A stretch of 64,000 bases of DNA from an uncultured Chthoniobacter sp. (GCA_964609925.1 CAZSUJ010000002.1:8251-72250); one strand, 5' to 3'; shown: positions 1-64,000, counted from the first letter of the stretch. Numbers and translations are program-made. Notes: generated by a model not told the origin, from the letters alone.

Positions 1-1
1 G

Positions 2-550
2 GCGAACGCGATTCCCGAGGCCGACGAACTCTCGCAGGCGGCCCTCCGCAACAGCGACCGCTCGTCCGCCGCAGCCGCCACGCGCGCAAGGGTCCTGGTC
101 TCCACCGGCGACATCAAGCAGGCGGTGAACCTCGCCGACCGCGCGGTGGCACTTGAGCCCGCCTCCGATTACGCGTGGCAGGTGCGGGCCGAGACGCTGT
201 TGCACGCGGGGCGAACCGACGATGCCTACGCGGCCGGACAGCGGGCGGCAGAGCTGGCGCCGGGTGACGCCGGGGCGCTCTGGCTCGCCGCGCGCACGGC
301 AAACGCCGCGCGCGCCTTCCAGACCGAAGCCGGGATCCTCGAGCGCCTTGTCGCGCTCACGCAGGGGCGCGGGATGGACGCATCGTTTTACCAGCTCTAC
401 CTCGGCCAGTCTTACGCCAAGCAAGGACTTGAGCGGCCGGCCCTGCGGGCGTTCGACGAGGCGGCCCGGTCGCCCACGCTCACACCGGAGCAGCGCAAGG
501 AGCTCGAGGAGGAGATCGCCCGGATCAAGTCCCCCGACCGCGCACCCTGA
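2..550 (+). CDS. TPR-repeat protein, 5'-partial (runs off window start)
   Basis: Frame is open from base 2 with no stop; the listed start at 125 is an internal GTG. Helical Ala/Leu-rich TPR-like repeats (e.g. AWQVRAETLLHAGRTDDAYAAGQRAAELAP). Confidence 0.6.
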   Translation, partial: ANAIPEADELSQAALRNSDRSSAAAATRARVLVSTGDIKQAVNLADRAVALEPASDYAWQVRAETLLHAGRTDDAYAAGQRAAELAPGDAGALWLAARTANAARAFQTEAGILERLVALTQGRGMDASFYQLYLGQSYAKQGLERPALRAFDEAARSPTLTPEQRKELEEEIARIKSPDRAP

Positions 551-598
551 CTCAGCTTTGCGCTTAACCCGGCGCAGCAGTCCGCATAGTCTTGCCGC

Positions 599-2308
599 GT
601 GAAGAAAAGCCCATCCCGCCGAAACAAGCCCGATCTTCGTCCCCATTCATCCGCTGTCCTTGACGGACCCGAGCGCGCGCCGAGCCGCGCCATGCTTTAC
701 GCGGTCGGCTACCGCGAGGCCGACTTCGCCAAGTCGCAGATCGGCATCGCCTCGACGTGGAGCATGGTCACGCCGTGCAACATGCATATTGATGAACTGG
801 CGCGGGACGCGGCGGGCGGGGCGAATGCGGCGGGCGGCAAGGCGGTCATCTTCAACACCATCACGATCTCCGACGGCATTTCGATGGGAACCGAGGGGAT
901 GAAATACTCGCTCGTCTCGCGCGAGGTCATCGCCGATTCGATCGAGACGGTTGTCGGCTGCGAGGGCTTCGACGGCTTCGTCGCCATCGGCGGTTGCGAC
1001 AAGAACATGCCCGGAGCCATGCTGGCCATCGCGCGGCTGAACCGTCCTGCTGTCTTCGTCTACGGCGGCACGATCCTCCCGGGCTGCCTGAACGGCCGCA
1101 ACCTCGACATCGTCTCGGTTTTCGAGGCGGTCGGGCAGCGCGCCGCGGGCAAGATCAGCGACCGCGAGTTGCAGAAGATCGAGTCCTGCGCCATCCCCGG
1201 CGCCGGTTCGTGCGGCGGCATGTATACGGCGAACACGATGGCCTCGGCCGTAGAGGCCATGGGCATGAGCCTGCCTAACAGCTCAGCCCAGGCCGCCGTC
1301 TCGCCGCAGAAGAAGAACGATGCCCGCGCCGCCGGCGCTGCCGTTGTCAACCTCCTCAAGCTCGGCATCCGCCCCTCCGACATCATGACACGCGAGGCGT
1401 TCGAGAACGCACTCACCGTCGTCATCGCGCTCGGCGGCTCGACCAATGCCGTCCTGCATCTCCTGGCCATCGCCCACGCGGCCAACGTGAAACTGACCAT
1501 CGACGACTTCACCCGCATCGGCGCGCGCGTCCCCGTGCTGGCCGACTTGAAGCCGAGCGGACGGTTCCTCATGTCCGAACTGGTCGCCATCGGCGGAATC
1601 GTGCCGATGATGAAAGACCTCCTCTCCGCGGGGCTCCTACACGGCGACTGCCTCACCGTGACCGGCCGCACCCTCAAGCAGAACCTTGCCGCGTTCGGCC
1701 GCTACCCGAAGGGCCAGGAAATCATCCGTCCGCTCAAGAATCCGATCAAGAAGACGAGCCACCTCGTCATCCTGCGCGGCAACCTCGCGCCGGGTGGTGC
1801 GGTGGCCAAGATCACCGGCAAGGAGGGCGAGAAATTCCGCGGCACGGCCCGCGTCTTCGACTCCGAGGACAAGGCCCATGCGGCCATCCTCAAAGGCGGC
1901 GTGCGCAAGGGCGACGTTGTCGTCATCCGCTACGAGGGACCGAGGGGCGGTCCCGGCATGCGCGAGATGCTCGCCCCGACCTCGGCCGTCATGGGACTGG
2001 GCCTCGGCAAGGACGTCGCTCTCATCACCGACGGCCGCTTTTCCGGCGGCACGCACGGTTTCGTCGTGGGCCACATCACGCCCGAGGCGTTCGACGGAGG
2101 ACCGCTCGCACTCGTGCGGAGCGGGGACACGATCGAGATCGACGCGGTCAAGCACCGCCTCACGCTCGACGTGCCGGCGGCCGAATTGAAGCGCCGCCGC
2201 GCCGCATGGAAACAGCCGAAGCCGCGCTATCGCCGCGGCGTGCTGGCCAAGTTCGCCTCGCGCGTGACCAGCGCATCCGAGGGCGCCGTGACCGACGCCG
2301 GGCTTTAG
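599..2308 (+). CDS. ilvD: dihydroxy-acid dehydratase
   Basis: 569 aa. IlvD/Edd hallmarks: [61 protein letters not shown] start. Confidence 0.95.
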
Positions 2309-2309
2309 C

Positions 2310-2960
2310 ATGCTGCGCGCCGTCATCTTCGATTGGGATGGTGTCGTCGTGGACTCCTCGCGCCATCACGAGCGTAGTTGGGAGATCATCGCCGGACGCC
2401 ACGGGCTTCCGCTGCCGCCGGATCACTTCAAGCGCGGCTTCGGGAAGAAGAACAACATCATCATCCCGGACCTCGGCTGGGCACACGAACCGGACGCCGT
2501 GAACGCGCTGGCCCGGGAGAAGGAAGAAATCTACCGCGCTCTCGTCCGCGAGCAAGGCATCGAACCCCTTCCCGGCATCCGCGAGCTGCTGGCCAGCCTC
2601 AATGCCGAAGGCATCCCCTGCGCCATCGGATCGTCCACCGAACGCGCGAACCTCGATGCCCTCCTCGACTTGATGGACGTGCGCCGATTCTACTCCGCCA
2701 TCGTGTCGGGCGAAGAAGTCGAGCACGGCAAGCCCGATCCCTCGATCTTCCTCCTCGCTGCGCAACGCCTCGGCGTCGCGCCGTCCGGATGCGTCGTGAT
2801 CGAGGACGCCCACGTCGGCATCGAGGCCGCGCATCGGGCGGGCATGCGCGTGGCCGCAGTTGCGACGACTCACGCGGTAGAAGAACTGGGCACTGCGGAC
2901 AAGGCGTTCCCCTCGACCGCCGACCTCACGGTGGACGCGTTGCGTTCCGTGGCTGCCTGA
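2310..2960 (+). CDS. HAD-superfamily hydrolase (beta-phosphoglucomutase-like, subfamily IA)
   Basis: N-terminal DxDG motif (VIFDWDGVVVDS), GKPDP and EDAxxG motifs; 216 aa; starts 1 nt after the ilvD stop. Confidence 0.85.
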   Translation: MLRAVIFDWDGVVVDSSRHHERSWEIIAGRHGLPLPPDHFKRGFGKKNNIIIPDLGWAHEPDAVNALAREKEEIYRALVREQGIEPLPGIRELLASLNAEGIPCAIGSSTERANLDALLDLMDVRRFYSAIVSGEEVEHGKPDPSIFLLAAQRLGVAPSGCVVIEDAHVGIEAAHRAGMRVAAVATTHAVEELGTADKAFPSTADLTVDALRSVAA

Positions 2961-2966
2961 AGCCGG

Positions 2967-4067
2967 TCAGCGGTCGCCGAACGAGATTCCGACCGAACGC
3001 GCCGCCGCCACAGTCTCGCAGTCCGGCTCCACCGTGCGCAGGGTCCGCACCGCCTTGGCAATGGGAACGCCGCCCACGTGGTCGTTCAGATAGGTCACCA
3101 TGTGGCCGAACTTGCCTTGGGTCAGCAGACGCACCGCACCGACGCCGAAGCGGGTGGCGAGGATGCGGTCGAGCGCACTCGGCGTGCCCCCGCGTTGGAG
3201 ATGACCGAGAATGACGAAGCGCGCCTCCTGTCCCGTCGCCGCCTCCAACGCCTCGGCCAACTGCTCCCCCACCCCGCCGAGCCGCACCTCACCTCCGCCC
3301 CGGAGCTTGGCCTGCTTCGTCACGAGGTCCTTGCCGGCCTCGCGGGCGCCCTCCGCCACCACGATCATCGTGCTCCCGAAACCGTCGCCCTTGCGCTGCT
3401 TCATCAGCGAGACGAGGTGGTCCGTGCGGTAGGGAATCTCGGGAATCAAGACCACGTCCGCCCCGCCGCCCAATCCCCCGTGCAGGGCGATCCATCCCGC
3501 GTGTCGCCCCATCACCTCGACGACCATGATCCGCTTGTGACTGCGGGCCGTCGTGTGCAGGCGGTCCAGCGCATCCACCACCACCTCGACAGCCGAGTCG
3601 AAGCCGAACGTCATAGCCGTGGCCGAAAGGTCGTTGTCGATCGTCTTGGGCACGCCGACCACCGGAACTCCGGCGGCCTGCAGTTGCAGCGCAGTGCTGA
3701 GCGAGCCATCGCCACCGATGCACACAAGCGCATCGAGCCCGAGTCCCTCGAATGTCTCGCGCGCCTCGCTCAGGATGGCCTTGGGAATGGACGACTTTTT
3801 CCCCTCCCCGACCTTGGCGACAAATCGCCCGCGGTTCACGGTGCCGAGGATGGTCCCTCCCATCGGCATGATGCTGTCCACGCCATTCGGATCGAGCCGC
3901 CGGTATCTTACCGGCGAGAGAAGACCCTCGTAGCCGTCGGAGAACCCGTAAACCTCCCAGTCCTGCTCGTGCGCCGCTCGGACCACGCCGCGGATCACCG
4001 CGTTGAGCCCGGGGCAATCACCGCCGCTGGTCAGGACACCGATACGCGAAATCTTGTTGCGCTTCAT
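2967..4067 (-). CDS. pfkA: ATP-dependent 6-phosphofructokinase
   Basis: IGVLTSGGDCPGLNAVIRGV, CIGGDGSLS, PKTIDNDL, MGRHAGW motifs. Start placed at MKRNKISRIG (cat at 4065-4067), not at the longer 4148 ORF start. Confidence 0.9.
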   Translation of the reverse strand: MKRNKISRIGVLTSGGDCPGLNAVIRGVVRAAHEQDWEVYGFSDGYEGLLSPVRYRRLDPNGVDSIMPMGGTILGTVNRGRFVAKVGEGKKSSIPKAILSEARETFEGLGLDALVCIGGDGSLSTALQLQAAGVPVVGVPKTIDNDLSATAMTFGFDSAVEVVVDALDRLHTTARSHKRIMVVEVMGRHAGWIALHGGLGGGADVVLIPEIPYRTDHLVSLMKQRKGDGFGSTMIVVAEGAREAGKDLVTKQAKLRGGGEVRLGGVGEQLAEALEAATGQEARFVILGHLQRGGTPSALDRILATRFGVGAVRLLTQGKFGHMVTYLNDHVGGVPIAKAVRTLRTVEPDCETVAAARSVGISFGDR

Positions 4068-4165
4068 GCCCGGGAAGGCAGCAGGATTAGTGCCACCACG
4101 GCGCGCGACGAAGGCCAGCAAACCTCCCTTGCACACTGCCGCGATCAATGAAAGATTGCCAAAGT

Positions 4166-4420
4166 ATGTCGAAAGACGCCGCCATCTCGCACCGTCTCAA
4201 CCTGCACCTCCCTTACCACGGCCCGGCCCTGCGCACGATCGTCTGCCTCATCGAGGAGAACCTCGCCTGCCACCCTTCGCCGAACGCCAAACTGGAAGGC
4301 CTCGAAGGCGAGTGGGGGCCGGATATCGCCGAGTCCTGGTCCGCCCTGCACGACCTGAAAACCCAGCTCGAGGCCGCCGCGGACTGCGTTGACGCCGCCC
4401 ACGAGGGCGCGGATCGCTGA
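4166..4420 (+). CDS. small hypothetical protein
   Basis: Strong GC3 codon bias through the frame. No recognisable family. Start taken at the second Met (MSKDAAISH). Confidence 0.45.
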   Translation: MSKDAAISHRLNLHLPYHGPALRTIVCLIEENLACHPSPNAKLEGLEGEWGPDIAESWSALHDLKTQLEAAADCVDAAHEGADR

Positions 4421-4431
4421 AGCCGCGCGTC

Positions 4432-4800
4432 CTAAACATCCCCGCAGGGAATCTCGTCCGACGGGTCGAACTGCGGCGTCGTGATCACGCACAGGCGGTT
4501 CTGCGGAGTGGCCGCGATGACTTGGTGGCGGATGCCGCGCGGAATCACGCAGAGTTCGTTGGATGAAAGCGTGATGGTTTGCGTGATGCCGTCGGAGGGA
4601 TCGGAAAGTCGGAGGGAGAGCGAACCGTCGAGGACCAGGTAAATCTCGTCGAACGTCGCGTGCGAATGGGCGACTGTCGGCCGGAGGTCGATCGCCATCG
4701 CGATGTTGGGAGACCACTCCCCGCCATGCAGGATCTCGCGGATCATGCCGCAGGTGGGCGAGGTCTTGATGGCGTGGTCCGCAGCGAGCTTGATGATCAT
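4432..4800 (-). CDS. cupin-domain protein
   Basis: Cupin-like H-x-H...E / beta-barrel pattern (VAHSHATFDEIYLVLDGSLSL ... VIPRGIRHQV). 35 nt downstream of the DHOD-like gene on the same strand. Start at MIIKL (4800). Confidence 0.7.
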   Translation of the reverse strand: MIIKLAADHAIKTSPTCGMIREILHGGEWSPNIAMAIDLRPTVAHSHATFDEIYLVLDGSLSLRLSDPSDGITQTITLSSNELCVIPRGIRHQVIAATPQNRLCVITTPQFDPSDEIPCGDV

Positions 4801-4835
4801 ACAGGCCGCTGGTGTGGCAGGGGCCCGCCCCGTCG

Positions 4836-5840
4836 TCAACCGCGGCCGCCCCAGCTCTGCAGGATCTTGAGGTAGTTGGCCCGCTCGAAAGCGGAGGGAT
4901 CAGGGCAGGTCCGGAGATTGAGGCTGCCGCGGAGCTGTTCGAGGCTGGTGTATTCGTGCTCGTCGAGCCAGCGGTCGAGAAAGCGCAGGAGTTCGGCGAA
5001 ATGGCCCGGGCCTTGACGCAGGAGGACGGACACCATCTGCACGGTGGTGGCACCGGCCATGATTGCCTTCACCGCGTCGAGACCGGTGTGGACGCCGCCG
5101 CTGGCCGACAAGTCCCCGTGGAGGCTCGCGCTCAGGATGGCCAGCCAACGCAGGCGGAGACGGAGTTCGTAGGGGTCCGAGAGCTGCAGGGTCGGCTTGA
5201 CCTCGAGCTCCTCGGGATCCAAGTCGGGCTGGTAGAATCGGTTGAAGAGCACGAGTCCCCTCGCCCCGGCCTCGAGAACCTGCCGGGCCAGATGCGGCAG
5301 AGCGCTGAAGAACGGCGAGAGTTTCACTGCCACCGGAAGCGTGATGCCGGCGGTGACGGAACGCGTGATGGCCAGCACCTGCCCTTCAACCTCTTCCGAG
5401 GTCCGTGAGGGGTCGGTCGGGAAATAGTAGATGTTCAGTTCGAGCGCATCGGCCCCCGCCTCCTCCATGAGCTTCGCGTAGTGGGTCCATCCGCCGGGCG
5501 TCGCGCCATTGAGCGAGGCGATGACGGGAATACCGACCGCCTTCTTGATGCGGCCGATCTGCTCGAGATAGCGGTCGGGGCCGAGCGCGAACTCGTCGGC
5601 CGCCGGCAGATAGGTCGCGGCCTCGGCGAACGAATACTCGTGGGCGTCCACGTCCTCCAACTCCGCCCGCGCCTCCAGCGCGATCTGCTCCTCGAAGAGC
5701 GAGTGCATGACAATGGCCGGCGCGCCCGCGTCTTCGAGGCGGCGCACGCTGTCCATGCTGTCCACCAAGGGCGAAGCTCCGGGCAGGAGCGGATTCTTCA
5801 ACCGCAGGCCGAGGTATTCCGTGGTGAGGTCCATGGTCAA
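4836..5840 (-). CDS. dihydroorotate dehydrogenase-like (class 1 TIM-barrel flavoprotein family) protein, PFOR-associated
   Basis: MDLTTEYLGLRLKNPLLPGASPL ... SLNG ... ALELNIY ... GGVHTG pattern of the PyrD-like family. Overlaps the nifJ stop by 4 nt. A bona fide class 2 pyrD lies elsewhere in the window (44300..45295). Confidence 0.8.
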   Translation of the reverse strand: MTMDLTTEYLGLRLKNPLLPGASPLVDSMDSVRRLEDAGAPAIVMHSLFEEQIALEARAELEDVDAHEYSFAEAATYLPAADEFALGPDRYLEQIGRIKKAVGIPVIASLNGATPGGWTHYAKLMEEAGADALELNIYYFPTDPSRTSEEVEGQVLAITRSVTAGITLPVAVKLSPFFSALPHLARQVLEAGARGLVLFNRFYQPDLDPEELEVKPTLQLSDPYELRLRLRWLAILSASLHGDLSASGGVHTGLDAVKAIMAGATTVQMVSVLLRQGPGHFAELLRFLDRWLDEHEYTSLEQLRGSLNLRTCPDPSAFERANYLKILQSWGGRG

Positions 5841-8800
5841 CTCGGTTCGGTGGCGGCCGGAACGCGCAGCGAGTCGCGAAGTCGCTGATAGACGTCGTAG
5901 TGCGACTGCACATGCCGCTGGGCGGCCTCCTGCAGCGCGCGGGCGTGCTCGGGATTGCTGCGCTCTAGGATGCGGTAGCGCAGTTCGTTGGCGAGGTATT
6001 TGGAGAGCGGGATCTTGGGCGCGGTGGAGTCGAGTTTGAGCGGCTCGGCACCCGGCTCGGTGCGATGCGGGTTGAAACGGAAGAGAGGCCAGTAGCCCGA
6101 ATCAACGGCCAGCTTCTGCTGCTCCAGCCCGTGGTGCATGCCGTAACCGTGCGCGATGCAGTGGCTGTAGGCCACCGTGAGGGATACGCCCGGGAACTGT
6201 TCGGCCTCGGCCAGCGCCTGCACGGTCTGGCCGTCCTTCGCCCCGAACGCCACCCGCGCAACGTAGGCGGTCCCGTTCATCATCGCGTAGAGCGCGAGGT
6301 CCTTCTTCGGCAGCTCCTTGCCGGACACGGCGAATTTCGCGGAGGCACCCATCGGAGTGGCCTTGGATGACTGGCCGCCGGTGTTGGAATAGACCTCGGT
6401 GTCCATGACAAGGATGTTCACATCCCGTCCGCTCCACAGCACGTGGTCGAGGCCGCCGAAACCGATGTCGTAGGCCCATCCGTCGCCTCCCACGATCCAC
6501 ACGGATTTCTTGACTAGGTAGTCCGCGAGCAGTTCGAGCCGCCGGACCCGCGGGTCCTCGATTCCGCGGAGCGATTCACGAAGGGCGGTGACGCGGCGAC
6601 GCTGCGCTGCGACCGCGGACTCGTCGGACGAATAGCCCGCCGCCAAATCGCTTACCAATTCATCCCCGATCCGGGGAGCAAGGGCGCGGAGCAGCTCGAG
6701 GGCCTGCTCGTGGTGTTTGTCGAGGGCGACGCGCAAGCCGAGGCCGTATTCCGCATTGTCCTCGAAGAGGGAGTTCGACCACGCCGGACCGCGGCCCTCG
6801 GCGTTCGTCGTGTAGGGCGTGGTGGGCAGGTTGCCGCCGTAGATCGACGAGCAACCGGTGGCGTTGGCGATGAAAAGCCGGTCGCCGAACATCTGCGTCA
6901 GCAACTTGATGTAGGGCGTCTCCCCGCAACCGGCGCACGCGCCCGAATACTCGATGAGCGGCTCGTAGAATTGGACCGCCTTGACCTCGGGCTTCATCCC
7001 GGCACGGTCCGGCTCGGGCAGACCGAGGAAAAACGCGTAGTTCTCGCGCTCGGCCTCGCGCAACGGAAGCTGCGGGGCCATGTCGAGGGCCTTGTGCCGC
7101 GGGTTGGCCTTGTCCTTCGCCGGGCAGACCTGCACGCAGAGCGTGCACCCGGTGCAGTCCTCGGCCGCGATCTGGATGGTGAATTTCTGTCCCGGCATCG
7201 CGGCCGAACGGAAGTCCGCATGCTTGAAGGTCGCGGGCGCCGCTTCGAGGGCAGAAGGCGGGTAATACCTCGCCCGCACGGCGGCATGCGGGCAGACCAG
7301 CACGCACTTATTGCACTGGATGCAAAGGTCGGCGTCCCACACGGGGATCTCCTGCGCGATGTTGCGCTTCTCCCATTTCGTGGTGCCGACCGGCCAGCTT
7401 CCATCCACCGGGAACGCGCTGACGGGCAGCAGGTCTCCCTGACCCGCCAGCATCAGGCCGGTGACCCGGCGGACGAAATCCGGTGCGTCCTCGGACACCG
7501 GCGGCGGGCGGTGACGCGGCGAATCCGCGACGGCCGGCACGGCCACATCGTGGAGCGCGGCCAGTGTCGCATCGACCGCGGCGAAATTCTTCTGCACCAC
7601 GTCGGCCCCTTTGCGGGCGTAGGTTTTCTCGATCGCCTTCTTGATCTGCGCGATGGCCTCCTCGCGCGGCAGCACGCCGGAGATGGCGAAGAAGCACGTC
7701 TGCATGATCGTGTTGATGCGCCCGCCCATCCCGTTCTCCCGCGCCACCCGGTAGGCGTCGATGGTGTAGAGCTTGAGCTTCCGCTCCACGATCGTCTCCT
7801 GCGCCTCCCGCGGCAAAGCGTCCCACACGGCATCCGGTCCGTGCACGGAGTTGACGAGAACCACGGCACCCCGCGCGGCGAGGTCGAGCACGTCGAGGCG
7901 GTCGAAAAATTCCCACTGGTGGACGCCCACGAAATTCGCGCGGCTGACGAGATACGTGCTGCGGATCGGACGCGGCCCGAATCGAAGGTGCGAGATCGTA
8001 ACAGCCCCGGCCTTCTTCGAGTCGTAAACGAAGTAGCCTTGCGCGAAGTTGTCCGTCTCTTCCCCGATGATCTTGATCGTGTTCTTGTTGGCTCCAACGG
8101 TGCCGTCCGACCCAAGACCGTAAAACACTGCGCGCGTGACATCATCCGGCTCGATGTCCCAACCGCGGTCCCACGGGAGCGAGGTTCCGCTCACGTCGTC
8201 GATGATGCCGACTGTGAAATGGTTGCGTGGCGCCTCGGCTCGCAGCTCATCAAAGACCGAGCGCGCCATCGCCGGGGTGAACTCCTTCGAGGAGAGGCCG
8301 TAGCGTCCGCCGACGACCACCGGGTCGCAACTCCTCGGCAAAAGCCCGGTCGCACGCGCCTCGGCCAGGGCGGTGACGACATCCTGGTAGAGGGGCTCGC
8401 CGATGCTGCCCGGCTCCTTCGTGCGGTCTAGAACCGCGATCGCGCGGACGCTGTCCGGCAGCGCATCCGCGAAACGCTGCACGGACCAGGGCCGGAACAG
8501 GCGCACCTTGAGCACACCGGTCTTGCCGCCGCGGGCGTTGAGCCAGGCCGAGCATTCCGCCGCGGTCTCCGCGCCCGACCCCATGATGACAAGCACCTCG
8601 GTGGCCTGCGGATCGCCCTCGTAGTCGAAGAGGTTGTAACGCCGCCCGGTGATGCGCGCGAAGTCGGCTAGCAAATCCTCCACCACGCCCGGGACGGCCG
8701 CGTGGAAAGGGTTGGCCGCCTCCCGCGCCTGGAAAAACGTGTCCGGGTTCTGCGCCGTCCCGCGCAGCACAGGTGCGTCCGGCGTGAGGGCGCGGGAGCG

Positions 8801-9415
8801 GAAGTCGGCCACGGACCCATCGTCCACCAACTCGCGCAGCGCCGCCTCGTCGAGCAGGTCGATCTTGCCCACCTCGTGCGAGGTGCGGAAGCCGTCGAAA
8901 AAGTGCATGAACGGCACCCTGGTGCGCAAAGTCGCAGCATGGGCGATGGCGGCCATGTCCTGAGCCTCCTGCACCGTGGCCGAGCAGAGCATGGCCATCC
9001 CGATCTGGCGGCAAGACATGACGTCGGAATGGTCCCCGAAGATGGAGAGCGCATGCGTGGCCAGCGTCCGCGCCGTCACGTGCAGGACGAACGGGTGGAG
9101 TTCTCCCGTGATCTTGTAGAGATTCGGGATCATGAGCAGCAGGCCCTGCGATGCGGTGAAACTCGTGGACATCGCGCCGGCCTGCAGCATGCCGTGGATC
9201 GCCCCGGCGGCCCCGCCCTCGCTCTGCATCTCGATCAGCCGCGGGATGGTGCCCCAAAGATTGGTCCGTCCCTTCGCCGCCCACTCGTCACACGACTCAG
9301 CCATGGGCGAGGACGGTGTGATGGGATAGATCGCGAGGGTCTCCGTCAGGGCGTAAGCGACAGCCGCGGCGGCTTCATTGGCATCAACCGTCACGCGACG
9401 GACTGGGGGGGTCAT
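5837..9415 (-). CDS. nifJ: pyruvate:ferredoxin (flavodoxin) oxidoreductase
   Basis: 1192 aa single-chain PFOR. Two 4Fe-4S ferredoxin motifs (CIQCNKCVLVCPH, CTGCTLCVQVCPA) and a TPP-binding GDGWAYDIG motif. Confidence 0.95.
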   Translation of the reverse strand: MTPPVRRVTVDANEAAAAVAYALTETLAIYPITPSSPMAESCDEWAAKGRTNLWGTIPRLIEMQSEGGAAGAIHGMLQAGAMSTSFTASQGLLLMIPNLYKITGELHPFVLHVTARTLATHALSIFGDHSDVMSCRQIGMAMLCSATVQEAQDMAAIAHAATLRTRVPFMHFFDGFRTSHEVGKIDLLDEAALRELVDDGSVADFRSRALTPDAPVLRGTAQNPDTFFQAREAANPFHAAVPGVVEDLLADFARITGRRYNLFDYEGDPQATEVLVIMGSGAETAAECSAWLNARGGKTGVLKVRLFRPWSVQRFADALPDSVRAIAVLDRTKEPGSIGEPLYQDVVTALAEARATGLLPRSCDPVVVGGRYGLSSKEFTPAMARSVFDELRAEAPRNHFTVGIIDDVSGTSLPWDRGWDIEPDDVTRAVFYGLGSDGTVGANKNTIKIIGEETDNFAQGYFVYDSKKAGAVTISHLRFGPRPIRSTYLVSRANFVGVHQWEFFDRLDVLDLAARGAVVLVNSVHGPDAVWDALPREAQETIVERKLKLYTIDAYRVARENGMGGRINTIMQTCFFAISGVLPREEAIAQIKKAIEKTYARKGADVVQKNFAAVDATLAALHDVAVPAVADSPRHRPPPVSEDAPDFVRRVTGLMLAGQGDLLPVSAFPVDGSWPVGTTKWEKRNIAQEIPVWDADLCIQCNKCVLVCPHAAVRARYYPPSALEAAPATFKHADFRSAAMPGQKFTIQIAAEDCTGCTLCVQVCPAKDKANPRHKALDMAPQLPLREAERENYAFFLGLPEPDRAGMKPEVKAVQFYEPLIEYSGACAGCGETPYIKLLTQMFGDRLFIANATGCSSIYGGNLPTTPYTTNAEGRGPAWSNSLFEDNAEYGLGLRVALDKHHEQALELLRALAPRIGDELVSDLAAGYSSDESAVAAQRRRVTALRESLRGIEDPRVRRLELLADYLVKKSVWIVGGDGWAYDIGFGGLDHVLWSGRDVNILVMDTEVYSNTGGQSSKATPMGASAKFAVSGKELPKKDLALYAMMNGTAYVARVAFGAKDGQTVQALAEAEQFPGVSLTVAYSHCIAHGYGMHHGLEQQKLAVDSGYWPLFRFNPHRTEPGAEPLKLDSTAPKIPLSKYLANELRYRILERSNPEHARALQEAAQRHVQSHYDVYQRLRDSLRVPAATEPS

Positions 9416-10811
9416 TAGTAAAACTAATACAACCCGCCCTCCTTTGCGTCAACAAAAGTGCAGGCCTGTGTTCCGCGGGTTTGCCCCCCACCATCGCCGG
9501 CGGGCACGGGTATTTGGCTGGCATCGGGGGCCGGCAAGGGGCACAGAATGCAGAGCTGTTTTGAAGGACGACGCGATTTCTCCCGGGCGCTACGCGTGGA
9601 TCGTGGTGGCGCTGTTGTTTCCGGTGGCGCTGCTCAACTACCTCGACCGCCAGATGATCGCGGCGATGAAGGTGTCCGTGATGGGCGACGTGCGAGGCAT
9701 GGAGTTGGAGGCGCAGTGGGGCTACATGCTCGGGCAGTTCAAATGGGTCTATGCCTTCTTCAGCCCCGTGGGCGGCTATGTGGCAGATCGCTTCAGCCGG
9801 CGGTGGACGATCTGCGGCAGTCTGTTCGCCTGGTCTCTCATCACATGGCTGACCGGGCATGTGGAAACCTACGAGGGGCTGCTCTGGACCCGGACGGCGA
9901 TGGGGCTGAGCGAGGCGTTCTACATCCCGGCGGCCTTGGCGCTTATCTCGGACTACCATCGCGGGCCGACACGGTCGAGGGCGACGGGGATCCACCAGAT
10001 GGGCATCTACTGCGGGGTCATCCTCGGTGGTTTCGCCGGCTACGCCGCGGAATCGCCGATGGTCGGTTGGCGCACGACCTTCAACATCACCGGCCTGGCG
10101 GGCATTCTTTACGCCTTTCCCCTCCTCTTCCTCCTGCGCGACCGGAAGGCGGATGCAGGCGCGCGCTCGGCCGCGACCGGCATCGCGGGTTCGCTGCGCG
10201 AGTTGCTGACCAACGCGTCCTTCCTCCTGCTCGTTCTCTATTTCACGCTTCCCGCGCTGGCGGGCTGGGTTGTCCGCGATTGGATGCCGGCCATCCTGCA
10301 GCAGAGCTTCAACATCAGCCAAGGGTTGGCCGGAGTCTCGGCCACGCTCTACTGGCAAGCGGCGGCCATCGTGGCGGCCTTGGGCGGCGGGTGGCTGGCC
10401 GACCGCTGGATGCGACACACCGAGCGGGGACGCATCTACGTCAGCGCCTTGGGTATGGCGCTGATCATCCCGGCGCTGTTCGGCGTGGGCAACGCGCCTT
10501 CGCTGGGCTCGTTCGGCCTCGCCATCGCGTCGCTCGTGCTCTTCGGCATCGGCTGGGGGTTCTTCGACACGAACAACATGCCGATCCTCTGCCAGATCGC
10601 CCGCCCGGAGTTGCGGGCGACGGGCTACGGGATCATGAACTTTGTCAGCATCAGCTGCGGCGGGTTCGCAGATTGGGGATTCGGTGCACTCCGGGACCAC
10701 GACGTGCCGCTCAACGCGATCTTCGGCGTCTTCGCCTCGGCCTGCGTGGTCTCGGTGGTCCTCGTGCTTTTGATCCGCCCGCGGACGGGCCTCGACGACC
10801 CCGTCAAATGA
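9378..10811 (+). CDS. MFS transporter (start uncertain, probably internal)
   Basis: 12-TM-like hydrophobic profile and MFS-type LNYLDRQMIAAM / GYVADRFSRR motifs. The first about 60 codons overlap the nifJ start and look non-coding. An in-frame TTG at 9561 is a plausible real start. Confidence 0.8.
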   Translation: MASTVTRRTGGVISKTNTTRPPLRQQKCRPVFRGFAPHHRRRARVFGWHRGPARGTECRAVLKDDAISPGRYAWIVVALLFPVALLNYLDRQMIAAMKVSVMGDVRGMELEAQWGYMLGQFKWVYAFFSPVGGYVADRFSRRWTICGSLFAWSLITWLTGHVETYEGLLWTRTAMGLSEAFYIPAALALISDYHRGPTRSRATGIHQMGIYCGVILGGFAGYAAESPMVGWRTTFNITGLAGILYAFPLLFLLRDRKADAGARSAATGIAGSLRELLTNASFLLLVLYFTLPALAGWVVRDWMPAILQQSFNISQGLAGVSATLYWQAAAIVAALGGGWLADRWMRHTERGRIYVSALGMALIIPALFGVGNAPSLGSFGLAIASLVLFGIGWGFFDTNNMPILCQIARPELRATGYGIMNFVSISCGGFADWGFGALRDHDVPLNAIFGVFASACVVSVVLVLLIRPRTGLDDPVK

Positions 10812-12507
10812 CAACCTCGGCCGAGTGGTCGAGGTGAAGCACACCGAGGGCGCGGCGGATGAGCGAGCGCCCGCTTTCCTCCTCGTCGAGCACGATGATG
10901 TCGGCCCCGATCTCGGCGAGCCGGTCGGCCTCCCTGCGGAATTTCGTGCGGGCCATCACGGCGATGGCGGGGTTCTTTTCGCGAACGACCGGCAGGGCGG
11001 CCTCGACAGCGGGGTTGGCCGGGAAGGTGAAGGCGACGAGGCGCGCCCGATCGAGGCCGGCCAGGTCCCAAACATCCGGCTGCCCGGCATCGGCAAAAAG
11101 CGCCTGGCGTCCGGCCGCGTGGAGCTCGCGGATAGTCTGCGGGTTCAGATCAATCACAAGCGTGGCCACACCTTGGGCGCCGAGGGCCTTGACCAACGCC
11201 TGCCCGACCGGCCCGTAACCGCAAACGATGGCGTGATCGGTGAGCCCGAGGGAATGCCGCGGCGCCGAGTCCGGCACGCGGTGGCGGCGGAGGAAGTTCG
11301 GCATCACGCGCTCGAGCATCTCGCCCCAGCGCGAGGCGAAGGGCATCAGCGCGGGCACCATGGCCATGGACAGGGCGAGTGCGGCCATGAGCGGCTGGTC
11401 GAGTTGCTGGGGCCAGGCGAGCAGGCCGGTGCTCTTGCTCACCAGGACGAGCGAGAACTCACCCGCGCTGCCAAGGCCGATTCCGGCGACACAAGCCGCC
11501 CGCCATCCGAGCCCGAGGAGCCGCGCGATCAAGACGACAAGGAGAGTCTTGCCGATGATGAGCGCCGCGGCGACCGAGAGGACGAACACCCAGTCGCGCA
11601 GGAGAGGCTCGATGCCGATACCGAGGCCGACCGAGACGAAGAAGATGGTGAGAAACAGGTCCTTGATGGGCTCAACGTCCGAAAGGATCCGGTGCTTATA
11701 CATCGACTCACTGACGGCAAGCCCCGCCACGAACGCTCCGAGCACGACGCTGAGACCCATGACCGCCGCGAGCAGCGCCACGCCGAGGCAGAGGCCGGCC
11801 ACGGTCAGAGTGAAGAGTTCACGACTGCGGGTGCCCGCGACGAGATGGAGCACACGGGGGATGACGTGGCGGGCCAGCACCCACGCGAGCGCGATGAAGG
11901 CCACGCCCTTGCCGACGAGAAGCAGGAGGGTCGGCCCGACCTCGGGCCCGTGCCCCGAGCCGGCCACCAGCACCGGAAGAAACACGAGGAAGAAAATGAC
12001 GAAGATGTCCTGGAAGATCGCGATGGCGAGGGCCAGCCGCGCGCCCGAGCTGGCGGAGATCCCCATGTCCTGGAACAGCTTTACGCTGATCGCGGTTGAA
12101 CTGAGGGCGCAGGCCACCGCCACCACGAGCAGGAATGTCCACGGGAGGCCGAAGAAGAACCATGCGACGGCGGCGGCGGCCGCCATGGTGAGGCCCATCT
12201 GCAGCCCCCCGCCGGTGAGTGCGTAGGTGCGGAGGTGCTTGAGTTCGCTGAGCGAGAATTCCATGCCCAGAACGAACAGCAGCAGCATCACCCCATACTC
12301 CGACATGGTGGCCACCGTCTCCCCCGCGCCCGCGCCGGCCACGGACTCAAGCAACCCGGTGTTGGCAATCGCGACGCCGCAGAGAAAGTAGGCCACCAGC
12401 AGCGACTGGCGCAGCCGCAGGAGGACGAGCGACACCACGACAACGCCAACCAGCATCAGGGCCAGAAGCGAGAACATCGGGCTGACGTCGGCTGCGGCGA
12501 GAATCAT
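10804..12507 (-). CDS. Kef-type cation:proton antiporter (CPA2) with C-terminal TrkA-N/RCK domain
   Basis: Polytopic N-terminal region, then a Rossmann GxGxxG (IVCGYGPVGQALV). Start set at MILAAADVSP (cat 12505-12507). The 758-aa ORF extension overlaps the MgtE-like gene and is Arg/Pro-rich junk. Confidence 0.85.
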   Translation of the reverse strand: MILAAADVSPMFSLLALMLVGVVVVSLVLLRLRQSLLVAYFLCGVAIANTGLLESVAGAGAGETVATMSEYGVMLLLFVLGMEFSLSELKHLRTYALTGGGLQMGLTMAAAAAVAWFFFGLPWTFLLVVAVACALSSTAISVKLFQDMGISASSGARLALAIAIFQDIFVIFFLVFLPVLVAGSGHGPEVGPTLLLLVGKGVAFIALAWVLARHVIPRVLHLVAGTRSRELFTLTVAGLCLGVALLAAVMGLSVVLGAFVAGLAVSESMYKHRILSDVEPIKDLFLTIFFVSVGLGIGIEPLLRDWVFVLSVAAALIIGKTLLVVLIARLLGLGWRAACVAGIGLGSAGEFSLVLVSKSTGLLAWPQQLDQPLMAALALSMAMVPALMPFASRWGEMLERVMPNFLRRHRVPDSAPRHSLGLTDHAIVCGYGPVGQALVKALGAQGVATLVIDLNPQTIRELHAAGRQALFADAGQPDVWDLAGLDRARLVAFTFPANPAVEAALPVVREKNPAIAVMARTKFRREADRLAEIGADIIVLDEEESGRSLIRRALGVLHLDHSAEVVI

Positions 12508-12566
12508 AAGCGGTGAGATTGAAGGCCGGAAAGCAGCAGGAAATCCAGAACGGGAGATCGGCCGGG

Positions 12567-13577
12567 CTAGAGCAGCATCGAAGCCAGGCCGAAGTAGAAA
12601 AGCAGCGTGCAGACGTCGGTCACTGCGAGCGTGAGAGGCCCGGCCGCGACTTTCGGATCCCACTTCAGCGAATGCAGCAAGGCGGGGACGGAAAGCCCGA
12701 GGAAGCAGGCCATTCCGAGCGAGAGCACGATGCTGCCCCCGATGACGAAACCCTCCCAGGCCGTGGCGCGCCAGAACCACGCGATGAGTCCCACGATCAG
12801 GCCGCATGAGGCACCCAGCAGCAGGGCGGTGGCGCCCTCCCGCGCGAGACGGCGGGCATACCAACCGATGGAAGGCGCGACGGAACGCAGGGACTGGATG
12901 GCCACGGCCATGGACTGCACGGCCACGCTCTCGCCCAAGCCGAGGACCAAGGTGAGGAAGAACGCGAGGATGAGGCTTTGCGCGAGCGTCGCCTCGAACC
13001 CGCCGACAAGAAACGCGCACACCGTGCCGCTGGCGATGGTGGCCAGCAGCCAAGGAAAGCGGAACGTGAAGGCCCGCCATGGCCCGGCGTCGCGCACTTG
13101 GGCGATGCGCACGCCGATCGACTCGAAGAGCGCGTTCGTTTCGTCACGCTCGGCGAGGTCGAACGCCTCGTCCGCCAGCAAGGCCACATCCACCACGCCC
13201 ACGATGCGGCGCTCGCCATCGAGCACGGGGAAGGCGAGGAGCTTGTGCAGGACGAAAGCCTCGCAGCCATCGAGGACTGTAGCCGAGTCGGGGAGCGAAA
13301 GGACCTTCGCGATCATCACGCGGGAGAGCTCCTGCGAGGGATCCGCAGTCAGCAAACGGCGGGTCGGCAAGACGCCGACAAGGCGCTCCTCCCCGTCCAC
13401 GACATAGAAGTAAACCGCGCGTTCGCCCCAATCCTGCCCCTTCTCACGCACCAACTGCAGGGCCTCTGCGACCGTCTGGTCCTGCCGCAGCGAGGCGAAC
13501 GCGGAACCGGCGACCGAGGTTATCGGCTGCAGCAGATGGTCGGGACCGGCAGGCATGCACACAGCGTAACCTCGCAA
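12567..13577 (-). CDS. MgtE-family Mg2+ transporter-like protein (CBS pair + MgtE TM domain, no N-terminal MgtE_N domain)
   Basis: CBS-like segments (VYFYVVDGEERLVGVLPTRRLL; AFPVLDGERRIVGVVDV) followed by an MgtE-type TM domain (GLGESVAVQS ... DPKVAAGPLTLAVTDV). Confidence 0.8.
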   Translation of the reverse strand: MRGYAVCMPAGPDHLLQPITSVAGSAFASLRQDQTVAEALQLVREKGQDWGERAVYFYVVDGEERLVGVLPTRRLLTADPSQELSRVMIAKVLSLPDSATVLDGCEAFVLHKLLAFPVLDGERRIVGVVDVALLADEAFDLAERDETNALFESIGVRIAQVRDAGPWRAFTFRFPWLLATIASGTVCAFLVGGFEATLAQSLILAFFLTLVLGLGESVAVQSMAVAIQSLRSVAPSIGWYARRLAREGATALLLGASCGLIVGLIAWFWRATAWEGFVIGGSIVLSLGMACFLGLSVPALLHSLKWDPKVAAGPLTLAVTDVCTLLFYFGLASMLL

Positions 13578-13611
13578 ATCCTGCGCGGCACGCCAGAAGC
13601 CGCGAGGTCCG

Positions 13612-14832
13612 TCAGGTCGTCTTCGGCAAGCGGACCAGGCGGAGGATGACGAGACCGCCGGCGAAAAAGACCAGCGTGAACAGGATGGCGGTGCGGAGAC
13701 CGAAGGCGTCGGCCAGCATGCCGAGCGTGACCGGGCCGACGATGGCGGCGAGTTTTCCGAAAATGCCCCAGAAGCCGAAGAACTCGGCCGCGCGGTCCCT
13801 CGGCGAGAGCAAGCTTACCACGGCGCGGCTGCCGGCCTGGCTGGACCCGATGGCGAGGCCGGCGATGTTGCCGACGATGAAGAACGAGGCTTTGTCCGTG
13901 CAAAACCACGACCCGAGGGCCACGGCGCACCACAGGACGAGCGAGATGGTGAGCATGTTGAGCGAGCCGATGCGGTCCTGGTAGTGCCCGGAGACGAAGG
14001 CGCCGATGGCGCTGCTGATCTGCAGCGAGGCAAAGAGTATCAAGTTCTCGGTGGTGGTGAACCCGAGCACCTCGCCGGAGTAGATCGCGGCGAATGCCAC
14101 CACAGCGCAGAGCCCGCTGATGTAGAGGAAGAAGGCGACGAGGAACTTCAGCAACTCCGGGTGCTTGGGCAGTTCCCGCGCGGCCCCGCCGATGCTCCGC
14201 CAACCGAGGCGCCAGATCGACTCGGTGAGCGGCTCAGCCTGCTTCCGCTCGCGCAGCAGGAGCAGCACGGGCAGGGTGGCGAGCACCATGAAGACGGCGG
14301 TGGAGACGAACACGAGCGGAACGTTGTCGCCGTCGAAATGCAGCACGACGAGGGCAACGCCGAGCGCGCCGAGTCCTCCGAAGTAGCCGAAGCTCCAACC
14401 GTAGCCGGAGATGCGGCCGACATTCTCCGGCGTGCTCAGCTCGCTGAGGAAGCTCGCGCAGAAGTTCTCACCGAAGCTGAAGGCGGCATAGGCGACGACG
14501 ATCAAGCCCACGGCAAGCCAGACCGTGCCCGGGCCCGTGAACCACAGCAACGCGGTGGCGGCGGCGCAGGTCCACATCATGGCCAGGAGGTAGCGTTTCT
14601 TGGAACCACCATGGTCGGCCATCACGCCGACGGCCGGTCCGAAGATGATGACCACGGCCTGCGACGCGGCCAAGGTGGCGCTCCACAACGTGTTCGAGGC
14701 GGGGCCGGGCGCGATCACGCCGGTGAAGAACGGGCCGAACACCACGGTGATGACCACCGTGACGAACGCCGAGTTGGCGAAGTCGTAGCAGCACCAGCCG
14801 AAAATCTCCCGCTTGCGGACCGGCGCGGACAT
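13612..14832 (-). CDS. MFS transporter, UMF1/Atg22-like family
   Basis: REIFGWCCYDFANSAFVTVVITVVF N-terminus typical of UMF1-type MFS. 406 aa polytopic. 15 nt downstream of the nitroreductase gene. Confidence 0.8.
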   Translation of the reverse strand: MSAPVRKREIFGWCCYDFANSAFVTVVITVVFGPFFTGVIAPGPASNTLWSATLAASQAVVIIFGPAVGVMADHGGSKKRYLLAMMWTCAAATALLWFTGPGTVWLAVGLIVVAYAAFSFGENFCASFLSELSTPENVGRISGYGWSFGYFGGLGALGVALVVLHFDGDNVPLVFVSTAVFMVLATLPVLLLLRERKQAEPLTESIWRLGWRSIGGAARELPKHPELLKFLVAFFLYISGLCAVVAFAAIYSGEVLGFTTTENLILFASLQISSAIGAFVSGHYQDRIGSLNMLTISLVLWCAVALGSWFCTDKASFFIVGNIAGLAIGSSQAGSRAVVSLLSPRDRAAEFFGFWGIFGKLAAIVGPVTLGMLADAFGLRTAILFTLVFFAGGLVILRLVRLPKTT

Positions 14833-14847
14833 GGGGGGGCGCCGCGC

Positions 14848-15450
14848 CTAGAAGCCGTTCTCGAAGACCACTTCGTCGTAGGCGAGCTGGCCGGGGCGGG
14901 GCCAGGAGTCCTTCGCCTTGCGCCCGATGACCACCATGTGCGAGATGACGTGCCCCTCAGGCAAGTTGATGATCTTCCCGACGGCGTCGTAATCGAACCC
15001 GTCCATCGGGCAGGAATCATAGCCCATGGCCTTGGCCGCGAGCATGAGCGTCTGGCCGGCCATCCCGCAGGAGCGCATGACCTCGTCGCGCTCAACCTGC
15101 GGACGACCGTCGTAGTATTGGGCGATGGCTGGGACGAGGAAGTCCTGCACCGGCTGCGGGGCATTGCGCCAGTAGCGCGCGGGCTCCTGCTCCCACGCCT
15201 TGAGGTTGCCACAGAGGACCACGAGCAAGGACGCCTCCGTGACCTGGGCCTGGTCCCACGCGGCGGCGCGGATCCGTTTGCGGGTCTCCATGTCGCGCAC
15301 GATGACGAAGCGCCAGTTCTGGATGTTGAACGCGGTGGGCGAAAGCATCGCCAGCTCCAACAATTGCTTCTCTTCAGCCTCCGTCAGCTTGTGCTCCGTG
15401 TCGTAATGCTTGATCGCGCGCCTGGCCTTGATTGCTTCGATGGTGTCCAT
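14848..15450 (-). CDS. nitroreductase-family flavoprotein
   Basis: IKARRAIKHYD ... PTAFNIQNWRFVIV ... pattern. Start at MDTIEAIK (cat 15448-15450). Confidence 0.85.
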   Translation of the reverse strand: MDTIEAIKARRAIKHYDTEHKLTEAEEKQLLELAMLSPTAFNIQNWRFVIVRDMETRKRIRAAAWDQAQVTEASLLVVLCGNLKAWEQEPARYWRNAPQPVQDFLVPAIAQYYDGRPQVERDEVMRSCGMAGQTLMLAAKAMGYDSCPMDGFDYDAVGKIINLPEGHVISHMVVIGRKAKDSWPRPGQLAYDEVVFENGF

Positions 15451-15501
15451 GGCGGCGGATGATGCGTGATTGCGGTGCTGATGACAACCCGCCAAGGAAA
15501 A

Positions 15502-17712
15502 TCACGGAAACCAGGACCAAAGCTCGATCAGGACGAAGCGGACGATCGCCTTGGTGAAGGCGACGATGACGAGGCGGGGTTCGCCGCGGATCTTCGCCTG
15601 GCCGGTCAGGCCGCTGCGGAGCTGTCCGTCCGAGTTGTCCATCCGCCCGATGACCGGAACGGTGCGCCCCATGTCGGCCGTGGTCTCCTCGGCGGCGGGA
15701 AGGATCTGCTCCACGGTGCCCTCGAATTCCTCGTCGGGGAACGCCCAGAGGCGGAGCTTCATGGATGCGCCGACCTTCACGTCGCCGATCTCCGGCTCCG
15801 GCACGGCGACCTGGATGAGGACCGTGTTGAGATCCTCCACGACGGCGAACTCGACCCCCTCCTTGACGAAGCTCTTCAGCTTGTATTGGAGATCCTTCGT
15901 GACGATGCGGCCGGAGATGGGCGTGATGAGCGAGGTGCGCCGGAGCTGCTCCTTGTTCATGACGATCTCGTGCTCCATCTTGATCTTCTCGGCCTCGAGC
16001 GCAGCGATCTGGTTCGGGTTCACCTGCGCCTTGACCGCGGCCAGGTTGGCTTCGGCCTCGGCCAGGCCTTGGACCGCCGCATCGGCCGCCTGCCGGGCCT
16101 TGTCGAGCTCCTGCGTAGAGGAGCTACCCCTTTCGTAAAGGACACTGGCGCGCTTGAGTTCATCGGCCGTGTAGCGCGCGGCCACCTTCGCTGAGTCGAC
16201 TTTCGTGGTGGCCGCCGCAACCTCCTCAGGGGTCGGCGTTGAGCGCAGTTTGGCGATATCGAACGCAATGGCGTCGCGTCCCGCTTCGGCTGCGCGCAGG
16301 TCGCGGACCTGACGGTGGTTGGCCATCTGGGCGACGATCGTCCCCGCAGTGACGTAGTCGCCGCTGTCGAAGTAGATCTCCTCGATCATCCCGTCCATCT
16401 CCGCGGTGAGGGTCGCCCGCTGGGCCGGGAGCACCTCGGCCTCGCCGCCGACGTGGAAGGGGTAAGGGAGGAAAAGAATCAGCACCGCGGCCGCAGCAAG
16501 GGCGATCTTGATCCGGCGGCGGCGGTCGGGCTGGTCCACCGTTGCGGAGGGCAGCCGAGGACCGGCCGGTGTCCCGGCGGCAGCGGGCGCCTTCGACGCC
16601 GCGCGGGCGCGGTGGCGTTCGATGACTGATTCTGCCGGCTTTTTCATTGCGTAGGCCATGCCGCCCGCCGCGAGGAAAACGGCTACGAGTCCGCCACCGC
16701 GGATCCCGGCTTCGAGCTGCAGGTAAAGCGCAATGAAAGTAGCTGCGGCCGCCGCGAAGGCAAACACCCAAAGCAGGAGGCCCAGCACGCGCGGCACGCC
16801 GGGCGGCATCGGCGCGGGCCCCTCCCCGCGTCCCGTCGCGGTCCGGAAGAGCGACCACAAGCCCGAGGGAGAGAACGGGTTGGAAACCGCGACGACAGCG
16901 GCTATCGAAATCAGCACCCCGACCGCCCAAACCCCCGACATGATGACGGCATGGGACCGAACGGACGCAACCCAGAGCAGCGAGCAAAGACCGGAGTAGG
17001 CACACGCAGCGATGAGCGGTGCCGCGGCGACGCGAAACCGCGCAGCCGGGTCGAGTTCGTCGAGGCCGGCAATCCGCACATGGACTGAAGGCACCCAGCC
17101 CTGACGCCTCAGGCCGATCGCCGGCAGGGGTGCCCCGGCCGCGCAGGCGGTGGCACCCCGCCACGCCTCGATCACGAGATTGGCCAGCAAGACGAAAAGC
17201 GGGATCGAGGCGAGCGCGGCGGGGTTTGAGAAGACACCGCCGAGATCGGAAAGGAACTGTGGCATCCGGCCGCCGACACCGGCCAGACCGAAGCAAAACA
17301 ACGCCGGGATGACCCATTCGAGGCAACGCAGCGGGCGGACGGCGCGGGCCAGCATGTCCAATCCCACGGACTCGCGGACGAGGCACCGGAAACCGGGGTC
17401 TTCCGAAGTCGGCAGTTCCACGCGTTCCGCCTCATCAGGCTCATCAGCCGGCGCCCGCCGTTCCTCAAGCAATCCCCAATCCGCAATCATCCGGACGAAG
17501 GAGTCGATATCCGCCGCGCTGCAGTCCGCGGCATGCCGTGCGTTGCACTCGGCGGCAAGGCCCGCGGCGGTCCATGGCGAGCGGAGACCCTTGATCAAGA
17601 ACGCCTCGACGGCTCCGAAGTCATAGGACTTCCCCGAGGCCGGATCGCGCACCGTGCACCCCTCCCCGGCGGGTTTGGGTTCCAGCAACACGTCCTGGCG
17701 CAGCACCTTCAT
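15502..17712 (-). CDS. fusion protein: PqqD/RRE-like N-terminal domain + M50/S2P-like polytopic domain lacking HExxH + HlyD-type periplasmic adaptor
   Basis: 736 aa from MKVLRQD (cat 17710-17712). The N-terminal about 85 aa is paralogous to the N-terminus of 20322..21602. A polytopic middle follows. The C-terminal half has barrel-sandwich / coiled-coil / beta-barrel HlyD features (AEMDGMIEEIYFDSGDYVTAGTIVAQM ... ITPISGRIV ... GLTGQAKI). No HExxH in the protein. Confidence 0.75.
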   Translation of the reverse strand: MKVLRQDVLLEPKPAGEGCTVRDPASGKSYDFGAVEAFLIKGLRSPWTAAGLAAECNARHAADCSAADIDSFVRMIADWGLLEERRAPADEPDEAERVELPTSEDPGFRCLVRESVGLDMLARAVRPLRCLEWVIPALFCFGLAGVGGRMPQFLSDLGGVFSNPAALASIPLFVLLANLVIEAWRGATACAAGAPLPAIGLRRQGWVPSVHVRIAGLDELDPAARFRVAAAPLIAACAYSGLCSLLWVASVRSHAVIMSGVWAVGVLISIAAVVAVSNPFSPSGLWSLFRTATGRGEGPAPMPPGVPRVLGLLLWVFAFAAAAATFIALYLQLEAGIRGGGLVAVFLAAGGMAYAMKKPAESVIERHRARAASKAPAAAGTPAGPRLPSATVDQPDRRRRIKIALAAAAVLILFLPYPFHVGGEAEVLPAQRATLTAEMDGMIEEIYFDSGDYVTAGTIVAQMANHRQVRDLRAAEAGRDAIAFDIAKLRSTPTPEEVAAATTKVDSAKVAARYTADELKRASVLYERGSSSTQELDKARQAADAAVQGLAEAEANLAAVKAQVNPNQIAALEAEKIKMEHEIVMNKEQLRRTSLITPISGRIVTKDLQYKLKSFVKEGVEFAVVEDLNTVLIQVAVPEPEIGDVKVGASMKLRLWAFPDEEFEGTVEQILPAAEETTADMGRTVPVIGRMDNSDGQLRSGLTGQAKIRGEPRLVIVAFTKAIVRFVLIELWSWFP

Positions 17713-17758
17713 TTTGACGCCGCGATGCTGCTGCCTGCGCCGCGAGTTTCCATGGCGT

Positions 17759-18934
17759 TCAAGCGTTGCCGTCTTCGCCGACGCGCCCGACGAAATCGTC
17801 GAACTCGGCGAAACCTTCGAACGCCTGCTTCTCGTAGTCGTAGCCGCGCTTGCGGTCGGGTTGCGCCGCGCGGACATGCTCCAGGCGGGTCTTGTCGGCA
17901 TCCTCCCACGACAATCCTAGGTGACGGTAAACCTTTTCCGCGGCGGCCATGATGTCGCCGGTGACCATGCCGTAGGTCAGGAGGACGCGGCGGTCGGCGG
18001 GGACATGCTCCTGGATGATGGCGAGCAATTGGCGGCTGTCCCCCTGCATGCGGCGGATCACCGCATCGTGCCATCCCGGGACCGAGTCGGGGTCCACGCC
18101 CGTCTTCGACATGGTGGAGTAGCGGATGAGGGCGAGGAGGGAATTCATGAAGCCGGCTGACTCGCGCAGGCTGAAGATGAATTCCGCATCGGGGTAGAAC
18201 TCGAGGATCTCGGGGAACTTGCTGTGGCTGGTCACCTCCTTCGAGAGGTAGCGGCGCCCGTTCGCCCCGTTCAGGTAGAGCACCTTCTGGATCACGCGGT
18301 GGTGCGTCTCGAGGATGTGGTGCCTCACCTTCGCGGGCAGACGCGTGAAATCGTCGAGGTCATCGAGCAGGTCGGGGCATGGGAAACGCAGGAAGATGAA
18401 GAAGTGGTGCAGGAAGCACTCCTCGAAGAAAATCCCGTCCTCCTCCCAGTCGCTGAGCTTGTTCGGATGCATCCGCGCGGCCACTTCGCCAGCCGGGGTG
18501 GCCGACCAGTAGTTCTTCTGCAGCAGGGCACGGGCGATGGAGGAATTCCGGATCAGCTTCTGCAGGCAGATGTAGGGCAAGCGCCACTCGATGTGGCGGG
18601 CCGCAACGAACTTCGCGTCGTCAGACGCGAGCGTGCGGTGGAGGAAAGTCGTGCCGCTGCGCGGTTGGCCGAGGATGAAGACCGGTTGCACCCGGACTTT
18701 GCGGTAGCCGGGGTAAAGGATCTCGTCGAGATACCACAGGAGCGTGATGAACGGCGCGGCCAGAGCGTAGCCGAGAAGGAAACGCATCTGGCGGAAGCGT
18801 GCCGCCCACGGCAAGTGCGCGCGGCCGCCGCTGAATGCGGCGCGCCAGAGCATGAAGTAGGTGCGCCAGTAAGGGAACGGCGCGAAGGCGGCGCCGAGCA
18901 GATAGAGGGCGGGAACAACCGCGAGCCAGATCAT
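17759..18934 (-). CDS. membrane-anchored sulfotransferase (Sulfotransfer_3-like)
   Basis: N-terminal hydrophobic segments (MIWLAVVPALYLLGAAF...), then a PAPS 5'-phosphosulfate-binding loop GQPRSGTTFLHRTL and a 3'-phosphate-binding-like RYLSKEVTSHS. Confidence 0.8.
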   Translation of the reverse strand: MIWLAVVPALYLLGAAFAPFPYWRTYFMLWRAAFSGGRAHLPWAARFRQMRFLLGYALAAPFITLLWYLDEILYPGYRKVRVQPVFILGQPRSGTTFLHRTLASDDAKFVAARHIEWRLPYICLQKLIRNSSIARALLQKNYWSATPAGEVAARMHPNKLSDWEEDGIFFEECFLHHFFIFLRFPCPDLLDDLDDFTRLPAKVRHHILETHHRVIQKVLYLNGANGRRYLSKEVTSHSKFPEILEFYPDAEFIFSLRESAGFMNSLLALIRYSTMSKTGVDPDSVPGWHDAVIRRMQGDSRQLLAIIQEHVPADRRVLLTYGMVTGDIMAAAEKVYRHLGLSWEDADKTRLEHVRAAQPDRKRGYDYEKQAFEGFAEFDDFVGRVGEDGNA

Positions 18935-19006
18935 CGCCCCCCACCTCCACGGAGAGGGGGTTCGGGGACGCGAATGGACTGTCTCACCACGACGGCCATC
19001 GGCGGC

Positions 19007-20185
19007 TCAGGCCGCGTTGCTCTTCGAACCCGCCGCCTCGGTCTCGGACACATGCCGGCCGGCTGCCTCGATGATGCGGAACGTCTCGAGGTAGGCGGCG
19101 GCGATCTGCTCGTCGCCGGCCCGGCCTTCCTCGACCGATGTGATTTCGGGGTGACTCTCCCGGAGTTTCTCGTTCGACAGGACCGAGGCACGGAACTCGG
19201 CCACGGCATCGTCGAAGCGTCCTTCCTGCATGAACACCTCGGCCAAGGTCCGGTGGACGAGGCCGAGATTGCGGTCGCCCTTGGCGAGGAGGATGAGCAA
19301 CTTGCGCGCCTCGGGCAGGCGGGATTGAGCCATGTGGACACGAGCCGTCTCGACCTTGGCGAGGACGTTCTCCGGATCGATCGCGGAAACCTTCTCGAAC
19401 TCGCGCAGCGCCCCCTCGTGGTCGCCAGATTCCAACAGGGTTCGGCCGAGAAGGTAAGGGATCTGAGCGTTGTCGGGCTTGATCACCGCGGCCTGCTTGA
19501 AGAATTCCACCGCCCGGGTCCCCTGCCCGTGCTCGGCGAGAATGCGCGCGAGTTGCAAGCGCGCCTGCCAGGACTCCTCGTCGCGTTCGACCAACGACTC
19601 GAGGCCGCGGATCGCGTCCTCAGTCCTGCCCTGCTGCCGGTAAACCGCGGCGAGGGCCAGACGCGCGTCTTCGGACTGCGGGTTGTGCTTGAGCGCATCC
19701 TGAAGGGTGGCTGCCGCCTCGTCGAAACGCTCCTGCTTGGTCAGGACACGGGAGGCACCCAAGTAAGCCTGGATCATGCCCGGATTGAGCGCGATGGCGT
19801 CCTTCATCTTGGCCAGGGCCTTGTCGAGATCGCCCATCTTGAGGTAGGCGCTGCCGGCCATGAGCAGGGCCAGGGGCATGTCCTTCTTGAGGTGGAGAGC
19901 GCCGTCGTAATACTCGAGCGCCTCCTCGTATTCGCCCTTGCCGGCATAGACGTTGCCCATGAACACATAGGCGGGGGCGAAGTCGGGGTTCTTCTCGAGA
20001 ATGAGTTCGAGCGAATGCTTGGCTTGGTCGAGTTGCTTGGCCTGGATGAGCTGGCGGACGGTGTCCATGGCCGCCTTGAGTTCACCGCCGGGCGCGCCGC
20101 CACGCTGGGCCGGAGCGGGCGGGGTTGCGGCTCGTGCGGCGGACGGCTCCGCGGGGGATTCAACGGGCTTGGCCTGCCATTTCAT
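19007..20185 (-). CDS. TPR-repeat protein (cytoplasmic, no signal peptide)
   Basis: About 9 tandem TPR units (e.g. AYVFMGNVYAGKGEYEEALEYYDGALHL). Start placed at MKWQAKP (cat 20183-20185), preceded by AGGAG. The longer 511-aa ORF overlaps the upstream gene. Confidence 0.8.
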   Translation of the reverse strand: MKWQAKPVESPAEPSAARAATPPAPAQRGGAPGGELKAAMDTVRQLIQAKQLDQAKHSLELILEKNPDFAPAYVFMGNVYAGKGEYEEALEYYDGALHLKKDMPLALLMAGSAYLKMGDLDKALAKMKDAIALNPGMIQAYLGASRVLTKQERFDEAAATLQDALKHNPQSEDARLALAAVYRQQGRTEDAIRGLESLVERDEESWQARLQLARILAEHGQGTRAVEFFKQAAVIKPDNAQIPYLLGRTLLESGDHEGALREFEKVSAIDPENVLAKVETARVHMAQSRLPEARKLLILLAKGDRNLGLVHRTLAEVFMQEGRFDDAVAEFRASVLSNEKLRESHPEITSVEEGRAGDEQIAAAYLETFRIIEAAGRHVSETEAAGSKSNAA

Positions 20186-20321
20186 GACGTGATCATCTCC
20201 TGTGACCGACAGATTCGGTGGCTCCCTGAAGAATAGGGGCCGGTTTGGGGCAATATGAACATCAACACCTCTGAACGCCGGATGGCAGACGATTTCACAG
20301 CCCCTGACGGTCCGCAAGAGT

Positions 20322-21602
20322 TTATCTGCCTTCGGGTTTCTGCTTCTGCGCCCGCTGGCGGGCCTGCTCACGGCCGGCCCGCTGCACGCGCCAGATCGAG
20401 TAGCCCGCGTAGGCGCAGATGGCGAGCCAGAGGGCGACTCCGGCCCCGTCGAAGTTCTTCTCCAAGCGGTCGAACGCATCGAGCGCGATGTATCCGAACG
20501 CCAGGTAGAGGAAGATGATCGAGAGCATCCCGTAGATCGCAAGCCGCCGGAACCGCTTCCCGTGGCGCTGAAGGACCGGGGGCTTGCGACGGAACGAGTC
20601 CCAGAACATGCGCTGCGCTCGAGTCCTCAACTCCGGGACATCAAGCAGCGCGGAGAAGAACGCCGCGCCATCGGTGCGCCAGAGCGGGTTGGCCGAGAAG
20701 ATGAGCCCGATGAGCGAGATGCCGGCGATCGTGGCGCCGAGCAGCGAGAGGTTCGACCCGGGACGGGCCAGCCGCCAGACCAGAACCCCGAAGCCGAAAG
20801 CGGCCATGCGGCAGAGCGGAGTCATCGCACTCAACCAAAGCCTCGTCTTGCGGGGAATCGGACCATCCGGCACGACCTGCATGTTGAACCGCGGGATAAG
20901 GCCCAACTCCATGAAGATGCCGAAGCTCGGCACATTCAACCCCGCCTGCCTTGCGTAGAGCCCGCGGACGAACTGCGCGAAGATGTTGACGGTGATGGTC
21001 GTGAGCAGGAGCTTTCCGATGAATCCGTATTGCCTGGTCGAGAGTTCGACCGAGTCCATGTAGGCGCTGTAGTGACGGATCATGACTGTCACGCCGAGCA
21101 CGACGAGGACCGGGACAGAGAGAACAAAGAGCGGGCGGAAGATGCTGAGAATGTCGGCGAAAAAATCGAGCATCGGCCGCGGGTCGCCGAGATGCAGACG
21201 GTTCGGCGTGGCCAGGTATTCCGGGTCGGCGGCGGCCGCATCGGGTGTGTCACCTGCAGCGGCGGCACCGTCTTCGAGCATCGCCTCGATCTCCCCGCCC
21301 GCCTCGTCCGGTGCCCGCAGCAGGTTCCATCCCGCGAGCATCCGGCGGAAGTCATCCACATCCGCCGCAGTGCAGGCATCTCCGAAATGGGCGGTGAACC
21401 TCGCCGCGATGTCCTCCGAGGAATGCGGATGCTTGAACTGCCGGAGCAGGAAGTGCTCCCGCGGGCCGAACTCGTAGCTCCCGCCGAGCACGGGATCCTC
21501 CACAACGCAGCCCGGCGGGTCGGAGGTCGTGCGGACCTGCAGGTCGTCCCGCAGCACCTGCCCCTCGGGCATGGTCTCACGGCCGTCCGTGGTTGTTTTC
21601 AT
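20322..21602 (-). CDS. PqqD/RRE-like N-terminal domain + M50/S2P-like polytopic protein lacking HExxH (pseudoprotease candidate)
   Basis: N-terminal GCVVEDPVLGGSYEFGPREHFLLRQF...AADVDDFRRMLAGWNLL aligns with GCTVRDPASGKSYDFGAVEAFLIKGL...AADIDSFVRMIADWGLL of 15502..17712. TM region retains NPLWRTDG (M50-type N..P....DG motif). AQFVRG sits where HExxH is expected. Confidence 0.7.
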   Translation of the reverse strand: MKTTTDGRETMPEGQVLRDDLQVRTTSDPPGCVVEDPVLGGSYEFGPREHFLLRQFKHPHSSEDIAARFTAHFGDACTAADVDDFRRMLAGWNLLRAPDEAGGEIEAMLEDGAAAAGDTPDAAAADPEYLATPNRLHLGDPRPMLDFFADILSIFRPLFVLSVPVLVVLGVTVMIRHYSAYMDSVELSTRQYGFIGKLLLTTITVNIFAQFVRGLYARQAGLNVPSFGIFMELGLIPRFNMQVVPDGPIPRKTRLWLSAMTPLCRMAAFGFGVLVWRLARPGSNLSLLGATIAGISLIGLIFSANPLWRTDGAAFFSALLDVPELRTRAQRMFWDSFRRKPPVLQRHGKRFRRLAIYGMLSIIFLYLAFGYIALDAFDRLEKNFDGAGVALWLAICAYAGYSIWRVQRAGREQARQRAQKQKPEGR

Positions 21603-21665
21603 CCAGAGGAGGAAACCGGGAGCAGGTCGGTCATGGCTCCACCACGCAGCACGCGCACGGCGGGA

Positions 21666-22649
21666 TCAACTCCCCCCACCCGGCAGAACGTCGGCATAGA
21701 ATTCCATGGCCGACTGGCGACTGCCTTCAAGAGTGCCCAACGGATCGTGGGCGACACCCGCGACCTCGATGTATTCGTGCGGAATACCCAACGACTGGAG
21801 GTGACGGTGGAAAGCCTCGTTGTTCTTCTTTGAACGGTCCTCCTCGCCGATGATGATGCGGATGCGCTGGTCGCGCCCCTTGGCGGCAGAGGCAAGACTC
21901 CACGGGGACTGGCTGCGGAAGTAGCTCATGTCGCCGCCGTAGACCCGCTCGAACAAGACTTGGCGCATGGGGAGCGGCTGCAGGTCGGGGTCGTCCTCGA
22001 GGAAATTCTGCTGCAGGGGCCCCGCGCCCATCATCGAGAACGCACCGAAGAGTTGCGGATACTTCAAGCCGAGTCGCCCGGCTCCGTAGCCACCCATGCT
22101 GAATCCCTCGATGATGCGCCCATCGCGCATCGGCTGGGTGCGGTAGGTTCGGTCGATGTGCGGAATGAGATCACGGACCAGCATGGATTCCACCGGGGCC
22201 GTGCCGTCGCGCGAATCCACCCACATGCCCGCGGGCAGGCCGTTCGGGAAGACCACGATGGCCGGGGGCATGTCGCCGGATTGCATGGCCTCGGCGAAAT
22301 ACCGTGCGAGGAAAGGGACCCCCTTGGTGCCCGAGCCGAGACCGTGCAGCCAGTAGATGACCGGGTAACGGCGGTCGCGCTGCTTGTCGTAGCCCGGCGG
22401 CAGATAGATGTGGTAGCTGACGTCGCCCCCGACGGCAGCGCTGCGGAATTTCTTGAAGCGGACGCCCGCGGCCTCGACCGGCTCGGTGACCCAGACAGGT
22501 TCGCCCTCGGAAAGCACGCCGCCCGCACCGCCTGTGCCGCGGGGCGTGGTGAAAGCGACAGCCGCCGGAGCCTGCAGGGCGAGCAGGGCCGCGAGGAGCA
22601 GCCAGTGGAGGCGGAGGGTGGAGGCAGGGCGCGGGGCGTTGGTCGTCAT
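21666..22649 (-). CDS. secreted esterase-family alpha/beta hydrolase (putative esterase / Fes-IroE-like fold)
   Basis: Signal peptide (LHWLLLAALLALQAPAAVAF), YPVIYWLHGLG, nucleophile elbow GFSMGG. Start codon is 1 nt from the NRPS stop. Confidence 0.75.
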   Translation of the reverse strand: MTTNAPRPASTLRLHWLLLAALLALQAPAAVAFTTPRGTGGAGGVLSEGEPVWVTEPVEAAGVRFKKFRSAAVGGDVSYHIYLPPGYDKQRDRRYPVIYWLHGLGSGTKGVPFLARYFAEAMQSGDMPPAIVVFPNGLPAGMWVDSRDGTAPVESMLVRDLIPHIDRTYRTQPMRDGRIIEGFSMGGYGAGRLGLKYPQLFGAFSMMGAGPLQQNFLEDDPDLQPLPMRQVLFERVYGGDMSYFRSQSPWSLASAAKGRDQRIRIIIGEEDRSKKNNEAFHRHLQSLGIPHEYIEVAGVAHDPLGTLEGSRQSAMEFYADVLPGGGS

Positions 22650-22650
22650 T

Positions 22651-32286
<9,636 letters not shown>

Positions 32287-32322
32287 AACTTGGCGGGGCT
32301 GCCGGGGCGCGCCCCGGTGACG

Positions 32323-32514
32323 TCAGACGGATTCGCGCACACTGCGGGGACGCATGTCGGTCCAGACCGCCGCGACGTGTTCCAGGCACTTCTCCTTCGT
32401 CCCGCGCGTGCCCTCGGCCTTCCAACCGGAGGGCGGGGTCTTGTCCGCGAACCAGATCGAGTATTGCCCCTCCTCATTGACAACCACTTGGTGTTCGGTG
32501 ACGGCTTCTTGCAT
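32323..32514 (-). CDS. MbtH-like protein
   Basis: 63 aa. VVVNEEGQYSIWFADKTPPSGWK matches the MbtH N-x-E-x-Q-x-S-x-W...P-x-G-W signature. 36 nt upstream of the NRPS. Confidence 0.9.
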   Translation of the reverse strand: MQEAVTEHQVVVNEEGQYSIWFADKTPPSGWKAEGTRGTKEKCLEHVAAVWTDMRPRSVRESV

Positions 32515-32709
32515 GCGGTGATTGGTTGCGGGTCGGCTTCCGCGCCGACCGGCGGTTGGTGCGCTGCGGGCTCACAGCCCCCGGTTTCTGTTGATCTCCC
32601 CCACGGGAAAGTTGTCCCGGACCGACTGGCGCCTCCCTTCGGGCACAGCCAATCCGCGGGCTGTGACCTTTGCCACACGACACTGTGCGAGGCAAGGGCA
32701 AATCCCTCC

Positions 32710-33639
32710 TCACGCCCGTGGCGACGGCAGCCCGAGGAACTCGGAAAGCACGGCCCCCGCGCGCGCGGGGAAGTTGGCCAGCACATCGGCATGGTCCTGA
32801 TGCGCGAGGTGCTCGTGGCGCGCCATCACCTGATGGCTTCGCAACTGCCGGACAAAATCCGCTCCCATCGCCCGGCTGAAGTCGCTGGGGCGTCCGGACT
32901 GCAGGCCCGCCGAGAAGAGCAGGAAGCGCACCTGCTGCATCCAAGGCCCGAGATGCGCGGAAGGTGACACGCCCAACTGCGCTGCCTCGCTCGCACCCAT
33001 GACCTCGAGAGCCGCGTCGAGCCGTTGACCCAATGCCGAAGCCCCCGCCGCCTGCCGCCGCAAGTGGGCGATGGCCTGCGGCACGTCGTAAAAGGGAACG
33101 TCCAACCCGGCGAACGCCGCCACGCAGCCCTCGGGCAGCCGGTGCCGCTCGTGCAGTTCCTTCTTCACCGTGACCAGTGCGCCGAGATGTGCCCCGGACG
33201 AATACCCCACGAGCAGAAACCCGCCCGAGGCGGCGCCGAACTTCCGTCCGTTCACCGTGAGCCACTTGAGCGCCTTGGCGATGTCATCCGTCATCTCCCC
33301 CACCCCCGCATCGTCGCTTCCAAAGAGCCGGAAATTGACGGAGACGAAGACGAACCCGCGCTCGACAAACCACGACGGCACCCGCTCGGCCGCCCCGGTG
33401 AAGCAAGCCTTGTCGCCTCCCCGCCAATTTCCGCCGTGCAGAAAAACCGCGACGGGACGCTTACCCGAGATGACGCTCCGCGAAGCGTAGTAGATATCGA
33501 GCGTGTTGAGCGCCTGGCTGTATCCCTCGGCCTCGCGGTAAGCCAAATCCCTCTCCACCCGCAGCGCCGGAGCAGGCTCCCGACGCGTCGGCAAGACCAG
33601 CCCGGTCGGGCGGGGATCGCGAGGGCGGCCGGGCAACAT
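32710..33639 (-). CDS. alpha/beta hydrolase (esterase/lipase, fold-3-like)
   Basis: VAVFLHGGNWRGG oxyanion-type motif and GYSSGA nucleophile elbow. Confidence 0.75.
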   Translation of the reverse strand: MLPGRPRDPRPTGLVLPTRREPAPALRVERDLAYREAEGYSQALNTLDIYYASRSVISGKRPVAVFLHGGNWRGGDKACFTGAAERVPSWFVERGFVFVSVNFRLFGSDDAGVGEMTDDIAKALKWLTVNGRKFGAASGGFLLVGYSSGAHLGALVTVKKELHERHRLPEGCVAAFAGLDVPFYDVPQAIAHLRRQAAGASALGQRLDAALEVMGASEAAQLGVSPSAHLGPWMQQVRFLLFSAGLQSGRPSDFSRAMGADFVRQLRSHQVMARHEHLAHQDHADVLANFPARAGAVLSEFLGLPSPRA

Positions 33640-33702
33640 CGCGGGAACATGGACGCTCCCGGCCCGATTGACAACCCCAGCGCGAAGTTTGTTCCGCGCT
33701 TG

Positions 33703-34104
33703 CTACCGCGGCTCGATCACCTTCAGACCGTGGAAGTAGTCCCGGTAGTAGCCGCGATCTCGCGCCAGCAAGCGGTCAGCATGGCAAAAGGCATGGGCAC
33801 CAATCAGGAAGTCGGGCAGCACCCGCCGCGCCCCCCCGGATCGCGCGAGATACGCGGCAAACATGGCGCCCGCCAGTTCGGCCGATTCCTGCGAGGAGGC
33901 CACGAACTCGATGTGCCAGTCGGACATGAACTCCCCGAGCAGACCGCCCGGCAAAGCCGGGACCACCTCGGCCAGCACAGATTCCCCGATGACCAAAGCC
34001 CCCGCTTGCATCGCCTCCGACAAAGCCAGACCCGACCGCGTCGCCCAAGCCCTGTCGTCCACGATGACATCGAGCAGAACGCTCGTATCCAGCGCCGTCC
34101 TCAT
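33703..34104 (-). CDS. vapC: PIN-domain toxin (type II TA)
   Basis: 133 aa. N-terminal LDTSVLLD acidic PIN motif. 4-nt overlap with the upstream antitoxin gene. Confidence 0.85.
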   Translation of the reverse strand: MRTALDTSVLLDVIVDDRAWATRSGLALSEAMQAGALVIGESVLAEVVPALPGGLLGEFMSDWHIEFVASSQESAELAGAMFAAYLARSGGARRVLPDFLIGAHAFCHADRLLARDRGYYRDYFHGLKVIEPR

Positions 34105-34331
34105 TCGCCGTCCCGAACCCTCCGGAGGTAACCATCCACATCAGTCCCCGCGCCGGGCAAAGCCCCGCGCCCCCTCCACTTCTCCAGCGGGCTTTGCGCC
34201 AGCACCTTGGTCACCACCAAGCGCCCTCCCTCCTCGCGAAAATCCAGCCGGCTCCCCGTCCTGAGCCCCAAAGCCTCCCGCAGTGCTTTCGGAATCGTCA
34301 CCTGCCCCTTCTCTGACAGAGTCGCTTTCAT
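34101..34331 (-). CDS. vapB: AbrB/SpoVT-family antitoxin
   Basis: 76 aa. KGQVTIPKALREALGL swapped-hairpin AbrB motif. Overlaps vapC (ATGA-type junction). Confidence 0.85.
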   Translation of the reverse strand: MKATLSEKGQVTIPKALREALGLRTGSRLDFREEGGRLVVTKVLAQSPLEKWRGRGALPGAGTDVDGYLRRVRDGE

Positions 34332-35263
34332 ACTTGAATTGTAGCTTTTCTTACAACGAAGTAAAGAAACTCAACTACTCCGAGGGAACCATCGACGGCC
34401 GACGGGATGCCATTCGGGTCTTCCTGCGGTGGTGTGCCCAAAGAACTCTGCTCCGCCCGGCCGAGATCAGCCCATGCACCCTCGAAGCCTATCAAGGCTG
34501 GCTCTGGCAATACACCAAGTCCGATGGCAGCCGACTGAGTTCGAGCACGCAGCGCCAGCGGATCGGAACCCTCAAAGACTGGTTTCGCTGGATGACCAAG
34601 CGCCAGATCATCTCCACCGACCCGGCTTGCGACCTCCGACTTCCCCGGATGGAGACGCGGCTTCCAGCCTCCGCGCTGACCTCTGCCGAGGTTCAGAAAC
34701 TGCTGCGGGTTCCAAAGACAAGAAGCCCGCTTGGCATCCGAGACAGAGCAATCCTGGAGGTCCTCTACGCCAGCGGAGTCCGCCGGGCGGAGGTATGCCG
34801 GCTCGGGCTGACCGACTTAGATTTCGAGCGCCGGACTCTTCGCATCCGCCGCGGCAAAGGCCGCAAGGACCGCGTCGTCCCCATGGGCGAACGGGCCATC
34901 TGGTGGCTTCGCCGTTACCTCGCCGAAGTCCGTCCACGCCTCTGTCTGGATGAGCTTGAGGAGACGGTGTTCCTCGCAGAACGCGGCCACCCCTTCAACC
35001 ACGACGTCCTCTCACACATGGTTACCGCGATGCTGGCGGCCTCCGGATTGGCCAGAAAGGGAAGTTGCCATCTTCTCCGTCACACCTGTGCGACTCACAT
35101 GCTGGAGGGTGGAGCGGACATTCGCTTCATCCAGCAGCTCTTGGGCCACGAGAAGCTGGAAACCACGGCTCTCTACACCCAGGTGACCATCACCCAGCTT
35201 CGAGAAGTTTACGCACGATGCCATCCAGCCGCCCACCTTGCCAAAGGACAGGGTGGCCCGTAG
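34283..35263 (+). CDS. tyrosine recombinase / integrase (XerC/D-like); N-terminus uncertain or truncated
   Basis: Catalytic-domain motifs: ASGVRRAEVCRL (Arg I), RGKGRKDRVVPM, HLLRHTCATHML (H-x-x-R), LLGHEKLETTALYTQV (His...Tyr). The ORF's GTG start overlaps vapB on the opposite strand. An in-frame TTG at 34334 sits just past the vapB start. Confidence 0.85.
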   Translation: MLSESSPAPSLTESLSYLNCSFSYNEVKKLNYSEGTIDGRRDAIRVFLRWCAQRTLLRPAEISPCTLEAYQGWLWQYTKSDGSRLSSSTQRQRIGTLKDWFRWMTKRQIISTDPACDLRLPRMETRLPASALTSAEVQKLLRVPKTRSPLGIRDRAILEVLYASGVRRAEVCRLGLTDLDFERRTLRIRRGKGRKDRVVPMGERAIWWLRRYLAEVRPRLCLDELEETVFLAERGHPFNHDVLSHMVTAMLAASGLARKGSCHLLRHTCATHMLEGGADIRFIQQLLGHEKLETTALYTQVTITQLREVYARCHPAAHLAKGQGGP

Positions 35264-35273
35264 CCTTTAAGCC

Positions 35274-35894
35274 GTGACCAATCCGCGCTCCGGTCGTCCA
35301 CTTCGGCTCAGAACCTCCTCAGCTTCTGGTCGCGGGTCAAGTGCCTCCGGCCGACCTCTGGCGCGGCCTTGCAGGTCGTCCCGTCGGTTGCACATCACAA
35401 GATGGCTATCTCCTGACCCCATCGGGGAGGCTGGTGGGGTCAATTTGTATGCGTATGTGGGAGGAAACTCGATTAACCAGACAGACCCTCGTGGGCTTCA
35501 GCCTGACTCGGTCTCGGCCTCGGCTGTCGGGAATTCAAGTGCTGCTGGGCAGCTTGCTAGAGAGATCCTTCGAGACATGGCAGAGCAGCAGGCTGCTCGC
35601 GCTGCGGCTGCGGCCCAGGCAGCTGCGGCAGCGGCTGCAGCAGAAGAGATCGCAGCAGGAGATACCAGATGCAACTCGCAATCGGAGGCTCAGGACAGAA
35701 AGCCGGCCGATGACAAAAAGCTTGACGACAAGGCTGCTGACAAGGCTGCTCGTGCGCGTGGCTACAAAAACGCAGAGGATGCCAAAGAGCAGAACAATGC
35801 AGTGCCGTCGGGACACTATGATTTATATCAAGGCAAAGACGGCACCATTTACATAAAACGCAAGGGAGGAGCGGGGCCTGGTGAGCCAATTTGA
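35274..35894 (+). CDS. orphan RHS C-terminal cassette 1 (core-end motif + Ala-rich linker + short tip); lacks the RHS core
   Basis: TRWLSPDPIGEAGGVNLYAYVGGNSINQTDPRGL is the RHS core-terminal PxxxxDPxGL junction. The frame opens right after a stop with only a GTG. Upstream 40 codons are Arg/Ser-rich and not RHS-like. Confidence 0.7.
   Translation: MTNPRSGRPLRLRTSSASGRGSSASGRPLARPCRSSRRLHITRWLSPDPIGEAGGVNLYAYVGGNSINQTDPRGLQPDSVSASAVGNSSAAGQLAREILRDMAEQQAARAAAAAQAAAAAAAAEEIAAGDTRCNSQSEAQDRKPADDKKLDDKAADKAARARGYKNAEDAKEQNNAVPSGHYDLYQGKDGTIYIKRKGGAGPGEPI
35398..35419 (+). repeat. 22-nt RHS-junction core, copy 1 (CAAGATGGCTATCTCCTGACCC)
   Basis: Read directly. 21/22 identical to copy 2. Encodes RWLSPDP. 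Confidence 0.85.
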
Positions 35895-35896
35895 TT

Positions 35897-36304
35897 ATGG
35901 AGACTGACACGCAAGGCCGGATTTCTGCTTGCCTTTGGCTTAGCAGCCCAATAGCTCACCCCTCGGTGTTGTCCCGGAAGCTTCAGCAGGAACCTACTGC
36001 ATTCCAGATTAAGGGAGAATTAAAGCCGAACGGCAAGACCCTGTATACAAACTATTCCTGGAAACTTGAATTTGGAACATACTCTGATGGAAAGACAGAG
36101 GATGCGATCGAACATGCGCTCGCATTCGTGCGAGAGCGTCGAGAAGTTATGCGGAGTCTTGCCATCGAGCACGAGTGTTCATCTTACATCTCCATTGTTG
36201 CGTATAAATCGCATTACCATATTGGTCTTGTGCTTAGCGCTGATCACATTCAGGTGCTGAATGAGGCAATGGTAGGCTTTAATGTGAGTATTTACTCTGT
36301 GTGA
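35897..36304 (+). CDS. putative cognate immunity protein 1 (DUF4279-like pattern, recalled not verified)
   Basis: ATG 3 nt after the cassette-1 stop. Lower-GC codons. 135 aa. Layout ISACLWLSS...PT..QIKGE...W.L... resembles DUF4279-type proteins. Confidence 0.55.
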   Translation: METDTQGRISACLWLSSPIAHPSVLSRKLQQEPTAFQIKGELKPNGKTLYTNYSWKLEFGTYSDGKTEDAIEHALAFVRERREVMRSLAIEHECSSYISIVAYKSHYHIGLVLSADHIQVLNEAMVGFNVSIYSV

Positions 36305-37201
36305 ATGAGGCAACTAGATTGCAAGCGGATGGAACATTCTGAGAGCGGGAAAAGGCGTCTTTCCACATCCGTCAACGCCGTCTCAATAGGGCACTGTGCA
36401 ACTCTGAACGGGAGCGTGGCGAGTGGGCGTGTATGTGTGCGGAGTCCAACGGAGGAGGATGCGCAGAATGTCTTCCGGGATGGCGGATGCCGGCGGAGAA
36501 GCCAAACTCGCGAACCAGCCGCCTTGCCAATGACCCAAGCGATCTATAGGCCTGCCTCCATGGCCACGCAGCATCATGGGCGAGGAATGCGGAGCCGCCC
36601 GCGGGCAGTTCATCGACATCGGGCGAGGTTTCAGGTTCGATTGCAGCGCGCTTCCAACCGCGCCCACAGCCCCGAGCTCGCAAGATGGCTATCTCCTGAT
36701 CCCATAGAACGCGTCACGGGGGAGATGCCAGAAACACTTCCAGAAGGGGCGAATCTCTATACTTACACGGCGAATAACCCAGCAAAGTGGTCGGATATTC
36801 TCGGGCTTGAGGTTCCTTCGGCGGACTCGATCAGCGCCAACCCTGGTCTTGCCGCAGCAGCAATGGCAGCCGCAGAGCAGGCGGCTGGAGGAGGTGCCGC
36901 CGCGATCAACGCGACTGCGACCGCGGCAGCGGCGGCGGCTGTTGCAGAGATGGCCGCCGGAGATTCCTCCGCGTCCAAGAACATCTCTGGGAGAATACGG
37001 CGGTGTATTTTGACTGGCTCCAATCCGAATGATGAAGATCCAGATGAGAGGAAAAAGGCTGCGGATGAGTATCGGAAGAAAGCGGAAACAGCCAGAGATC
37101 AAATAGACGCTGAGTTTCGCAGACGTCAAGCCGACTGGTTGGAAGGTAAAGGGGCACATCCCGGAAAGTTGGGTGAGTTCCGCGCAAGCTATGGAAAGTA
37201 G
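36305..37201 (+). CDS. orphan RHS C-terminal cassette 2 (RHS homology only from about 36650 onward)
   Basis: NRAHSPELARWLSPDPI...ANLYTYTANNPAKWSDILGL junction, Ala-rich linker, short charged tip. The 5' about 115 codons have no RHS character, so the real unit is a 5'-truncated fragment. Confidence 0.65.
   Translation: MRQLDCKRMEHSESGKRRLSTSVNAVSIGHCATLNGSVASGRVCVRSPTEEDAQNVFRDGGCRRRSQTREPAALPMTQAIYRPASMATQHHGRGMRSRPRAVHRHRARFQVRLQRASNRAHSPELARWLSPDPIERVTGEMPETLPEGANLYTYTANNPAKWSDILGLEVPSADSISANPGLAAAAMAAAEQAAGGGAAAINATATAAAAAAVAEMAAGDSSASKNISGRIRRCILTGSNPNDEDPDERKKAADEYRKKAETARDQIDAEFRRRQADWLEGKGAHPGKLGEFRASYGK
36681..36702 (+). repeat. 22-nt RHS-junction core, copy 2 (CAAGATGGCTATCTCCTGATCC)
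   Basis: Read directly. Homology to copy 3 extends about 30 nt further upstream (ACCGCGCC[C/T]ACAGCCCCGA[G/C]CTCG). Confidence 0.85.
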
Positions 37202-37715
37202 TCTACCCCGTTCGATTGTTCTGCGCTTTTGCCCCACGCCGGGAATTGCACTGCTTGACTATCCTATTCCGGATGTTGGCTTGGTGGTTGGAGACGGTCA
37301 GGCAAGTGATTCGCCGGGGTGCATTGCGCCTTGGGCTGCTTTTGGTGAGGTGCTCGCCCGCGATGGTCTGTTTGTCGGCTTAGGCTATGAAGTTCGCCAG
37401 ATGCACGCATACGCAAGGACATTGGTTGAGTCTGCGGGGTCTGAGGCCGCCCTTTACCTGCCTGATGATTCGGCCGACGCAGAGCCACTCTACGATACGC
37501 GAGGCCAGGCTTATGTGGAGATGCGGATCTCCCCGATTATCCCTGATCGCATCATGACGTCAGAAGGCATTGACGGCTTCTGGTTCTTGAACTCCGACAA
37601 CTCGGCCTTGATTGCATTTGGAATCTGCGATATAGACCGTCTGCTGCGAGACCATAACCTCAAACTCGGGCCCTTGCAGCCATTTGGTCCGTTTGTTCCG
37701 ATGTGGACGGAATAG
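37191..37715 (+). CDS. putative cognate immunity protein 2
   Basis: ATG (MESSLPRS) overlaps the cassette-2 stop by 11 nt. 174 aa. No recognisable family. Lower GC than the host genes. Confidence 0.5.
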   Translation: MESSLPRSIVLRFCPTPGIALLDYPIPDVGLVVGDGQASDSPGCIAPWAAFGEVLARDGLFVGLGYEVRQMHAYARTLVESAGSEAALYLPDDSADAEPLYDTRGQAYVEMRISPIIPDRIMTSEGIDGFWFLNSDNSALIAFGICDIDRLLRDHNLKLGPLQPFGPFVPMWTE

Positions 37716-37844
37716 TGCCCCTAGGACCTGCCTTTTTCCAGTCGGGAATGGGTCGAGCAACTTCTGCTTGCACTTCATCCTGCGGCGGCTAGCAATGCAG
37801 CGAGCCATGGAGCGCCGAAGTCGCATTGCCCGCCTTCTCAAGCA

Positions 37845-37852
37845 CCGCTTCC
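37845..37852. repeat. IS66 target-site duplication, left copy (CCGCTTCC)
   Basis: Read directly: 8 bp immediately outside IR-L, identical to 40348..40355. Confidence 0.9.
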
Positions 37853-37936
37853 GTAAGCGTTCCGCCAAGCACCCCCTTGACGAGATCGGGGTGAGGAGTT
37901 CGTAAACGTCGTAGACGTGATGAATGACGCCTATGA

Positions 37937-39559
37937 TCAGGCGGCGTGGGGTGCTTGGCGCTGGCGGTTTTTGAGCCAGTTCTCCGGGGTGAGCTGGTCC
38001 ACGGTCTTGTTGGTGTGCCGAGGGATGTGGGTCAGGACGTCCTTGATGTAATCGAAGGGGTTGATGCCCAGGCGGCGGCAGGCTTCGACGATGGTGAAGA
38101 GGATCGCGCTGCGCTGGCCGCATTCGGCGTGGCCGATGAAGAGCCAGTTCTTCTTGCCCACGGCCGTGGGACGGATGGCATTTTCGACCAGGTTGTTGTC
38201 GATCTCGACGCGGCCGTCTTGGAGGTAGCGCACGAGCAGGTCCCACTGGCCCAGAGTGTAGTCGATGGCTTGGCCCATGGAGCTGGCCGGGAGGTGGGCC
38301 CCGGAGGCCTTCCAAGCGGTCAAGACGCGATGGATACGATGGAGGATAGGAGCGGCGTGGCTGGCACGCTGGGCCGCCCGCAGCTTCGGGCCGGTTCCCG
38401 CCTCACGCATCTGCTGCTCGAGGTGATAGAGCTTGGCGATCTGGCGCAGGATCCATGTGGCCCGCAGGGGCACGTGCTCGCGGGCTTCGTGGAACCGCCG
38501 CCGGGCGTGGGCCCAGCAGCCGACGAGTTCGATGCATGGCTTCTCCCGGGCAAAGCTCGGGTAGGCCGCGTAGCCGTCGCACTGCACCTTGCCGCGGAAG
38601 TCGGCCGGCACGACATGGGCAAGGCAGGCTGCGGCACGGCTCGTTTCCCAGTGGAAGAAGGTGTGACCGCCTGGCGCATGCGCCGTCCACAGGTAGCCGG
38701 TCTTGGTTTTGCCTCCCCCGGGGTCGAGGTAGCGCACGGGTGTCTCGTCGAGTTGGACGTAACCACCGCCCATGACCCCGGTGCGGATGCTTTGGTAGAT
38801 GGGTTGCAGCCAGTCGGCCGCCAGTCCCATCCATCGCGCCAGACTGGCCCGCGGCAACTCGACTTGGTGGCGCCGGCGGAAGATGTCCTCTTGGCGGTAG
38901 AGCGGAAGGTGATCGACGTATTTGCCCACGATGATGGCGGCCAGCAGTCCGGGTGCCGCCGTGCAGCGCTCCTGCAGCGAGGCGGGCAGCGCCGCCACCA
39001 CCGGCACCTCCATGCGCCGCCGGCGGTGGACGTATTTGCGCCGGATCAATCGCCGGCGCAGGAACCTCGCCGGCTCGAAGTCGAGTTGCTCGCTGACCTC
39101 CGCCCCGATCAGCCGGTAGTCGTCCGGAGCGGCCTGCACCTCGGCGGGGTCGATGACTTCCTCCACCAACGGAAGATCCTGGGGCCAGCGTTCCCGCCGG
39201 CTCCGCCGCGCCTTGAGCTCAACCTCCTGGCTTTTGGGCGGATCGGCCTCCTGCAGAGAGGAGGCCCCGACTTTTCCCGAGTCGCTCGCGGGCAACTCCA
39301 GCAAGAGCAACTGCAGTTGGTTGGGGTCGAGCTTCTCGCTGCTCACACCGAAGAGCTTGCGCACCAGCGCATCCACCTTCTGCTCCATCAAACGCAGCCG
39401 CTGCGTCAGCTGCTCGTTCTCCCGCCGCAGCCGCACGTTGTCCTCATCCCGCTTCCTAAGCTCTTCGAGCAACTGCTCCTTGCTTAAGCTTTCCACGTCG
39501 CCATGAGGTAGCAACTTGCATGCCAGTCCCGCCCACTCATCCCTTCTCCTCACGCTCAT
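37937..39559 (-). CDS. tnpC: IS66 transposase TnpC
   Basis: 540 aa. N-terminal leucine-zipper-like region, DETPVRYL, GYLWTAHAP, CWAHARRRFHEA, NLVENAIRP motifs typical of IS66 DDE transposases. Confidence 0.93.
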   Translation of the reverse strand: MSVRRRDEWAGLACKLLPHGDVESLSKEQLLEELRKRDEDNVRLRRENEQLTQRLRLMEQKVDALVRKLFGVSSEKLDPNQLQLLLLELPASDSGKVGASSLQEADPPKSQEVELKARRSRRERWPQDLPLVEEVIDPAEVQAAPDDYRLIGAEVSEQLDFEPARFLRRRLIRRKYVHRRRRMEVPVVAALPASLQERCTAAPGLLAAIIVGKYVDHLPLYRQEDIFRRRHQVELPRASLARWMGLAADWLQPIYQSIRTGVMGGGYVQLDETPVRYLDPGGGKTKTGYLWTAHAPGGHTFFHWETSRAAACLAHVVPADFRGKVQCDGYAAYPSFAREKPCIELVGCWAHARRRFHEAREHVPLRATWILRQIAKLYHLEQQMREAGTGPKLRAAQRASHAAPILHRIHRVLTAWKASGAHLPASSMGQAIDYTLGQWDLLVRYLQDGRVEIDNNLVENAIRPTAVGKKNWLFIGHAECGQRSAILFTIVEACRRLGINPFDYIKDVLTHIPRHTNKTVDQLTPENWLKNRQRQAPHAA

Positions 39560-39896
39560 ACCACGGCCGCAGCTTCGCCCCCCGCAGATCGATCCCGTCG
39601 GTCAGCATCGCCAACGCCTCCGGCCTCAACCTCAATGTCTTCTTGCCCTCGGTGTCCCGCGGCCACGAAAACGTCCCCGCCTCCAACCTCTTGCTCAACA
39701 GCCACAACCCCGTCCCGTCAAAATAGAGCATCTTCAACCGCGTCCGCCTCCGGTTGCCGAAGACAAAGAGCGCCCCGCTCTGCACCTGCTCCTTCATCAC
39801 CGTGCCCACCATCCCCGCCAACCCCTCGAACCCCTTGCGCATGTCGCAGGGCTCCAGGGCCACGAACACCCGCACCGTGCCCGCAAAACTCAGCAC
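39537..39896 (-). CDS. tnpB: IS66 Orf2 (TnpB)
   Basis: VFVALEPCDMRKGFEGLAGMV ... LFVFGNRRRTRLKMLYFDGTGLWLLSKRLE is the IS66 Orf2 signature. GTG start in a GTGCTGA overlap with the tnpA stop. The 195-aa ORF call over-extends upstream. Confidence 0.9.
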   Translation of the reverse strand: MLSFAGTVRVFVALEPCDMRKGFEGLAGMVGTVMKEQVQSGALFVFGNRRRTRLKMLYFDGTGLWLLSKRLEAGTFSWPRDTEGKKTLRLRPEALAMLTDGIDLRGAKLRPWYEREEKG

Positions 39897-40288
39897 CCCG
39901 CCACCCCCATCGCCCGCAGCATCTCCCCGACCCACCGCGCCTGTTGACCATTGACCACTTCCACCCTCACCGCTGCGCCAATTTGCACTCGCATCCCGCG
40001 GCCTGAGGGTGCCGTTCCCATCGGCTCCGACTCCGCCACGGCTTCCACCCACCGCACCGGCGCTTGCCCTGCCGGCGCCGACGCCACCGCGGCCTGACCC
40101 TTGCGCCGCTGCTGCACCCACCAAGCCAAAGTCGGATACTTCACCCCCACCATCGCCGCAAACGCCACCCCACTCATCCCGCTCTTCTCATACTCATCGA
40201 CGATCTCCTCCCGCTTTTCCCGCGGCGTCCTCACTCGCCCTCGTGCATCCTGCACCAATATCTTCCCAATAACTGCCGTATCCGTCAT
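39890..40288 (-). CDS. tnpA: IS66 Orf1 (TnpA, HTH)
   Basis: 132 aa. REKREEIVDEYEKSGMSGVAFAAMVGVKYPTLAWWVQQRRK helix-turn-helix region typical of IS66 orf1. Confidence 0.85.
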   Translation of the reverse strand: MTDTAVIGKILVQDARGRVRTPREKREEIVDEYEKSGMSGVAFAAMVGVKYPTLAWWVQQRRKGQAAVASAPAGQAPVRWVEAVAESEPMGTAPSGRGMRVQIGAAVRVEVVNGQQARWVGEMLRAMGVAGC

Positions 40289-40347
40289 AGCCCCACGCTA
40301 TGACACTTACGCCACCTACGATAGGGGGTGCTCGGTGGAACGCTTAC

Positions 40348-40355
40348 CCGCTTCC
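40348..40355. repeat. IS66 target-site duplication, right copy (CCGCTTCC)
   Basis: Read directly: 8 bp immediately outside IR-R. It lies 3 nt from the stop codon (40359-40361) of the Sel1 immunity gene. Confidence 0.9.
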
Positions 40356-40358
40356 TGT

Positions 40359-40805
40359 TCAGTCTCCGTTGGAAGTCGGCCTGTATTCGCTCAGGTATCT
40401 TCTCAACAACTCATCTCCGGCCGAATACCCATCCGTTTTGGCTTGAATCATCCAAGCCAGACCTTGTTGAGGATCTTTACCCTCATCGATCATGGCTTTA
40501 CCATAATTGAATGCTGCATATGGCACACCCCGTTCTGCGAGCCACTTTAGCCAGTAGTTGCCTTTTGTAGTGTTAGCCTGTTCTCCGGCAAAAGTGTAAT
40601 GCCGATAGAGCCTTTCTCCCGCCGATACATCTCCCGCTCTAGCAGCCATTTCTGCTTCCCGAATCTGGGACGGCGTCAGCGCCTTCTCGCCGCTCATATG
40701 CACCCACCCAGGTGATGTGCTGACTTTAGGGCTGACGCATCCTGGATGGACTAGCATGGCAAAAGCATAAAGCAAGCTTTGGCCGGCAGAAGCGAGAACT
40801 CTCAT
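40359..40805 (-). CDS. Sel1-repeat lipoprotein, putative immunity protein for the upstream RHS tip
   Basis: MRVLASAGQSLLYAFAMLVHPGC lipobox-like signal, then Sel1/TPR-like repeats (YWLKWLAERGVPYAAFNYGKAMI...). Its ATG overlaps the RHS stop as ATGA (40802-40805). Confidence 0.65.
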   Translation of the reverse strand: MRVLASAGQSLLYAFAMLVHPGCVSPKVSTSPGWVHMSGEKALTPSQIREAEMAARAGDVSAGERLYRHYTFAGEQANTTKGNYWLKWLAERGVPYAAFNYGKAMIDEGKDPQQGLAWMIQAKTDGYSAGDELLRRYLSEYRPTSNGD

Positions 40806-42349
40806 CTTGGATAAAATGTCTCCCAACCTGGATTCCCCTTGGGGCTTTGGCCCGCAGGCACAACTGGGTTGTTTCCCACACGAGTATTGCCGCTGTTGTC
40901 GATTATGATGTCGCCGCGCGGGGCAGTGACGGGAGCCCCCAACAGATTTGCCAACTTTTGGCCAAAAGATCTCTCTCCGCCCATGCCTGTTCTACAAGCC
41001 AGCAAAGTTACTCCCTGCCCATTACCATAAGCGGGGTCGTTCATAATGTCGTTGGCCACATCCTTGGGCGTTTGAGCCGGGCCCTCACCTTTCTCCGGAG
41101 CATTCGTGTCATCGAAAATGCGGTCCCCCTTCGGAGCGCGCCCATGCCCACCATAATCATAATCTGGTGTCTGGAAGGCATCGGACCAGTTGTGAATGGG
41201 GTCATTTGGAGAGAAATTGTTTGAATCCAGCAAGCCCAGCGGATCCCAAAGATTCACCGGACTATTGTCTACATAGGCATATAGATTTACTCCACCAGCT
41301 TCCTTTATTGGATCAGGAAATAGCCATCTTGCGAGGTCGGGGCTGTAGGCGCGGTAAAGGGTGAGGTGTAGGCCGGTCGGCGCGTGGTGGTAGTGGCCGG
41401 TGTAGAGCATGTCGGAGCGGAAGTCCCCTTGGCTCCACACGAACGGGCTGGCACTCCATGCGCCATCGTATCGCATCGTGGTTGCCCCGGCCGGCACCTC
41501 GTCGTCGCACCAAACCTGATCCCCTCCTCCACCTGCCGCCCGTTTGCCCATCCGGTCCCACTTGGCCGCACCCCCGTAAAGCGTGAAGCTCACTCCGTTG
41601 AGCGTCTTGCCTTCAAGTCCGACCGCGCTGGCGGGCACTTCCAGCCTCACCCACCTGCCGGTGTCCGGCAGTGCTCCCATCGAGCGGCGGCTGTCAGTCC
41701 CATCGGTGCCTAGAGCGATGTAGTTCGCCCCCCAGTAGGCGCGATGTTCCCAGCTGCTACCGACGCGAAACTGCAGCATGACCTGATCAGGAGCTACAGC
41801 CGCATCCAGATACACGTAGGCCACCAACGTGTCCCCCGTGTTCACGGCCAAGGTTGCGCTGGCCCCATAAAACATCCGCTGGTGCTCGCCCGCCTGGTTT
41901 TCCACTTCCCACACCCTCGATCCATGCGAGGTCACCCTACCATACGGGTCGTAACCATACCTCTCCCTGTCCACCCCTTGCCCATCTACCACTTCCCGGA
42001 TGCTGCCGAGATGATCCTTCGCATAGAAGTAGTTGAGGGTTGAGGGCTGAGCGTTGACGGTAAAACCATCGGCGAAATACCGCCTCACCACGCCGTTGGT
42101 TCCATCGCGTTGCTCGGCAATATCCAGACCGTCATAAACAAGCTGCCGGGTGCTCGTGACCGTGCCGCCACTGTCTTTTTGACTCCGCTTCCGTCCCGGC
42201 AGCCTGTCGCCCTCCGGGTTCGCCGCCGGCGAATCTACCGCGGCATTGCCGGCATGCCTTGCGTCCACGATCTTCACCCGAGGCTGTGGGACCGTCTTCA
42301 CCTCACTGCTCCCTATCGCCACCGGCACTAGGTCGTCAAGCAGGCCCAT
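40802..42349 (-). CDS. RHS-repeat protein fragment (last YD repeats + inserted beta-rich module + core-end motif + C-terminal tip); N-terminally truncated
   Basis: YD repeats (YFYAKDHLGSIREVVD, YGYDPYGRV) and the junction YRAYSPDLARWLFPDPIKEAGGVNLYAYVDNSPVNLWDPLGL. Only 515 aa. The upstream frame closes with a stop at 42392-42394, and the upstream sequence is not RHS-like. Confidence 0.8.
   Translation of the reverse strand: MGLLDDLVPVAIGSSEVKTVPQPRVKIVDARHAGNAAVDSPAANPEGDRLPGRKRSQKDSGGTVTSTRQLVYDGLDIAEQRDGTNGVVRRYFADGFTVNAQPSTLNYFYAKDHLGSIREVVDGQGVDRERYGYDPYGRVTSHGSRVWEVENQAGEHQRMFYGASATLAVNTGDTLVAYVYLDAAVAPDQVMLQFRVGSSWEHRAYWGANYIALGTDGTDSRRSMGALPDTGRWVRLEVPASAVGLEGKTLNGVSFTLYGGAAKWDRMGKRAAGGGGDQVWCDDEVPAGATTMRYDGAWSASPFVWSQGDFRSDMLYTGHYHHAPTGLHLTLYRAYSPDLARWLFPDPIKEAGGVNLYAYVDNSPVNLWDPLGLLDSNNFSPNDPIHNWSDAFQTPDYDYGGHGRAPKGDRIFDDTNAPEKGEGPAQTPKDVANDIMNDPAYGNGQGVTLLACRTGMGGERSFGQKLANLLGAPVTAPRGDIIIDNSGNTRVGNNPVVPAGQSPKGNPGWETFYPR
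41310..41331 (-). repeat. 22-nt RHS-junction core, copy 3, inverted relative to copies 1 and 2 (CAAGATGGCTATTTCCTGATCC on minus strand)
   Basis: Read directly as the reverse complement of GGATCAGGAAATAGCCATCTTG. 21/22 identical to copy 2. Confidence 0.85.
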
Positions 42350-42541
42350 GAATCCCCTTCCCCGACCGAGCGCAGCGCGTGATCTGGCTGGCTACATCGA
42401 ACGCCGCATACAACCGACTGCTGACCCATCAGATGTCCTCTTTCATGTGCCGCGCCTGCGCCCTCCCCCCGGGCGGTATTTGCACATGGGGTGCCGGTCT
42501 GAGCCGCAGTTCCGGCCCATTCCCGCCCGCAGCGAAAATCA

Positions 42542-42570
42542 TTGCAGGAAAAGGCTCGTCACGCTTTATT
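42542..42570 (+). promoter_or_regulatory. candidate sigma70-type promoter for tRNA-Val (TTGCAG-N17-TTTATT)
   Basis: -35-like TTGCAG at 42542-42547, 17-nt spacer, -10-like TTTATT at 42565-42570, 27 nt upstream of the tRNA 5' end. Confidence 0.4.
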
Positions 42571-42597
42571 TCGCGGTTGCCCTAGATGGCGACCCAT

Positions 42598-42672
42598 GCG
42601 CGGTTAGCTCAGTGGTAGAGCACCTCCTTGACACGGAGGGGGTCAGAGGTTCGAACCCTCTATCGCGCACCA
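42598..42672 (+). tRNA. tRNA-Val (anticodon GAC), CCA encoded
   Basis: Manual cloverleaf: acceptor GCGCGGT/ATCGCGC; D-arm GCTC-AGTGGTA-GAGC; anticodon arm CCTCC-TTGACAC-GGAGG; variable GGGTC; T-arm AGAGG-TTCGAAC-CCTCT; discriminator A + CCA. Followed by a T-run. Confidence 0.92.
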
Positions 42673-42691
42673 CTTTTTCTCCCCGCCGGTC

Positions 42692-43294
42692 ATGCCGCTT
42701 TTCATCACCAAGAACGGGCAGACGTTCGGCCCGCACGAACCGGAGGAGATCGCGATTTTCTTGGGCACGGGTGATTTCCTGCCCGAGGACTTTTGCTGGC
42801 AGGAGGGCTGGCCGGAGTGGAGGCCCATTTCCAGCGCGCTGCCCCAGCGCCCGACCCCATCGAACCCGAGCGCCCTCACTTCCGCCCCGCCGGTCTCCAG
42901 CCCGCCGCCCCCGCAATTGCACGGCCAGATCCCGTCGGACATCGAGATCATCGGCACGCTCAAGCTGCCGGACGAACGCACCGTGACTTGCCGCGTCGAG
43001 GGTGAAATCCATTCTCCATCCGCCGTCACCATCGCCCGCGACGCCAAGGTGAAGGCGCGCATCACGGCCGAGTCGGTGGTCATTTTCGGCACCGTCGAGG
43101 GCGAGGTGCACGTGACCGGACGCGCCGTCCTCAAGAGTTCCTCGACGCTCACCGGGGACATTCACGCCGCCCGCGTGCTGGTCGAGGAGGGCGCGACGTT
43201 CAACGGCAAGTCGCACGTCAACGCGAAGTCAGCGCCGTCCGCCTCCGCCAAGACCGCGAAATCCGCCGCCCATTCCCGCAAGTCCGCGCCCTGA
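42692..43294 (+). CDS. GYF_2 (DUF4339-like) domain fused to a bactofilin domain
   Basis: N-terminal FITKNGQTFGPHEPEEIAIFLGTGDFLPEDFCWQEGWPEWRPI (GYF-like), Pro-rich linker, then a bactofilin beta-helix pattern (IEIIGTLKLPDERTVTCRVEGEI...VVIFGTVEGEVHVTGRAVLKSSSTLTGDIHAARVLVEEGATFNG). Confidence 0.75.
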   Translation: MPLFITKNGQTFGPHEPEEIAIFLGTGDFLPEDFCWQEGWPEWRPISSALPQRPTPSNPSALTSAPPVSSPPPPQLHGQIPSDIEIIGTLKLPDERTVTCRVEGEIHSPSAVTIARDAKVKARITAESVVIFGTVEGEVHVTGRAVLKSSSTLTGDIHAARVLVEEGATFNGKSHVNAKSAPSASAKTAKSAAHSRKSAP

Positions 43295-43314
43295 TCGCGG
43301 CGGGCAGGCGCCCC

Positions 43315-44214
43315 TTACTTGCGGCCCGACGCCCTGCGTGCCGCCATGCGCGCGTGGCTGAAGCGTTCGGTGAAGTAGGCACCGACCACCAGCACCTGCG
43401 CGGAGAAATACATCCAGAAGAGCAGGATCATGAACGAGGACATCGCGCCGTAGAACGACTCGGCGCTGAGCCAGCCGAGGTAAAGACCCATGCCGAGCTT
43501 GCCGATGGCGAAGAGCAGCGCCGTTCCGAACGCCCCCAGCCACACGTGCCGCCAATAGACCTTGGTCTCGGGCAGGAGCTTGTAGATGAGCGCGCAGACG
43601 ACGGTCACCATCACGAGGGTGGCCGCGAACTCGATGGAGAACAGGAAGGAACTCGAATAGGGCAGCCACTCGGGCACGTATTTCTTCATGGCCGCGAGGG
43701 CCGTGGTGGTCAGCAGCGAGACCATGAGGAGAAGGCCGACGACGAGCACGCCGAGGAGCGAGAACAGGTAGTGCTCGACCCACTTCCACCAAGACGCCTC
43801 CTTCAAGTGCTGGACGCCCCAGACGAAGTTCATCGAGTCCTTCAACTGCCGCATCACGCTCGACGACGTGTAGAGCAGGACGACCACGCCGATGGCCGCG
43901 GCGTAGCCGGAACTCGTGCGCGCGCGCACGCCGGCCAGCAATCCCTCGATCGTCCACGCCGTCTCGGGTCCGAACATCTCGATGAGTTTGTCGCGGAGTT
44001 CCCCCCGCGCGGCCTCCTCGCCGAAGAACCACCCGGCGATGGCCGTGGCGATGAGGAGGAGCGGACCGATCGAAAACACCGCGTAGTAAGTCAGCGCGGC
44101 CCCGTGTGTCATGCCGCCCTCCATCACGTAGCGATTGAACGCGTCGGCGAGGATCCTCCAGTTGCCCCGCCGCGCTTCCGGGCGTGCGCCCGTCTTGAGT
44201 TCGATCGTCTCCAT
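43315..44214 (-). CDS. YihY/BrkB-family membrane protein
   Basis: GAALTYYAVFSIGPLLL motif and 6-TM profile. Start at METIELK (cat 44212-44214). The longer ORF overlaps pyrD. Confidence 0.8.
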   Translation of the reverse strand: METIELKTGARPEARRGNWRILADAFNRYVMEGGMTHGAALTYYAVFSIGPLLLIATAIAGWFFGEEAARGELRDKLIEMFGPETAWTIEGLLAGVRARTSSGYAAAIGVVVLLYTSSSVMRQLKDSMNFVWGVQHLKEASWWKWVEHYLFSLLGVLVVGLLLMVSLLTTTALAAMKKYVPEWLPYSSSFLFSIEFAATLVMVTVVCALIYKLLPETKVYWRHVWLGAFGTALLFAIGKLGMGLYLGWLSAESFYGAMSSFMILLFWMYFSAQVLVVGAYFTERFSHARMAARRASGRK

Positions 44215-44299
44215 TGCTGCGCGGGGAATCTTCCCCAAATCCGCCTTACTGGAAAGCCGCGGATTCACGACGCCCTTTTGCGGCTTGACCCTGAAGCGC

Positions 44300-45295
44300 T
44301 TACCCGAGCGAGTTCGCCAGCCGCCGCGGCAGCAAAGGCCCTTCGAAAACCAGCGCGCTGTAGAGCTGGAGCAGACGGGCCCCCGCATCCAGCTTGCCGC
44401 GGGCCGAGGCGGGGTCCGATATGCCCCCCACCCCGATGACCGGACGCGTCGCGCACCCGGCCACCAGACGCACCACCGCCGTGGAGCGCTCCCGCAGTGG
44501 CACGCCGCTCAGCCCGCCCGGATGGTCGAGGTCCGGCGGAACGGACGAATGGTCAAGGGTGGTGTTCGTGGCGATCCACCCCGCCGCGCCCTCTTCCTCG
44601 CCCGCTCCGACGATGGCCGCGATATCCTCGTCGGCCAGATCCGGGGCGAGCTTCACCAGAACCGGCCGTCCTTCCGGATTCTCGCGCCGCACGGCCCGGA
44701 GGATGTCCCGCAGATGCCCCGAAGCCTGGAGTTCGCGCAGGCCGGGCGTATTGGGCGAGCTGACGTTCACGACGAAGTAATCGCCGAACTCCCGCAACGC
44801 GCGGAAGCTCGCCGCGTAATCGGCGGGCGCCTCCTCGAGCGGCGTGATGCGGGACTTGCCGAGGTTCACACCCACCGGCACGCGGGGCCACCGGCCGGAG
44901 GCGCGCCAGCGGGCAAGACGGGCCGCCACGGCCTGCGCCCCCTCGTTGTTGAAGCCCATGCGGTTGATCAACGCGCGACTGGCGGGCAACCGCCAAAGGC
45001 GCGGAGGATCGTTCCCTGGCTGGGCGTGGGCCGTGACGGTCCCGATCTCGACATGACCGAAGCCCATGAGCGGCCACGCAGGCAGCGCAATCGCGTTCTT
45101 GTCCATGCCCGCGGCCAGGCCGATCGCGTTCGGGAATTCCACACCGCAGAACTCCACCTTGCGCCCCGCAGGTGCTCCGACGTGCCGGCCGAGGACCGAC
45201 GCCGCGGCGGCGAGCAGACGCATGGTCATCTCGTGCGCGTGCTCGGCGGAGAGGCGGAACAGCAACGGACGGGCGATGGCTTCGTAAAGGCTCAT
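44300..45295 (-). CDS. pyrD: dihydroorotate dehydrogenase (quinone), class 2
   Basis: N-terminal membrane-association helix region (LYEAIARPLLFRLSAEHAHE), GLAAGMDKN, GFGHVEIGTVT, NRMGFNNEG, NVSSPNTPGLR motifs. Confidence 0.92.
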   Translation of the reverse strand: MSLYEAIARPLLFRLSAEHAHEMTMRLLAAAASVLGRHVGAPAGRKVEFCGVEFPNAIGLAAGMDKNAIALPAWPLMGFGHVEIGTVTAHAQPGNDPPRLWRLPASRALINRMGFNNEGAQAVAARLARWRASGRWPRVPVGVNLGKSRITPLEEAPADYAASFRALREFGDYFVVNVSSPNTPGLRELQASGHLRDILRAVRRENPEGRPVLVKLAPDLADEDIAAIVGAGEEEGAAGWIATNTTLDHSSVPPDLDHPGGLSGVPLRERSTAVVRLVAGCATRPVIGVGGISDPASARGKLDAGARLLQLYSALVFEGPLLPRRLANSLG

Positions 45296-46620
45296 TTTCC
45301 GATGCAGAAACTACCGAAAATCCGGTCGAGCACGTCCTCGGCGTCCGTCCCGCCCGTGATGCCGCCGACCGCGGCCAACGCGGCCCGCAACTCAACCGCG
45401 GTGAACTCCGGCGCGTCACCGCGCTCGAGCGAAGCCCGCGCCCGCTCCAACGCATCCCTCGCCTCGAGAAGAAGCCCTTGGTGGCGTGTGTTGATCGCCA
45501 CCACCTCGTCGAGCCGGCTGAGCGCCAGCGAGTCCACGCGGCCGGCGATGGAATCCACGAGTTGCTCCAATCCCCGGCCGTCCAGACAGCAAAGCGGCAT
45601 CACACCTTCCGGCAGAACCAACCCCGGACGCAGATCGATCTTGTTCACCACGATCAGCGCTTCGTAGGCCTCGGCACGCTCGCCCGGCCAAGCACCGGCT
45701 TCGACCACACGAAGCGCGATGTCGGCGCCGGCCACCTGATGCCGCGCCCGCCGCATCCCCTCGATCTCCAACGGGTCCACCGAGTCGCGCAAGCCGGCCG
45801 TGTCCACCACGCGGAAAGGAATGCCGCGCAGGGTGAGATTCTCCTCGATCGTGTCGCGGGTCGTCCCGGGAACCTCGCTCACCATCGCGCGGTCGTAGCC
45901 GACGAGGAGATTGAGGAGGCTCGACTTGCCGGCGTTGGGAGCGCCGTGGATGACGAGTCGCACACCCTCGCGCAGCATCCGCCCTTCGTCCGCTGTGGCA
46001 AGCAGGCGGTCGATGCGCCCCGACAAATCCACGACGCGCGCGAGCAAAGCGGCGCCGCTCTCGGGATCAATCCCTTCCTCCGGGAAATCAATGAACGCCT
46101 CCAGATGGGCAAGCGCGTCCAGCATGCCGGACCGCAGGTCCTCCACCGCCCGACCGAGCCGTCCCTCCAGCTGCACCGCAGCAGCGCGGGCCGAGGCCTC
46201 GCCCCGGGCGGCGATGAGATCCATCACCGCCTCGGCCTGCGTGAGGTCCATCTTGCCGTTGAGGAAGGCCCGCCGCGTGAACTCGCCGGGCTCAGCCGCA
46301 CGCGCACCCGCCGCGAGCAAGGCCCGCAGCACACCACGGGCCACGACCGTTCCACCATGGCCGCTGATCTCCACGACATCCTCGCCCGTGTAGCTGCGGG
46401 GCGCGCGGAAGACCGTGGCAAGAGCTTGGTCGATGACATGGCCGTCCTGCTCGACGCGACCGAGCACCACCCGCCCGGCTGCTTCCGCGGACAGCGGACG
46501 GGACCGGCGAAAAACCCGGTCCGCGATCTCGATGGCGGACGGCCCGCTGACCCGGATCACCGCGACCGCGCCGGCGCCGAAGGGCGTGGCCAAGGCGGCA
46601 ATCGTGTCCGCCGGGTCCAT
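45292..46620 (-). CDS. mnmE: tRNA modification GTPase MnmE
   Basis: DTIAALATPFGAGAVAVIRVSG N-terminus, G-domain GAPNAGKSSLLN / DTAG, and the invariant C-terminal CIGK. Confidence 0.95.
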   Translation of the reverse strand: MDPADTIAALATPFGAGAVAVIRVSGPSAIEIADRVFRRSRPLSAEAAGRVVLGRVEQDGHVIDQALATVFRAPRSYTGEDVVEISGHGGTVVARGVLRALLAAGARAAEPGEFTRRAFLNGKMDLTQAEAVMDLIAARGEASARAAAVQLEGRLGRAVEDLRSGMLDALAHLEAFIDFPEEGIDPESGAALLARVVDLSGRIDRLLATADEGRMLREGVRLVIHGAPNAGKSSLLNLLVGYDRAMVSEVPGTTRDTIEENLTLRGIPFRVVDTAGLRDSVDPLEIEGMRRARHQVAGADIALRVVEAGAWPGERAEAYEALIVVNKIDLRPGLVLPEGVMPLCCLDGRGLEQLVDSIAGRVDSLALSRLDEVVAINTRHQGLLLEARDALERARASLERGDAPEFTAVELRAALAAVGGITGGTDAEDVLDRIFGSFCIGK

Positions 46621-47744
46621 CAGGACGCCGCGACAAGTTCCCCGCGTCCGACCAAGCCCTCGCGGTCGAGTTCGCGCAGCGCCTCCATGAAAACGCGATT
46701 CTGCGGCATGGTGCCGACCGAGACGCGCATCCAGGCGGGCAAGCCGTAGCTTCCCATGGCGCGAACGATGATGCCGCGGCGCAGGAGCGCTTCGAAGACC
46801 TTCTTGCCGTCGCCCACACGGACGAGGACGAAATTCGCGTGGCTGGGAACGAACTCGAGGCCCATGTCGAGGAAGCCGGCCTGCAGGAAGGCGCGGCCCT
46901 CATTCGTCACCCGCCGCGTCGCCTCCATGTGCTCGCGGTCACGCAACCCGGCCAGCGCGCCCGCCTGCGCGATGCCGTTGACATTGAACGGCTGACGCGC
47001 CTTTTGCAGGATCTCGATGATCTCGGGCGCAGCCACGCCGTAGCCGATGCGGAGGTTGGCCAGACCCTGGATCTTCGAGAATGTGCGCAGGACGACGACA
47101 TTGCGTCCGGCCCGCACGTATTTGAGCACGTCCGGCGGCTCGTCGAGGAACTCGAAGTAAGCCTCGTCGAACACGACCATGACATGCCCCGGCACGCGGT
47201 CCATGAACCGGTCGATGTCGTCCTGGAAGACCATCGTGCCGGTCGGGTTGTTGGGATTCGCGATGAAGACTTCCTTCGTGCGCGGCGTGATCGCCGCCAG
47301 CATGCCGTCCAGGTCATGGACGAATCCCGGATCAGGAACATCAACGACCTTCGCGCCGAAAAGCTGCGCCATCAGGCGATAGACCGCGAACGAGTGTTCG
47401 GCCACCACGACCTCGTCACCCGGTTGCAGGTAGGCGTGGCCGAGGAACTCGATGATCTCGTTCGACCCGCAGCCGAGAATGACATTCTGCATGGCCAGGC
47501 CGAGCTGCTCCGCGACCGCCTCCCGCAGGTAATAGCCGCCGCCGTCCGGGTAGAAATGGGCCCGCTCCAGGGTGTCGATCATGGCCTGCCGCGCCTTGGG
47601 TGACGGGCCGAGCGGGTTCTCGTTGGAGGCGAGCTTGATGATCTTCTCCGGCTCGATGCCCAATTCGCGGGCGAGATCCTCGACCGGCTTGCCGGGTTCG
47701 TAGGAGACGAGGTCGCGCAGTTGCGGGTTCGCGTATTTCCACAT
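46620..47744 (-). CDS. hisC: histidinol-phosphate aminotransferase
   Basis: KLASNENPLGPSP, YPDGGGYYLR, and a TFSK PLP-lysine motif (LRTFSKIQGLANLRIGY). Start at MWKYANPQ (cat 47742-47744). The 695-aa ORF extension is antisense to the phosphoesterase gene. Confidence 0.92.
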   Translation of the reverse strand: MWKYANPQLRDLVSYEPGKPVEDLARELGIEPEKIIKLASNENPLGPSPKARQAMIDTLERAHFYPDGGGYYLREAVAEQLGLAMQNVILGCGSNEIIEFLGHAYLQPGDEVVVAEHSFAVYRLMAQLFGAKVVDVPDPGFVHDLDGMLAAITPRTKEVFIANPNNPTGTMVFQDDIDRFMDRVPGHVMVVFDEAYFEFLDEPPDVLKYVRAGRNVVVLRTFSKIQGLANLRIGYGVAAPEIIEILQKARQPFNVNGIAQAGALAGLRDREHMEATRRVTNEGRAFLQAGFLDMGLEFVPSHANFVLVRVGDGKKVFEALLRRGIIVRAMGSYGLPAWMRVSVGTMPQNRVFMEALRELDREGLVGRGELVAAS

Positions 47745-47810
47745 GGCCGGAAACCATAGGGCGGACAGTGCGGGTTTGCGAGCGCAAGGCCGCGGGGGCA
47801 CAATCCGCCC

Positions 47811-48251
47811 GTGCGCATCGCCGTCATCGCGGACACCCACAACCGGCTCCCGGATTCCATCCGCGAGGCCATCCGCAAGGCCGACGAAATCTGGCACCTC
47901 GGCGACATCTGCACTGCCGAACTGCTGGCGGAACTGCGCTCGCTCGGGCCGCCGGTCTCCGCCATCCGCGGCAATTGCGACCCCCGCGGCCTCGCCCCGG
48001 AAAGCCTCCTCCTCGAGCGCGGCGGCCAGTGCTTCTACCTCGTGCACGAACCGCCGTCCGTCACGCCCCCGTCCGCGACCTTCGCCCTCCACGGCCACAC
48101 GCACGTGCCGCGCGACGAGGTGCTGCGCGGCGTCCGCCTGCTCAACCCGGGCAGCGTCGGCAAAGCGAACCACGGCGCCCCCGCCTCTTTCGCATGGCTG
48201 GAGGTCAAGCCGGACTGCCCCCTCGTCTGGACCATCCAGCCGGTGGGTTGA
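47811..48251 (+). CDS. metallophosphoesterase (YfcE/MJ0936-like)
   Basis: IAVIADTHN, HLGD, GNCD, HGHTH motifs. 146 aa. Confidence 0.88.
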   Translation: MRIAVIADTHNRLPDSIREAIRKADEIWHLGDICTAELLAELRSLGPPVSAIRGNCDPRGLAPESLLLERGGQCFYLVHEPPSVTPPSATFALHGHTHVPRDEVLRGVRLLNPGSVGKANHGAPASFAWLEVKPDCPLVWTIQPVG

Positions 48252-48297
48252 CACGCGAGGTTGAGCCCGCGGCGGTTTGCACGCATATTCAAGGCAG

Positions 48298-49005
48298 ATG
48301 TCCCGCGCCCTCATCATCGCCGTCATCCTTTCCGCTGCCGTGGCGCCGTCGTTCGCCCAGGAAACACCCGCCGCCAGTCCTTCGCCTGTCCGGGTCATTC
48401 CCGAAATGGAAATCTCGGGCGACGAGAAGCCGATCGTCGAAACGAACTCCGATTCGTCGAGTCCTCGGCTGCGCGAGGAGGTGAATCTCGCCGACACGCC
48501 TGATTCCTTCGACATCCCGATCCCCGCCGACGCACCTCCGCCCGACAAGGCGCCCGAGGTGACCGGCGCGCTCCCCGGCGAGGAACCGGTGCGGGAGCGT
48601 CCACCGGTGACGGGAACGGTTGATGTGACCGCGAAGAACAACGGGCAGATCGTGCAGGCCAAGGTCGGCGACCTCATCCGCATCCGCCTCGAGGCGAACC
48701 CGAGCACCGGTTACAGTTGGGAGCTGCGCGATTTCGAGTTCGGAGTGGCCGAGTTTTTCAATGCCGATCTCGCGCCTCGCGATGGCGGCAACATGATGTT
48801 CGGCGCCCCTGGCGACGCGGTCATCACCCTGCAAGCGATCAAGCCCGGGCAGCAGAAAATCCAGCTCGTCTACCGGAGGATCTGGGAGCCGCCGGACCAA
48901 GTCGCCGCCACGTTCGGCTTCGAGCTCGACGTCGCGGGTGACGCACCCACGCCCGCCACCGAAGCGGCAACCCCTCCCGCCCCCACCCCGACACCCGCGC
49001 CGTGA
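48298..49005 (+). CDS. secreted chagasin-family (I42) cysteine-peptidase inhibitor-like protein
   Basis: Signal peptide [21 protein letters not shown], Pro/Glu-rich linker, then [13 protein letters not shown] ... [16 protein letters not shown] ... YRRIWE, typical of the chagasin/ICP fold. Confidence 0.7.
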
Positions 49006-49787
49006 CCGACCCGCTTGTCATCGCGGGCCGCGCCTTCGGATCGCGGCTGCTCCTCGGCACGGGCAAGTTCGCTTCGCCCGTCGTCATGCGTGATGCCTTG
49101 GAGGCCAGCGGCACGGAAATCGTGACGGTCGCCCTGCGCCGCGCCGACTTGAGCGGGAACCACGACCCTTTTGCGGACATCCTCGACTTCATTGATCAGG
49201 ACAAGTTCCTCCTTCTGCCCAACACCAGCGGAGCCATGAACGCCGACGAGGCCGTGCGTCTGGCGCGGCTGGCCGCCACGGCCGGTCTGCCGAAGTGGGT
49301 CAAACTCGAGATCCACCCCGACCCGCAATACCTCCTGCCCGATCCCATCGAGACCCTTCGCGCGACCGAGATCCTCGCGGCCGAGGGCTTCACCGTCCTT
49401 CCCTACATCAACGCCGACCCCGTCCTGGCCAAGCGCCTTGAGGAAGCCGGTGCCGCCACCGTCATGCCGCTCGGGTCGCCCATCGGCAGCAACCGCGGCC
49501 TCGAGACCCGCTCGCAGATCGCCATCATCATCGAACAGGCCCGCGTTCCGGTCGTGGTGGACGCCGGCATTGGTGCGCCCAGCCACGCCGCCGAGGCGCT
49601 CGAGATGGGAGCGGACGCGGTGCTCGTCAACACCGCCATCGCCGTGGCCGAGGACCCGGTGCGCATGGCCCGCGCTTTCCGCATGGCCGTCGAAGCCGGG
49701 CGCACCGCGCGACTCTCGGGCCTGCCCTCGCGCGAAGACACCGCGTCACCCACCAGCCCGCTCACCGCGTTCCTGCAGGCGGGTTGA
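49002..49787 (+). CDS. thiG: thiazole synthase
   Basis: [48 protein letters not shown] motifs. GTGA overlap with the upstream stop. Confidence 0.93.
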
Positions 49788-51874
49788 ATGCGATGAGACG
49801 CCTCGTCCTGCAAAGCCTCGCCCTGTTCCTCGTGCTGGCGGCGCCCTTGGGCGCGCAGATGCACCAAGGCCGCCAACTTGTCGAAGCGCGCCTCGTCGCC
49901 AACACCACGGCCATCGTGCCGGGACAGCCCTTCCGCGTCGGGCTCCACCTCCGAATGGCGCCAGGTTGGCACACATATTGGGAGAACCCCGGAGACTCGG
50001 GTTTGCCGACCGAGTTCAAGCTCCCCGCCCCCCCCGGATTCGAGGTGGGACCGGTCGTCTGGCCGCTCCCGCGCCGCATCCTCGAACCGGGCGATGTGGT
50101 CGTTTATGCCTACAAAGGCGAGGTTCTGCTCGTCCGCACGGTGACGCCGCCCGCGCAGATCGCGGAGACATCCATCGGTTTCCGCTCCGAGGCGAAATGG
50201 CTCGTCTGCGAGGCCATCTGCATCCCCGGCAAGGCGGCCCCGGAGCTCACGTTGCCGGTCGCCGCGACCGCCGCGAGCGACAACGCCGAACTCTTTGCCA
50301 CGTTCGCCGCGCAAGAACCCGCCACAACGCCACCGCCGTTCGAGACGGTATGGACGGCGACGCCAACCGGCTGGAACCTCGGGTTGCGCGGAGTGGAGGG
50401 ATTCCGTTCGGCCGACTTCTTTCCATTCGCCAACGACGCGCATTCCGTCGACCACGTGACGGCGCGTGACCTCGCCTCCGGCGCAGCGGATCTGGCCATT
50501 CCCGTCGATGCCGGAACACCGGTCAGCGGCGTCCTGGTGCTAGAGAACGGCGAACGCAAAGGCTGGGTGCTATCTAGCGCGGCACCGGCGGCTCCTGCCG
50601 CGAAACCGGCGCCAGCCTCGGCGCTCTGGACCTACCTGCTCTTTGGATTCCTGGGCGGATTCATCCTCAACTTGATGCCCTGCGTTCTTCCGGTCATCTC
50701 GCTCAAGATCTTCGGCTTCCTGCGGCAGGCGGGCGATTCGCGGGCGAGCATCCTGCGGCACGGATTCGCCTTCGTGGCGGGTATCTTCGTGTGGTTCCTC
50801 GGGCTTGCCGCCGTCATCATCGCGCTCAAGGCCGCCGGGAGCGAGGTCACCTGGGCGTTCCAGTTCCAGAACCCGTGGTTCAATTTCATCATCGGCGCGG
50901 TCGTGTTCGTCTTCGCTTTGAACCTCTTCGGCGTGTTCGAGATCGTGCTGCCCGGACGCGCGGCCACCGGCTTGGCCGAGGCGGCGGGACACGGCGGATT
51001 GGCCGGGTCGTTCGCGCAGGGAATCCTCGCCACGCTCTTGGCCACGCCCTGCACGGCGCCGTTCCTCGGCACAGCGCTCGGGTTCGCGTTCAGCCAGAGC
51101 CCGGCGGTCATCGCCGCCATGTTCGCCTCGATCGCCGCAGGCATGGGCTTCCCCTACATCGTCCTCTCGGCGCAGCCCGGCTGGATGCGCTTCCTTCCGA
51201 AGCCCGGCGCTTGGATGGAACGGCTCAAGCAGTTCATGGGTTTCCCCCTCGCGGCCACCCTCCTCTGGCTCCTCTACGTGATCGGCCAGCAACGCGGCAC
51301 GGACGCCGTCATCTGGGCCGCCGCCGCCTACCTCTGCCTCGGCCTGGCCGCCTGGATCTACGGGTCCTTTCTCGGGCCGCTGTCGTCTCCGCGCGCCCGC
51401 TGGTTGGGCGCGGCCGGCGTCGGCGCCTCACTGCTGCTCGGACTCGGTTACTTCGCGGGAAACCTCTTCGCCCGCGCCGCGGCGGCACCGCCCGCGGAAG
51501 GGCGCGCGGCCTCGACCGACGGCATCCCTTGGGTCCCGTTCTCGGAAGCCGAGTTGAATCGTCTCCTCGGCGAGGGCAAGCCCGTGTTCCTCGATTTCAC
51601 CGCCGACTGGTGCCTGACCTGCAAATTCAACGAGCGCACCGCCATCGACACGCCCACCGTGCGCGCGCTGCTGCAAGAAAAGGGCATCGTGCCGATGAAA
51701 GCCGACTGGACGAACAGCAACCCCGAGATCACGCGAAAGCTGGCGCAGTTTGACAGGGTCGGCGTCCCGTTCTACCTGTTCTATCCGCCCGGCCGAAGGG
51801 ACAACCCGGACATCCTTCCGGAACTGCTCACCGAGCAGATCGTCCTCCGCGCGCTCGGCGGTCAGTCACCTTGA
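49784..51874 (+). CDS. dsbD: thiol:disulfide interchange protein DsbD-like (N-terminal DsbD-alpha-like + CcdA/DsbD TM core + C-terminal thioredoxin)
   Basis: Signal peptide, TM core with conserved Cys-Pro ([10 protein letters not shown] ... [11 protein letters not shown]), and C-terminal thioredoxin WCLTC. Confidence 0.88.
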
Positions 51875-51894
51875 ACCAAACAAACGCCTCAAAC

Positions 51895-52497
51895 ATGAAG
51901 AAAACCATCTCCACGCTCCTCACCCTCATCGCCTGCGCCGCCGTCAGCGTCGCCGCCCCCGAGGTCGGCAAGCCCGCCCCGGAATTCACCCTCACCGACT
52001 CGAACGGCAAGTCGCACAACCTTTCCGACTTCAAGGGCAAGGTCGTCGTCCTCGAGTGGCTCAACCACGGCTGCCCGTTCGTGCAGAAGCACTATGACGG
52101 CGGCAACATGCAGGGCCTGCAGAAGAAATACGCCGGCGAAGGCGTCGTGTGGCTCTCCATCGTCTCGTCCGCCCCGGGCAAGCAAGGCCACATGTCACCC
52201 GAAGAAACGAACAAGACGAAGGCCGAGAAGAATTCCGCCGCCACCGCGGTGCTTCTCGACGAGGACGGCAAGGTCGGCCGCCTCTACAACGCGAAGGTCA
52301 CGCCCGAACTCTTCGTCATCAACAAGGAAGGCGTGCTCGTCTATGCCGGGGCGATCGACGACAAGAAATCCACCGATGCCGCCGACGTTGCCGGCGCGAA
52401 GAACCACGTGGCCGCGGCCCTCGACGAGACGCTGGCCGGCAAGCCGGTCTCCGTCCCCACCACGACCGCTTACGGTTGCTCGGTGAAATACAACTGA
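51895..52497 (+). CDS. secreted thioredoxin-fold redoxin (AhpC/TSA-like)
   Basis: Signal peptide MKKTISTLLTLIACAAVSVAAP; GKPAPEFTL.D..GK...LSDFKGKVVVLEW.NHGCPFV pattern. Confidence 0.8.
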   Translation: MKKTISTLLTLIACAAVSVAAPEVGKPAPEFTLTDSNGKSHNLSDFKGKVVVLEWLNHGCPFVQKHYDGGNMQGLQKKYAGEGVVWLSIVSSAPGKQGHMSPEETNKTKAEKNSAATAVLLDEDGKVGRLYNAKVTPELFVINKEGVLVYAGAIDDKKSTDAADVAGAKNHVAAALDETLAGKPVSVPTTTAYGCSVKYN

Positions 52498-52520
52498 GCC
52501 CCGAGGTCAGGATTCAAGAG

Positions 52521-52554
52521 ACCGCCGGCCAGCGATGGCCGGCGGTTTTTCTTT
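52521..52554. terminator. bidirectional rho-independent terminator between convergent genes
   Basis: Perfect 11-bp stem ACCGCCGGCCA / TGGCCGGCGGT (52521-52531 / 52536-52546), GCGA loop, then TTTTCTTT. The reverse strand gives the same hairpin followed by a weaker T-rich tail. Confidence 0.85.
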
Positions 52555-53398
52555 ATTCGGGAATCTTGAGGACCATGCCCGGCTTGAGCTTGGTCGGGTC
52601 GGGCACGATGTCCTTGTTGGCATCGGCGATTTTCTGCCATTGGCCCGCGCTCTTGTAGAACTTGCGCGAGATCCCGGCGAGCGTGTCGCCCTTCTGCACG
52701 GTGTAGGTCTTCGCCGCCGCGGCAGCCGCCGGCGCAGGGGCGGAAGCGGGAGCGGCTCCCGGCGCCGGAGCGACCGTGGCACTCACCGGCACGGCCCGGC
52801 GCACCTCAGGCTCGGGAGCAGCGGCCGGGGCCGGAGCGGGAGGAGGAGTGGCCGCGACAACCATCGCGGGCGGGGCCGCAGGCACCGGAGCTGCAGGCGG
52901 GGCGGGCGCACGGGATGCGGCCTTGTCACCACCCGAGTGGAGCTTGCGCAACTCGGTGACTTGCTGCCGCAACTCGAGGTTCTCGTTCTTCAGCCGCGAG
53001 GCCTCGCGCGCCGGAAGGACCGTGCCCTCGGACAGACGCGAAACGATCAACATGCGGATCCGCTCGACATAGGTCTTCACGTCGTTGGCGAACTGCCCCT
53101 GCGGCGCGAGTTCGAGGTAGCGCTCGAAATGATGCAGCGCGCCCACCTCGTTCTTCAGTTTGTCCTCGTAGAGCAATCCGAGCCGGTAGTGCGCCTCGGC
53201 CGAGAGCAACGTCCCGTCCATCGCCGTCTCGTAATGCTGCACCGCCCGCTGGAATTCGCCGCGCTGGACGGCCTCGTTGCCTTCCCTGATGTTGCGGCTC
53301 GTTTGCGAGAACGTGAGCAAATCGCAGCCACCGAGGAAGACCGCGGAGAGAGCGAGGACAACGGGCAGACGCCGGAACGTAACGGCTGGTTGGAACAT
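52553..53398 (-). CDS. lipoprotein with TPR-like N-terminal region, coiled coil, Pro/Ala-rich linker and C-terminal LysM domain
   Basis: Lipobox LSAVFLGGC. C-terminal YTVQKGDTLAGISRKFY...W..IADAN...PDPTKLKPGMVLKIP is a LysM motif. Start at MFQPAVTF (cat 53396-53398). Confidence 0.8.
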   Translation of the reverse strand: MFQPAVTFRRLPVVLALSAVFLGGCDLLTFSQTSRNIREGNEAVQRGEFQRAVQHYETAMDGTLLSAEAHYRLGLLYEDKLKNEVGALHHFERYLELAPQGQFANDVKTYVERIRMLIVSRLSEGTVLPAREASRLKNENLELRQQVTELRKLHSGGDKAASRAPAPPAAPVPAAPPAMVVAATPPPAPAPAAAPEPEVRRAVPVSATVAPAPGAAPASAPAPAAAAAAKTYTVQKGDTLAGISRKFYKSAGQWQKIADANKDIVPDPTKLKPGMVLKIPE

Positions 53399-53422
53399 GG
53401 GCGGGATGATATAAGACGGTTC

Positions 53423-53956
53423 ATGCCGCGCAAGGTTGTCATCCTTCTCCTCGCCGCCGCGGTGACGGCGAACTCCGGTTGCCAGACAAAGCCCCGCGAC
53501 GAGCCGCAGCCCGTTGCCGCCAAAGTCGCGGCCACACCGACGCCTACCCCCAGACAGACCCCGACACCGCGCAAACCTCCGACTCCTGCGCCCGCAGCGG
53601 TTGAAAAACCCACACCCTCGCCACCGCAGCAAGCAAGCAGCCGGAACGAAGACCTCTCCTCGCTGATCAAGGGCGAGACACGCTGGGCGGACAACCGCCG
53701 CGAAGCCTTGATCGTGACCGACCAGCGTGGTGCAGCCGCAACCGAGCCCGTCCCGCTCTTCCGCCAGGCCATCGTGATCGCATCCGTGCGTTCGGCCGTG
53801 GCCGGCTCCGCCGCCGCTCCCGAGGCCTCATTCCGCAACGGTCAACTGACCCTGACGTTCCGCCGCGGCACGTCCTCGGAGGTCGCCGCGGCTGTGAACC
53901 GCGCTCTCGCCGTCCCTGAGGTCGGCCGCCTCGTCGTCGTCCCGCCGGCGAACTGA
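53423..53956 (+). CDS. hypothetical lipoprotein (Pro/Thr-rich linker + small C-terminal domain)
   Basis: MPRKVVILLLAAAVTANSGC lipobox. 177 aa. The upstream part of the 473-aa ORF is antisense to the LysM gene. Confidence 0.6.
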   Translation: MPRKVVILLLAAAVTANSGCQTKPRDEPQPVAAKVAATPTPTPRQTPTPRKPPTPAPAAVEKPTPSPPQQASSRNEDLSSLIKGETRWADNRREALIVTDQRGAAATEPVPLFRQAIVIASVRSAVAGSAAAPEASFRNGQLTLTFRRGTSSEVAAAVNRALAVPEVGRLVVVPPAN

Positions 53957-53964
53957 CCACCGCC

Positions 53965-54723
53965 TCAGCCCCGCCGCCGCAGCATTCCGGGCAGCCCGTA
54001 TTTGAGGATGCAGCGGATCGCGCTGACGCCGTCCTTCCAATTGATCTTCTTCCCCTCGGCGTAGGTGCGTCCGTGGTAGGCCACACCCACCTCGTAAATC
54101 CTCAATCCGCGTCGGGCGATCTTCGCCGTCACCTCCGGCTCGAACCCGAAGCGCGGCTCCTCGAGCCGGATCGTCGCTAGCACCTCGCGGCGGAACGCCT
54201 TGTATCCGCATTCCATGTCCGTGAGGTTCAAATCGGTCACCATGTTCGAGAGCAGGGTCAGGAAATTGTTCCCGAGCGAGTGCCAGAAATAGAGAACACG
54301 GTGACTCGCGCCTCCGGTGAAACGCGATCCGAACACCACGTCCGCTCCCTCGCGGCGGATGGGCTCAAGCAGCCGCCCATAATCCGAAGGGTCGTATTCG
54401 AAGTCCGCGTCCTGCACCAAGACGATGTCCCCGGTCGCCGCCGCGAAGCCCGTGTGCAATGCCGCCCCCTTGCCACGGTTGAGCTCATGGCGAAGCACGC
54501 GAACCCGTCCGCCGTGCAACGCTGCGACTCCCTGCAGCGCCTCCCACGTTCCGTCTGAGGAACCGTCATCCACCACGATCAACTCCCCCACCGCCTCTTG
54601 CGCCAGCACACGCGCGCACACCGGGGCGACCGACCCGGCCTCATTGTAAACGGGCATGACCACGCTCAGCCGCAAGGCGACGGCGGCGGCAGATGGCGCG
54701 TGGCTTGCGGACGCTTTCAACAA
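53965..54723 (-). CDS. family 2 glycosyltransferase
   Basis: [35 protein letters not shown] (DxD) motifs. Confidence 0.9.
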
Positions 54724-54908
54724 CGGTCTTGGTAGGCCGAGCGGACTCGCGGGGCAACCGGGAACCGCGCCACTGACGATGCTTTGATGTTACGAAAGAT
54801 TCACAAATCACGGGTGGTGTCACTGCTCGCGGGAAGCGATTGAACACGCGCCGTCGCGCTGCCGCTCAGCGGCCACGGCAAGCAACCCACAAACAAACGA
54901 GACACACC

Positions 54909-55853
54909 ATGAGAACCTCACGCTGGCTGCGCACCACGGCCTTCTCCGCCACGGCGCTCGCCCTCACCACGGCCGGACCGCTGGCCGCCACCGACCCGCA
55001 ATACGACACCAACGATCTCCTGCTGTTCGGACTCAAGAGGTCCGGCGCCGCATGGATCGACAATGTCGTGGTCTTCAGCCTCGGCAGCAGTTGGGACGTC
55101 TTCCGTCGCGCCGCCACACCGGGCGATCCGACGTTCGGCACGGTCATCAGCCTCGGCAACATCAACTCCACCCTGACCTCGGCCTTCGGCGCTGATTGGA
55201 CCGGTCTCACCGCCGAGACGCTCTACTTCGGCGCGGTCGGACAGAATGGCAGCACCTCGGGGCTCAGCACCGCAGTCGAGAACGGCGATTACGCCCGCAC
55301 GGCCTACGTAACATCACCGCGCGCAGGCAGCGGTGCCTACCAGCAGGCCAACTCCACGCCACGAAACATCCCGACGGCGAACGCCTCCGGAACGGTCGTG
55401 GCGATCCAAGGCGCCAACTCGGTCGCCGCCGGCCAGCCCAACCCGCATACGGTGAATGTGAGCGACACGGTGATTGACAACAACAATGCCCTGACTCCGG
55501 GCGGCACGCCCGGCACCGCCTACACCTCGATCAACAGCGGTGTGATCGGCACCGCGTCCAGCAGCACCTACGATTACGGCGCGGTCAGCAACATTGTCCT
55601 CGGCCTCGATCTCTATCGCGTCACACCGACCACGAACGGCCCTTCGGCCTGGCAGAACCTGAACAGCATCGGCGCGGACTACGGCGGCTCCGGCGGCAAC
55701 GGCCCCGGCTACTTCCTCGGCACCATCACGCTAAGCGGCAACGGCGACGTGAACTTCACTGCCGTGCCCGAACCCGGAACGGTGACCCTGCTCGCACTCG
55801 CCGGAGTCGGCTGCGCGCTCCACGTGATCCGCCGCCGGCGCACGCATTCCTGA
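54909..55853 (+). CDS. secreted PEP-CTERM-anchored protein (paralog 1)
   Basis: Signal peptide. C-terminal VPEPGTVTLLALAGVGCALHVIRRRR is a PEP-CTERM sorting signal. The body is highly similar to 57470..58720. Confidence 0.8.
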   Translation: MRTSRWLRTTAFSATALALTTAGPLAATDPQYDTNDLLLFGLKRSGAAWIDNVVVFSLGSSWDVFRRAATPGDPTFGTVISLGNINSTLTSAFGADWTGLTAETLYFGAVGQNGSTSGLSTAVENGDYARTAYVTSPRAGSGAYQQANSTPRNIPTANASGTVVAIQGANSVAAGQPNPHTVNVSDTVIDNNNALTPGGTPGTAYTSINSGVIGTASSSTYDYGAVSNIVLGLDLYRVTPTTNGPSAWQNLNSIGADYGGSGGNGPGYFLGTITLSGNGDVNFTAVPEPGTVTLLALAGVGCALHVIRRRRTHS

Positions 55854-55906
55854 ACCGCACCAACAACAAGCCAACCACCCACTCCAAACCAACCCAAGCC
55901 AACACC

Positions 55907-57265
55907 ATGAACATCAAACACCTCGCCGCGGGAGCCCTGGCTCTCGCCGTCACGTCGTCCGCCATGGCGCAGACGACGATCACCATCACCGGCGCCACCG
56001 CGTTCCGGCAGGCCACCGTCCGGGCCATCTACAACGCCTACAACTCGGTGTCCCCCGGCCTTAACGGCCTGGCCAACGCCTCGTTCAACGTCGCCTACGA
56101 CTTCTCGGGCAACAACCTCTCGCAGTTGATCGCGTCGAACCGCGCGACCTTCCGCGGGACGTTCCCGGGCATCTCGGGCACGACGGTCATCCAGACCTCG
56201 TTCAACGGCTCGGCCGAGGGCCTCAACGCCATCGCCGGCAACAACAACCCGTCGTTCCTTGCCGTCGCAGCCGTGACCAACTCGGGCACGTTCCAAGGCG
56301 GCACCACCTCGCCGACCGAGAACAAGCGCCCGAAGTTCAGCTTCTCGGACGTCTACCAGAGCAGCACTCCGGTGGACAACGAGGTCCTGAACCCGGTCGG
56401 CGCCTCGGCTGTCGGCGTTGTCACGTTCGCCATGATCGCCAACGAAGGCGCTCCGGCCAACTGGACCAACGTTACGTTCCAGCAGGCCCGCGCCCTCTGG
56501 GAGCAGGGCATCCAACCGTTGAGCCTCTTCACCGGCGACCCCAATGACACCACGCTGGTGTTTGCCACGGGCCGCAACGACGGGTCGGGCACCCGTGCGT
56601 CCTATCTCAGCGAGTGGCAATACGGCGTGGCGGAACTTGTGCAGCAATACATTGCCACGACCAACTCCTCGGCCTCGGCGGTCACCGCCCTCACCGCGGT
56701 TCCGGCGAACGGTCGCGGCCCGGTTGGATCCGTCCTCGACACGGGCAGCACCAACAACGCCTCGGTCCTTTGGGGCAACACCGCCGTCGGCAACGGCGGC
56801 TACAGCAGCGGGAGCGCACTCCGCACGCTCATGGGCCTCCCTTCGACCAGCGTGACCGTTTATGACGGTGTCAGCACCAACCCCGTCGCCACCGGCCTCC
56901 CGTTGTTCCTGCTCACATGGCTCTCCACAGCCGACTCGCAGAACGCTGCCGCCGCCGGGGCCAAGGTCCTCGGCTACAACGGCGTCATGGTGACCCCGCT
57001 GGCCGCGACCAACACGAACAACTTCAACAACAAGGGATTCAGCGAGGCGGACTTCAACAAGATCGCCTCGGGTGCCTACGCCGCCTGGAATTACCAGCAC
57101 CTCTACTACCACGGCAGTCTCTCCGGCAACGAGACCATCTGGTATAATGCCATGAAGACGAATTACCTGGTCACAGGCCTCCAGCAGACGGCGAACGGCC
57201 TCACCCTCAATGACATGACGGTCAGCCGCCCCGACGACGGATTCCCGATCGTCGCTCCGCTCTGA
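55907..57265 (+). CDS. secreted periplasmic-binding-protein-like (PstS/PBP_like_2-type) protein
   Basis: Signal peptide MNIKHLAAGALALAVTSSAMAQ; ITITGATAF..., SFNGSAEGLNAI, FSFSDV, RNDGSGTRASY resemble the type-2 PBP fold. Function unknown. Confidence 0.5.
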   Translation: MNIKHLAAGALALAVTSSAMAQTTITITGATAFRQATVRAIYNAYNSVSPGLNGLANASFNVAYDFSGNNLSQLIASNRATFRGTFPGISGTTVIQTSFNGSAEGLNAIAGNNNPSFLAVAAVTNSGTFQGGTTSPTENKRPKFSFSDVYQSSTPVDNEVLNPVGASAVGVVTFAMIANEGAPANWTNVTFQQARALWEQGIQPLSLFTGDPNDTTLVFATGRNDGSGTRASYLSEWQYGVAELVQQYIATTNSSASAVTALTAVPANGRGPVGSVLDTGSTNNASVLWGNTAVGNGGYSSGSALRTLMGLPSTSVTVYDGVSTNPVATGLPLFLLTWLSTADSQNAAAAGAKVLGYNGVMVTPLAATNTNNFNNKGFSEADFNKIASGAYAAWNYQHLYYHGSLSGNETIWYNAMKTNYLVTGLQQTANGLTLNDMTVSRPDDGFPIVAPL

Positions 57266-57299
57266 GCCGGAGTTCTTCGCCACACGCGAACCACAGACG

Positions 57300-57333
57300 G
57301 GCCGGCGCCGGAAACGGTGCCGGCCTTTCTCTT
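57300..57333 (+). terminator. rho-independent terminator after the PBP-like gene
   Basis: 11-bp stem GGCCGGCGCCG / CGGTGCCGGCC (one G-U pair) with a GAAA tetraloop, followed by TTTCTCTT. Confidence 0.75.
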
Positions 57334-57469
57334 GCCTTCGTTCGGCCAACCGCGGGCGGATTGTTACGAAAACGTTCCATCCCCCGTCTTTGCCCTCGAT
57401 GCCTCATGTCTAGATTTCGAAGGCATCCACCCGACTCCCGACCGGAAACAACCAAACACCCACGATCCC

Positions 57470-58720
57470 ATGACGAACACCCGCCGACGCCTCGCCACGC
57501 TGTCCATAATTCTGGCCAGCCACGGCTCACTCACCCTGACCGGACAAGCCGCTCCGGATCCGGTCTACAACACCAACGACGTTCTTCTTTTCGGACTGGA
57601 ACGGTCGGGGGCCGCATGGATCGACAACGTCGTGGCCTTCAGCGTCGGCAGCACATGGGACGTCTTCCGTCGCGCCGCCACGCCCGGCGACCCTACCTAC
57701 GGGACAGTCATTTACCTCGGCAACATCAACACCACGCTCACCTCGGCGTTTGGGACCGACTGGACAGGACTCACCGCGGACACCCTCTACTTCGGCGCCG
57801 CCGGGCAGAAGGGCAGCTTGTCGAGCTTGAGCAGCGCGGTCGAGGACGGCGACTACGCCCGCACGGCCTACATCACCTCGCCGCGTGCGGGCGCGGGGAC
57901 GGTCGGACAGCCGAATTCCACGCCCCGCAACATTCCCACGGCGAATTCATCAGGCACAGTGAGCGCAATCCAGGGAGTGAACTCGGTCGCCGACGGCCAG
58001 CCCAACCCGCTCACTCTGCCCGTGGACACCACGATCATCGACAACAACAACCCGCTGACCCCGGGCGGCACGCCAGGCACCGCCTACACGTCGATCAACG
58101 GCGGCATCATCGGCGCTGTCTCCGCGAGCACCTACAACTACGGGAGTGCCAGCAATGTCGTCGTCGGTCTCGACCTCTTCCGCATCACGCCGAACACGAG
58201 CGGGGCCTCGGCATGGCAGAACGTCAACAGCATCACCGCCGACTACGGAGGCACCGGCGGCAACGGATCGGCCTACTTCCTCGGCACCATCACGCTGAGC
58301 GCCAACGGTGATGTGAACTTCGTGGCCAAGGGCAGCGGTGTGAACGCCTATGATGCCTGGGCGTCCGGCTTCGGCCTCTCTGGCAGCGATGCGCTGGGGA
58401 CGAGCGATCCGGACAAGGACCTGCTCCCGAACAGCCGCGAGTTTGCCTTCGGCTCCAACCCGACGGTCGGCAGCGCCGCCCTGGCCACCACCACCCGCAC
58501 CGGCAGCCAGGTCACCGTGACGTTTCTGCGGCGCTCCGACGTGACCTACGCGGTGCAGAAACGGGCAAATCTCACCTCCGGCACCTTCGTCACCGACCCG
58601 GGAATCGTCCCCACGCTGGTGAGTCCGCAGGGTTCGGTGCCGCCCGGCTACGAGAAGGTCTCCTTCACCGTCCCCGGCACCGGCGCACAGTTCTTCCAAC
58701 TTCTCGCGACCACACCCTGA
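57470..58720 (+). CDS. secreted protein, paralog 2 of the PEP-CTERM protein with an alternative C-terminal domain
   Basis: Collinear with 54909..55853 over about 290 aa (e.g. LLFGLERSGAAWIDNVVAFSVGSTWDVFRRAATPGDPTYGTV). After GDVNF it continues with a 125-aa tail (DPDKDLLPNSREFAFGSNP...) instead of PEP-CTERM. Confidence 0.75.
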   Translation: MTNTRRRLATLSIILASHGSLTLTGQAAPDPVYNTNDVLLFGLERSGAAWIDNVVAFSVGSTWDVFRRAATPGDPTYGTVIYLGNINTTLTSAFGTDWTGLTADTLYFGAAGQKGSLSSLSSAVEDGDYARTAYITSPRAGAGTVGQPNSTPRNIPTANSSGTVSAIQGVNSVADGQPNPLTLPVDTTIIDNNNPLTPGGTPGTAYTSINGGIIGAVSASTYNYGSASNVVVGLDLFRITPNTSGASAWQNVNSITADYGGTGGNGSAYFLGTITLSANGDVNFVAKGSGVNAYDAWASGFGLSGSDALGTSDPDKDLLPNSREFAFGSNPTVGSAALATTTRTGSQVTVTFLRRSDVTYAVQKRANLTSGTFVTDPGIVPTLVSPQGSVPPGYEKVSFTVPGTGAQFFQLLATTP

Positions 58721-58741
58721 CAAGCTCGCAGCAGTCCAACC

Positions 58742-59554
58742 GTGCGACTGATGAACCGCAAAGCCGCCCCCATCCTGCTCGTTGCCGCGGCCCTGGCCAT
58801 CGTGGCGGCGGTCATCCTCACGACACCGTCCGCCGAACCGCCAATCACTGGCGAGCAGGACGCGGCACCGGTGGCCGCGGAAACGCGGGCGGACGCGAGC
58901 GGGTTCGCGTCCGACTCCGCATCGCCAGACCATCCTGCCCAGGCGATGCTGCCGCAACCGGCGCCTTCCTACGCAACAGCAACCGTCGCCACTCCCGCGA
59001 CGTCCGGAGTCACCACCTCGATCGCCGCTGACCCGGGTCGCGAACCTCGCCCGGCAAAAGCCGGCGAGCCGGCGGAGGCGCCCGGGAACGTCAAGGCCGA
59101 GATGGCCGTGGCTCAGGCTTTGGCTGCCGCCGGACTTTCCACCGCGGACATCCAGATCGCAACGCTGGGGGCCGCGCCCGCTGCCGCCACCGCGCCCGAG
59201 ACACCCGAGGCGGCAACCGGGGAGACCGCTCCGCCGACCGTCCGCACGACACGCGACCTGACCATTCCCGTGCCCACCGGCGCAAAAGTGCCGGTCGTGT
59301 TTTACGACAACCAAACGCGTCCCCTGCCCCAGCAGCAAGCGCTGGATCGGATCGCCGCCGAGTTCAGCGACACGATCAGCAACCCGCCCGCCGGCTACAC
59401 GCAGCAAGAGGTCTGGGAGGCCGCGCGCAAGATCGCGGATGAGCGCTACGCCGTGCTCTACGGGTTCGACGCCTTCAACCAGATGAGCATGCACGCGGCC
59501 AAGGAGGCGCTTAAGGAAAAGAAAGCCGCATCCGCGCAAGCCGCCACGCCTTGA
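58742..59554 (+). CDS. hypothetical membrane-anchored Ala/Pro-rich protein
   Basis: Single N-terminal TM (APILLVAAALAIVAAVIL), low-complexity middle, conserved-looking C-terminal about 90 aa. Confidence 0.5.
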   Translation: MRLMNRKAAPILLVAAALAIVAAVILTTPSAEPPITGEQDAAPVAAETRADASGFASDSASPDHPAQAMLPQPAPSYATATVATPATSGVTTSIAADPGREPRPAKAGEPAEAPGNVKAEMAVAQALAAAGLSTADIQIATLGAAPAAATAPETPEAATGETAPPTVRTTRDLTIPVPTGAKVPVVFYDNQTRPLPQQQALDRIAAEFSDTISNPPAGYTQQEVWEAARKIADERYAVLYGFDAFNQMSMHAAKEALKEKKAASAQAATP

Positions 59555-59611
59555 GCGGCTTCCCCGCAAACATCCTCGCAGGCGGACGCGGCAGTTCTCC
59601 TTCCGCAGGGA

Positions 59612-60607
59612 TCAGGAAGTCGGGACGGCGGGCGTGGATTCTTCTCCTCCGGCCTCACCGGTCTGCGCCGACTCGCCGCCCTGGCGCCTCGTCTTCTTCC
59701 GCGCATCCGCCTCGGCCTGCTTGAGCATCGAGAAGCGGTTGGCTTCGAGCCGCGCGGCGACCAGCAGGGATGAGGGAACGGTCTTGAAAAGTTCCTCGTA
59801 GGTCTTCACGGCCGTGATCTCCCCGCGGTCCTTCGCGATGATGAGCCACTTGAACGCTTCCTCCGGGTCTTTGCACGCGGGCGAGCCCACGCCGAGGATG
59901 TGGGCGAGGTTGGATTGTGCCTTCACGTCATTCTGGAGGGCCGCCTTGCGGAACCACTCGGCGGCCTCTTCGCGCGCATGGGGCTGGTTGAAATCCTCGC
60001 GCACACCCAGGCCGTCGCGGCAGAAGACTCCCATAAGGTTCTGGCAGGCCGCATCACCGGCCTCGGCGGCTTGCTTGACGTGCGGGTAGGACTTGGCGAA
60101 GTCGGGTTTGAGGTGCCTGTCGCCATTGAAATAGAGCTGACCGAGATACGATTTGGCCTCGGGCAAGCCGGCAGCGGCCGCCTCCTCCATGAGGCGCAGG
60201 CTTTCCGACGCAGAAGGTTGGATGCGCTTCCCTTGCCGCAAAAGGAGGCCGAGGTTCAGCTTCGAGCGGGCCGATCCCGCCTCCGCTCCACGACGGAACC
60301 ACTCCACCGCGCGGTTCTCGTCCATCTCGACGATTTCCCCGTTCGCGTAAAGGAACCCGATGCTGTCGATCGCATCGAGGTTGCCGGCCTCAGCCGACGT
60401 GCGGATGAGTTCCAGCGCCTTCTGCGCGTCCCTCTCGACTCCGATGCCGCGATAGTAGGCGCGCCCGAGTTGGAACTGCGCGGCCGCATCACCTTCTTTG
60501 GCCGCTTTCTGCCAAGCCGGGATATCAGGTGAACTTTCCGGATCGGAAGCGGCCGGGGCTCCCTTGGTAACGAAGGCGGTCAACAGGAGGACAAGCAACA
60601 ATCTCAT
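59612..60607 (-). CDS. secreted Sel1-repeat protein
   Basis: Signal peptide from MRLLLVLLLTAFV (cat 60605-60607; the ORF call extends to 60661). At least 6 Sel1 repeats (AAQFQLGRAYYRGIGVERDAQKALELI...). Confidence 0.8.
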   Translation of the reverse strand: MRLLLVLLLTAFVTKGAPAASDPESSPDIPAWQKAAKEGDAAAQFQLGRAYYRGIGVERDAQKALELIRTSAEAGNLDAIDSIGFLYANGEIVEMDENRAVEWFRRGAEAGSARSKLNLGLLLRQGKRIQPSASESLRLMEEAAAAGLPEAKSYLGQLYFNGDRHLKPDFAKSYPHVKQAAEAGDAACQNLMGVFCRDGLGVREDFNQPHAREEAAEWFRKAALQNDVKAQSNLAHILGVGSPACKDPEEAFKWLIIAKDRGEITAVKTYEELFKTVPSSLLVAARLEANRFSMLKQAEADARKKTRRQGGESAQTGEAGGEESTPAVPTS

Positions 60608-60772
60608 GGCAGCCACGATCATACCGGCGTCCGCGCCCGTGGGTTGTGACATTTTCGTCACCTTGCCCGGCCCTCACGGCGGTAAAGAATCCAATGCGTC
60701 CCCGAGACGGGAGCAGAGAGGATGGCGGCCGCGAGCGCGCCGATGACGGCAACCTCCGCGATGCTGCCGGTC

Positions 60773-63034
60773 TTAATTCTCAAGGGTGCCCGGCTTGCCG
60801 TTTGCTTCGATCCGGCGCAGGAAATCCGCGGGCCGCGGGTCGGACGCACGCAGCGCCTGCGCCTGCCGGAAGAGCGCACCCGCTTTCTCCATCTCCCCGA
60901 TCTCGAAATGATACACGCCGCGGAAGTAGAGCGTCTCGAACTTCGACTGCTCCGGAATCACCGCGAATATCCTCACGGACCTCGTGTCGAGCCCCGATCC
61001 CGAGGGGATCGGATAGGCGAAAGGTCGCAGCCAGTCCGGAATCTCCGCGTCGTCGAGCAGGCTCTTGAGAAATCTGCTCTCGCTGACATCTGTCTCGCCG
61101 CTCTTGGCCAGCAGACGCGTATAGGCCTCGCCGAAATTGTCCCACGACGGGATGACGATGTGGGTGATCCCCGCCGCGGTGAGCTCGCGCTTCGCCTCCT
61201 CGGCGTCGGGTGCGGCGAAGATGCGTGCGGCACGCTTGAGACCGGGCATGTTCTCCCAGTAAAGCGTTCCGACCGTCCGCAGCCCGGCGTGATAGGTCAT
61301 CTCGGTCGAGGCGTTGGGCCCCGTCAGCACGACCGGCACTCTGGACGGGCTCGACTGGATGAGCCGGTGGGCCACGTCGCGGAGGAGAAGGTTGCCGGCG
61401 ATTTCCTGGGGAATCGGGGTTTCAAGACAGGTCCGTGCCTCGACCGAACGGACGACGAACTGCGGCACGATGGAGAGAATCAAACTCAGCCAACCGCAGG
61501 CCAGCAGGCCGGTGAAGACGCGTTTCTGCAACGTCGAGCGGTTCGGCGCGGACACGACTCCGGCAAAGACGACGAGCGCGCACACCGCCCAGAGTGAGAA
61601 CGCCGCGGAAGTCCAGCGGACCTGCCAGATGGCCAGCGCCTGCATCAGCAGGGTCGGCGGTGCGAGGAGGAGGAGCGAGCGGCGCGTCTCCTCCGGCAGC
61701 GCGCCGCGGGCCGCGAGGACGGACGAGCACACAACCACAGCGATCGGCCACGGGTAGTAGAGCAGCCACGCGGGATTCCCGCCGGCCGCCAGCACGAGTG
61801 TCGGAAGGCTCTGGAACTCGTTGATGAACTCCTGGTGCAGGGAGAGCAGAAACTTGTCACCCACCCAGAAGAACCGTCCGCTGTCCAACGCCACCATGAT
61901 CACCGGTGCCGCGAGCGCCGCCAACGCGAGGGCCGCGAGAACGAGGTCGAACGCATTCCGAAGGACTCGCTCACCGCGAATGCTCCAGGCGAGGAAGCGC
62001 GCGGCGAGGAAGCATCCCGCCAGCCACGCGAACGCGTGGAGCGGATGGTTGACTTCCAGCCGCCACCCCATGTGGCGGGGAAAGTATTCGAGAAGGTAGA
62101 ACGCGCACGAGGCAAGGCATCCCCAACCTCCCCACGTGATCCACAACGCGGGGTCCAGCGAGCGGCGGAGTGTCCCGCGACCGAACACCCAGCCGCACGC
62201 AACGCCGCCCAGCAATGTTGCAGCCAGCACGGGGATGGCCGTAGCGGCGCTGACCCAAAGGGCCGCGGCCCCGAGGATGCCCGCTCCCGCAAACCACCGC
62301 CTTGCTGCGTCGGCGGTTGGCAGACGTTCGTCTGGCACAGAGCCCTTTCCCTTCGCGCGCACGAAACCGGAGCCGCCGCAGACCAGGCAGATCACGGTGC
62401 CAGCCGCGAAGAAAATGACGATCACGTGGTGATCGGCCTCGCCAGTCAGGCATGTGCGGATCACAGGATAGGAAGTGAGGTTGACGACGGCGAAGAAGGC
62501 AGCGGCAAACCAGCCGAAACGCCGGGCGGCAATCCACGTCAGCCCGCCCAGCAAGACGAGCAACAGCACGGGACCAGCCGCCATGGCTGCATCGGCCACG
62601 AAGTGCTCAGCCGGCATCCCCGTGCCCCAAGACCGTATCCACGCCAGCACGGCGAGAATCCACATAAGCGGCGAACTCCAATGCACCTCACGTCCGTCGG
62701 GAGCATTATCCATCCGCGTTTCACGAACCCGCCAAGTTCCGTCGCGGAGCATCTGCTTCGTGTGGACAACCCACCAACGCGCATCCATCGCGTAATAGGG
62801 CAGGACGAGATGTTCCTCCCTCGTGCCGGGCGGAACCCGCAGGGTGTGGGGGGCGACGTCGGTGAAAGACACCGCGGACACGCGATCCATGAAGTAGAGG
62901 CTCGTGGCGGCATTGGCGGCGTAGGCGGCAACTGCGGCCGTGAGGCAGCCGAGAAGACTCCACCACGCGGCACGGGAGAAACTCGCTCTCGGCTGGATCC
63001 TGGCCGGCGTTCGCCTTTGGGACACGGCGCTCAA
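60773..63034 (-). CDS. large polytopic membrane protein with soluble C-terminal domain (GT-C-like architecture; function unknown)
   Basis: 753 aa. More than 12 hydrophobic segments, then about 200 aa soluble with a TPR-like end. The start overlaps the stop of the FhaB-like gene by 4 nt. Confidence 0.55.
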   Translation of the reverse strand: MSAVSQRRTPARIQPRASFSRAAWWSLLGCLTAAVAAYAANAATSLYFMDRVSAVSFTDVAPHTLRVPPGTREEHLVLPYYAMDARWWVVHTKQMLRDGTWRVRETRMDNAPDGREVHWSSPLMWILAVLAWIRSWGTGMPAEHFVADAAMAAGPVLLLVLLGGLTWIAARRFGWFAAAFFAVVNLTSYPVIRTCLTGEADHHVIVIFFAAGTVICLVCGGSGFVRAKGKGSVPDERLPTADAARRWFAGAGILGAAALWVSAATAIPVLAATLLGGVACGWVFGRGTLRRSLDPALWITWGGWGCLASCAFYLLEYFPRHMGWRLEVNHPLHAFAWLAGCFLAARFLAWSIRGERVLRNAFDLVLAALALAALAAPVIMVALDSGRFFWVGDKFLLSLHQEFINEFQSLPTLVLAAGGNPAWLLYYPWPIAVVVCSSVLAARGALPEETRRSLLLLAPPTLLMQALAIWQVRWTSAAFSLWAVCALVVFAGVVSAPNRSTLQKRVFTGLLACGWLSLILSIVPQFVVRSVEARTCLETPIPQEIAGNLLLRDVAHRLIQSSPSRVPVVLTGPNASTEMTYHAGLRTVGTLYWENMPGLKRAARIFAAPDAEEAKRELTAAGITHIVIPSWDNFGEAYTRLLAKSGETDVSESRFLKSLLDDAEIPDWLRPFAYPIPSGSGLDTRSVRIFAVIPEQSKFETLYFRGVYHFEIGEMEKAGALFRQAQALRASDPRPADFLRRIEANGKPGTLEN

Positions 63035-64000
63035 GCCTCGTTTCGCTCCTCTGCTGAGCCCTCGGGCAAGCCCGCACTCTCTCCGCCGCCGTAGCCCAGC
63101 ACTTCCACGGTGATGACCGACGGTGGCTCCTCCTGCGCGGCTGTTTCTGCGGAGTTCTGCGACTGACGCGCCATGTTGCCTGCAGCCGTCGAGGTCGCGG
63201 CCGTGGTGGAAGCGCCGGCGGTCAACCCGGCGATGTTCGGCGCCACCGCAGGCGGGGCCGCCGGCACGCCCACCGAGGTTCCACCCGCGGCGATGTTGTC
63301 CGCATTGAGGACTTCCGCCGCGGCAATGTTGATATCCCCGGTCGCCCGGATCCCCGCGTCCCCCGCATCCACGGTGCCCTGCGGTGCCAGCAGCGAAACA
63401 CTGCCGGGTTCGACGCCCTCGACCGACGCGAGCACGCCGATACCCCCACCCGTGGCCAAGCCGCCAAGGTCGGTCTTCACGTCCGCGCTGGTTGGGTCGA
63501 TGATGACCCGCGTGGGCGGCGCTGTGACCACCGTCTTCGGCGCCGTGCCAGCGGCGATGTCGCCGGAGGACGACCAGATGGTGAGGTCGCCGCCCCGCAG
63601 GGTGAAGATGCGAGCCCGACCGATATCCACATCGCCCTCGGTGAGGACGGAAACCTCCCCGCCGTATTCGGTAACGATCCCGGGTGGCGTGAGCGGGTTG
63701 CCGAAGATGTCCGAGGCCATGGTCAGGCCGCCGCCGGGTGCGGCCACGATGATCGACCCGCCGCTCGCCGTGCGCACATCACGAGCGCGGGTGAAGATGT
63801 TTCCGCTGCCGGAGGTGGAGCCGAAGATGGACTCAACCGCGGCATAGGCGGCGGTGTAGTCGCCGGACTCGGAGGCTTCGAGGCCGAGCACTTGGAGGTC
63901 CTCGAACATCTGCCGCACCGCCGCCACGGCGAAATGCTCCGGCGTGCTTCCGAGGAATCCTTGCGACGGCATGACCGGGAACGTAAGCGTGCTTCCGGCC
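63031..64000 (-). CDS. C-terminal end of a filamentous-haemagglutinin-family exoprotein (3' part; gene continues beyond window end)
   Basis: The frame stays open upstream of the first Met to base 64000. Gly/Ala/Thr-rich beta-helix-like repeats (GDLTIWSSSGDIAAGTAPKT, VDAGDAGIRATGDINIAAAEVLNADNI) resemble the conserved C-terminal region of FhaB-like proteins. Confidence 0.6.
   Translation of the reverse strand, partial: AGSTLTFPVMPSQGFLGSTPEHFAVAAVRQMFEDLQVLGLEASESGDYTAAYAAVESIFGSTSGSGNIFTRARDVRTASGGSIIVAAPGGGLTMASDIFGNPLTPPGIVTEYGGEVSVLTEGDVDIGRARIFTLRGGDLTIWSSSGDIAAGTAPKTVVTAPPTRVIIDPTSADVKTDLGGLATGGGIGVLASVEGVEPGSVSLLAPQGTVDAGDAGIRATGDINIAAAEVLNADNIAAGGTSVGVPAAPPAVAPNIAGLTAGASTTAATSTAAGNMARQSQNSAETAAQEEPPSVITVEVLGYGGGESAGLPEGSAEERNEA

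Follow-up and report, generated by a model that had tools for sequence, protein, structure and literature searches.

An integrase-linked array of RHS toxin tips in an uncultured Chthoniobacter sp. is probably the decayed right end of a small integrative element that attaches at the RHS core/tip junction

Several described systems resemble the locus analysed here, which lies in a 64,000-nt stretch of DNA (the window) from an uncultured Chthoniobacter sp. In orphan rhs-CT/immunity modules (Jackson 2009, PMC2935791; Poole 2011, PMC3150448; Koskiniemi 2014, PMC3967940), as in this locus, the tips are 5′-truncated at a DPxGL-ending junction, an immunity gene comes after each tip, short core stubs are kept, and former tips are pushed downstream. 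In polyimmunity loci, a Xer-like recombinase likewise adjoins polymorphic-toxin immunity genes and recombination was proposed as the builder, but the paper (Zhang et al. 2012, PMC3482391) gives the adjacency only and describes neither an att site nor a primase module nor the in-frame delivery of a tip. The rAID-1 arrays of Bacteroidales (Ross 2019, per PMC12247911) share with our locus a tyrosine recombinase followed by co-oriented short toxin-linked genes and a GC content below that of the host genome; rAID arrays are described there as orphan immunity genes with conserved intergenic motifs, formed by a mechanism given as unknown. Integrons (IntI, attI, attC) are similar in that a tyrosine recombinase moves promoterless units, whose expression depends on a resident signal upstream. 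P4-like satellites and PICI-type islands are similar in combining a divergent XRE repressor with a primase-helicase and, by the att site, a terminal tyrosine integrase, and in occurring in tandem or circular forms. Such satellites and islands usually target tRNA or housekeeping genes. The studies of orphan rhs modules reportedly ascribed displacement to homologous recombination with incoming DNA.

The window recombinase is a tyrosine integrase of the PRK01287 'XerC-like' clade (34334–35263, plus strand), lying in an ORF (34283–35263) whose called start and onset of homology both fall at the TTG at 34334. It matches Pfam Phage_integrase (2.6e-44), shares 59–64% identity with 13 family members and, in an alignment with them, keeps the catalytic R, K, HxxR, H, and Y residues. 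It is 5′-truncated: the homologues are 349–366 aa long, the first ~47 conserved residues are missing, and its homology in tblastn begins at residue 48–50 of full-length relatives. It also has a long branch, with 23 of the 136 columns that are invariant among the homologues altered, and there is a second, differently truncated relic at 89% nucleotide identity. The recombinase is probably inactive, and the recombinase-linked reservoir proposed in the earlier note is unlikely to be active here because this copy is a truncated and divergent relic. To the left, on the minus strand, lie vapC (PIN, 33703–34104; Pfam PIN 0.0026) and vapB (MazE/AbrB-type, 34101–34331; Pfam MazE_antitoxin 1.4e-12), the start codon of vapB sitting 2 nt from the recombinase TTG; this pair (33703–34331) is the left breakpoint of the relic and lies outside the element. 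The recombinase is of neither IntI nor XerC/XerD type; when it was compared with the IntI, XerC/XerD, and invertase models, all scores were below cut-off: 125.4 bits against 265 (TIGR02249) and 81.9 against 435 (NF011946) for IntI, with both matches broken into two stretches; 241 against 335 (TIGR02224) and 237 against 330 (TIGR02225) for the XerC/XerD equivalogs; and 75 and 59 bits against ~221 for FimB/E-type invertases. The NCBIfam model NF002331, which would name the protein XerC, gave 377 bits against a cut-off of 371. Unlike the single housekeeping chromosomal XerC/D, the integrase family reaches at least six copies in one chromosome.

The stretch from the integrase stop to the first junction (35264–35399, plus strand) was recognized as a probable remnant of the element's right arm in an anchored alignment of 28 post-integrase junctions. 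It holds CCCGTCGGTT (35380–35389), a weak match to the family motif AAAACCGNRTCGGGTCG and degenerate when compared with CCGNRTCGGGT (information content per position over the 28 junctions); the motif is conserved in 27 related loci. The first copy of the att core (35400–35423, plus strand; AGA TGG CTA TCT CCT GAC CCC ATC, encoding RWLSPDPI) is of attR type, with the element arm on its left and tip1 on its right. The junction lies 140 nt past the integrase stop, compared with 243–942 nt in relatives when counted from the end of the tblastn match. In host genes, AGA, CTA, and TCT account for only 1.1%, 1.0%, and 4.1% of the synonymous codons for the respective amino acids, and the rare codons AGA-TGG-CTA are common to all three junction copies of the window.

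Two same-strand units follow the recombinase, as the earlier note had described; both are 5′-truncated RHS C-terminal fragments with a junction (TIGR03696, 43.6 and 39.6 bits), tightly coupled to a small ORF, and the cassettes are indeed less GC-rich than the flanks (0.47–0.60 versus 0.65–0.72). The tip1 ORF (35274–35894, plus strand) comprises an arm-encoded leader, the junction (35388–35498; junction HMM E = 1.5e-16), and an Ntox33 toxin domain at ~35703–35891 (Pfam 3.7e-9). Only 2 nt separate its stop from the ATG at 35897 of imm1 (35897–36304, plus strand), a DUF4279 (FdL-Imm5) gene (Pfam 3.2e-8). In Salmonella, a PAAR-RhsA-Ntox33 effector adjoins a DUF4279 gene that was proposed to provide the matching immunity (PMC13304343), and DUF4279 is counted among the immunity families (PMC9424270); by these family assignments, unit 1 pairs a predicted Ntox33 tip with DUF4279 immunity, a combination already published. 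The tip2 ORF (36305–37201, plus strand) opens with ~112 codons that are not RHS-like, followed by a short RHS-core stub, NRAHSPELAR (36657–36685), the second att-core copy (36683–36706; junction HMM 1.7e-9, 36641–36808) and, past the junction, a C-terminal domain of 130 aa with no match in Pfam or PDB. It is overlapped by 11 nt by imm2 (174 aa; 37191–37715, plus strand; called from the ATG at 37191), which matches no family or PDB entry and is a candidate immunity gene by position only. Among the four co-oriented ORFs after the recombinase, two are toxin tips and only imm1 falls in a known immunity family.

A third, minus-strand unit and an IS66 element had been overlooked in the earlier note. 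The statement that the window holds no RHS core stands for full-length RHS genes only, because a 5′-truncated RHS fragment of 515 aa lies at 40802–42349 (minus strand; TIGR03696 73 bits; junction HMM 1.3e-16). Its frame stays open to 42391, remnants of YD repeats are still present, its core ends in YRAYSPDLAR, and its C-terminal domain (tip3; 142 aa) is without assigned type; tblastn links the fragment to the RHS cores of three related loci (L004, L036, and L066). It contains the third att-core copy (41306–41329), whose orientation is opposite to that of copies 1 and 2. An inverted repeat of 50 nt, centred on the att core and 92% complementary, connects tip2 (36657–36706) with tip3 (41306–41355). 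The left flank of tip1 is element-arm-like, and those of tip2 and tip3 are RHS-core stubs. The 3′ end of the fragment is overlapped by 25 nt by imm3 (155 aa; 40359–40826, minus strand; from the ORF list), a candidate immunity gene by position whose sequence weakly matches Sel1 repeat proteins in PDB (E = 0.0014). The convergent units 2 and 3 are separated by a simple insertion of an intact IS66 (tnpA, tnpB, transposase; 37853–40347, minus strand; NCBIfam transposase 1.3e-109, TnpB 8e-31), which has 25-bp terminal inverted repeats and a perfect 8-bp target duplication, CCGCTTCC, at 37845–37852 and 40348–40355. The right-hand neighbour of the fragment is a tRNA-Val(GAC) gene (42598–42672, plus strand; ARAGORN). 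Across the 64-kb window the junction HMM gave three matches only, all less than 6 kb from the recombinase, and tblastn found no full-length RHS, primase, or HTH gene. All three units have the core 3′ end and DPxGL-ending junction of orphan rhs-CT/immunity modules, with an immunity gene just downstream, recognized by family in unit 1 and by position only in units 2 and 3. The window differs from those modules in having no main, co-oriented full-length rhs gene upstream; RHS core is present only as the inverted fragment.

A tblastn search with the primase covered 82 sequences, namely 81 loci and the window, two of the loci being the window's own; a primase was found in 69 of the 82. In 80 or more related loci, integrase homologues sit in a fixed module of HTH repressor, ~1000-aa primase-helicase, and integrase, in that order in the gene calls of L003–L005 and L107–L125. 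The search of related genomes suggested in the earlier note revealed that the linkage of recombinase and tip recurs in Verrucomicrobiota, Acidobacteriota, Kiritimatiellota, and other phyla; Bacteroidales are absent from the best 76 genome loci, and IMG/VR contained no close relatives of the element. An RHS junction lies within 1 kb downstream on the same strand in 45 of 75 integrase copies and within 3 kb in 7 more, and the junction HMM found none within 3 kb in 23. Judged from sequence comparison, this linkage is not coincidental. Upstream, a junction lies within 8 kb in 22 of 38 copies, and a long RHS gene is usually found 5–8 kb from the integrase; in L004, L010, L036, L054, L066, and L076 the upstream junction is in an RHS ORF running past the contig start, and in L023 it is part of an orphan, not of a full RHS gene. 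Every junction in the related loci is on the strand of the integrase, whereas copy 3 in the window is inverted.

Intact relatives are 6.8–8.3 kb long and comprise the junction core, a toxin tip that is promoterless and paired with its immunity gene, and variable cargo; these are followed by a repressor of XRE type, encoded on the opposite strand, a DnaG-type primase of ~1000 aa with a fused P-loop domain, the integrase (349–366 aa), and a conserved arm whose end lies ~9 nt short of the W/F codon in (W/F)LSxDP. No packaging or capsid-related genes were seen in these elements. Unlike the P4-like satellites and PICI-type islands, the element appears to enter at the junction within a toxin gene, whose ORF it completes. 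One Bryobacterales chromosome carries at least six copies of a 4.7-kb core that are 97–99% identical and end at the junction. Since these near-identical cores have differing tip cargo and segmental duplications in that genome are 100% identical over 8.4 kb, gene conversion or duplication contributes there.

Both attachment sites and the circular or tandem junction could be reconstructed in two element families, the P0035 type and the P0004 type. In L032, L076, and L036, attL is flanked on the left by RHS core and attR by element arm, and DNA identity between the two begins at the W/F codon. In the P0035 type, attL, attR, and another attR whose tip differs (a Tlde1 domain) were compared with an attP-type junction, which consists of the left side of attR and the right side of attL and switches at C|TTCCT. 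The P0004 type, with an integrase 62% identical, has the same core as the window, TGGCTATCC, and follows the same attP logic with an identical core of 70 nt. In both families the predicted crossover point within the (W/F)LSxDP junction is the W/F codon. Since recombination takes place in the tip junction itself, the possibility raised in the earlier note, an ordinary integrase with att sites elsewhere, does not hold. Terminal contig overlaps, which tandem arrays can produce as well as circles, define units of 6921 nt in L113 (127-nt overlap), 8327 nt in L121 and L122 (two samples, two assemblers), and 6779 nt in L007. No empty site (attB) was recovered, the contigs breaking at the repeated core.

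Taken together, the locus is probably what is left of the right end of a small integrative, and probably replicative, element whose attachment site is the RHS core/tip junction. As the attL, attR, and attP-type junctions suggest, the element's copy of the junction would recombine with that of a resident rhs gene, so that the element's tip would become fused in frame to the resident RHS core and the old tip with its immunity gene would land just downstream of the integrase. The outcome would be C-terminal displacement through site-specific recombination, and the tips downstream of the integrase in relatives look like displaced former tips rather than captured cassettes. This differs from the orphan rhs-CT model in that relatives appear to use a dedicated integrase, with the W/F codon as its defined crossover point, and a tip brought in by the element. 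What survives in the window is the truncated integrase, the degenerate arm, the attR-type junction with tip1/imm1, tip2/imm2, which is an older orphan, and the inverted RHS fragment with tip3/imm3; the main rhs gene has probably been lost, and with it the primase and the repressor. The locus is classed as a relic rather than an intact member because no primase or HTH gene is present and the integrase lacks residues 1–47.

The earlier note had favoured an integron-like or rAID-like organisation that serves mainly for defence via the immunity genes. On this reading, a resident recombinase would capture promoterless tip/immunity cassettes singly into an array. It is unlikely, even though the array directly follows the recombinase in the same orientation, arrays of 2–3 tips stand behind the integrase in relatives such as L005, L041, L047, and L066, polyimmunity loci next to XerC/D-type recombinases (PMC3482391) and rAID arrays (PMC12247911) are documented precedents, and the segment between any two junction copies could in principle be excised by the same enzyme. 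The integrase is far below the IntI cut-offs and co-oriented with the array, against the divergent intI of integrons; the units abut or overlap, with no attC-type imperfect inverted repeats or other intergenic repeats between them, and the site is within a protein-coding junction. In integron terms the rhs gene would be the platform here, and the recombinase is itself carried by the mobile unit: in relatives it is accompanied by repressor and primase, and the entire unit including the recombinase circularises or tandemises. As for the rAID-1 arrays, the differences are that every immunity gene in the window retains its toxin tip, that the recombinase family travels with primase and repressor, and that conserved intergenic motifs are absent among the window units, the only repeat being the 24–50-nt coding junction. 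The truncation of the window recombinase also speaks against capture by a resident enzyme.

The locus could also be a classical orphan rhs array built by homologous recombination, with a phage, ICE, or Xer recombinase that is unrelated to it and adjoins it by chance. Tips such as tip2 and tip3, orphaned with a short stub of core, are the expected products of RecA-mediated displacement (PMC2935791, PMC3150448), a tRNA gene is close by, and XerC is the NCBIfam name of the protein; however, the adjacency recurs in 45–52 of the 75 homologue copies, where strand and spacing are constant and the arm motif is conserved, the identity of attL and attR starts at a single codon, and the integrase is multi-copy per genome and below the XerC and XerD equivalog cut-offs, which makes chance adjacency very unlikely. 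Also very unlikely is a shufflon-like switch, in which the recombinase would invert the 4.6-kb segment between the tip2 and tip3 junctions and swap the tip/immunity gene after the RHS fragment. The inverted repeat centred on the att core, the recombinase gene adjoining the inverted junctions, and a geometry that would yield in-frame exchange are consistent with it, but the RHS fragment is 5′-truncated and without a delivery domain, the recombinase is without its N-terminus, junction copies in related loci are directly oriented, and the best invertase score is low; the sole other assemblies of the window locus, which do not span the far arm, keep the same order.

In summary, the locus probably represents a remnant of an RHS-junction-targeting element, of which we found no description in the literature. 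Its present function may be limited to immunity, with residual defence by the putative immunity genes being possible, or to providing tips as recombination substrates for rhs genes elsewhere. In its intact form, the element appears to swap RHS toxin tips in many soil and freshwater bacteria.

The tip/immunity locus of the window is decayed, and its value is mainly as a lead to a family of small elements that would plug toxin tips into rhs genes by site-specific recombination. Its tyrosine recombinase, on the plus strand (ORF 34283-35263, called start TTG at 34334), exceeded the cut-off of a single model, the NCBIfam subfamily model NF002331 ('XerC'; 377 bits versus 371), and scored below those of the XerC and XerD equivalogs, the IntI models and the invertase models. 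We found 6235 homologous proteins at E <= 1e-10, and the full-length ones among the matches listed were mostly 343-376 aa in length. The window recombinase can be aligned only from homologue residue 48-50 on, and the N-terminal block that it lacks is well conserved among the homologues. It shares 59-64% identity with 13 homologues, compared with 68-95% among the homologues themselves, and deviates at 23 of the 136 columns that are invariant in them. The vapB start codon of the adjoining vapBC pair (33703-34331, minus strand) lies 2 nt away from the recombinase TTG, so that there is no space for a promoter, and this boundary is a rearrangement breakpoint. A second relic of the same lineage, with 89% nucleotide identity, was found in another sample (L126, Logan SRR27421871); its truncation is more extensive (from about residue 115), and it adjoins an Obg-like GTPase gene. 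A viral link of the recombinase was rejected, as an IMG/VR search with the recombinase alignment gave only relatives with at most 36% identity. The 22651-33639 stretch contains, all on the minus strand, a gene for an NRPS of 3211 aa, an MbtH-like gene (32323-32514) and a BD-FAE/alpha-beta hydrolase gene (32710-33639); these resemble a secondary-metabolite cluster, the end of which lies directly left of the relic.

Downstream of the recombinase, two units of a toxin tip and a coupled small ORF follow on the plus strand: tip1 (35274-35894) with imm1 (35897-36304), and tip2 (36305-37201) with imm2 (37191-37715). Both had been recognized in the earlier note, and its spacing, an offset of 3 nt in unit 1 and an overlap of 11 nt in unit 2, recurred in independent gene calls on an identical Logan contig; a third, inverted unit had been overlooked. 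This unit consists of a 515-aa RHS fragment carrying tip3 (40802-42349, minus strand) and imm3, a weakly Sel1-like ORF of 155 aa (40359-40826, minus strand) that overlaps the end of the fragment. The GC content drops to 0.47-0.60 across the tip/immunity units. In tip1, the RHS-associated core motif is accompanied by an Ntox33 domain; imm1 belongs to DUF4279. In Salmonella, a PAAR-RhsA-Ntox33 effector adjoins a DUF4279 gene that has been proposed as its cognate immunity gene (PMC13304343), and DUF4279 is the immunity family FdL-Imm5 in a published list (PMC9424270). Searches of Pfam, NCBIfam and PDB sequences gave no family match for imm2 or for the C-terminal domains of tip2 and of the RHS fragment (tip3). 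Before the junction, the conserved RHS core/tip boundary (W/F)LSxDP, and after its last YD-type repeats, the RHS fragment contains about 170 residues (approximately 150-320; 41380-41900, minus strand) that do not resemble RHS and matched no family; this stretch may represent an inserted domain. The frame of the fragment stays open until approximately 210 nt from a tRNA-Val(GAC) gene (42598-42672). An island integrated at this tRNA was rejected, as no direct repeat of the tRNA was found at the left end, and the tRNA itself is located 5′ of the region. Terminal inverted repeats of 25 bp, together with a perfect 8-bp duplication, identify the IS66 element between imm2 and imm3 (37853-40347) as a simple late insertion; the perfect target duplication also rules out an inversion of tip3 by IS66.

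All three tips share a repeat at the DNA level, AAGATGGCTAT(C/T)TCCTGA(C/T)CC(C/A)AT, and tip2 and tip3 have 92% identity in a 50-nt stretch that includes about ten RHS-core codons upstream. AGA-TGG-CTA is used in all three junction copies, although in long host genes AGA, CTA and TCT account for only 1.1%, 1.0% and 4.1% of their respective synonymous codons. The presence of rare codons in every copy suggests that the copies are related by descent or that the DNA itself, and not the peptide alone, is constrained. The left flanks of tip2 and tip3 are RHS-core stubs (NRAHSPELAR and YRAYSPDLAR, respectively), which indicates that both were formerly joined to the same kind of core. Tip1 is in the position of attR, the right junction of an inserted element: the distance from the integrase stop is 140 nt to tip1 and 10 nt to the opening of its ORF, the latter as in the relatives, and its left flank shows no RHS core and a degenerate form of the arm motif, the arm being the element end 3′ of the integrase. 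Neither a primase, nor a repressor, nor a main rhs gene is present in the window. Taken together, the attR-type tip1, the core stubs of tip2 and tip3 and the loss of primase, repressor and main rhs gene suggest that the locus is an element relic with displaced tips. Apart from the missing main rhs gene, the window units qualify as orphan rhs tip/immunity modules. A hairpin with a 12-bp stem (TGACCCCA...TGGGGTCA) lies within the tip1 junction (35414-35442), and a GGGTC/GACCC element is found again in the arm motif of the family (TCGGGTC) and in the D-P codons; its recurrence suggests candidate inverted binding sites for the integrase. The exact core AGATGGCTATYTCCTGAYCC gave 13 matches in metagenomes, none of them in an RHS context, and these were dismissed as chance matches.

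A genome scan for recombinase relatives gave 76 best loci, in Verrucomicrobiota, Acidobacteriota, Kiritimatiellota, Lentisphaerota, a Polyangiaceae MAG and others. Among the carriers of the integrase are two cultured isolates, Luteolibacter algae KCTC 22040 (L027) and Roseibacillus ishigakijimensis KCTC 12986 (L012). Gene calls around the homologues repeatedly gave the same order: a minus-strand XRE-type HTH gene comes first, in some cases followed by a small ORF, and then come a protein of about 1000 aa, the recombinase and short ORFs. The large protein combines a DnaG zinc ribbon with a primase core and a Toprim domain, and weakly matches P-loop/DUF5906; this primase is present in 69 of the 82 sequences searched (81 loci, two of which are the window's own locus, and the window). 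All matches of a junction-peptide HMM in the related loci were on the recombinase strand. A junction was located within 1 kb downstream in 45 of 75 recombinase copies and within 3 kb in 7 more, and the remaining 23 had no HMM-detectable junction within 3 kb. Upstream, 22 of the 38 copies with enough sequence had a junction within 8 kb, in several loci inside an RHS ORF reaching past the contig start. The arm motif TAC(R)AAAACCG(Y)(R)TCGGGTCG, common to 27 related loci, lies directly upstream of the junction that follows the recombinase and ends approximately 9 nt short of the W/F codon. Four elements have conserved cargo ORFs of 170-209 aa (L003 4946-5575, L004 3694-4206, L010 and L023; minus strand), in which HxH-type motifs (HYHWLLG, HQHAVIAG) and Y..K motifs recall the HUH Rep proteins of rolling-circle replication; those of L003 and L004 gave no match in Pfam or PHROGs.

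In L032, L076 and L036, the upstream junction is preceded by a genuine RHS core and the downstream junction by the element arm. The W/F codon is where DNA identity between the two junctions starts, and L032 and L076 have 18 and 21 identical nt, respectively. One family, the P0035-type, has a recombinase protein that is 100% identical on 11 contigs from one project. The order in L107 is RHS (1102 aa), a 147-aa ORF, HTH, primase, integrase, a 374-aa tip ORF and a 142-aa ORF, while that in L116 is integrase, a 329-aa ORF, the same 147-aa ORF, HTH and primase. L113 has an exact terminal overlap of 127 nt, giving a 6921-nt unit. Alignment of the P0035-type contigs revealed that the junction of L116 and L113 combines the left side of attR with the right side of attL (the left junction of an inserted element), with the switch at C^TTCCT. 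In L111 and L112, the same element is followed by a different tip, with a Tlde1 domain. Contig L127 (JGI 3300056802) begins, at 1-20, exactly at the inferred attR crossover C^TTCCT, the pattern expected from a sample in which alternative left flanks coexist. In a second family, the P0004-type, the integrase is 62% identical to that of the window, the attL and attR of L117 share 70 identical nt starting at TGGCTATCC, which is nearly the window's core, and the same 8327-nt unit was obtained in L121 and L122, from two samples and two assemblers. Judging from these contigs, the unit that circularises or tandemises comprises a tip together with its immunity gene; terminal overlaps are the same for circles and tandem arrays. 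The empty site, attB, was not recovered in a search via P0121, the displaced immunity protein of L107, because contigs break exactly at the repeated core. Between their integrase and att site, P0004-type elements (L117-L125) also encode a HicA-family toxin and have an ORF of 72 aa, so that the element arm carries what may be a toxin-antitoxin pair.

On the Bryobacterales chromosome OZ252030.1, at least six copies of a 4.7-kb HTH-primase-integrase module (L050, L052, L054, L056 and L058 among the loci) are 97-99% identical, with one inverted, and two distant positions share, with 100% identity, an 8.4-kb stretch that includes an RHS fragment. No junction-like sequence was found at the HTH end, the left boundary of these copies. 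Since near-identical cores carry differing cargo and the 8.4-kb duplicates are perfect, conversion and duplication act too, and gene conversion or segmental duplication probably contributes to the Bryobacterales copies. A more far-reaching scheme, which we regard as rather unlikely, is that the integrase acts on all RHS junction copies, so that junction-bounded tip/immunity units would be excisable and insertable cassettes and the rhs gene their expression platform. This would be an integron-like system with the recombination site inside protein-coding sequence; selection on the DNA site would maintain the unusual AGA-TGG-CTA-TCT codons, and inverted copies, as in the window, would allow segment inversion and tip switching. 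The integron- or rAID-like organisation proposed in the earlier note is unlikely for the window locus, the recombinase of which is below the IntI cut-offs and which does not show the intergenic motif of rAID clusters. XerC/D-type genes adjoining polyimmunity loci have been reported, without a mechanism (Zhang et al., 2012; PMC3482391). In the literature, of which our coverage was incomplete, we found only such recombinase-adjacent polyimmunity loci and rAID, and no description of an integrase targeting the RHS junction.

The reading that we favour is the delivery of tips by the element itself. The element, a junction-bounded unit of 6.8-8.3 kb, would carry a tip and an immunity gene to a resident rhs gene, integration would set its tip in frame behind the RHS core and thereby complete a toxin gene, and the old tip/immunity pair would be left behind as an orphan. 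If so, one would expect to detect both attP (the element's own joined ends) and attB junctions, to find the crossover at the W/F codon and to see the arm motif serve as a binding site of the integrase. For annotation, a 'XerC' call beside short RHS fragments may flag such an element or its remains. The interest thus rests with the element family rather than with the decayed copy in the window. The arrival of new tips at rhs genes and the displacement of old ones have since 2009 mostly been ascribed to homologous recombination. If the elements work as proposed here, they would represent a dedicated, sequence-specific route of tip delivery across several poorly studied phyla.

Follow-up and report, generated by a model that had tools for sequence, protein, structure and literature searches.

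The 22-nt sequence CAAGATGGCTATYTCCTGAYCC, which occurs three times in the stretch of uncultured Chthoniobacter DNA analysed here (64,000 nt, hereafter the window), is probably the core of an attachment site of XerC/D-like tyrosine integrases. Judged from sequence comparison, it would comprise the crossover, TGGCTAT(C), together with part of the right arm, ..GAYCC, and the window would contain a relic of insertions at such sites. The first-pass annotation of this DNA had regarded the repeats as sites through which the adjacent recombinase might invert the intervening segment. Recombination sites of that recombinase's family they do appear to be, as attL, attR and attP forms in relatives indicate; the inversion is unsupported, the family's reaction being insertion and excision. 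In the literature, we found no published description of integrase-driven replacement of rhs tips.

A scan of the window allowing up to 3 mismatches located the 22-mer at 35398-35419 (+), 36681-36702 (+) and 41310-41331 (-), here called J1, J2 and J3, and detected no fourth site; 0 sites were expected from shuffles (n=100). The three copies, one of them inverted, and their pairwise identities of 21/22, 21/22 and 20/22 agree with the earlier description, and the roughly 30 additional upstream nucleotides attributed to copies 2 and 3 correspond to a common 50-nt block with 92% identity (36657-36706 versus 41355-41306). The remaining flanks, described as divergent, are not wholly so, copies 1 and 3 being 79% identical over 67 nt. 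The frame of the 22-mer is CA AGA TGG CTA TCT CCT GAY CC (R-W-L-S/F-P-D-P), and the three copies encode (A/T)RWL(S/F)PDP within the RHS core domain. The minus-strand copy does lie within the 515-aa RHS fragment (RHS515), but not exactly where core meets tip, as had been stated: the 22-mer belongs to the RHS-associated core domain (TIGR03696), with some 28 codons between it and the DPxGL motif downstream, and tip-specific sequence begins only about 62 nt past the start of the repeat. The exact 22-mer is lineage-specific, with a single match among 185,579 species-representative genomes, located in an unrelated non-RHS context, and none in IMG/VR. Two related islands (L095 and L101) contain three further junctions, so that six junctions in three islands carry the 22-mer at 20-22/22; all six tips differ. 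It is the tip cassette, and not the core, that the stretch to the right of the junction accompanies.

All three copies reside in a strain-specific island of 8,854 bp (33676..42529), delimited by blastn of two sister-strain contigs (L097, L098) against the window; the empty site is also present in a third (L099). In these three strains, about 97% identical, the island with all its junctions is missing and 6 nt (TCCGGC) take its place between a hydrolase gene and tRNA-Val. The tRNA-Val(GAC) gene (42598..42672, +, ARAGORN) lies 68 nt beyond the right end of the island, at a location that is a hotspot of insertion within the species. The G+C content is 0.56-0.59 at 35-38 kb versus approximately 0.67 in the flanks.

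The left part of the island begins with a vapC-like PIN toxin gene (33703-34104, -; weak match to Pfam PF01850) and an AbrB/MazE-type antitoxin gene (34101-34331, -; Pfam PF04014); this vapBC-like pair (33703..34331) abuts the recombinase. The tyrosine recombinase gene previously noted at the edge of the array is indeed there, as a 5'-truncated XerC/D-like gene (34283..35263, +; PF00589 at 2.6e-44, NF002331 at 377 bits with a cutoff of 371), and four co-oriented ORFs follow it on the same strand. After a spacer (35264..35397, +) and J1 comes orphan tip 1 (35403..35894, +), composed of an RHS core end from WLSPDP to DPRGL (TIGR03696 positions 42-76) and an Ntox33 toxin domain (PF15533, 3.7e-09), then presumed immunity gene 1 (35897..36304, +; DUF4279, PF14106), identically called in Logan contigs. 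J2 is preceded by an RHS core coding remnant (36611..36680, +), found by tblastn, in which residues 319-373 of RHS515 match 36611-36808, and covered in part by the 50-nt block common with J3. It is followed by orphan tip 2 (36686..37201, +; TIGR03696 profile positions 30-76), whose toxin domain has no Pfam family match, and presumed immunity gene 2 (37173..37715, +), an ORF called as 174 aa in contig L003, likewise with no family match. The statement that the plus-strand copies head two orphan tips is thereby borne out, with a small ORF after each tip ORF.

Right of these cassettes, an IS66-family insertion sequence (tnpA, tnpB, tnpC; 37853..40347, -; Pfam PF03050, PF05717, PF13817) has terminal inverted repeats, read from the sequence, of GTAAGCGTTCC(G/A)CC(A/G)AGCACCCCC and an 8-bp target duplication, CCGCTTCC, at 37845-37852 and 40348-40355. 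Next are presumed immunity gene 3 (40359..40826, -; an ORF called as 148 aa in L002) and RHS515 itself (40802..42349, -; TIGR03696 at 2.1e-20), a 5'-truncated RHS core fragment with tip 3. Its core domain is interrupted by an insertion of about 170 aa, and its residues 54-373 are 93% identical (BLASTP) to P0133, a protein of 627 aa relative to which RHS515 is truncated. J3 is attB-like, in that its 5' flank is native RHS core and its 3' flank is tip 3.

The window recombinase has thousands of metagenomic relatives of about 349 aa with 60-64% identity; it belongs to an NF002331/XerC-like clade, is 62% identical to the relative P0004 over residues 48-349 and is homologous also to P0094. These relatives define, in the present analysis, a family of RHS-junction-targeting primase-integrase elements. 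The elements measure 7.5-10 kb and are found both circular and inserted in rhs genes. Their gene order is a CI-like repressor (on the minus strand), a DnaG/Toprim primase of about 1,000 aa, the integrase, often HicAB, and a promoterless tip with its immunity gene; the succession of repressor (-), primase and integrase recurs across the contigs of relatives. Two contigs (L005 and L006) contain an element inside an rhs gene, and three contigs from other samples (L008, L009 and L010) are circular permutations of positions 1177-9503 of L005 (8,327 bp) at 99.8-100% identity. Their terminal overlaps are 198, 130 and 127 nt, which in short-read assemblies fit a circle and a tandem dimer equally. The joint of the circular form consists of the left side of attR and the right side of attL, so that excised (attP) and inserted (attL/attR) forms are both seen for the P0004 element; the search for a circular form or an attL of the window lineage returned none.

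Genomic context was surveyed at 80 related metagenomic loci, close relatives being those with at least 56% identity to P0004. An RHS junction, recognised as W-L/P-x-x-D-P ... N-L-Y, stands no more than 3 kb downstream of the integrase in 17 of the 18 close relatives with enough downstream DNA, always co-oriented, and beside the integrase in 22 of 47 distant ones; the primase is directly upstream in 11 of 13 close relatives. A junction inverted relative to the recombinase was found at none of the 80 loci. The window shares with the family its clade and a co-oriented junction, J1, placed 134 nt past the recombinase stop on the same strand. The upstream primase, the divergent HTH repressor, the canonical left arm and a full-length integrase are absent from it.

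The position of the crossover emerges from inserted elements, in which the repeats common to attL and attR are 66 nt (L005), 11 nt (TGGCCAAATCG, L018) and 8 nt (TGGCTATC, L022) long and all start at the Trp codon. In the relatives, strand exchange accordingly lies within the 8-11 nt starting at the TGG codon, equivalent to positions 6-16 of the 22-mer. When element-side arms were collected by protein motif alone (n=15), TCGGGT occurred at the same offset in 15/15, and 20 distinct sites have TAC(A/G)AAACCG(Y)(R)TCGGGT in common; in these 20 sites the outer 8-mers are inverted repeats of each other, ATCGGGTC-N20-GACCCGAT. At the site, leucine is encoded by CTA in 10 cases and by TTA in 1, with A as third base in 11/11, and codon use at the crossover is under nucleotide-level constraint. 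In the canonical element-side left arm, ..ACCG(Y)(R)TCGGGTCGG, TCGGGT is followed by 9 nt and then by TGG. The left arm of J1 reads ..CCGTCGGTTGCACATCACAAGA|TGG and is devoid of TCGGGTC, the nearest look-alike, TCGGTT, being 4 nt farther from the Trp codon; we read the spacer 35264..35397 as a degenerate element-side (P-type) left arm.

These observations suggest how tips could be replaced. The attP is made of a pseudo-RHS left arm (..TACAAAACCGCATCGGGTCGG..), then genuine codons W-(L/P)-x-x-D-P, then the element's own tip. Recombination between attP and these codons in a chromosomal rhs gene would fuse the resident core, in frame, to the tip and immunity gene brought by the element, and the earlier tip and its immunity gene would stay behind, orphaned, right after the integrase. 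In the window, the relic of such an event would consist of the 5'-truncated integrase and the attR-like J1 with displaced tip 1 and immunity gene 1; J2, tip 2 and immunity gene 2 would be an older classical orphan, and J3, in the facing RHS fragment, an unused attB-like site. Since J1 has no diagnostic arm motif, its designation as attR comes from the layout and from L095. The order integrase, non-RHS arm, J1, tip and immunity gene (34.3-36.3 kb) is that of an attR, and RHS homology sets in abruptly at the 22-mer. In L095 the same integrase-spacer-junction unit leads into another tip, and homology with the window stops 57 nt past the Trp codon. We infer from this that such an insertion gave rise to J1 in the window lineage.

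The copies might instead be alike solely through shared ancestry of the RHS core end, with tips displaced by homologous and illegitimate recombination and the recombinase as an unrelated passenger. The motif does code for a conserved segment of TIGR03696, J2 has a classical core remnant at its left, and identical synonymous codons are only in slight excess in the 22-mer compared with the 26 codons that follow (3/5 versus 5/17 for J1 and J3; 5/6 versus 7/21 for J3 and L095). Published accounts, moreover, ascribe C-terminal displacement in rhs genes to homologous and illegitimate recombination (PMC8125069; PMC5361080). However, the recombinase is no random passenger, as its family occupies the junction in the proportions given above, in one orientation and with exact attL, attR and attP. 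The abrupt onset of RHS homology at J1, the same unit with another tip in L095, and the low identity of the spacer between window and L095 (69%, versus 93% in the junction block) also speak against mere coding conservation, which we consider rather unlikely.

The preferred reading, in which the window contains a relic of integrase-mediated insertion, is in line with several signs of decay. The catalytic domain of the recombinase is intact, but its gene, for which gene callers set the start at 34334, shows family homology only from about 34355-34372 (from 34372 with the 375-aa copy of L095). It begins at LNYSEGT in alignment A2, without the family's conserved N-terminal 50-55 residues, MAGKRGIA...DALALWRDSYL in full-length members. 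The point of truncation differs from island to island, the L101 copy being without the whole N-terminal domain. No remnant of primase, repressor or HTH was matched by tblastn in the window, L095 or L101; no intact element of the window lineage was found, and its three copies all lack the primase. Because the integrase N-terminus, primase and repressor are missing, RHS515 is 5'-truncated and the island is absent in sister strains, the system in the window looks degraded. We presume that the island is now recombinationally inactive and is retained chiefly as a reserve of orphan immunity genes. The dN/dS values (0.075-0.12 among the integrase copies and 0.13 among the RHS core fragments) imply purifying selection on both for most of their divergence, and recent or continuing activity of the island, with which they are compatible, stays conceivable. 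An IntI-type integrase was rejected for the window recombinase, which scores far under cutoff with TIGR02249 (125 bits versus 265) and NF011946 (82 versus 435).

The inverted orientation of J3 relative to the integrase sits uneasily with the relic. A homologous island at an unrelated chromosomal site, L101, repeats this convergent layout (RHS fragment, tip and immunity gene facing immunity gene, tip and recombinase), so simple decay of a co-oriented insertion is not the explanation. A shufflon-type inversion is geometrically possible in the window: the adjacent recombinase, or a family member in trans, would invert the segment between J3 and J1 or J3 and J2, joining the RHS515 core to tip 1 or tip 2, along with the respective immunity gene, and orphaning tip 3. 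Inverted sites are present, the family's crossover region falls within the 22-mer, and the inverted junction blocks of L101 are 89% identical over 74 nt. The travelling of the sequence right of the junction with the tip cassette, and the low dN/dS of the recombinase, would also suit a switch. One Logan contig, L004, breaks off at precisely k-1 (30 nt) past the first base of J1, an end that a second left neighbour of the 30-mer would give; it may, however, be due to chance, as other low-coverage contigs of sister runs end at arbitrary positions. An exchange by RecA, for which the minimum in E. coli is about 23-27 bp, would have little to work on, the longest unbroken identity between inverted copies being 16 nt.

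Orientation polymorphism was not seen among strain assemblies, a shallow sampling at assembly level: the five that contain the island (the NCBI contig and Logan SRR10912415-18) share one colinear arrangement, and contigs cross J1, J2 and J3 unbranched. Among 5.8 billion proteins, none joins the RHS515 core to tip 1, tip 2 or any recombinase-side tip, and tip 1 is known only as an orphan. To this are added the recombinase cut at a different point in each island, the absence of inverted junctions from the surveyed loci, and scores far under the cutoffs of the NCBIfam DNA-invertase models (NF007370 and NF007371; 75 and 59 bits versus 221 and 222). Moreover, the RHS genes are 5'-truncated fragments with neither a full YD shell nor a delivery domain, for which tip switching would be of little use. 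With colinear assemblies, no hybrid proteins and both recombinase and RHS gene truncated, the shufflon-like switch proposed at first is left unsupported, and we regard it as highly improbable. A broader version, in which the junction is a live general site where family integrases, in cis or in trans, insert cassettes at any rhs junction and invert between facing junctions, seems to us quite improbable as well. Were it true, rhs C-terminal displacement in these bacteria would be integrase-driven and reversible rather than a matter of rare illegitimate recombination, and the island would be a switchable toxin/immunity board.

Among the closest known systems are rhs genes with C-terminal displacement and arrays of orphan tip/immunity pairs, reportedly described by Jackson and colleagues in 2009, Poole and colleagues in 2011 and Koskiniemi and colleagues in 2014. 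As in such arrays, a conserved core is combined with a variable tip and immunity gene, displaced tips retain a piece of the core end, and orphans pile up downstream; J2, together with tip 2 and immunity gene 2, looks like a textbook rhs orphan. In those arrays, however, a full-length rhs gene precedes the orphans, whereas the window has only the convergent 515-aa fragment, and in the relatives studied here displacement appears as a by-product of site-specific insertion of an integrase element, with the orphan directly after the integrase.

The R64 shufflon, with its recombinase Rci, and phase-variable hsdS loci are inversion switches operated by tyrosine recombinases. There, as here, a tyrosine recombinase adjoins alternative 3' segments that share a short conserved sequence with one copy inverted; in the window, by contrast, nothing was found that points to inversion, the recombinase is truncated, the gene in the place of the expressed one is a fragment, and the sites of relatives are co-oriented and serve insertion and excision. 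Phage 21 and e14 insert in icd at an attB within the coding sequence, and their attP brings a substitute 3' end that leaves the target gene intact. The family elements likewise use an attB in coding sequence and an attP with a substitute 3' end, but rhs function is replaced rather than preserved, by a different toxin domain and immunity gene, and the genes targeted form a family that is multi-copy and horizontally mobile.

The rAID-1 loci of Bacteroidales, recombinase-associated acquired interbacterial defence clusters, are headed at their 5' end by a XerD-like recombinase that is 44% or more identical to BF9343_RS08045, whose close homologues are restricted to Bacteroidales according to the authors, and form arrays of up to 31 genes with conserved intergenic repeats (Ross et al. 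2019, bioRxiv 10.1101/471110; PMC12247911). The window resembles them in a layout suggestive of integron-like acquisition, in its likely present-day role as an immunity store, and in having at least two co-oriented genes of distinct G+C downstream of the recombinase (four ORFs, 0.56-0.59 versus about 0.67). Unlike rAID-1, its array was found to hold no non-coding intergenic repeats, the only repeat being the coding RHS junction; it retains tips, only two cassettes follow the recombinase, and the family travels with a primase on circular elements. Mobile integrons, finally, offer a parallel in that recombinase-proximal insertion shifts older cassettes distally and promoterless cassettes are expressed from the platform; here, in contrast, the enzyme is not IntI, there are no attC hairpins, and what inserts is an entire replicative element with an integrase of its own.

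The pattern CAAGATGGCTATYTCCTGAYCC matches the window three times, at 35398-35419 (+), 36681-36702 (+) and 41310-41331 (-), and these copies (J1, J2 and J3, respectively) show pairwise identities of 21/22, 21/22 and 20/22, exactly as read by the first-pass annotation. No further site with up to three mismatches was found in the window, nor any in shuffled sequence; the repeat is genuine and chance is ruled out. Its in-frame translation is (A/T)-R-W-L-(S/F)-P-D-P, and all three copies lie within the RHS repeat-associated core domain TIGR03696 (NCBIfam). As the DPxGL motif follows about 28 codons downstream, the 22-mer is close to the boundary between core and toxin tip and not on it, which corrects the earlier placement of J3 precisely where core and tip meet. 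The additional upstream likeness of the second and third copies was recovered as a common 50-nt block with 92% identity; the flanks had been called otherwise divergent, but J1 and J3 are 79% identical across 67 nt. A synonymous-site test confined to the window gave counts too small to be decisive; the Leu codon is CTA in 6/6 junctions of the window lineage. When 185,579 representative genomes were scanned with the 22-mer, the single match, a chance one, fell within an Oligoflexia MAG, in a non-RHS gene.

The repeats are located in a region of 8,854 bp (33676-42529) that is missing from three strains of about 97% identity, where 6 nt are present instead. The island is bordered by a cluster belonging to the conserved chromosome (22651-33639), composed of a three-module NRPS gene (22651-32286, -) and a BD-FAE/esterase hydrolase gene (32710-33639, -), between which a 63-aa MbtH-like gene is called in sister strains. 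A vapC/vapB-like pair (33703-34331, -) is followed by the gene of a XerC-like tyrosine recombinase (ORF 34283-35263, +; NF002331, 377 bits, cutoff 371). To its right come J1, tip 1 (Ntox33) and putative immunity gene 1 (DUF4279), and then J2, tip 2 and putative immunity gene 2, the tips being toxin C-terminal ends. Next are an IS66 element (37853-40347), putative immunity gene 3 (40359-40826, -), the gene of a 515-aa RHS protein containing J3 (RHS515; 40802-42349, -) and tRNA-Val(GAC) (42598-42672, +), 250 nt upstream of RHS515. The G+C content drops from about 0.67 to 0.56-0.59 in the tip regions. There is no full-length rhs gene in the window, its 3,211-aa ORF being the NRPS. Neither the 375-nt region upstream of J2 nor the spacer after immunity gene 2 has homology to any fetched locus.

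The IS66 element (tnpA/tnpB/tnpC) begins 3 nt past the stop codon of immunity gene 3 and has 24-bp terminal repeats. Its perfect 8-bp target duplication (CCGCTTCC) marks it as a clean late insertion, so that the convergent arrangement is older and IS66 was ruled out as the source of the inverted layout. Assemblies of the same strain break within the element, which is therefore multi-copy in the genome. Residues 54-373 of RHS515 are 93% identical to residues 162-481 of its 627-aa relative P0133 and the first 53 residues are unrelated to it; by this comparison RHS515 is a fragment. Its core domain TIGR03696 is split by an insertion of about 170 aa (residues ~138-310; 41420-41940, -), which is 93% conserved in P0133, belongs to no Pfam family and, taken alone, has hundreds of otherwise unrelated matches with 40-68% identity in Verrucomicrobia, Acidobacteria and other phyla.

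Relatives of the window recombinase number in the thousands; they are about 349 aa long, 60-64% identical and located mainly on short metagenomic contigs. Judged by the source names of the closest database proteins, the host of the window probably belongs to the Verrucomicrobiota. We inspected the contigs of two of them, P0004 and P0094, and 80 more loci from a metagenome scan. A conserved module starts with a minus-strand CI-like HTH repressor, at times accompanied by an ORF6N anti-repressor, and continues with an approximately 1,000-aa DnaG/Toprim primase, the integrase and often a HicB/HicA pair; these assignments agree with PHROGs. For relatives sharing at least 56% identity with P0004, an RHS junction lies within 3 kb after the integrase at 17/18 loci, counting only those with at least 600 nt downstream of it, and the primase is directly upstream of the integrase in 11/13. 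The corresponding figures for more distant relatives are 22/47 and 35/36, and every junction found has the orientation of its integrase. Scans of IMG/VR with the 22-mer and with the element-side arm gave 0 matches; the elements are not catalogued there as viral.

Both joints of an inserted element can be read in contigs L005/L006. An rhs gene reading ...LYRAYDPVTGRW and then LSRDPIGEEGG... leads into tip A and immunity gene A, followed by the element; after the integrase and HicBA, ...AYKTASGRARW and then LSRDPIGEEGG... leads into another tip, B, with immunity gene B. Three contigs from three other samples (L008, L009 and L010) are circular permutations of exactly L005 1177-9503 (8,327 bp), with 99.8-100% identity and terminal overlaps of 198, 130 and 127 nt. 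Their joint unites the left side of attR with the right side of attL, i.e. it is attP. In short-read assemblies a free circle is indistinguishable from the internal joint of a tandem dimer, and tandem arrays are present (L044, L077); either form results from recombination at the junction. Mini-elements without primase, some 4 kb long and reduced to repressor, integrase, tip and immunity gene, were seen in tandem between element-type junctions (L024 499-4423, L031 846-5212, L044 442-15401 and L077), and full elements also occur as tandem pairs (L044, 7.47-kb period, 99.95% identity). The tandem arrangement suggests serial insertion at a regenerated junction.

The repeats common to attL and attR, the joints of element and chromosome, start at the Trp codon in all cases; in L005 they extend over 66 nt and, up to the first mismatch, over 11 nt in L018 (TGGCCAAATCG) and 8 nt in L022 (TGGCTATC). 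Exchange is therefore placed in the first 8-11 nt from TGG, and the predicted crossover corresponds to positions 6-16 of the window 22-mer (TGGCTATCTCC, preceded by CAAGA and followed by TGACCC). TCGGGT is found at the same offset in 15/15 element-side left arms, picked by protein motif alone, and 20 distinct sites have TAC(A/G)AAACCG(Y)(R)TCGGGT in common. With the coding GACCCGAT on the right, the left arm makes up an inverted repeat, ATCGGGTC-N20-GACCCGAT, centred between TG and GC. Trp is followed by the Leu codon CTA in 10 sites and by TTA in one, with no others, a constraint at the nucleotide level. We propose that a self-replicating mini-element carries an attP mimicking the end of the rhs core, that its integrase would cross over within the Trp-Leu/Pro codons, and that a single site-specific event would install a new toxin and immunity gene and orphan the old pair.

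Against this background the window order of integrase, 134-nt non-RHS spacer, J1, tip 1 and immunity gene 1 reads as the attR side of an insertion. RHS homology begins abruptly at the J1 22-mer; the canonical TCGGGTC motif is missing from the J1 left arm. J2 retains an RHS core remnant of 70 nt or more on its left, which would fit an older, classical orphan already in place downstream of tip 1. J3, being a native core-tip junction, is similar to attB, the uninterrupted target. A sister recombinase at another chromosomal site (L095/L096) is about 95% identical in its coding part. Homology between window and L095 starts at 34372, the breakpoint within the recombinase, which adjoins vapB; it amounts to 69% in the spacer and 93% in the junction block and ends 57 nt past the Trp codon, where a different tip and immunity gene follow, so that the same recombinase-junction unit is combined with different cassettes. 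The window recombinase lacks the conserved N-terminal 50-55 residues of the family, its homology beginning at LNYSEGT, and a third copy (L101) is far more severely truncated, directly adjoining the host gene obg. No remnant of primase or repressor is detectable in the window. Most likely, the local copy is a decayed remnant in a strain-specific island, whose present role is probably to keep three putative orphan immunity genes.

In the species, the spot upstream of tRNA-Val(GAC) acts as a hotspot for insertion (33640-42600; L097-L100); in other strains it is occupied by a prophage with integrase and capsid genes (JGI 3300059473) or by a MmeI-type restriction-modification gene (L100). The recombinase was ruled out as island integrase at the tRNA gene: the island lies 5' of the tRNA with the recombinase at its far end, and the relatives target rhs junctions, not tRNA genes. 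A search for terminal repeats of the 8.85-kb island gave nothing convincing beyond a loose TCCGGCCC match. A second, more compact homologous island (L101 10001-14133, JGI 3300042946) occupies an unrelated site between DJ-1/PfpI and obg. Its RHS core is 94% and its recombinase 85% identical to those of the window in nucleotides, the layout is likewise convergent, and both outer ends are truncated, at points other than the window's.

Inversion between J1 or J2 and J3 is geometrically possible, because J3 is inverted relative to the others and the crossover region of the family falls inside the repeat; we nevertheless regard active inversion as very unlikely. In its favour, the convergent layout recurs in L101, with 89% identity between the two inverted junction blocks there over 74 nt, and the 40 nt right of the 22-mer go with the cassette rather than with the core; against it, the six tips of the three islands (window, L095 and L101) all differ, so that no tip is seen on both sides. 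No database protein joins the RHS515 core to a recombinase-side tip, and a database search for a full-length RHS protein with tip 1 gave only the orphan ORF itself. Low dN/dS values (recombinase 0.075-0.12, RHS core 0.13) are another point in favour, but may date from intact progenitors and are thus hardly informative on the situation today. Against inversion, each of the three recombinases is truncated at a different point, and the RHS genes have neither shell nor delivery domain. Also in favour, the Logan contig L004 (SRR10912415, equal to window 33874-35427; assembly k=31) stops exactly 30 nt (k-1) past the first base of J1. A second left neighbour of this 30-mer in SRR10912415 would produce such an end as a de Bruijn branch; the cause could be a hybrid junction, chance or the RHS-tip 1 gene of another strain, and the end may be a coverage break because sister contigs end at arbitrary places. 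The check for orientation polymorphism found a single arrangement: 5/5 island assemblies are colinear, with contigs running unbranched across J1, J2 and J3. Among the 80 related loci, 0 have inverted sites, and scores with invertase and integron-integrase models are far under thresholds. The longest perfect match of J2 and J3, 16 nt, is short for RecA-dependent exchange, judged by the minimal homology for RecA exchange in E. coli. Of the original proposal, two parts hold: the repeat goes beyond a conserved peptide motif, and it is connected with the adjacent tyrosine recombinase, as indicated by the att sites of relatives and the nucleotide constraint. Shufflon-like tip swapping is not supported; the supported reaction is insertion and excision, by which tips are delivered and displaced.

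It is the family-level mechanism, well supported by comparison of sequences and apparently undescribed so far, and not the proposed inversion, on which the interest rests. How rhs genes and other polymorphic toxins gain new toxins at the C-terminus, leaving rows of orphan tips behind, is the question addressed, and the recombinase relatives offer a concrete, testable mechanism for tip replacement; with att sites, integrase and circular form defined at nucleotide resolution, the reaction is open to reconstitution in E. coli. Such a mechanism would explain ordered orphan arrays and the frequent bordering tyrosine recombinase, and would let toxin/immunity pairs spread horizontally. The lesson of the window is more modest, a probable relic island whose likely value to the cell lies in its orphan immunity genes.

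The orphan array of the window matches known rhs C-terminal displacement, which has been put down to homologous and illegitimate recombination (PMC8125069), with integrase involvement stated as unproven (PMC5361080). Rhs-associated integrases were noted in bee-gut bacteria, with no mechanism and role unknown (PMC5727410). Chloroplast rhs, primase and integrase genes of Bryopsidales (PMC4487195) were judged unrelated. The literature searched, which included few subscription journals, so that an earlier description is possible, does not describe primase-integrase elements whose attB lies in the rhs junction. The rAID-1 elements of Bacteroidales resemble the window in having a recombinase followed by low-GC orphan genes, but, by their description, are set apart by another recombinase clade and non-coding repeats. 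Phage 21 and e14 insert in icd and supply a substitute 3' end for their target gene; the logic is shared, but here the substitute end changes the function of the gene.
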